DNA of 64,000 nucleotides from an uncultured Pseudomonadota bacterium (GCA_902798535.1 CADBWU010000001.1:7053-71052), one strand, 5' to 3'; counted from the first letter of the stretch, positions 1 through 64,000 are shown. Numbers and translations: made by a program. Notes: generated from the letters alone by a model not told the origin.

Positions 1-713
1 ACTGCATCGTTAATATTCGCCGTACCGCTTAGGATTTTTCCAGTCAGTATCCGTCCGAGATATTGATCTTGCTCAAGCAACGTAACCAGCATCTTGAAAT
101 CTGAGCCTTCTTCCGTCGTCGCATTTGGAACATGCTCAATAATCGCATCCAAAAGTGGCGTCATATCCTTGCGCTCATCATGCTCAAGATTTTTGACCGC
201 CCAACCATTACGCCCTGACGCGTATATTATCGGGAAATCCAACTGAGTATCATTCGCTCCAAGAGCGATGAACAAGTCGAATACCTCATCCAAAACTTCC
301 GACACTCTGGCGTCCGATTTGTCTATTTTGTTTATCACAACTATAGGATTGAGGTTTAATGCCAACGCTTTGGTTAACACGAATTTTGTTTGTGGCATAG
401 GTCCTTCCGCTGCGTCGACTAACACCAAGACACCATCAACCATGCTCAAAATTCGCTCAACTTCTCCTCCAAAATCAGCGTGCCCAGGAGTATCAACGAT
501 GTTTAACTTGGTTCCCTTCCAGTTAAAACTAGTACACTTTGCCAATATTGTTATTCCACGCTCACGTTCCAACTCATTTGAATCCATTGCGCACGTCTCA
601 ATCGTCTGGTTATCTCGAAACAACCCGCTTTGCTTAAATAAAGCATCAACTAAAGTTGTTTTGCCATGATCAACGTGAGCTATAATAGCCAAATTCTTTA
701 TATTTACAGACAT
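1..713 (-). CDS. typA: Translational GTPase TypA/BipA, N-terminal part (gene runs off the window start)
   Basis: Reverse-strand reading from the ATG at 713-711 gives MSVNIKNLAIIAHVDHGKTTLVDALFKQSGLF, then IVDTPGHADFGGEVERILSM and VVINKIDKSD (G1/G3/G4 motifs). The frame is open to the window edge, so it is absent from the ORF track. The + ORF 268..669 is its antisense shadow. Confidence 0.9.
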   Translation of the reverse strand, partial: MSVNIKNLAIIAHVDHGKTTLVDALFKQSGLFRDNQTIETCAMDSNELERERGITILAKCTSFNWKGTKLNIVDTPGHADFGGEVERILSMVDGVLVLVDAAEGPMPQTKFVLTKALALNLNPIVVINKIDKSDARVSEVLDEVFDLFIALGANDTQLDFPIIYASGRNGWAVKNLEHDERKDMTPLLDAIIEHVPNATTEEGSDFKMLVTLLEQDQYLGRILTGKILSGTANINDA

Positions 714-824
714 ATCACCTTACCATAAAATTCTAGAGGAATACCCCCGTTACACTGAGCTTCAGTGCACCATGGGTTATTCGACACATTCCGTACAAAT
801 CTCCACCAATCCTGAAACTACATC

Positions 825-901
825 TGGTGTTCCCGGAGGGATTTGAACCCACGACCTCAGGATTAGGAATCCTACGCTCTATCCATCTGAGCTACGAGAA
901 C
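825..901 (-). tRNA. tRNA-Arg (anticodon CCT)
   Basis: The reverse complement GTTCTCGTAGCTCAGATGGATAGAGCGTAGGATTCCTAATCCTGAGGTCGTGGGTTCAAATCCCTCCGGGAACACCA folds as a cloverleaf with a 7-bp acceptor stem, anticodon loop TTCCTAA, GTTCAAAT T-loop and encoded CCA. There is one U:U mismatch in the T stem. Confidence 0.85.
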
Positions 902-1513
902 ATACAAAACATTCTAACACAAATTTCAACAAAAGGCTACACCTCAGACAATTGGTAATAGGAAAATATGAGGACAAAAAACGGCAAACCGCCAAATAGA
1001 TAATCTATCGGCTAAAAACCAATAGCTTACATGTTGGTTAATCCATGCCGGAGCAATACAGAAAAATATTGCATCTCGACATTAAATTAAAGAGGTGTAA
1101 AGATGTATCTAAAACGTAAGTTTAAGAGCTTGCTTTGTTAATCCACTTTCCAGGTGTTATATAGCCATATCAGCCCGAAGTTATCTTCTTTCAATTTGCG
1201 TTTCTCTGGCGTTATTTTTTTGGGATAGGCATAATGCATTTTTGTAGTACACAATAGCGACTAAACTTAACAGGCTTTTCACAATGACAAATTATTTTCT
1301 CATGTTATATTTTCACGCGTACAAATATGCATAGACACCAGCATGGCTATAAAAACATTTTTCGAGGTTTCAAAAATTATTTCACTTTTGGCAAAAAAAC
1401 GGTATATTAATTTTATGTTGCCGAACGCGATAAAAAGCATTTTTCTGAGACAAAGTTAGAAACACGTTTTTGTGACGCATAGTATCTGTTTTTGTAAATA
1501 GGAATAAAAAAGT

Positions 1514-2776
1514 ATGAATCTTCAAGAATTAAAGTCTAAGTCTTTAGCGAGTTTGCTGGAATGTGCAATTGAACATAATGTTGAAAATCCACATCTCATG
1601 GTAAAACAGGAATTGGTGTTTTCGATAATGAAAAAAATCTCCGAAGCTGATATTCCAATCTTTAGCACAGGAATACTTGAAGTGCTTCAGGATGGATTTG
1701 GATATTTGAGATCTGCAGAATCGAATTACCTGCCTGGGTCTGACGACGTATACGTTGCACCATCATTTATTAAAAAGCTTGGATTAAAAACTGGCGATAC
1801 AGTCGAGTGTCAAATCAGAGCCCCCAAAGAGGGCGAAAGATATTCATCAGTTTTGGATATACAAAAAGTAAATTTTGAAGATGCAGCAAATATTAAGAAA
1901 CGCACAACATTTGAAAATTTAACTCCTCTCTACCCTGACGAGATGCTGAATCTTGAGCTTGCTCACCCCGGCAAGGATAACAATTTTACACAACGAGTTA
2001 TAGATCTCGTCGCTCCGATCGGTAAAGGGCAACGAGCGCTTATAGTTGCTCCTCCCCGCACTGGAAAAACAGTAATGTTGCAAACAATAGCAAAATCTAT
2101 TACGGAAAAATTTAAGGATGTTTATCTGATAGTGCTTCTGATAGATGAGCGTCCTGAAGAAGTGACAGATATGCAACGTTCTGTTCATGGGGAAGTTATA
2201 AGCTCAACTTTCGATGAACCAGCTTCACGCCACGTGAAGGTTACCGAAATGGTTGTAGAAAAGGCAAAACGTCTTGTCGAACATAAAAGAGACGTCGTAA
2301 TTCTTCTGGATTCAATAACTAGGCTAGCACGCGCTTATAATACAGTTGTTCCCACTTCTGGAAAAATTCTCACCGGAGGCGTCGACTCTAACGCGCTTCA
2401 AAAACCAAAAAGATTTTTCGGAGCAGCTCGAAATATCGAAGAAGGCGGTTCTCTAACAATCATAGCAACAGCCCTTGTCGAAACTGGGTCAAGAATGGAC
2501 GACGTAATCTTCGAAGAATTCAAGGGAACAGGAAACTCTGAAATCGTCTTAGATCGAAAATTGTCAGATAAGCGCGTTTTCCCTGCGATAGATGTTAATA
2601 GATCTGGAACGCGTAAGGAGGAATTGCTTGTGAAGGACAAGGGGAAAATGTCCAAGATGTGGATCCTGCGTCGAATACTCAATCCAATGGGCACAATTGA
2701 AGCTATGGAATTCCTGCTTGAGAAACTCAAATATAGTAAAACAAATGATGATTTCTTCGAAACAATGAACTCATAG
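1514..2776 (+). CDS. rho: Transcription termination factor Rho
   Basis: 420 aa. The N-terminus [11 protein letters not shown] and the segment [14 protein letters not shown] are typical of Rho. Walker A is [12 protein letters not shown], and RLARAYN plus the C-terminal Rho ATPase core are present. About 600 nt of non-coding leader lies upstream. Confidence 0.95.
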
Positions 2777-2869
2777 CAAGTAACAAAAAAAACGATAAAG
2801 GTCGTTGCAAATATTTAAACATAGGTGCAAAACTTAAAATGAGAGCGTGTATTTTAGTGCATAGTTAAA

Positions 2870-4729
2870 TTGAAAATTGTTTTAGCATTTTTCATAATTG
2901 TGACAGTGGGATTAGGTAACCTATATTCCCAGGAGTATGACTCCAAACTTGTTTCGAAATACGCAAAATGGAAAACTGCAGTTAAAAATCCGACGAATGC
3001 TAGGAATGTTTTCTTATTTTTTTACAACAATCCGCATTGGCCGTTGTTCGACGAAAGCGTGCGAGTTGCTGAAAAATATGCAAAAAGCAGTGTTCCCAAA
3101 GATATAGTTTTGAAATGGTTCAAAAGGTATTCTCCCAAAACGAAAGAGGGGCTTGAGTTATACATCAATTGCCTCTTAGAAGAACAACCATTGTATGCGC
3201 AAACTTATATAAAACAAACTTGGGTGTTCCAAGATCTGTCGCCTAAATTTATGAACAAATACAAAACAGAATTTGCAAATTATGTTACCCCCGTTGAAGA
3301 TGCAAAAAAAACAAAGCAATTGATCAAAAGCATGAAAGTTGAACAACTCGATACTTTAAAAAATATAGTCATCGATGAAATATCAGATTTTATATCTGAC
3401 TTTCTCGAAAAACATACAGTGAAGAAAACCGGTGGATATTCAAAGAAAGAACTCGAAGATATTAATAGAAAATGTAGTATCATTCAAAATTTGATTGACA
3501 GAAAACAGGATATACAAGCTGCAGAAATTTTGACGATATCAAACAAAGATGAAGAAAAATATGCTACTTCTTTTTTTAATCAGCGTCGTCACATCGCATT
3601 CAATGTGCTTCGAAGCGGAAAACCCGAACTAGCATACAAGGTTATGAGCATGTATAAATTACCCCCCAAAAAGCCTGACGAAAAAATTGCAAAAGCAGAA
3701 TGGTTACTTGGCTATATTGCGTTTCGATTTTTAAACAATTTAAAAAAAGCTATTGCTCACTTTAAAAAGGCATACGACAATTCCTGTAATTCGATTAGAA
3801 TAAGCAAAAATGCATTCTGGCTCGCAACAGTTTATAAGAAACAAGATGATATTATACCTGCCATAAATTGGTGCAAAAAAGCCAGCAAATATTTTTCAAC
3901 TTTTTATGGATACCTAGCAGCAAAACAATTAAGTGCGCTTATGGGACAATCCGCTAACGAAACGGTATCTGAGGAATTTATTCACGAACAAACTTGTCCA
4001 TCTGGGATATTATTTACATTTTACAACCGAGAGCTAGTCAAAGTTTTGCGACAAGTTCATGATAAAGATATGCGGAAATATTTTTATCAGCAACTCATAC
4101 ATGAGATTGAAGATCCTAATGAAGAAATGTTACTCATGGATATAGCTGTAGCGCAAGATGAAATGGATATTTTGATTTCTGAAAGTTCAAAGAGGCAACA
4201 CTACTTTTCAAATGAGAAAGTATATAAAATTTTGAAGCAAGCCGATATGAACTATATAAAAAGAATCAACGACAAACCGTGTTTTTTGAGCTATGTGCAT
4301 TCAATAATACAATGTGAAAGCAACTTTAATGTGCGAGCAAAAAGCGCAGTTGGAGCAATCGGTCTTATGCAAATAATGCCAGCAACTGCGCAGTATGAAG
4401 CCAAGCGCATCAAGTTTTACACTGGAACTTCGCTATTTAATAAACGAAAGAATATAACTTTAGGTTCTTCTATCTTAAACAGACTTTTAAAAAAATATTC
4501 TGGAAATTTGATTTATGCAACGGCCGCTTATAACAGCGGCGAAGGAAACGTCGCAAAATATTTAAAAAGCATTCGAAATCTCAAAAATCTTGCTCCACTA
4601 GACACAGTGGAACTAATCCCGATTAAAGAAACTAGGCTATACGTCAAACACGTCCTTCGAGCGTTGTTCACTTATCAAAAAAAATTTTCGTCAAGCAGAT
4701 GTTACGATTGCTCAGCATTGTATTTATAG
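2870..4729 (+). CDS. slt: Soluble lytic murein transglycosylase (Slt-type, signal peptide plus superhelical N-domain plus SLT domain)
   Basis: 619 aa with a TTG start. Signal-like MKIVLAFFIIVTVGLGNLYS, catalytic region IQCESNFNVRAKSAVGAIGLMQIMPATA, and AAYNSGEGNV. Confidence 0.85.
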   Translation: MKIVLAFFIIVTVGLGNLYSQEYDSKLVSKYAKWKTAVKNPTNARNVFLFFYNNPHWPLFDESVRVAEKYAKSSVPKDIVLKWFKRYSPKTKEGLELYINCLLEEQPLYAQTYIKQTWVFQDLSPKFMNKYKTEFANYVTPVEDAKKTKQLIKSMKVEQLDTLKNIVIDEISDFISDFLEKHTVKKTGGYSKKELEDINRKCSIIQNLIDRKQDIQAAEILTISNKDEEKYATSFFNQRRHIAFNVLRSGKPELAYKVMSMYKLPPKKPDEKIAKAEWLLGYIAFRFLNNLKKAIAHFKKAYDNSCNSIRISKNAFWLATVYKKQDDIIPAINWCKKASKYFSTFYGYLAAKQLSALMGQSANETVSEEFIHEQTCPSGILFTFYNRELVKVLRQVHDKDMRKYFYQQLIHEIEDPNEEMLLMDIAVAQDEMDILISESSKRQHYFSNEKVYKILKQADMNYIKRINDKPCFLSYVHSIIQCESNFNVRAKSAVGAIGLMQIMPATAQYEAKRIKFYTGTSLFNKRKNITLGSSILNRLLKKYSGNLIYATAAYNSGEGNVAKYLKSIRNLKNLAPLDTVELIPIKETRLYVKHVLRALFTYQKKFSSSRCYDCSALYL

Positions 4730-5321
4730 AATATTACCTATGATATCTGCGTGAATTGTCGCCAGGACGTTCCAGAAATGCTGTCACGTTCTGCTTCGAC
4801 GCCAAATGACATCATAAGTCATGCTAAGTCGTCTTTTATTTTCCTTCCGCAGAATAGGCGAAAACCATCACCTTGAAGCGAATACTTTATTTCCAAAATG
4901 AGGGATGCTGAAATTCACTCCTTTGTGCAAACAATTTATTGCGAGATACAGGCAAAGGTGATGTAAATTATCAAATAGACAAAGAGGGTAAAGTGAATAC
5001 AGTTACGTAGATAATTAGCTGAAGTAACTGATTTCAGCCTCTCTGATAAACAATGTATGTCGGATTTGTAACTGTTATTTCCGCAAAATTTACAAAAATA
5101 CCACGGCGCTAAACATGGAGGAAAAACATCTAGCAGTATCGAAAATCGGGCAATAAATAAAAGCCTGAAACCGCAAGCTAAGTGCCTGGAATAGTATCCA
5201 TGGGGGGCGAGGATAGTTTGTTGCCACATCTGGAGAAACAGCAAAATGCCTTCACCAGCGCATTGTTATACATCAAGGAACAAAACATCACCAGAAAAAC
5301 TTGAAATTACCTTTTGCTCAC

Positions 5322-5768
5322 TTAGTTATATTCTCTGAAAAAACACCCATTTGCTATGTCTGTTAGCGCAACTTTTATATAGTCCACTATGTTTCCCGGT
5401 AAGTCTGTGTTATCAAAAAATTTAAGCCCACCACATTTTTCAGGCTCATTATTGCGCAACTCTCCTTCGTATTTCAGACATTTGAAAAAGATATCGATGT
5501 TTTGCCTATTTGGACTTTTTCTATCCATAACATAAGCAAATTCTAAATCTTCAGGTTTTATGGTGATATTTGTCTCCTCCATTGCTTCGCGTATCATTGC
5601 ATCACGAGCTGTTTCTCCTTCCTCGGCATGTCCCGCAACTAGGCTCCACTTTCCGTCTTCATACCCCGTATTTTCTCTAAGCGACAGCAAAACTTTGCCA
5701 TCGCGTTCCAACACAAGGTATACACAAACATATGACCTTAATTTAACTCTATTACTTTCCTGCATCAA
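5322..5768 (-). CDS. NUDIX hydrolase
   Basis: 148 aa. The Nudix box GHAEEGETARDAMIREAMEETNI matches GX5EX7REUXEEXGU. Confidence 0.85.
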   Translation of the reverse strand: MMQESNRVKLRSYVCVYLVLERDGKVLLSLRENTGYEDGKWSLVAGHAEEGETARDAMIREAMEETNITIKPEDLEFAYVMDRKSPNRQNIDIFFKCLKYEGELRNNEPEKCGGLKFFDNTDLPGNIVDYIKVALTDIANGCFFREYN

Positions 5769-7026
5769 TTCTATCCTTTCCGAAATATGGAACTAGTGCT
5801 TCCGGAATTTCAATCGAGCCATCCTTTTGTTGGTAGTTTTCCATAACCGCAATGAGGCACCGTCCAACCGCAATTCCTGAACCGTTTAGAGTATGCACAA
5901 ATTCATTCTTTCCGGTTTTTTCATTTTTAAACCGCGTATTCATACGGCGCGCTTGGAAATTATTGCATCGTGAGCAACTGGATATTTCGCGATACTTATC
6001 CTGTCCTGGAAGCCAGACCTCCAAATCGTATGTCTTTTCCGAAGAAAAGCCCATATCCCCAGTCGAAAGCACAACGGTTCTAAACGGCAAATTCAGCTTT
6101 TTCAAAATTCCTTCCGCACATTCAGTCATTCTTTCATGTTCTGCAACAGATTGCTCTGGCGTTGTAATGCTCACTAATTCGACCTTGCCAAATTGGTGTT
6201 GCCGCAACATACCAACAGTATCGCGCCCGGCAGAACCTGCTTCTGACCTAAAACAAGGGGTATATGCAGTGTAACGAAGCGGTAGCTCTTTTTCGCTCAG
6301 TATTTCGCCGTTATGTATGTTTGTAAGCGAGGCTTCGGCTGTCGGAATAAGATAACTCCCTATCGTCGTTTTAAACAAATCTTCCTCAAACTTTGGCAAT
6401 TGTCCAACACCAAACATTGCCTTTTGCTCGAGTATTAACGGGACATAAACTTCTGTATACCCATTTTCTCTTGTGTGTATATCAAGCATAAACTGCGCTA
6501 ATGCGCGTTCTAAACGCGCTATCTCAGAGAATAGAAACACAAATCTTGAGCCAGCAATCCGTGCTGACTTTTCAAAATCCATCATGCCAAGATTTGCCCC
6601 AAGCTCATGATGTTCAAGTGGTTTAAAATCAAATTGTCGTGGCGTTCCAAAGCGGCGTATTTCGACATTTGCATTTTCGTCAACACCGATTGGACATTCA
6701 TCAGATGGAATATTGGGAATTGTTGCTAAAAGCGCCATAAATTCGGTTTTCGACTTACTGACAATTTCTGTCATCTTTGCCATTTCTTTTTTCAACACGT
6801 CCATACGCTGTTGCAACTCGCTGACATCCTCGCCTTTTGTCTTAGCTTTTCCGAACGCTTCAGAGTTTTTATTACGTTCCTGCTGCAATTCTTGTAATCT
6901 CGTTTGAGATGCTCTTGACTGCTCGTCTAATTCCAAAATTTTTGACTCAATCGGCTCTTTATTCCTGTTTTTCAACGCCTTATCCAAAATCCCTGGATTT
7001 TTTTTAACAAAATTTATATCTATCAT
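5752..7026 (-). CDS. serS: Seryl-tRNA synthetase
   Basis: 424 aa. N-terminal coiled-coil arm, class II motifs FRSEAGSAGRDTVGMLRQHQFGKVE and GSGIAVGRCLIAVMENYQ. Confidence 0.95.
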   Translation of the reverse strand: MIDINFVKKNPGILDKALKNRNKEPIESKILELDEQSRASQTRLQELQQERNKNSEAFGKAKTKGEDVSELQQRMDVLKKEMAKMTEIVSKSKTEFMALLATIPNIPSDECPIGVDENANVEIRRFGTPRQFDFKPLEHHELGANLGMMDFEKSARIAGSRFVFLFSEIARLERALAQFMLDIHTRENGYTEVYVPLILEQKAMFGVGQLPKFEEDLFKTTIGSYLIPTAEASLTNIHNGEILSEKELPLRYTAYTPCFRSEAGSAGRDTVGMLRQHQFGKVELVSITTPEQSVAEHERMTECAEGILKKLNLPFRTVVLSTGDMGFSSEKTYDLEVWLPGQDKYREISSCSRCNNFQARRMNTRFKNEKTGKNEFVHTLNGSGIAVGRCLIAVMENYQQKDGSIEIPEALVPYFGKDRIDAGK

Positions 7027-7034
7027 TTTAAAAC

Positions 7035-7841
7035 TTAGTTCGAAATTGAGCTATCTCGCCTATAATATAGCACAAATACTCCGAATAAAAATAATGCAAT
7101 CGAAAGAACCTGTCCGATTGTTAGAGCTGTCGTGTTGAAATAGGTATACACCTCAACTTCTTTGTAAAATTCAATAACAAATCGTGCTGAAGAGTATACA
7201 ATGCAAAAAATTGCAGTAGTAATTCCCGTACCGATAATCTTCACGCCTTTCAGTCTGAAAATCACAAAAAGTAGCCAGAAATTCAGCAATCCTTCGAAAA
7301 ACGCCTCGATAATTTGTGTCGGATATCTTGGCATATTATCAACAAGCGAGAAAATAACAGCCATATCAGATGAAGTAATTTTCCCATACAGCTCCTGGTT
7401 CATAAAATTCGCAAATCGCCCTATGCCAACACCAAGCGCCCCAGCAATAGCCAAAACGTCAGCCATAATTTTCCAAGAAATTTTGTGACGCCTGACATAC
7501 GCAAAAACGTATACAGCAAGCGCTATAACAGAGCCATGAAACGATAAGCCACCGTTGCGTATCATGACGATTTCCAATGGGTGCTTCAAGAAATATTCTA
7601 GTTCATAAAATAAAACATGCCCTAAACGCGCACCCACGACTATCGAAATAATCGCCCAAAACATAAAATTGTCAAACTCTTCCTTTGTCGGGACATTCAT
7701 ATTATTGTTTCGAAGTTTACGCAAGACCCACGTTGCGACCGCCCAAGATGAAAATAGCGCGGTCGCATAAATTATCCCATACCAGTAAACCGGCAGGTTA
7801 CCAATCGAAAATGCGACAGGAGAAACAGACCAAATGAACAT
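7035..7841 (-). CDS. lgt: Prolipoprotein diacylglyceryl transferase
   Basis: 268 aa polytopic membrane protein. N-terminus PVYWYGIIYATALF, then GGLSFHGSVIA and GRFANFMNQELYG. Confidence 0.9.
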   Translation of the reverse strand: MFIWSVSPVAFSIGNLPVYWYGIIYATALFSSWAVATWVLRKLRNNNMNVPTKEEFDNFMFWAIISIVVGARLGHVLFYELEYFLKHPLEIVMIRNGGLSFHGSVIALAVYVFAYVRRHKISWKIMADVLAIAGALGVGIGRFANFMNQELYGKITSSDMAVIFSLVDNMPRYPTQIIEAFFEGLLNFWLLFVIFRLKGVKIIGTGITTAIFCIVYSSARFVIEFYKEVEVYTYFNTTALTIGQVLSIALFLFGVFVLYYRRDSSISN

Positions 7842-8338
7842 GTATTGTTGTATAATCGCAATATACGGTGATTATAGCACATGCATTGCCAATATAATTA
7901 ATGAAATTTGAAACTGGAATGTCCAAATTTAGAGGTGGTACCACAACATCCTTAATTGAACGCTTTCTCTATACGCTAGATGCTCTAGTAGCACTAAAAC
8001 TGAAGATACAGAACTATAACACAGCGAATGTTAAAAATATGAAAGATATATTTGATGGACCAGAACGAGTAAAAATACGGAGCTCATCGGTATTATATGC
8101 CATAAAAGTCTCCGCGTCATATCTGATGAAATCTTGTGGTGCTCTCTTAACAAGATGGTACGCGGTGACCAAATTGTCATAAACAATGAATGCGAATGCG
8201 GTTTATATTGGATGGACTTTCATCCTTGTAGTTATCAAAGACTGAACAAATCAATTCAAAAAAACACATAACCCACCTAACAAAGGAGCATAAACACGAA
8301 GAGAACCATAACTAAAGCAAATCGGCAAGACTAATGCT

Positions 8339-9259
8339 TCAATATGATTCTCTTCGTAGATTTTTTATTGCAAGCAAATGCTCACTGTAATCTTCGGAGA
8401 ATATGTGAGCGGTATGTTCTTTATTTGCAACAAAGTAAAGGTATTCAGTTGCATCCGGCGACATAGCCGCTTTTATCGCCTGTTCTCCAGGACAACAAAT
8501 CGGCGACGGCGGCAATCCAAAATTGCGGTATGTGTTATAAGGTGACACAAATTGCAAATCTGAGTGATTTAATTTTCTGTTCATTTTTCCATATCCATCA
8601 GTGATGGCATATATTACTGTCGGATCGCTTTGCAATCGCATTTTGCATGCCAACCTGTTATGAAATACTGAAGAAATCAAAGTATATTCATTTCTATTTC
8701 CACTTTCTTTCTCAATTATGGAAGCCAAGATTATAGTTTCCTCTAATGACATTGAGGTTTTGTTTTGCGACAAAAATTTTGTTTTAATAATCTGCATTTG
8801 TCTTTGCATTTTCTGCACTACCGATTTTTTGGTATCTCCAAAACTGTAAAAATATGTATCTGGAAACAATGTCCCTTCTGGTATATCTTCGTTCAAATCT
8901 CCAAAAAGCATATGGTTTTCGTTCAATTTTTCAATTATTTGCTTAACCGTATATCCCTCAGGAATAGTTATCTTGCGTCTTACCTTATTGCCTGTTAGCA
9001 TCTTTTTGATTACAGAAATTACGCTTTCCCCCTTTCTGATTTCATACTCGCCTGTAGTCGTTTTTTTCTTCATAAATGGTACTTGTTCAACGACGTAGAA
9101 AGCAATTGCCGTACCAAAGGAGCTGTCATTTTTCAGCGTTTCATATATATCATCAGATTTTACATAGAAAATAGAATGCGTCTCATGCTTGCTTCCAATA
9201 AAAAGAACAGAAGACAACGCAAGCACGACAAATGCTATAAAAAATGATAACTTAGGCAT
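8339..9259 (-). CDS. mltG: Endolytic murein transglycosylase MltG (YceG-like)
   Basis: YceG motifs TIPEGYTVKQIIEKL, LASIIEKE and SPYNTYRNFGLPPSPICCPG. I moved the start to MPKLSFFIAFVVLALSS (ATG 9259) because the track ORF (to 9376) reads through tRNA-Val. Confidence 0.85.
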   Translation of the reverse strand: MPKLSFFIAFVVLALSSVLFIGSKHETHSIFYVKSDDIYETLKNDSSFGTAIAFYVVEQVPFMKKKTTTGEYEIRKGESVISVIKKMLTGNKVRRKITIPEGYTVKQIIEKLNENHMLFGDLNEDIPEGTLFPDTYFYSFGDTKKSVVQKMQRQMQIIKTKFLSQNKTSMSLEETIILASIIEKESGNRNEYTLISSVFHNRLACKMRLQSDPTVIYAITDGYGKMNRKLNHSDLQFVSPYNTYRNFGLPPSPICCPGEQAIKAAMSPDATEYLYFVANKEHTAHIFSEDYSEHLLAIKNLRRESY

Positions 9260-9273
9260 ATCCCGAAAAATAA

Positions 9274-9348
<75 letters not shown>

Positions 9349-9430
9349 TTTCAGGCTCAGTTGTAATGTACCACATCTCCCGCGTTCACTACAAGAATTT
9401 TTTCGTTCGGATTTTCATTTTTCCTAAATT

Positions 9431-9506
9431 TGGTGGGCGCCATAGGATTCGAACCTATGACCCACTGATTAAGAGTCAGTTGCTCTACCAACTGAGCTAG
9501 GCGCCC
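9431..9506 (-). tRNA. tRNA-Lys (anticodon CTT)
   Basis: Reverse complement GGGCGCCTAGCTCAGTTGGTAGAGCAACTGACTCTTAATCAGTGGGTCATAGGTTCGAATCCTATGGCGCCCACCA. Anticodon loop CTCTTAA. Confidence 0.92.
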
Positions 9507-9513
9507 AAAACAT

Positions 9514-9589
9514 TGGCGTCTCCTACGGGAGTTGAACCCGTGTTGTCGCCGTGAGAGGGCGGTGTCCTAGACCTCTAGACGAAGGAGAC
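9514..9589 (-). tRNA. tRNA-Glu (anticodon CTC)
   Basis: Reverse complement GTCTCCTTCGTCTAGAGGTCTAGGACACCGCCCTCTCACGGCGACAACACGGGTTCAACTCCCGTAGGAGACGCCA. Glu-type D-arm (GTCTAGAGG), anticodon loop CTCTCAC, one C:A mismatch at the top of the anticodon stem. Confidence 0.85.
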
Positions 9590-9781
9590 TATCCTTGAGG
9601 AAACATCCTCAGAAACAATTGTGCCAGAAAGTCATTAAGATTTCAAAATAAAATTTGCGCAAAAAAACTTAAATGGGCTTTTTCTCACCTTCGCAGGAGT
9701 TATTCTGCAGTGTACTATCTAGCGATAGTCTATGAAATGTTATTCTGAAATTGAAGGTGAAAATATACAGCGGAATGTCTC

Positions 9782-30278: not shown

Positions 30279-31007
30279 TTAAAAATATTTTTTATATGAT
30301 GAAGTTGATGCTATCGTCAAACAAAAAATTTTTGAACATTGGTGATGTTTTAAAATGTTTGCACATTCGTTTAATGTTGCTCCTGTTGTCATAACGTCAT
30401 CAATTAAAATAATTGTTTTTCTTGACAATTCAGTGTTTTTAGAACAAGAAAAAGCATTTTTAACATTATTAAATCTTTCGTCAATATTTTTTCCTTTTTG
30501 ATAATCAGTTTTCTTTGCTCTTTTTAGAATTTTAAATATTGGTAAATTGGAAATTTTGGAAAATTCAATTGCTATAATATCTGCAGGATTAAAACCTCGT
30601 TTTAAAAATCTGCTCCAATGTGAAGGAACTGGAACCAAACAATCAGCTTGCCTGAAAAGATCTTTATATTTCGAAAACATCATTACAGCGCATAAGTGTG
30701 CAACAAAATTATCGGCATGATTTTTAATCTTCATTACAACATTTTTTGAAACGTCATCATATTGAAATAATGCTCTTGCTTTATCAAAATATCTGGGATA
30801 CGTTTGACAAGTATCGCATAAAAAATCATCATTAGAGTTTCCATACGAACTTTCAAGCATTTTTCCACAAATTTTGCAAAAAGGGTAATCAATAAAGGTA
30901 ACCTTTGAGAAACATTTTACGCAAAAAATTGAATCATGGATAATTTCACATCCACACATTAGGCACTTTTTCGGAAATAACCAATTGAAGATGTCATATA
31001 TCAGCAT
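30279..31007 (-). CDS. comF: ComF-family protein (ComFC-like phosphoribosyltransferase-fold competence protein)
   Basis: 242 aa. N-terminal zinc-finger cysteines (CLMCGCEI ... CVKC ... CKICG ... CDTC) and PRTase motif IILIDDVMTTGATLNE. Confidence 0.8.
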   Translation of the reverse strand: MLIYDIFNWLFPKKCLMCGCEIIHDSIFCVKCFSKVTFIDYPFCKICGKMLESSYGNSNDDFLCDTCQTYPRYFDKARALFQYDDVSKNVVMKIKNHADNFVAHLCAVMMFSKYKDLFRQADCLVPVPSHWSRFLKRGFNPADIIAIEFSKISNLPIFKILKRAKKTDYQKGKNIDERFNNVKNAFSCSKNTELSRKTIILIDDVMTTGATLNECANILKHHQCSKIFCLTIASTSSYKKYF

Positions 31008-31081
31008 CGCTAAAATTCATTTCCAGGTGGCAAGAGGATTGTAATAATATTTTATTAAGAAACCTTTAACTTCGAGACCAC

Positions 31082-32701
31082 ATGAAATTTCTGAAAAGTT
31101 TGCTGCTTGTCTATATCGCATTGGTAGGATGTGACAAAATGGTCAAAGGTAAATATACATCCTCAGATTTAGACAGTTCTGTTGTCCGTAAGATGATGGA
31201 TCCTATTGAAGATGAACGAGAAACTCCGTCAAAAAATATTGCTCCGAAACAGCTTTCTGAAATTCCCGATAATTTAAAACAAAATGTTTCATTGGTATTG
31301 AATGAAAATGTATCGGTACGTTCTATCCTTTGTGAGACTGCAAAAAAACTGAATATTAATTTTCAAATGACGCCGCAAATTAAGTCGAAACTTATTTTTA
31401 GAGCGCATGATAAACCGTTTATAGAAATATTGGATGCTATTTGTGACATGGCAAACTTGAGGTATAACATTACTAATGGCGTGGTAAAAGTCGTTGTTGA
31501 TGATCCTTATTCCGAGACGTATGATATACAATTCTTAAATCTTTCACGTGATAGTGAAAATAAAATATCAATAGAAACTGAGGTGGCTACTACTGAAAAG
31601 GATGATAAGAAAAAAAACGTTAATCCTGATAGCAACGTTGTTGTTAAAACAAAAAGCGATTTTTGGAAAGAGCTAGATGACGCTTTGAAAATTATGTTGG
31701 GATGTGATGAAGAAAATAGGTTTAAATATTCAATTAATAAACAGTCTGGAATTGTGAGTGTATTTGCGAGCTCTAAATTTCAGCGTAGCGTTAGAGAATA
31801 TATCGAAAAAGTTAAGAGATCAATAACCAGCCAAGTGTTGATTGAAGCAAAAATTATTGAAGTGACACTGAACAATGAATATAGACGTGGTATTGATTGG
31901 GGAATTGTCGGTTCAAGACTTAGTGTCGCAAGCAAATTTGGGACAAATTCAGCTAATGGAGTTGGTGTTTTAGCAAAAAATGGCATTGTTAGTTTCACAG
32001 CATCTAGACCATTCGGGGTAGACAATAAGAAGGATGATATTAAGGCGGTGTTGCAGCTTCTTGAAGAATTTGGTTCAACAAGGACTATTTCAAATCCAAG
32101 AATTACAGCTATGAATAATCAAGCAGCTGTTTTAAAAGTGGCTCAAAATCATGTATATTTTCGCTTAAATTATGACAAAACATATACATCAACTCAAAAT
32201 AACAATATGGATATTTCTGTTTCAAGTGATATACAAACAGTGCCTATTGGACTAGTTATGTTTGTGCAACCATCGATTGATATGAGCGATAATACGATAA
32301 CACTCTTTCTAAGACCGACTCTCACTCGACTTTCCAGCCAAGTAAGTGATCCAGCCGTTGATATAGCAATGAAAGCAAATGGAAATACTAATGCTAATTA
32401 TGAGCAATCAAAAGTTCCTGTTACGGAGGTAAGAGAAGTTACATCAATTTTAAAATTGCAAGATGGAGAGATAGCTGTTTTAGGAGGGTTTATGGAATCG
32501 CGTTCTTCAAAAAATAAAACAGGACTGCCATGGATTCAGGACAAGCCAATCATTGGTGAAATTACATCGTCTAATGGAATGGGGGATGAGATTGTCGAGC
32601 TTGTTATTTTGATTAAAGTTAAGTTAGCCAATGAGCCAAGACGTCAAAAAGCCGCAGATATAAGACTTCAGCGTTTTGTCATGGATCCAAGACCATTTTA
32701 G
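31082..32701 (+). CDS. Outer-membrane secretin, lipoprotein type (PilQ/MshL/GspD superfamily)
   Basis: 539 aa. Lipobox ALVGCDK, N0/STN-like region (VSVRSILCETAKKLNINF), secretin core NPRITAMNNQAAVLKVAQ ... VLGGFMESRSSKNKTGLPWIQDKPIIGEI ... ELVILIKVKL. Confidence 0.8.
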   Translation: MKFLKSLLLVYIALVGCDKMVKGKYTSSDLDSSVVRKMMDPIEDERETPSKNIAPKQLSEIPDNLKQNVSLVLNENVSVRSILCETAKKLNINFQMTPQIKSKLIFRAHDKPFIEILDAICDMANLRYNITNGVVKVVVDDPYSETYDIQFLNLSRDSENKISIETEVATTEKDDKKKNVNPDSNVVVKTKSDFWKELDDALKIMLGCDEENRFKYSINKQSGIVSVFASSKFQRSVREYIEKVKRSITSQVLIEAKIIEVTLNNEYRRGIDWGIVGSRLSVASKFGTNSANGVGVLAKNGIVSFTASRPFGVDNKKDDIKAVLQLLEEFGSTRTISNPRITAMNNQAAVLKVAQNHVYFRLNYDKTYTSTQNNNMDISVSSDIQTVPIGLVMFVQPSIDMSDNTITLFLRPTLTRLSSQVSDPAVDIAMKANGNTNANYEQSKVPVTEVREVTSILKLQDGEIAVLGGFMESRSSKNKTGLPWIQDKPIIGEITSSNGMGDEIVELVILIKVKLANEPRRQKAADIRLQRFVMDPRPF

Positions 32702-32740
32702 ATGTACAATCTTACAAAATTGTCGTTTTTGGGATTTCTC

Positions 32741-32932
32741 ATGTCTGAATTAACTTTTGAGCAAGCGGTTGTTGAACTTGAGGCTATTATTAAAAAATTA
32801 GAAGATGGAAGAATGCCATTGGAAGATGCGGTCAAAGCATTTGAACGTGGCTCAGAACTAAAAAAAATTTGCGAAAAAAAACTGAAAGATGCCCAGCTAA
32901 AAATTGATATATTATCTGAGAAAAGTGAATAA
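32741..32932 (+). CDS. xseB: Exodeoxyribonuclease VII small subunit
   Basis: MSELTFEQAVVELEAIIKKLEDGRMPLEDAVKAFERGSELKKICEKKL is the canonical XseB helical hairpin. My start is the internal ATG at 32741; the track ORF starts at 32702. Confidence 0.85.
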   Translation: MSELTFEQAVVELEAIIKKLEDGRMPLEDAVKAFERGSELKKICEKKLKDAQLKIDILSEKSE

Positions 32933-33089
32933 ATGTTGTTGTGTCATTTCTGCCTGAATTTGAGAATTAAGCTGGTTATGTTATTTGAAGAGGAATTGTA
33001 TATTTAACAATTTTTTAACAAATTTTTCCAAAATCTTATAAACTAGACTTGGACGATCTCAGATTCTCGCCCAATGTAGGGAAAAGATT

Positions 33090-34469
33090 ATGGCAAATGG
33101 CATTAAAAAAGTAGTTCCAATACCATACAATATAAATTGGCACGAAGGTATGCTGTTGTCACAACATCATTTTCAGCAAAACGACCTTCGGAATTTTCGT
33201 GTGCTAGCTAGTCAACTAAAGTTGCTATCGTCAAATCATTTTGGTGTGAGGCATTTGAGAACAGATGCAGTAGCGCTAAGCGAGGGGGTATACCGGATTC
33301 GTGAAATTGAAGCCGTATTTCCAGATGGATTGATTCTTAGTTATTTTCCGTCAAAAAATAGTTCTGCAATAAAAGGTTCACTAAAACCTCTGGAAATAAA
33401 TCTAAATGCGGTAATGGAACGTGGGCAAAATGAATGTACGATTTATCTTGTAATAGCAGAAAGCTCAGACGATGTTTCACCAATTTTGGGAAGTCCTGCT
33501 AGGTATTATTCCATAGAGGGTGATCTAGTTTCGGATGACAACATCAAGGAAAATGAAATACGAATCCCGCGTTTGTTTCCTAATGCTTTTTTATATGCTG
33601 GCGAAGATATTCCTGAACTTTGTATCGGGTTTCCATTATGCAAGATAATTAGGTTGGATGGAGTTTTTCAGATAAAGAACTGGACGCCGCCTTGTTTTTT
33701 TATAGAGCGTCACTTTCCACTTTGGGAACGATGTGAAAGGCTAGCGATTTCGGTTAGGGAAAAGGCTGTATATTTGGCGGAAAGAATGAGATATTCAGCA
33801 TCTGAAGCCTCTGTTTTTGACAGTAAGAGGATACTTGAACAAATCATAACGATAATGCCGGGATTTGAATCACTGGTATACAGCAATGAGATACGACCAT
33901 ATGAGCTTTATCAAGAATTATCACGGGTTTTAGGCGCAGTTTCGGTGTTAATTCCGACTGATATAATTCCTGTAATGCAACCGTATAATCATAACGATAT
34001 AGACTCCTGTCTTTATCAAGTGATCAATTTGATTGAACATTACTTATCTTCTATAGAGCGTGGATTTGCTATTTCTGCGTTTAAGAAAAAGGAACGTTTT
34101 TTCTATCGCTATATGTCCACTGAAGATATCGAAAGTTATGTGTCAGGCAAACTTTATGTCGGTATTAGAGCAGAGAACGCCTCAGTTTCAGATGTGGAAA
34201 TTTGGATGAACGAAGCGATTATAGTTTCGGATTTTGCATTAGAAAAAGTCAGAAATAAGCGCATTAAAGGATGTCAGCGTAGTATCTTGAGTCAAGATAT
34301 GATAGCAAAAATTTTGCCTGGAATTGGGATCGTGTTATTTGAAATAGAGATAGATAAAGACTTTATTAAAGGTGAAGAAAACTTGCATATTTTTAATCCT
34401 GGCAACAAGACAACTGTACATCCTAGCGAAATGACACTGTATATACCTCGTGGAGGAGGCAATAAATGA
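33090..34469 (+). CDS. tssK: Type VI secretion baseplate/membrane-complex adaptor TssK (ImpJ/VasE family)
   Basis: 459 aa. The N-terminal INWHEGMLLSQHHFQQNDL matches the TssK signature W-x-EGM-x-L-x-x-QHFQQ-x-D. Typical length. ATGA overlap with tssL. Confidence 0.8.
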   Translation: MANGIKKVVPIPYNINWHEGMLLSQHHFQQNDLRNFRVLASQLKLLSSNHFGVRHLRTDAVALSEGVYRIREIEAVFPDGLILSYFPSKNSSAIKGSLKPLEINLNAVMERGQNECTIYLVIAESSDDVSPILGSPARYYSIEGDLVSDDNIKENEIRIPRLFPNAFLYAGEDIPELCIGFPLCKIIRLDGVFQIKNWTPPCFFIERHFPLWERCERLAISVREKAVYLAERMRYSASEASVFDSKRILEQIITIMPGFESLVYSNEIRPYELYQELSRVLGAVSVLIPTDIIPVMQPYNHNDIDSCLYQVINLIEHYLSSIERGFAISAFKKKERFFYRYMSTEDIESYVSGKLYVGIRAENASVSDVEIWMNEAIIVSDFALEKVRNKRIKGCQRSILSQDMIAKILPGIGIVLFEIEIDKDFIKGEENLHIFNPGNKTTVHPSEMTLYIPRGGGNK

Positions 34470-35254
34470 GTTTTCGGGCAAGTGAAAGCGCTTTAGTGCA
34501 TGGTTTCCAAGCTTTTTATTACGAGCTTTTACGACAAAAAGAAAAAGCTCTTAGTATGTTTTTTGCGCCCGTGAAAGATAATAAAGATAATACTGAAAAC
34601 GAGAATAGCGAAGTCGAAGGGTATGTTGTTAGTATTCAGAAAAAATTGATCGCAATCATCGAAAATGTTACTGATACAATACATTCACAGTCACGTATCA
34701 ATCCGAAATTTTTCGCCGATGTAAAGTACGTTATGGCGATCTTGGCAGATGAAATATTTTTGAATTTGCAATGGGAAGGTGCGAGGTTTTGGAGATATTC
34801 TTTGCTCGAAAAGCAATTATTCCAAACGGAAATCGCTGGAGATAAATTCTTTTTAATGCTTGATGAGATCGTCACTGATTTTGATAATGAAGAAATGGCG
34901 TTTTTGTATTTAATGGCACTCAGCCTTGGATTCAAAGGACGATATCGTGATATTGAAAATTCAGACAAGCATATCGGATGGTATAAAGATCGTCTATATT
35001 CGATGTTGAATATCAAATCAGCCAGGCTATATTTTCCAGGACGTTCGCATATGATTGAATCTTGTTACGATTATACTTATATCGAAAATGATAATTCGCA
35101 GTTACCGGATTATAAGTTTTGGACATATTGTGTTTTATGGGTAATTTTTGCATACATCATTATTTCATACTTTGTGTGGGCGGATATTACTGACGATATC
35201 GGTGAAATCTTGACTAAAATAGCGGAACAGACGCGACAAGGAGCCTTGATATGA
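34466..35254 (+). CDS. tssL: Type VI secretion membrane protein TssL (DotU/ImpK family)
   Basis: 262 aa. DotU core FLYLMALSLGFKGRYRD, a single C-terminal TM FWTYCVLWVIFAYIIISYFVW, no OmpA/PG-binding extension. Start and stop overlap both neighbours (ATGA). Confidence 0.8.
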   Translation: MSFRASESALVHGFQAFYYELLRQKEKALSMFFAPVKDNKDNTENENSEVEGYVVSIQKKLIAIIENVTDTIHSQSRINPKFFADVKYVMAILADEIFLNLQWEGARFWRYSLLEKQLFQTEIAGDKFFLMLDEIVTDFDNEEMAFLYLMALSLGFKGRYRDIENSDKHIGWYKDRLYSMLNIKSARLYFPGRSHMIESCYDYTYIENDNSQLPDYKFWTYCVLWVIFAYIIISYFVWADITDDIGEILTKIAEQTRQGALI

Positions 35255-38200
35255 CCGTGTTTTTAGCGAATATTTTTGAATATGTGACAAATAGTCTTAG
35301 AGAGGGTGGATTTTCGCTTCCTGTAATCATTGCTTTAGTTTTATCTGTGGCATTTATCGCAATGTTGCTGGTGACTATTTTTACGTTGCTTTCTATAAAG
35401 CGAGCAGAAATGAAGGCGCGGAAAGTTATTGATATTCCACCATCGGCTATGAAAGATGAATCCAAAATTGAAATTCCTGAAAATGTGAATAATTCAAAAC
35501 CGTTACCAATTGGCGAATGGCTGAATAGTTATCTAATTTCTAAAGGCTATATCAGGGTTAATAGTATCGTTAAATCATTCTTTAAAGCGCTTGACTTTTT
35601 AAAAACTTCCCTGGGGGGTGGATATAAATATAAGTTGCCGTGGTATATGATAATCGGTACCGAGAATTCCGGTAAATCTTCACTTATGAGCGGTTTTACT
35701 CACGACGAAATATACGACGATGAAAGCGAGGAGGCACCATGCACCTGGTGGTTTTTGAAAAATGGTGTTGTACTTGATATAAAAGGCTCAATGTTTCTTC
35801 CAAAATCTGGATTTAATGCTGATGAAGATAGCTGGAATATCGTATTAAATATGCTTTCCAGGTATCGTCCATCTCGTCCCTTAAACGGCATAGTCTTGAC
35901 TATTCCGGCAGATGAGCTTTATGGAAAAACAAAATTGCCAATAGAAGAAATAAAGAAGAGAGCACAGTATGTTGCAAGAAAATTAAACTTTGCGCAGAAC
36001 TATTTAGGAATGCGGTTGCCGGTTTATATTGTTGTAACCAAAACAGATATTGTTCCTGGATTTCAGAGTTTTTGCTCAGAACTTCCGGTGCGGAATCGTG
36101 GCAATATGCTTGGTTGGTCGTCTCCGTATTCTGTTGATATTCCGTATTCTCCACGAATGCTTGATGAGGGATTTGCTTCATTTGAAAATGAACTGAATGA
36201 AATAAGGATGGAAATATTTTCTGGCAACTCTGTTTCGTTAACACGAGATGGCATATTTGTTTTTCCTAGCGAATTGTTAACGATAAAAGAGGCGTTGAGT
36301 TTATACATTGATGCAATATTTAAATCATCATCTGTGGATGAGAGATTTTTTTTTAGAGGGTTTTATTTTACTGGCGATAGCAAAATGATGCCACTGCTGT
36401 CGTTTGATGGAAGTTTAGTGCAGAACGATGCAATGGCGATAGTAGGCACTCCGGATGCAGATATCAATGAAGTCGGAAGTGTTTCTGCGTCGTACAACGA
36501 AGAAACAGTGAAAAAGATTTTCTTTTTTGAAGATTTGTTGCTTAAGAAAATATTTGCTGAAGAGGGAGTAGCTTCGCCTATGAAGACGAAAGTTAATCAA
36601 GCTAACAAATCGATTTTAATAGCAAAAATTTCGACAGCTACCTTTGTCGTTATTGGTAGTTATGGTTTATTCAGCACTAGCGATAAACTAAAGGAGAGCC
36701 AACAGATAATATATCCATCTTTATACAAAATTTCCTCATTGATAAAAAATGCGAGTGATTTAACGTATAAGAACCTTGAGTTAAACGGTAACGAAATATT
36801 GGCTGACTGTTCAAGTCAGTTGCTTTCTATGATGCAACAGATAAATAGCGCAAAATTTTCGTCGATATTTGTGCCAGCTTCTTGGTTTAGTTCAATACAT
36901 AATGACTTGACACAAACGTTGAAATCATCGTATCAACGCGTGGTAGTTCGGACAATTTATATGAATTTAATGCTAAAAGCGCGAGAATTGTTGACGATGC
37001 GAGCAGATGCCAAATCGAAGAGCATAGCAGAAGTACTAAATCCACAAAATAGCGCAGAGTATGTTCAGATGAAAAATTATGTTTTTGGGTTAATTGAGCT
37101 TGAAAAGAACATAAAAAAATTCGACTCGCTGCGAACTTCTGGTGATCCGAAAGATTTAAATGATTTAATTGAATATACATTCAAAGGCTCATTGCCACGA
37201 GAGTTTTTGGACAATTATCAACAATTTAGACTAATACTTATGAATACGCCATTTCCAGCAATAAATTTATCTCCATATAAACAAACGGCATACAATGTTT
37301 TGATGAATTTATTTCAGGGGTATCTGGATGCAGTATTTACAACGCGTTCTGAAAGCAGCATTATCTCCTTTTTGAACAAATTCATACTACAATTATCAAG
37401 GCAAAATCTGAAAGAAAAACCAAATTGTAAGGATTTTATAAAGTTTTCTAAAGATTTGACAACGGTGTGTAATGAAATCGGTAAAGAAGGTGAAACTTGG
37501 CTGGACAAAGATATATTCGAGCCTGACAAAGAATTTGATGCTTTCTTGGATGGCATAGAAACGTTATTTGGGAAAGAAGAAGCGCAAAAAATTTTGGATA
37601 TAGTTGCCGTAAATTTTGGATATTTGCGGGCAAAGCTTAACGAATTTAATAATGCGCTAAAAAATGACATACCTGGGAAGAAATTGCAAAACAACGTGGA
37701 AAATGATGCTCCGTCCAGTGGTATATTTTTGATGGAGCGTTGCTTGTCTTCGCTTTGCGCAGAGCCCTTTATGGAGGCTCCTGGAGATTATCAGCTTATA
37801 ACGGACATACCTGCCGGAAAGATGATTTTTTGGGATGATGAACTTGTCAAATATGCATATGAGATCGGCAAAAGCTTTGAGCAATTTACTGCAACTAAAA
37901 TCAAGGACTTTCCACGCAAAATGCAGGAAGGAGTGCTTTTGTTGGCGCGTTCAAATTTATGCGCTGTAATTGCCAGCACTGTTGCTAAGGCGCAAAGTTT
38001 GGTTGACGAACCAAGTGGAATAACTTCTGAAATAACATCTGAAGAAATTTTGCAAAAACAAGTAAGCGAATTAAAAGGAGTGGTACCAAAGCTCGTAAGT
38101 TTGTTGAATATTCTGCGTGGTGATAAATTCAGTTTTGTGTTTGGAAATTTGCGAGCTATTTTAAATAAAATTGGTTTTTCTCTTTTGGGGCACATTGATA

Positions 38201-39762
38201 AATTGCTAGAAAATCAAAAGCCCTATTATCCAAATAATATGAAATTCGATTTTTGGAATGGTGAGCCTGGGGCCGGACTGCAAGCTTATTCATCAACTGA
38301 TGCTGAAGAATTGGATTTATATTTGCAACTGCAACGTAGCATTATAACGAGATTGGCATTGGACTTTGCTGATACCATAGTTGAGTTTTTGAATGCAGAT
38401 GCCGTATATGACCATAACTACGGCTCGCATGCACAATTAACAAAGTGGACTAGGATTGTTGAGAATGTAAAAAAAGTCGCTAAAAAAGATCCGACAAGCA
38501 CAGTTGCTATGGCTGAAAATTTTATAAGGACTACGTTTAATAGCTACGACTTGGATACGATAACAAAAAAGGTAAAACAAAAAGATATATATGGCACTTC
38601 AGGGGATTACTTTCAAAATATTGTGCAAAGCATTAAAAGGGGACTCATGTCTCGTGCAGAAGTGCTTTTACGGCAGAGGAATATAGAAAGGTATAATACT
38701 CTTAGAGATTATTATATGAAGCATTTAGAAAATAAGTATCCATTTGAAAATTATGGAAAATCACAGCGAATGGCCACGGATGCCGATCTCGATGCGGTTC
38801 GAGAATTTTTCAAAATGTATGATGCATTTGGTGGTTCGCCTGAGGCAATTTTAGATCAAATATATCAACTTGGAGATGACGCTAAGGAAGTCTATGAGTT
38901 TATGCAAAAATTGCATACTATAAGGGCATTTTTGGGCGATTCATTATCTGATCCGAACGGAGCTATAAAAATAAGACTTGAGGCAAATTTCGAAATAAAT
39001 AAACGAGAAGAAAAAAATACAGATTATTTGGTAGACCGTGTGTTTAGCCCGAATAACGATGCAAACATTGAGCCCATAAGTTCCGATAAGTCAGGGATTT
39101 GGTATTTTGGGGATTCAATAGAGCTCAGTTTACGTTGGGCTGAAGGAGACGAACAAGCAGATAGACCTGTGTATGATCAAAATGATCCAGATTTGATTTT
39201 GGACGAAAAAAAAATACGAATACAATGCGTTGGAAATTGGGCGGCGATTAGGTTTTTGCAGAAATATAAATCAGAAACAATAAACAGTGATCAGTTGCTA
39301 CCAAATCAAACCGTGCTAAGTTTTAGAGTGCCGCTTAATTCTGGGAAAATAGCCAAAATATATTTGGGGATAACGCCATCTTTGCCTAAGAGGCCGGGTG
39401 ATCCATCGGTGATCAGTGTATCAGTGCCTCAAATACCGGGCAAGATGCCCGAGATGCCGTGGGCTGTAAAATCTGTTATGGATGTTCCTGTGCTAGTAAA
39501 TAAATTACCGATAACGAAGTTACAAGGCGTTGAAAATGATAGTATTGCGCCAAGGCAAAAATTTGTTCGGGATACTGAAGTTAACGCAGCGAGAGCAAGT
39601 GAGACGAAACAGCTTAAAGGAATTCGAACAGATTCAGCATTAAAAAATGCGCCAAAGCAAGAAGATTATCGGGAAAAAGCAGTACAAATACTGAATTCTC
39701 AAGATGACGCTGCCATAGATGAAGAACCACTGATTGAAATGAGCGAAGAACCGATAGAATAA
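35251..39762 (+). CDS. tssM: Type VI secretion membrane protein TssM (IcmF family), unusually long
   Basis: 1503 aa. N-terminal TM hairpin, NTPase region LPWYMIIGTENSGKSSL / VVLDIKGS / PLNGIVLTIP / PVYIVVTKTDIVPGF, third TM (ILIAKISTATFVVIGSYGLF), large periplasmic part, IcmF_C-like GNWAAIRFLQKY, then a charged tail. Confidence 0.85.
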   Translation: MTVFLANIFEYVTNSLREGGFSLPVIIALVLSVAFIAMLLVTIFTLLSIKRAEMKARKVIDIPPSAMKDESKIEIPENVNNSKPLPIGEWLNSYLISKGYIRVNSIVKSFFKALDFLKTSLGGGYKYKLPWYMIIGTENSGKSSLMSGFTHDEIYDDESEEAPCTWWFLKNGVVLDIKGSMFLPKSGFNADEDSWNIVLNMLSRYRPSRPLNGIVLTIPADELYGKTKLPIEEIKKRAQYVARKLNFAQNYLGMRLPVYIVVTKTDIVPGFQSFCSELPVRNRGNMLGWSSPYSVDIPYSPRMLDEGFASFENELNEIRMEIFSGNSVSLTRDGIFVFPSELLTIKEALSLYIDAIFKSSSVDERFFFRGFYFTGDSKMMPLLSFDGSLVQNDAMAIVGTPDADINEVGSVSASYNEETVKKIFFFEDLLLKKIFAEEGVASPMKTKVNQANKSILIAKISTATFVVIGSYGLFSTSDKLKESQQIIYPSLYKISSLIKNASDLTYKNLELNGNEILADCSSQLLSMMQQINSAKFSSIFVPASWFSSIHNDLTQTLKSSYQRVVVRTIYMNLMLKARELLTMRADAKSKSIAEVLNPQNSAEYVQMKNYVFGLIELEKNIKKFDSLRTSGDPKDLNDLIEYTFKGSLPREFLDNYQQFRLILMNTPFPAINLSPYKQTAYNVLMNLFQGYLDAVFTTRSESSIISFLNKFILQLSRQNLKEKPNCKDFIKFSKDLTTVCNEIGKEGETWLDKDIFEPDKEFDAFLDGIETLFGKEEAQKILDIVAVNFGYLRAKLNEFNNALKNDIPGKKLQNNVENDAPSSGIFLMERCLSSLCAEPFMEAPGDYQLITDIPAGKMIFWDDELVKYAYEIGKSFEQFTATKIKDFPRKMQEGVLLLARSNLCAVIASTVAKAQSLVDEPSGITSEITSEEILQKQVSELKGVVPKLVSLLNILRGDKFSFVFGNLRAILNKIGFSLLGHIDKLLENQKPYYPNNMKFDFWNGEPGAGLQAYSSTDAEELDLYLQLQRSIITRLALDFADTIVEFLNADAVYDHNYGSHAQLTKWTRIVENVKKVAKKDPTSTVAMAENFIRTTFNSYDLDTITKKVKQKDIYGTSGDYFQNIVQSIKRGLMSRAEVLLRQRNIERYNTLRDYYMKHLENKYPFENYGKSQRMATDADLDAVREFFKMYDAFGGSPEAILDQIYQLGDDAKEVYEFMQKLHTIRAFLGDSLSDPNGAIKIRLEANFEINKREEKNTDYLVDRVFSPNNDANIEPISSDKSGIWYFGDSIELSLRWAEGDEQADRPVYDQNDPDLILDEKKIRIQCVGNWAAIRFLQKYKSETINSDQLLPNQTVLSFRVPLNSGKIAKIYLGITPSLPKRPGDPSVISVSVPQIPGKMPEMPWAVKSVMDVPVLVNKLPITKLQGVENDSIAPRQKFVRDTEVNAARASETKQLKGIRTDSALKNAPKQEDYREKAVQILNSQDDAAIDEEPLIEMSEEPIE

Positions 39763-39832
39763 GTCTGTTTTTGAGGGCAAGGCAATAAGAGCAATGCAAT
39801 AATTTTTATTCGTTCCGTGTTTGGAAAATAAA

Positions 39833-40714
39833 TCACTTGAAACACTCAGGTAATTGGGCTCTTTTGGCTAAAATTTTGCCAGTCTGGGTTTGAAACGAAA
39901 TTTCACCGGAGTGTAGATATAATCGCGACGCACTTTGTCCTCCATATTTCTTGTCTCCAATTATTGGGTATCCAATTGAAGCAAAGTGAACTCTTATTTG
40001 GTGCGTTCTGCCTGTTAAAGGTATCGCTTCAATTAACGTACGATTTTTATTCAAATTTTTTATAACTCTAAATTCAGTTATGGCATTTTTCCCATTTTTG
40101 AAATCCACACAAACTGTTTCCTTGTTTTTGGACAGAGGTTTATTTATTCTTCCTTCCATTATCTCTAATTTTCCAGAAACTATAGCAAAATATTTTTTAT
40201 GTACTTGTTTGTTTTGAAACAAATATAGCATATATCTCGAGGTTTCAATATTTTTTGCAAGTACTGTTACTCCACTTGTTTCTTTGTCTATTCTATGAAC
40301 TAAACGAGCGTTCGGATTATATGCTTTTGCCATAACATCCACGGCTAATTTTGTCTTTGAGCCTAACTGCACCGCCAGTCCTGATGGTTTGTTTATGATT
40401 ATCAAATCGTTATCTTCGTATATGATCATGTTCTTGAATTGCTCAACGTAACCAGAATAATCGCGTCTTGTATGTTTTTCTTTTTCTTGAACAGAACAAA
40501 TGCTTGCAAAAAGCCTACAAATTGCAGGATGGATAAAAATTTCATCTTCTTCAGAGACTCTATCTGAGGCATTTGGTTTCGAACCATTTACCAGAATATC
40601 CTTATTTCTAATTGCTTTTTCTATTAGTGATTGAGGTATACGTTTGCCATATACTCGCCTAATATACTTATCTAATCGCGCCTTATCAAATTCCGACATT
40701 GTAAACAGATGCAA
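39833..40714 (-). CDS. RluA-family 23S rRNA pseudouridine synthase (RluC/RluD-like) with S4 domain
   Basis: 293 aa. S4-like RLDKYIRRV ... ILVNG, catalytic HRIDKETSGVTVLAKN, GRTHQIRVHF. Confidence 0.85.
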   Translation of the reverse strand: MHLFTMSEFDKARLDKYIRRVYGKRIPQSLIEKAIRNKDILVNGSKPNASDRVSEEDEIFIHPAICRLFASICSVQEKEKHTRRDYSGYVEQFKNMIIYEDNDLIIINKPSGLAVQLGSKTKLAVDVMAKAYNPNARLVHRIDKETSGVTVLAKNIETSRYMLYLFQNKQVHKKYFAIVSGKLEIMEGRINKPLSKNKETVCVDFKNGKNAITEFRVIKNLNKNRTLIEAIPLTGRTHQIRVHFASIGYPIIGDKKYGGQSASRLYLHSGEISFQTQTGKILAKRAQLPECFK

Positions 40715-41046
40715 CTACTACTCTTCCTGAGCAGTATATATCGCCGTTTACGGTCATCGGCAAAAATAAATCAATAGCATGAACCGGAAATTGTCAGTTC
40801 TGCTCTATAAAAACAAAACTCTAATATTCTAAGTGAAGCTTACGTGATTTGCTTTATCGTTTTATGTCTCATCCATGAGCTGCGTTAGCTTCACGTATTT
40901 CATCATATTCGCCTTGTTTCAAGTTGTGCCGATTACTGGATTTTTTGCTCTTTTTTCATTAAATCTATGTTTTATTAGAACACGCGAATAATATTTGATA
41001 AATACCTTGACGTGGCGAATAAAATATGGTAAATCTAGATTATTAG

Positions 41047-41568
41047 ATGAATAGCATTGCGGGGAATTTGACGGTGGCGAAGACTACTTTTGAAATTGGC
41101 AGTTGGGTTGTTTATCCTGCACACGGTGTTGGAAAATTAGAAAACATTGAAAAAATTGAGTTAAATGGCGAAATATTCGAATTTTTTGTAATCTCATTTG
41201 AGAAGAATAAACTAGTGTTAAAAATTCCTACAACAAAAGCTATCAGTGCGGGGTTAAGAAAAATTTTGACACAATCAGATATGGCGGGAGTGTTCGAATC
41301 GTTAAGACATAAGAGTAAAAAGAAAAAAAGTATGTGGAGCAGAAGGGCGCAAGAGTATGAGGAAAAGATCAATTCAGGCGATCCTGTTTCGCTTGCGCAG
41401 GTTATACGTGAGTTATACAAAGGAACAGGAGAAGCGACACTTTCATTTGGTGAAAAACAAGTTTATCAGCTAGCCATGGAAAGACTAGCAAAGGAAATTT
41501 CAATTATTGAAAATATAGAAGAGACTGAGGCTGTGCGAAAATTAGAAGGAGTTCTACAGGCCGCATAG
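41047..41568 (+). CDS. carD: CarD/CdnL-family RNA-polymerase-binding transcription factor
   Basis: 173 aa. Tudor-like N-domain GSWVVYPAHGVGKLENIEKIELNGEIFEFFVI and a helical C-domain. Confidence 0.85.
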   Translation: MNSIAGNLTVAKTTFEIGSWVVYPAHGVGKLENIEKIELNGEIFEFFVISFEKNKLVLKIPTTKAISAGLRKILTQSDMAGVFESLRHKSKKKKSMWSRRAQEYEEKINSGDPVSLAQVIRELYKGTGEATLSFGEKQVYQLAMERLAKEISIIENIEETEAVRKLEGVLQAA

Positions 41569-41633
41569 ATTCAATTGACTTGTTGTCTGTTACTGACAAT
41601 AATTAAAACATAATTTTTGTGTAGATATTTTTG

Positions 41634-42116
41634 ATGATAACATTAGAGGATAAAATAGAAGGCGAAATAACCCCGCTAGTGCAAGAACTTGGTTGTGAGG
41701 TAGTAAGGATTGCGCTTTTTCCAAATAGAAGGAATAAAGTTTTGCAGATAATGATAGAGCGAATCGATGGAAGTTCTGCAAATATCGACGATTGTCAAAA
41801 GATTAGTAAATCCTTGTCATTGAAACTAGATGTAATGAATGTAATTACGGATCATTATAACCTGGAAGTATCTTCTGCTGGTATAGACAGACCGCTAGTA
41901 AAACCCAAAGATTTTGTAAGATTTTGTCATAGCCATGTTGTTGTAAAAACGCGAGTTGCAAAGTTTGGATGTAAGAATTTTAAAGGAAACTTGGAATTTG
42001 CATCAGAAAATGGTATAAAATTAAGGCTGGATGTTCCTCTACAAGGTAATGAAAATGAAATTTCATTCCTTTATGAGGAAATAAGTAGTGCACATATTGA
42101 TGGGAACAAGAAATAG
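41634..42116 (+). CDS. rimP: Ribosome maturation factor RimP
   Basis: About 160 aa immediately upstream of nusA. LVQELGCEVVRI ... LEVSSAGIDRPL. ATG at 41634; the track begins one codon earlier at TTG. Confidence 0.85.
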   Translation: MITLEDKIEGEITPLVQELGCEVVRIALFPNRRNKVLQIMIERIDGSSANIDDCQKISKSLSLKLDVMNVITDHYNLEVSSAGIDRPLVKPKDFVRFCHSHVVVKTRVAKFGCKNFKGNLEFASENGIKLRLDVPLQGNENEISFLYEEISSAHIDGNKK

Positions 42117-42141
42117 AACTTATTTTGGAGAATTTTGTTAA

Positions 42142-43656
42142 GTGAGTAGAAAAATAAAGTTAGAAGAAACCGCGCAACCGATTGCTAAAAGCGAGATATT
42201 GCCGGTTGCAGACATGGTGGCAAAAGAAAAAGGCATTGAACGGGATGATGTCCTGGAAGCCATGGAACAGGCCGTGTTGAAAATAGCACAGATGAAATAT
42301 GGTGAGGGGACTCAACTTGAGGCTCATATTGACAGAAAAACAGGGGAAATTGAAGTTTTCAGATTGATGGAAATCGTAGAAAAAGATCCAAAGTTTGGCA
42401 AAGAAGTCTCATTAGCAGAAGCACAGAAACAAATTGATGGAGCAAAGGTTGGGGGCATATTAAAAGATAAGTTACCTCCTCTTGATTTTAGAAGAGTGGC
42501 TGCTCAAGTTGCTCGTACTGTTATCGTGCAAAGAGTACAACTTGCCGAGAGGAACAAGCAGTACGCTGACTTTTCTGAAAAGGTGGGAGAAGTAATTACC
42601 GGGACAGTAAAGAGAATTGAATATTCCAATATCGTGTTGGATATTGGTGGAACTGAAGGAATTTTGAAGAAAACGGAAGCCATTCCTCGTGAAATTTTCA
42701 AAAACGGAGAAAGGGTTAAGTTATACCTTGTAGGATTGAATAAGGATCAAAACGCGCCTCTTCTCAATTTATCGCGAACTGCTCCAGAATTTATGAAAAA
42801 GCTATTTGAACAGGAGGTTCCAGAAGTGTATGACGGAACAGTAGCAATCAAAGCGGTGGCGAGAGATCCCGGCAGCAAAGCAAAAGTGGCTGTCACTACA
42901 AAGGAACCCAATTTAGACCCTGTGGGGGCTTGCGTGGGAGTAAAAGGCGCAAGAGTGCAGGCGATTGTTGATGAGCTAAAAGGAGAAAAGATAGACGTCG
43001 TAAACTGGGATGAAAATCCTGCGATTTTTATTGTGAATAGTTTGGCTCCGGCGGAGGTAAGTAAAATCATAATGGAGGAAACTGGAGACAAGGTTACTGC
43101 GGTTGTTCCAGATAAACAACTGAGTGTCGCTATAGGTCGGCGTGGACAAAATGTGCGGCTTGCATCACAGCTCACTGGTTGGATGATAAATGTCACAACC
43201 GAGTCACAAGAAACCGAAGAGAGAAATGTAGAAAATGCACGAACACTAAAGTATTTTATGCATGGTTTAGATATAGACGAAATGATGGCTCAGCTGTTGA
43301 TAAGCGAAGGATACTTCTCAATGAACGAAATTGCGACTTCTCCTGTCGAAAAACTGGCGGCAATACGAGGATTTGATGAAGATATCGCAAGTGAATTACA
43401 ACAACGTGCAATCGCATATATAAGCGCCAAAAAAGAAGAAATAACGAAACTCTGTAAACAGAATAATGTTGAACCTGAATTGATGAATTATGAACTTTTA
43501 AGACCAGAATTGCTTGAGGTTTTGGTGAAGGCCGGATTGAGAACTTTAACAAATCTCGGAGAGTTATCTACGGATGAACTGATGGAGATTGCTGGAGATT
43601 TGTTGACAAAGTCCGAGGCGGAAATGTTAATAATGAAAATACGAGAGACTTGGTAA
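42142..43656 (+). CDS. nusA: Transcription termination/antitermination factor NusA
   Basis: 504 aa with a GTG start. S1 domain GEVITGTVKRIE, KH domains DPVGACVGVKGARVQAIVDEL and AIGRRGQNVRLASQLTG, C-terminal acidic HhH repeats. Confidence 0.95.
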   Translation: MSRKIKLEETAQPIAKSEILPVADMVAKEKGIERDDVLEAMEQAVLKIAQMKYGEGTQLEAHIDRKTGEIEVFRLMEIVEKDPKFGKEVSLAEAQKQIDGAKVGGILKDKLPPLDFRRVAAQVARTVIVQRVQLAERNKQYADFSEKVGEVITGTVKRIEYSNIVLDIGGTEGILKKTEAIPREIFKNGERVKLYLVGLNKDQNAPLLNLSRTAPEFMKKLFEQEVPEVYDGTVAIKAVARDPGSKAKVAVTTKEPNLDPVGACVGVKGARVQAIVDELKGEKIDVVNWDENPAIFIVNSLAPAEVSKIIMEETGDKVTAVVPDKQLSVAIGRRGQNVRLASQLTGWMINVTTESQETEERNVENARTLKYFMHGLDIDEMMAQLLISEGYFSMNEIATSPVEKLAAIRGFDEDIASELQQRAIAYISAKKEEITKLCKQNNVEPELMNYELLRPELLEVLVKAGLRTLTNLGELSTDELMEIAGDLLTKSEAEMLIMKIRETW

Positions 43657-43683
43657 GGGGCATGGGCTAGGAGGCATTATCGG

Positions 43684-46305
43684 ATGAGCAACAATGAAAA
43701 CAAAGGCAAGATACGAAGGGTATTATCTTTGAAATCTACCGCAGATGTACAACCTGTTTCGCCTTCCAGCGGAGGGCGTACAGTTGATATCGAAGTAAGA
43801 AAAAAACGAAGCGGATTAGCTATTAACATAACAAAATCGTTAAAGGGTAGCTATGCAGTCAGCGCTCCACAAGAAGACGAACATCAGAATGGCAAATTAA
43901 CTGATAAAGAATTTAAGGCAAGAGTGAAAGCCTTACAAGAAGCGATCAAGGAAGAGCAGGAGGAACAGGAACGGCATGAAAAACTGTTTCAAAATAATTC
44001 TGCAAGTGATAGGCAGGAGGAGATGGTTGCCGTAACACAAGAGGCAGAGCCTGACGTTACTAGAAAAGATGCTTCTAATGCGGAGGAACAAAACTCAAAT
44101 AAATTTGAATCACGCAAGAACAAGAAAGAGAAATATGAGCTTGGTTCTAATCCTGTCATATTCAAGGCGAAGGAATATACAAAACAAAAACCTTCTCCTA
44201 AAAAACAAAATACAGAGAAAAAACAAGATGCACCAGCTAAGAAAGAACCACAACCAAAGCAGTTAGAACGGGAGGTTCCTGATATACCTTTAAAGGAGCG
44301 TGTGGCAACTCCTCACATACGCCAAAGAGATCGTTTGCTTGATGAGGCGGATTCTCCCAAAAAGATAAGGCTGGTTGTAAATACTAAGAATTCAGACCGC
44401 CGTTCGCAAAATAGCGGGAAGATCTCGCGCGCAATGATAGATCGAATAATGGATGATGATTTAGAGGAACGCTCACGTTCTATGGCATCAATTAAACGTG
44501 CGCGCCAAAAATTGAAGGGAACGGACAAGCCGAAGGAAGTTTCTAAAATTATTCGAGAAGTTGAAATTCCAGATATGATAACCGTTGGAGAGCTCGCAAA
44601 CAGAATGGCTGTGCGTTCTGCAGAGGTTGTTAAGTATCTGATGTCGATAGGCACAATGGCCACGATAAATCAATCGATAGATGGAGATACGGCGGAAGTA
44701 ATATGTTCGGAATTCGGTCATAAACCGAAACGGATTTCAGATGCAGATATTGAAAATGAATTATTAAATGTTACAGATGATCCTGCAGATTTATCTCCAA
44801 GGGCTCCCATTGTTGCTGTCATGGGGCATGTTGATCATGGAAAAACGACATTGCTTGATACGCTCAGAAAAACCAGTGTAGCCCAGCGAGAAGCGGGAGG
44901 CATTACGCAACATGTTGCCGCATATCAGATAGATGCCGGAGATGGTAAAAAGGTAACCTTCATAGATACTCCGGGACACGCTGCTTTCACTAAGATAAGA
45001 GAAAGGGGAGCTGTAATAACCGATATTATAGTTTTGGTTGTAGCGGCTGATGATGGGATTAAGGAACAAACGATAGAAGTTATAAAGCAAGCTAGGTCTC
45101 AAAATGTGCCATTAGTTGTAGCTATTAACAAAATTGATAAACCTGACATAAATATTGAAAAAGTCAAGACAGAACTAATGTCTCAGGAGGTCATCCTGGA
45201 AGAGTTTAGCGGAGACACGCTCAGCGTGGAAATATCGGCAAAACAGAACATAAATTTGGATAAATTGCTCGAAGCAATTTTGCTGCAAGCTGAAATGTTA
45301 GATCTAAAAGCGAATGCTAATAGGGCTCCAGTTGGAACGATTTTAGAATCAAGAATAGATAAAGGAAGGGGAGTTATCGCTTCAGTTATAATACAGCACG
45401 GAACGATTCGAAAAGGTGACGTTTTTGTTGCAGGTGGGACATTTGGAAAAGTTCGTACAATATATGATGATACTGGAAAGATATTGCCTTTTGCCACTCC
45501 ATCTACTCCAGTCGAAATAGCTGGATTTGATTCTGCCCCAGAACCAGGTGATATACTTGCTGTTGTTGATAGTGAACAAAAAGCGAGAGAGATCGCTGAA
45601 TACCGGAGGAACGCGCAGAAAGCAAAGACAAGCAAAGACAAAGTAAAATCAATTGATCGGTTGTTATTAGGAAGTAGCGGAGACATTAAAGAATTGAACG
45701 TATTAGTCAAAGCAGACGTGTATGGATCTCTGGAAGCTGTTGTGGCTTCACTCGAAGCTATACACCATCCTGAGGTAAGCATTAAAGTTGTTGAAAAGGG
45801 AGTGGGCATTATCAGCGAAAGCGATATAGATTTCGCAAAAACGGCTAATGCAATAGTGGTAGGATTTAACGTAAATATGTCTGTTGCTGCGAAAGATGCA
45901 GCCAAATTTTATGGCATAAAGATTTTGAATCACAACGTGATATATCATATGACGGAAGAGGTCAAAGCAATGATGGGAGCCATGCTTGCACCAATTATTG
46001 AGGAAAACTATATCGGAAATGCCGATGTAAGGAAAATATTCACAATAAGTCGGCTTGGAACAATTGCTGGTTGTTATGTTACGGATGGTATCATCAAGAA
46101 AGCAAATTCGAAGATCAAAGTTTTGAGAAGCGGAAAGTGTATTTTCGAGGGAAAAATCAAATCGATGAAGCATGAAAAAGACGAAATTAAGGAATCGCGT
46201 CAGTCGCATGAATGTGGTATTTTAGCTGAGGATTATAATGATTTCAAAGAAGGGGATCAGATTGAATGCTACGAAATAGTTTACAAATCGCGTTCGGTGG
46301 ATTAG
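43684..46305 (+). CDS. infB: Translation initiation factor IF-2
   Basis: 873 aa. AGGAGG lies 9 nt upstream. G-domain GHVDHGKTTLLD, DTPGHAAF, NKIDK. K/E/Q-rich N-terminal region. Confidence 0.97.
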   Translation: MSNNENKGKIRRVLSLKSTADVQPVSPSSGGRTVDIEVRKKRSGLAINITKSLKGSYAVSAPQEDEHQNGKLTDKEFKARVKALQEAIKEEQEEQERHEKLFQNNSASDRQEEMVAVTQEAEPDVTRKDASNAEEQNSNKFESRKNKKEKYELGSNPVIFKAKEYTKQKPSPKKQNTEKKQDAPAKKEPQPKQLEREVPDIPLKERVATPHIRQRDRLLDEADSPKKIRLVVNTKNSDRRSQNSGKISRAMIDRIMDDDLEERSRSMASIKRARQKLKGTDKPKEVSKIIREVEIPDMITVGELANRMAVRSAEVVKYLMSIGTMATINQSIDGDTAEVICSEFGHKPKRISDADIENELLNVTDDPADLSPRAPIVAVMGHVDHGKTTLLDTLRKTSVAQREAGGITQHVAAYQIDAGDGKKVTFIDTPGHAAFTKIRERGAVITDIIVLVVAADDGIKEQTIEVIKQARSQNVPLVVAINKIDKPDINIEKVKTELMSQEVILEEFSGDTLSVEISAKQNINLDKLLEAILLQAEMLDLKANANRAPVGTILESRIDKGRGVIASVIIQHGTIRKGDVFVAGGTFGKVRTIYDDTGKILPFATPSTPVEIAGFDSAPEPGDILAVVDSEQKAREIAEYRRNAQKAKTSKDKVKSIDRLLLGSSGDIKELNVLVKADVYGSLEAVVASLEAIHHPEVSIKVVEKGVGIISESDIDFAKTANAIVVGFNVNMSVAAKDAAKFYGIKILNHNVIYHMTEEVKAMMGAMLAPIIEENYIGNADVRKIFTISRLGTIAGCYVTDGIIKKANSKIKVLRSGKCIFEGKIKSMKHEKDEIKESRQSHECGILAEDYNDFKEGDQIECYEIVYKSRSVD

Positions 46306-46826
46306 TTGCGCTGAATTTATCGGCTTGCACCAATGTGAAGCCTCTGATTGTAGACGAAACTGGGGATATGCCATTGAAAAATTTGCATATCAAGGCAGAT
46401 CCCTATCTGGAATATAAATTTTTAGGAGTATTGCAACGATTGTTGTCAAACTATTTGCCCGATAACTGTCAACATAATGTCACAATTGAGTTGCAAGAAC
46501 ATACGTCATCAGCAATATATACTCAGAAAGACATCGCAAAAGAACAAATTAGAATAACTGCACACATTGACGTGTATGATAGTGCTTATAATCACATAGG
46601 TTCAAAAATGCTGGATGCCTATTCAACTTACGAAGCATGTGACGAAATGCCACATTCAGTTGCCTCTGCAAAATTACAGGCTAGAGATACAGTGATACAA
46701 GAACTGGCTCAGGCGTCAGCTTTAGCTATCAAAGCAATAATTTTCATGAAGGAAAAATCTTCTGGCAGACCAATTTTGTCATCTTCACACAAAAAAACAA
46801 TGATATTTAAAAATGGCGCGCCCTGA
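46266..46826 (+). CDS. Small lipoprotein (possibly LptE-like); function uncertain
   Basis: 186 aa. Lipobox ALNLSAC. The two-layer beta-rich pattern and size are reminiscent of LptE, but I cannot confirm this. The start overlaps infB by 40 nt, and the last 13 nt overlap tRNA-Arg on the other strand. Confidence 0.4.
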   Translation: MLRNSLQIAFGGLVALNLSACTNVKPLIVDETGDMPLKNLHIKADPYLEYKFLGVLQRLLSNYLPDNCQHNVTIELQEHTSSAIYTQKDIAKEQIRITAHIDVYDSAYNHIGSKMLDAYSTYEACDEMPHSVASAKLQARDTVIQELAQASALAIKAIIFMKEKSSGRPILSSSHKKTMIFKNGAP

Positions 46827-46890
46827 AGGATTCGAACCCTCGACCCACAGCTTAGAAGGCTGTTGCTCTATCCAGCTGAGCTAAGAGCGC
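46814..46890 (-). tRNA. tRNA-Arg (anticodon TCT)
   Basis: Reverse complement GCGCTCTTAGCTCAGCTGGATAGAGCAACAGCCTTCTAAGCTGTGGGTCGAGGGTTCGAATCCTTCAGGGCGCGCCA. Anticodon loop CTTCTAA. Confidence 0.9.
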
Positions 46891-46957
46891 CATCTATTCT
46901 CTAATCTACTGATAAAGTAAGATGTTGTCAATAAGATTTTAAGAAGCGCACCTTAAG

Positions 46958-46997
46958 TAAAAAATTTAGGCACCATTTGCAAATATCAAAGGTGCCT
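46958..46997 (-). terminator. Intrinsic terminator of the 47026..47322 gene
   Basis: On the - strand: AGGCACC-tttgatatttgcaaat-GGTGCCT followed by AAATTTTTTAC, 29 nt after the stop codon. Confidence 0.55.
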
Positions 46998-47025
46998 GGT
47001 AAAAAGGAGTTAAGAAATATAATGA

Positions 47026-47322
47026 CTAATCCTCTTTGGAGGAGTCATCAATTTTAATTGATTTGTCTTTTTCATCTTCTGTCATTTTCTCCTCATCACA
47101 CTCTTTGTCTGCATCATCGCATTTATGCTCTTTCTTCAGTTCATCCTTATTTTCGTCCTTGGCTTGCGCCTCTTCTGCAGAAATATCTTTGTTCTTAGCG
47201 TCCTCTGAATTTTCTGCTTCAATCGCAGGAACATCTTGCACTTCTTCGCCAAGTTCTGTAGCGTTTGTGCCAAAAGACAAGGAAGCAACCAACAATGACA
47301 ATAAAGCAATCTTATCTACCAT
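47026..47322 (-). CDS. Small secreted, extremely acidic protein (hypothetical)
   Basis: My start is ATG 47322 (GGAGAG 6 nt upstream), giving MVDKIALLSLLVASLSFGTNA followed by about 75 aa rich in E/D/K with two Cys (HKCDDADKECDEEK). The track ORF starts 39 nt further upstream. Confidence 0.6.
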   Translation of the reverse strand: MVDKIALLSLLVASLSFGTNATELGEEVQDVPAIEAENSEDAKNKDISAEEAQAKDENKDELKKEHKCDDADKECDEEKMTEDEKDKSIKIDDSSKED

Positions 47323-47644
47323 TTTTTCTCTCCAAAAAACAAAATCCGGGGATATCCCCAACTAAGATGTAGTGTATGCTCTAAAGATTAATTTTGTATT
47401 AAAAAAATAAGGTCAATTTCAGATTGAAGAATTTTGTAAGCTACAGAGCTTCTTAAGCAATAGGTTCTCATGGAATGATTATTTATTAAAGCCCCATAAA
47501 GTGTAAAGGCACTAATAACAAAAGTCTTCGACTAAAAAACATAGATGAGGGCCTATCTATTTATAAGCATTTGAGCAATGCTGTAACTCTGGAAATATGG
47601 CATTTTGAAAATTCGTAGTATAATTGTTTGGAAAAGCCAATTAG

Positions 47645-49081
47645 ATGAATGCTATGCAAAAAGTTTTGTTATGTATATTGGACGGTTTTGGATACACTAA
47701 GTCCACAGTCGGGAATGCCACGTTGGAAGCTAAATACATTACTGAGCTTGTAAATTCCAATAATACTGTTTTTCTCGAGGCATCTGGAAGGCATGTCGGG
47801 CTTCCAGAGGGACAATTTGGTAATTCTGAAGTTGGTCATCTGACAATTGGCTCTGGCCAAATATTTAAGCAAAAGCTACCGATGATAACAGATGCAATAA
47901 AATCTGGCGAATTAGAGACTGAACCGAAGCTATTAAACTTTATATCGCGAATTGGCACATGTCATTTAATGGGGCTTTTTTCAAGCGGAGGCGTACATTC
48001 TGATATCGAGCATTTTTTTTGGGCGATCAAGTTTCTGCGCAAAAATAAAATAACAATCAAAGCTCATTTGTTTCTGGATGGAAGGGATGTTGGCTTTAGA
48101 GATGCATTTAAAACTCTAGAGGAAGCGATAAAAACAGATAAAATCCATTTATCCGAAATTGCTACAATTCAGGGGCGTTTCTATGCAATGGATAGGGATA
48201 ATCGTCTTGATAGAACAAAATGCGCTTATGACGCCGTGATTTCAGCTATTGCTGAGTATAAAACGGCAACCCCGCTTATTACCATTAAGGATTTTTATAA
48301 TCGGGATATTAGTGACGAGATGATGCCTCCCATTATTCTGGAAAATTACACCGGTGCAGATAAAAACGATGGCTTTTGGATGCTAAACTTTCGGACAGAC
48401 CGTATCAAACAAATTCTTAAAATGTTGCTCGATAACGGTTTTGATGTGATGAATATGGTCGATTGTGGAGAAGAAATCAGTTCTAGATCTGTTACTCTTT
48501 TTCCGGAGCAAGAAATTAACAATACATTAGGTGAAATCCTGTCGAAAAATGGAGTAAAGCAACTTAGAATAGCTGAAACAGAAAAATACGCACATGTAAC
48601 TTATTTCTTTAATGGAGGGAAGGATGTGCAATTCGAGGGAGAAGATCGTATTTTGATACCATCGCCTAAAGTTAAAGATTATTCGGAAACGCCCGATATG
48701 TCTGCATCAGCAATAACGCAAAAAGTTATTGAAGCAATGCAAACGTCATCGCATCAAGTTATAATATTGAATTTTGCAAATGCTGATATGCTCGGGCATA
48801 CAGGCGATTTTGAGGCAACTAAACAGTCAATGAGACTACTTGATGCACATGTCAAGCAAATCATCGATACCGCGAAAGTCTGTGATTATGCGGTGATCTT
48901 AACAGCAGATCACGGAAATGCGGAGGAGATGATAAATGAAGACGGTTCTCCGAAAAAAACTCATACATGCGCCCCTGTGCCCTTTATAGTTATTCCTGAT
49001 ATGAAATTACAATTTCCGACAAAAACCATAGCTGATGTGGCACCAAATGTGTTGAAGATTTTACGAGAGACCAGCGAATAG
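47645..49081 (+). CDS. gpmI: 2,3-bisphosphoglycerate-independent phosphoglycerate mutase
   Basis: 478 aa. LLCILDGFGY, NSEVGHLTIGSG, NFANADMLGHTG, TADHGNAEEM. Confidence 0.9.
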   Translation: MNAMQKVLLCILDGFGYTKSTVGNATLEAKYITELVNSNNTVFLEASGRHVGLPEGQFGNSEVGHLTIGSGQIFKQKLPMITDAIKSGELETEPKLLNFISRIGTCHLMGLFSSGGVHSDIEHFFWAIKFLRKNKITIKAHLFLDGRDVGFRDAFKTLEEAIKTDKIHLSEIATIQGRFYAMDRDNRLDRTKCAYDAVISAIAEYKTATPLITIKDFYNRDISDEMMPPIILENYTGADKNDGFWMLNFRTDRIKQILKMLLDNGFDVMNMVDCGEEISSRSVTLFPEQEINNTLGEILSKNGVKQLRIAETEKYAHVTYFFNGGKDVQFEGEDRILIPSPKVKDYSETPDMSASAITQKVIEAMQTSSHQVIILNFANADMLGHTGDFEATKQSMRLLDAHVKQIIDTAKVCDYAVILTADHGNAEEMINEDGSPKKTHTCAPVPFIVIPDMKLQFPTKTIADVAPNVLKILRETSE

Positions 49082-49242
49082 CGCAATTGCTTTAAAAGGC
49101 ACCGGTTTATCCTGCCTTTCAAAGCTTGCAATCATATTTACTCTGCACCAACTCATTCCTATTTACTGGTTTCTTTTGCGTTATATTCCCTTATTCCTTG
49201 CATCTACGCATTTATCCACTATTTTTTTATCGGTTTCGCTCG

Positions 49243-64000: not shown

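Follow-up and report, generated by a model that had tools for sequence, protein, structure and literature searches.

The tssK, tssL and tssM genes at 33090-39762 of the window, by which we mean the whole 64-kb stretch of DNA that was analyzed, form a genuine and intact operon, which very probably represents the envelope and baseplate-docking module of a contractile type VI secretion system (T6SS) with its other genes elsewhere on the chromosome. This reading as a module of a scattered T6SS follows from the recurrence of the trio in related genomes, from the separate location of tssB-tssC, and from the association of tssA, vgrG or a TssJ-like gene with the trio in relatives. The host lives in the rumen and belongs to the Holosporales (Alphaproteobacteria), an order of protist-associated bacteria, and the trio appears isolated because the Holosporales scatter their T6SS genes over the chromosome. 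Such scattering has already been documented and the trio is therefore an ordinary finding. The preliminary description had considered the arrangement unusual, which does not hold for this order, where split T6SS loci with tssB-tssC at a separate locus have been published (PMC8163844). It had offered two explanations, a T6SS scattered across the genome and a K-L-M module retained or repurposed on its own, and we favor the former.

The operon and its products

The three ORFs are translationally coupled, as originally noted, with ATGA stop/start overlaps at 34466-34469 and 35251-35254, and purifying selection on each of them is strong, with dN/dS values relative to RUG14192 of 0.065 for tssK, 0.044 for tssL and 0.055 for tssM. 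A candidate operon promoter (Table 1) lies 46 nt 5′ of tssK, inside the 157-nt gap between xseB and tssK. Promoter-like sites around tssK are no more frequent than in shuffled sequence, and the hexamer pair is therefore no evidence of function.

Table 1. Coordinates of the trio and of the candidate promoter in the window
Feature	Coordinates	Strand	Length	Description	Basis
tssK	33090..34469	+	459 aa	T6SS baseplate subunit, wedge-to-membrane-complex linker	PF05936, TIGR03353, clade profile
tssL	34466..35254	+	262 aa	short-form DotU/TssL inner-membrane anchor, no peptidoglycan-binding extension	PF09850
tssM	35251..39762	+	1503 aa	IcmF-family membrane-complex subunit	PF14331, BLASTP, hhalign
candidate operon promoter	33015..33044	+		weak sigma-70-like hexamer pair TTAACA-18-TAAACT	9/12 positions match

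The identities first assigned to the three proteins are correct according to family profiles, structure matches and profile-profile alignment, although the profile-HMM check was not uniform: TIGR03353, PF05936 and PF09850 scored above their cut-offs while TIGR03349 and TIGR03348 fell below theirs. TssK contains the expected N-terminal signature, INWHEGMLLSQHHFQQNDL, at residue 15 and passes the equivalog cut-off of TIGR03353 (184.9 bits, cut-off 100) and the cut-off of PF05936 (E = 1e-33, 117.3 bits, cut-off 23.4), the family profiles spanning residues 15-422 of 459. The TssK clade profile matches the solved TssK structures 5y0e, 6giy, 5m30 and 5mwn (5e-21, for 5y0e, to 2e-14), where the match represents homology of the N-terminal shoulder and neck (query positions 11-341). 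The DotU/TssL core, FLYLMALSLGFKGRYRD, is located at residue 146 of TssL, and the sole hydrophobic segment of this protein, residues 218-242 of 262, corresponds to the one C-terminal transmembrane segment previously recognized. TssL gives 82.9 bits with PF09850 (DotU; cut-off 27), 73.4 bits with the NCBIfam equivalog TIGR03349 (cut-off 89.95) and 29.6 bits with the T6SS_TssL_short model (cut-off 180), and it matches the V. cholerae TssL structure 4v3i at 1.5e-5.

TssM has a Walker A motif, GTENSGKSS, at residue 136 and a P-loop (IcmF-related_N) domain that matches PF14331 over residues 190-451 (163 bits), and its match to the NCBIfam equivalog TIGR03348 (191.6 bits, under the cut-off of 388.15) is confined to residues 107-478. 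Past residue 451 the Pfam scan gave no domain, with the ImcF-related and IcmF_C models unmatched, and the TssM clade profile found none of the PDB sequences at E <= 0.01. The remainder of the protein was aligned by other means. BLASTP against P. aeruginosa TssM3 gave two aligned blocks, residues 102-719 and 904-1341, and hhalign of the clade profile with that of 13 canonical TssMs gave 100% probability (E = 1.2e-75), with clade columns 107-1406 aligned to canonical columns 92-1256 of 1271. Judged by these alignments, TssM is a full-length homologue of canonical TssM that includes the predicted periplasmic and C-terminal domains. Of the full TssM/IcmF architecture claimed at the outset, the Walker A motif, a transmembrane segment at 455-473 and the periplasmic domain are retained, and where the N-terminal hairpin was placed a hydropathy scan, a crude method that does not separate a hairpin, shows a single long hydrophobic stretch, residues 18-52. 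The IcmF_C-like end is recovered by profile-profile comparison only, and the protein closes with a charged, low-complexity tail of ~100 residues that ends in a clade-conserved acidic peptide.

Surroundings of the trio in the window

The flanking genes are those named in the preliminary description, namely xseB, an RluC-like gene (downstream of tssM on the opposite strand), carD, rimP-nusA-infB, a lipoprotein secretin and a PilB/GspE-like ATPase. That the 64 kb contain no further T6SS gene was also borne out, in that the 56 ORFs of the window matched no T6SS family beyond TssK, TssL and TssM in Pfam, NCBIfam and PHROGs, and tblastn with the full P. aeruginosa T6SS set found no further T6SS gene in the window. 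No TssJ lipoprotein was found in the 64-kb window and no Dot/Icm family is represented among its 56 ORFs. The secretin gene is 0.4 kb 5′ of the trio, both here and in RUG14192 (locus L007), and is upstream also in one remoter MAG (L026). Together with ComF and the ATPase, it looks like a set of genes for a type IV pilus or for competence, as suggested by the match to the MshL model (199 bits) and by ComF itself.

The module in the Holosporales

The nearest TssK homologues come without exception from rumen and termite-gut MAGs that bear the name Holosporales or Alphaproteobacteria. Comparison of synteny, as had been suggested, shows that the trio is a unit across the clade. It recurs in ~26 related MAG loci with a TssM of ~1500 aa and differing flanks, and its proteins keep 45-90% identity across many lineages. 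In some of the more distant relatives other T6SS genes are found beside the module: tssA follows tssM in L035 and L042 (ImpA_N, 1e-34 to 1e-39), vgrG is located after tssL in L037 and 4.5 kb 5′ of tssK in L014 (TIGR03361, 374 bits), and a gene for a TssJ-like lipoprotein is present in L025 and L036, which are of the same clade (2e-13 against P. aeruginosa Lip3). The ClpB-family gene adjoining tssK in L008 proved to be ClpB rather than ClpV.

The T6SS core genes of the Holosporales are split over at least four loci, one of which is tssK-tssL-tssM-tssA, and TssA, E, F, G and VgrG have been reported from the order (PMC8163844). The species concerned, 'Ca. Bodocaedibacter vickermanii' and members of the Paracaedibacteraceae and Caedimonadaceae, belong to the same order as the host of the window, and they resemble it in that the core genes are dispersed amid housekeeping genes, tssK-tssL-tssM are contiguous and tssB-tssC occupy a separate locus. 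They differ in that no tssA follows tssM in the window, where the opposite-strand RluC-like gene is found instead, and no hcp follows tssC in the sheath locus of the lineage, where there is a gene for an HtrA-like protease. The rumen lineage of the window lies outside the coverage of that study. According to a 2025 review (PMC11909080), the T6SS is conserved in almost all Holosporales genomes while Hcp and TssJ are apparently lacking; if that lack is real, the machine would be non-standard.

The sheath genes of the lineage

The contig Ga0256405_10005515 (L139) carries tssB (VipA, 183 bits) and tssC (VipB, 429 bits) amid housekeeping genes, and one JGI rumen sample yielded both this contig and L002, a copy of the window. 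The GC content of L139 is 38.3% compared with 37.3% for the window, and the tetranucleotide correlation between the two (r = 0.987) is within the range found inside the window (0.985-0.988), the median of 113 other loci being 0.26, although this signature fails to separate the sister species from the window species (r = 0.983 for the RGIG3458 contig). Of the six samples listed with a TssK identical to that of the window, three (3300028048, ERZ925094 and ERR3201380) also contain the identical TssC. In the sister MAG RGIG3458 (GCA_017450545.1), tssK (on JAFSTL010000108.1) and tssB-tssC (on JAFSTL010000018.1) are contained in one assembly, and the intact tssB-tssC genes are 94% identical between the sister species. 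From composition, shared samples and the sister MAG rather than from physical linkage, the tssB-tssC of L139 most likely belong to the same species as the window. Of the remaining T6SS core genes that were to be sought elsewhere in the genome, tssB and tssC are thus accounted for, by this indirect link.

Proposed function and rival explanations

We infer that the remaining T6SS core genes are present in this genome and that the machine assembles, with effectors and a target of its own, and the following scheme is drawn by analogy with canonical T6SSs. TssL and TssM would build the inner-membrane and periplasmic channel, with the C-terminal domain of TssM extending to the outer membrane, and TssK would dock the TssEFG-VgrG baseplate on the cytoplasmic face of the TssL-TssM complex. 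The TssB/TssC sheath, encoded at the separate locus, would then polymerize, contract and fire the spike, and the likely target would be a eukaryotic host cell.

The host clade is reduced and host-associated, and the trio might instead be a decaying T6SS remnant left by endosymbiont genome reduction. In keeping with this, ~2 kb without ORFs follow tssK in L022, tssM is away from the other two genes in L025, all three genes are in fragments in L029, and tssA is absent from its usual position in the window. We nevertheless consider decay improbable, as the ORFs of the window are intact and of full length, their translational coupling is kept, dN/dS is 0.04-0.07 for the three genes, the proteins are conserved over many lineages, and the sheath genes are intact and conserved between sister species. 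Even less probable, in our view, is an autonomous K-L-M envelope module that lacks a contractile tail and perhaps partners the lipoprotein secretin and the PilB/GspE-like ATPase. Such a module would fit with 64 kb devoid of any other T6SS gene, with neither tssJ nor tssA adjacent, and with a secretin upstream here, in RUG14192 and in L026. However, a secretin adjoins tssK in only 2 of the ~26 related loci and is not found there in ~24; the secretin, ComF and ATPase resemble a pilus or competence set; both the lineage and the sister MAG possess tssB-tssC; the trio is accompanied by tssA, vgrG or a TssJ-like gene in relatives; and baseplate docking is the sole known role of TssK.

IcmF and DotU homologues also function in type IVB systems, and the Legionella Dot/Icm pair IcmF/DotU (IcmH) resembles the proteins described here in combining an IcmF-family P-loop membrane protein with a single-TM partner of the DotU family. 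The IcmH_DotU_IVB model (NF038228) gives a weak match to TssL (E = 4e-4), but its 19.9 bits are far under the cut-off of 50. Moreover, the pair has no TssK beside it in type IVB systems, TssK being specific to T6SSs and scoring above its equivalog cut-off here, the alignment of TssM with T6SS TssMs extends over the full length, the lineage has sheath genes, and the window has no Dot/Icm genes. We regard a type IVB assignment as having almost no chance of being correct, and the module of a scattered T6SS remains the preferred reading.

Comparison with clustered T6SSs

The K-L-M order of the window is that of the P. aeruginosa H3-T6SS block, lip3(tssJ)-tssK-dotU3-icmF3-tssA (L088), and that of the Azospirillum T6SS, the TssK of which is the best plasmid match to the TssK of the window. 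Identity of TssK with these two systems is 24-30%, the TssC of the lineage is ~61% identical to that of Azospirillum, and their TssMs are homologous to that of the window over the full length, at 1271 aa compared with 1503 aa here. Unlike the locus described here, both combine the full 13 core genes in a single cluster, where K-L-M is immediately preceded by tssJ and immediately followed by tssA.

The T6SS of Acinetobacter baumannii, which has a TssJ-less membrane complex (PMC10564176), is similar in having tssL and tssM without tssJ and lineage-specific features at the C-terminus of TssM, and a tssJ is reported as undetectable in 27.5% of those genomes outside Acinetobacter that have tssM and tssB (PMC10564176). 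It differs in being a single cluster and in using TsmK and, within TssM, a Gly-Ser linker, neither of which is seen here, and, in contrast to the TssJ-less Acinetobacter, relatives of the window lineage do have a TssJ-like lipoprotein.

The tssK-tssL-tssM operon

The three open reading frames that the preliminary description had presented as a stand-alone tssK-tssL-tssM trio lie at the coordinates claimed for them, with ATGA stop/start overlaps at both junctions and all three quoted motifs present, and the assignment of each to its family is borne out. Specifically, ORF1 matches PF05936 at E = 1e-33 in a profile search and the NCBIfam equivalog TIGR03353 at 184.9 bits (cut-off 100), and a profile built from the TssK proteins of the clade matches solved TssK structures at 5e-21. 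ORF2 passes the Pfam DotU model (82.9 bits; cut-off 27), falls under the cut-off of TIGR03349 and matches V. cholerae TssL weakly; together with the single C-terminal transmembrane segment expected of it (residues 218-242), these sequence matches identify it as a short DotU/TssL. In ORF3 recognition by the curated models is confined to the P-loop domain at the N-terminus (PF14331, residues 190-451), the TIGR03348 score is under the cut-off, and a sequence search of solved structures with the TssM clade profile found none. Nevertheless, residues 102-719 and 904-1341 align with P. aeruginosa TssM3 by BLASTP, and when the profile of the ORF3 clade is compared with that of 13 canonical TssMs, the match has a probability of 100% (E = 1e-75) and spans columns 107-1406 of the former and 92-1256 of 1271 of the latter. 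ORF3 is thus a TssM of full length that carries insertions and a charged tail of about 100 residues.

The TssM of this lineage exceeds P. aeruginosa TssM3 in length by about 230 residues. Its end consists of a variable linker of charged, low-complexity sequence and, after this, a conserved acidic peptide (...IEISEEPI; consensus ..IL.S....(V/L)IE(I/M)SEEPI), which is found in 11-12 of the 14 TssMs of the clade and is missing in locus L030 and in the two most distant loci, L035 and L042.

Features of the window and of related loci
Sequence	Feature	Position	Strand	Remark
Window	tssK (ORF1)	33090-34469	+	459 aa
Window	tssL (ORF2)	34466-35254	+	262 aa
Window	tssM (ORF3)	35251-39762	+	1503 aa
Window	TssM linker and acidic peptide	39460-39759		residues ~1405-1503
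Window	ORF, function unassigned	within 28213-32701		140 aa; overlaps start of ATPase gene
Window	PilB/GspE-like ATPase	28635-30077		
Window	ComF	30279-31007	-	
Window	MshL-like secretin	31082-32701		lipobox
Window	Coiled-coil protein, function unassigned	13315-15510		731 aa
Window	DUF285/BspA-type leucine-rich-repeat protein	17154-18305	-	
Window	DUF285/BspA-type leucine-rich-repeat protein	23260-24048	-	
Window	Ubiquitin C-terminal hydrolase (USP/UCH, PF00443)	55585-57300	+	eukaryote-like; 16 kb downstream of tssM
L009	UCH-domain gene	2273-3838		upstream of tssK
L010	UCH-domain gene	6566-8746		upstream of tssK
L025	TssJ-like lipoprotein	4421-4909	-	162 aa, lipobox
L036	TssJ-like lipoprotein	~20980-21360	-	162 aa, lipobox
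L022	~2 kb without ORFs after tssK	11348-13426		
L029	Fragmented tssK, tssL and tssM	9501-16000		

The statement that the 64 kb holds no other type VI secretion system (T6SS) gene also stands, as Pfam, NCBIfam, PHROGs and tblastn with the complete P. aeruginosa T6SS protein set gave no match to another T6SS family among all 56 ORFs, and no tail-like protein emerged when the unannotated ORFs were scanned with PHROGs and NCBIfam. The flanking genes are those previously named (xseB on one side, and an rluC-like gene, carD and rimP-nusA-infB on the other), and tssA is not at its usual place after tssM. A promoter scan returned promoter-like counts no higher than the shuffled expectation, and a scan for terminators found no terminator-like site downstream of tssM.

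Sheath genes at a separate locus

If the T6SS of this organism is scattered, a separate sheath locus is predicted. An exhaustive search among representatives at 50% identity, restricted to those of AT-rich composition, yielded a family of TssB-TssC fusion proteins, the alignment of which was then used to scan JGI metagenomes; among the matches was L139 (contig Ga0256405_10005515, sample 3300028048), from a sample in which a copy of the window is present as well. In L139, as in the lineage of the window, tssB and tssC are separate genes and not fused (VipA, 183 bits; VipB, 429 bits, plus VipB_2), and they lie among surA, ymdB, lipB, a nuoN-like gene, an htrA-like gene and a release-factor gene. 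The GC content of L139 is 38.3%, compared with 37% for the window, and in tetranucleotide composition it correlates with the window at 0.987 (0.986 with the tss genes removed), against 0.985-0.988 for chunks within the window and a median of 0.26 over 113 other loci. The exact TssC occurs in 3300028048, ERZ925094 and ERR3201380, all of which are among the six samples given for the exact TssK of the window. In the sister-species genome RGIG3458 (GCA_017450545.1), the TssK of which is 84% identical to that of the window, tssK is on JAFSTL010000108.1 and tssB-tssC are on JAFSTL010000018.1, with a TssC 94% identical to that of L139. From the composition, the shared samples and the sister genome we infer that the sheath genes of this lineage reside at a separate housekeeping locus.

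No hcp follows tssC in L139; the 223-aa ORF downstream was considered and set aside, as it resembles neither Hcp nor the ORFs found after tssBC in other lineages. Other sheath leads were rejected as well. With Azospirillum TssC as the query, the best 120 of 8000 candidates were all Rhodospirillales-like, and other bacteria swamped the lineage. The protein P0223 is encoded within a canonical, clustered T6SS of a different organism, the fusions P0407 and P0408 (642-648 aa) come from other alphaproteobacteria, and the AT-rich fused clade (P0287 group) is on contigs of 21-29% GC with a poor tetranucleotide match to the window, which thus belong to other lineages. It should be noted that single-polypeptide TssB-TssC fusions of ~610-730 aa, in which one ORF encodes both the VipA and the VipB domain (P0287, P0378-P0496, P0241; loci L091-L103), are common across AT-rich and alphaproteobacterial lineages; some of these proteins bear the name Holosporales or Holosporaceae.

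Distribution and synteny in relatives

About 20 metagenome contigs, all from studies of cattle rumen, encode the exact TssK protein of the window, and homologues down to ~35% identity come almost entirely from genomes that carry the name Holosporales or Alphaproteobacteria and originate from the rumen, from elsewhere in the ruminant gut or from termite gut. Scanning one genome per GTDB species gave 37 loci from this alphaproteobacterial group. In about 26 of these, tssK, tssL and tssM (~1450-1630 aa) are contiguous and in the same order, with neighbours that vary. A secretin upstream of tssK is present only in the near-identical RUG14192 locus and in one distant genome (L026), so its adjacency implies no conserved functional link to the operon. 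Among more distant members tssA follows tssM (L035, L042), and vgrG lies after tssL in L037 and 4.5 kb upstream of tssK in L014. In L008 and L026 a Clp-family gene adjoins tssK, and it is not ClpV but ClpB (1256 bits; ClpB cut-off 1232).

Two gut-clade Holosporales genomes (L025 and L036) encode TssJ-like lipoproteins, 51% identical to each other, that match P. aeruginosa Lip3/TssJ3 at 2e-13; we take the comparison gene to be lip3 from the H3-T6SS gene order. Some relatives show signs of module loss: L022 has a stretch without ORFs after tssK, tssM of L025 is not beside the rest of the module, and the fragmentation in L029 may reflect frameshifts or assembly errors.

Interpretation of the operon

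The dN/dS values between the window and RUG14192 are 0.065 (tssK), 0.044 (tssL) and 0.055 (tssM), at dS of about 0.9-1.1; they indicate strong purifying selection, and the three genes are not decaying remnants. Nothing supports an autonomous K-L-M system, and what had appeared to be an unusual stand-alone trio is accounted for by the known dispersed organisation of the T6SS in Holosporales, with tssB-tssC at their own locus and the remaining core genes presumably elsewhere. Comparative genomics of the order has described T6SS core genes divided among four or more loci, of which tssK-tssL-tssM-tssA is one (PMC8163844). A T6SS is conserved in almost all sequenced Holosporales genomes and is probably non-standard, since Hcp and TssJ seem to be missing (PMC11909080, a 2025 review); the TssJ-like sequences in L025 and L036 qualify the statement on TssJ. 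T6SSs without detectable TssJ are documented elsewhere, for example in Acinetobacter, and among other genomes that carry both tssM and tssB, 27.5% have no detectable tssJ (PMC10564176). The departure of tssA from its usual place and the lack of hcp after tssC leave a small chance that the machine of this lineage is non-standard.

By analogy with the canonical system, TssL and TssM would build the envelope channel, TssK would dock the TssEFG-VgrG baseplate to it, and contraction of the separately encoded TssBC sheath would expel the spike; we observed gene content and its conservation only, and the assembly, target and effectors are extrapolated. In two rumen sister genomes a UCH-domain gene precedes tssK (138 nt away in RGIG3458; ~1.2 kb in RGIG4847), and the UCH-domain proteins are candidate host-targeting effectors. 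It is conceivable, although we regard it as quite improbable, that the gut Holosporales T6SS runs on a modified membrane complex, in which the enlarged TssM with its charged linker and acidic peptide might replace or re-route the outer-membrane anchoring normally provided by an adjacent TssJ, and that the machine might inject these USP/UCH deubiquitinases into rumen protists.

The known dispersed T6SS organisation of Holosporales is extended here to an uncultured rumen lineage, which has little importance beyond cataloguing, and K-L-M genes that look orphaned are not to be mistaken for a new system. Of modest interest are the retention of intact, strongly constrained T6SS genes, in keeping with a role in host interaction for what is probably a protist symbiont, the loss of tssA from the usual K-L-M-A block, and the candidate eukaryote-targeting deubiquitinase genes beside tssK in sister genomes.

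Other features of the window

DUF285/BspA-type leucine-rich-repeat proteins are typical of host-associated bacteria, and the two encoded in the window, with the UCH deubiquitinase, are compatible with such a lifestyle. The 14-20 kb stretch near these genes, in which the coiled-coil protein is encoded, has a lower GC content (33-35%). The type IV pilus or competence-like set at 28213-32701 is not kept beside tssK in most relatives. GC skew changes sign at ~28000-32000, from mostly negative values at 1-30 kb to positive ones at 30-48 kb, with a cumulative minimum near 30 kb; the lowest GC (30.7%) lies in the same interval, and gene orientation also flips about there. The switch in skew and orientation suggests that a replication origin or a rearrangement boundary lies shortly before the tss operon.
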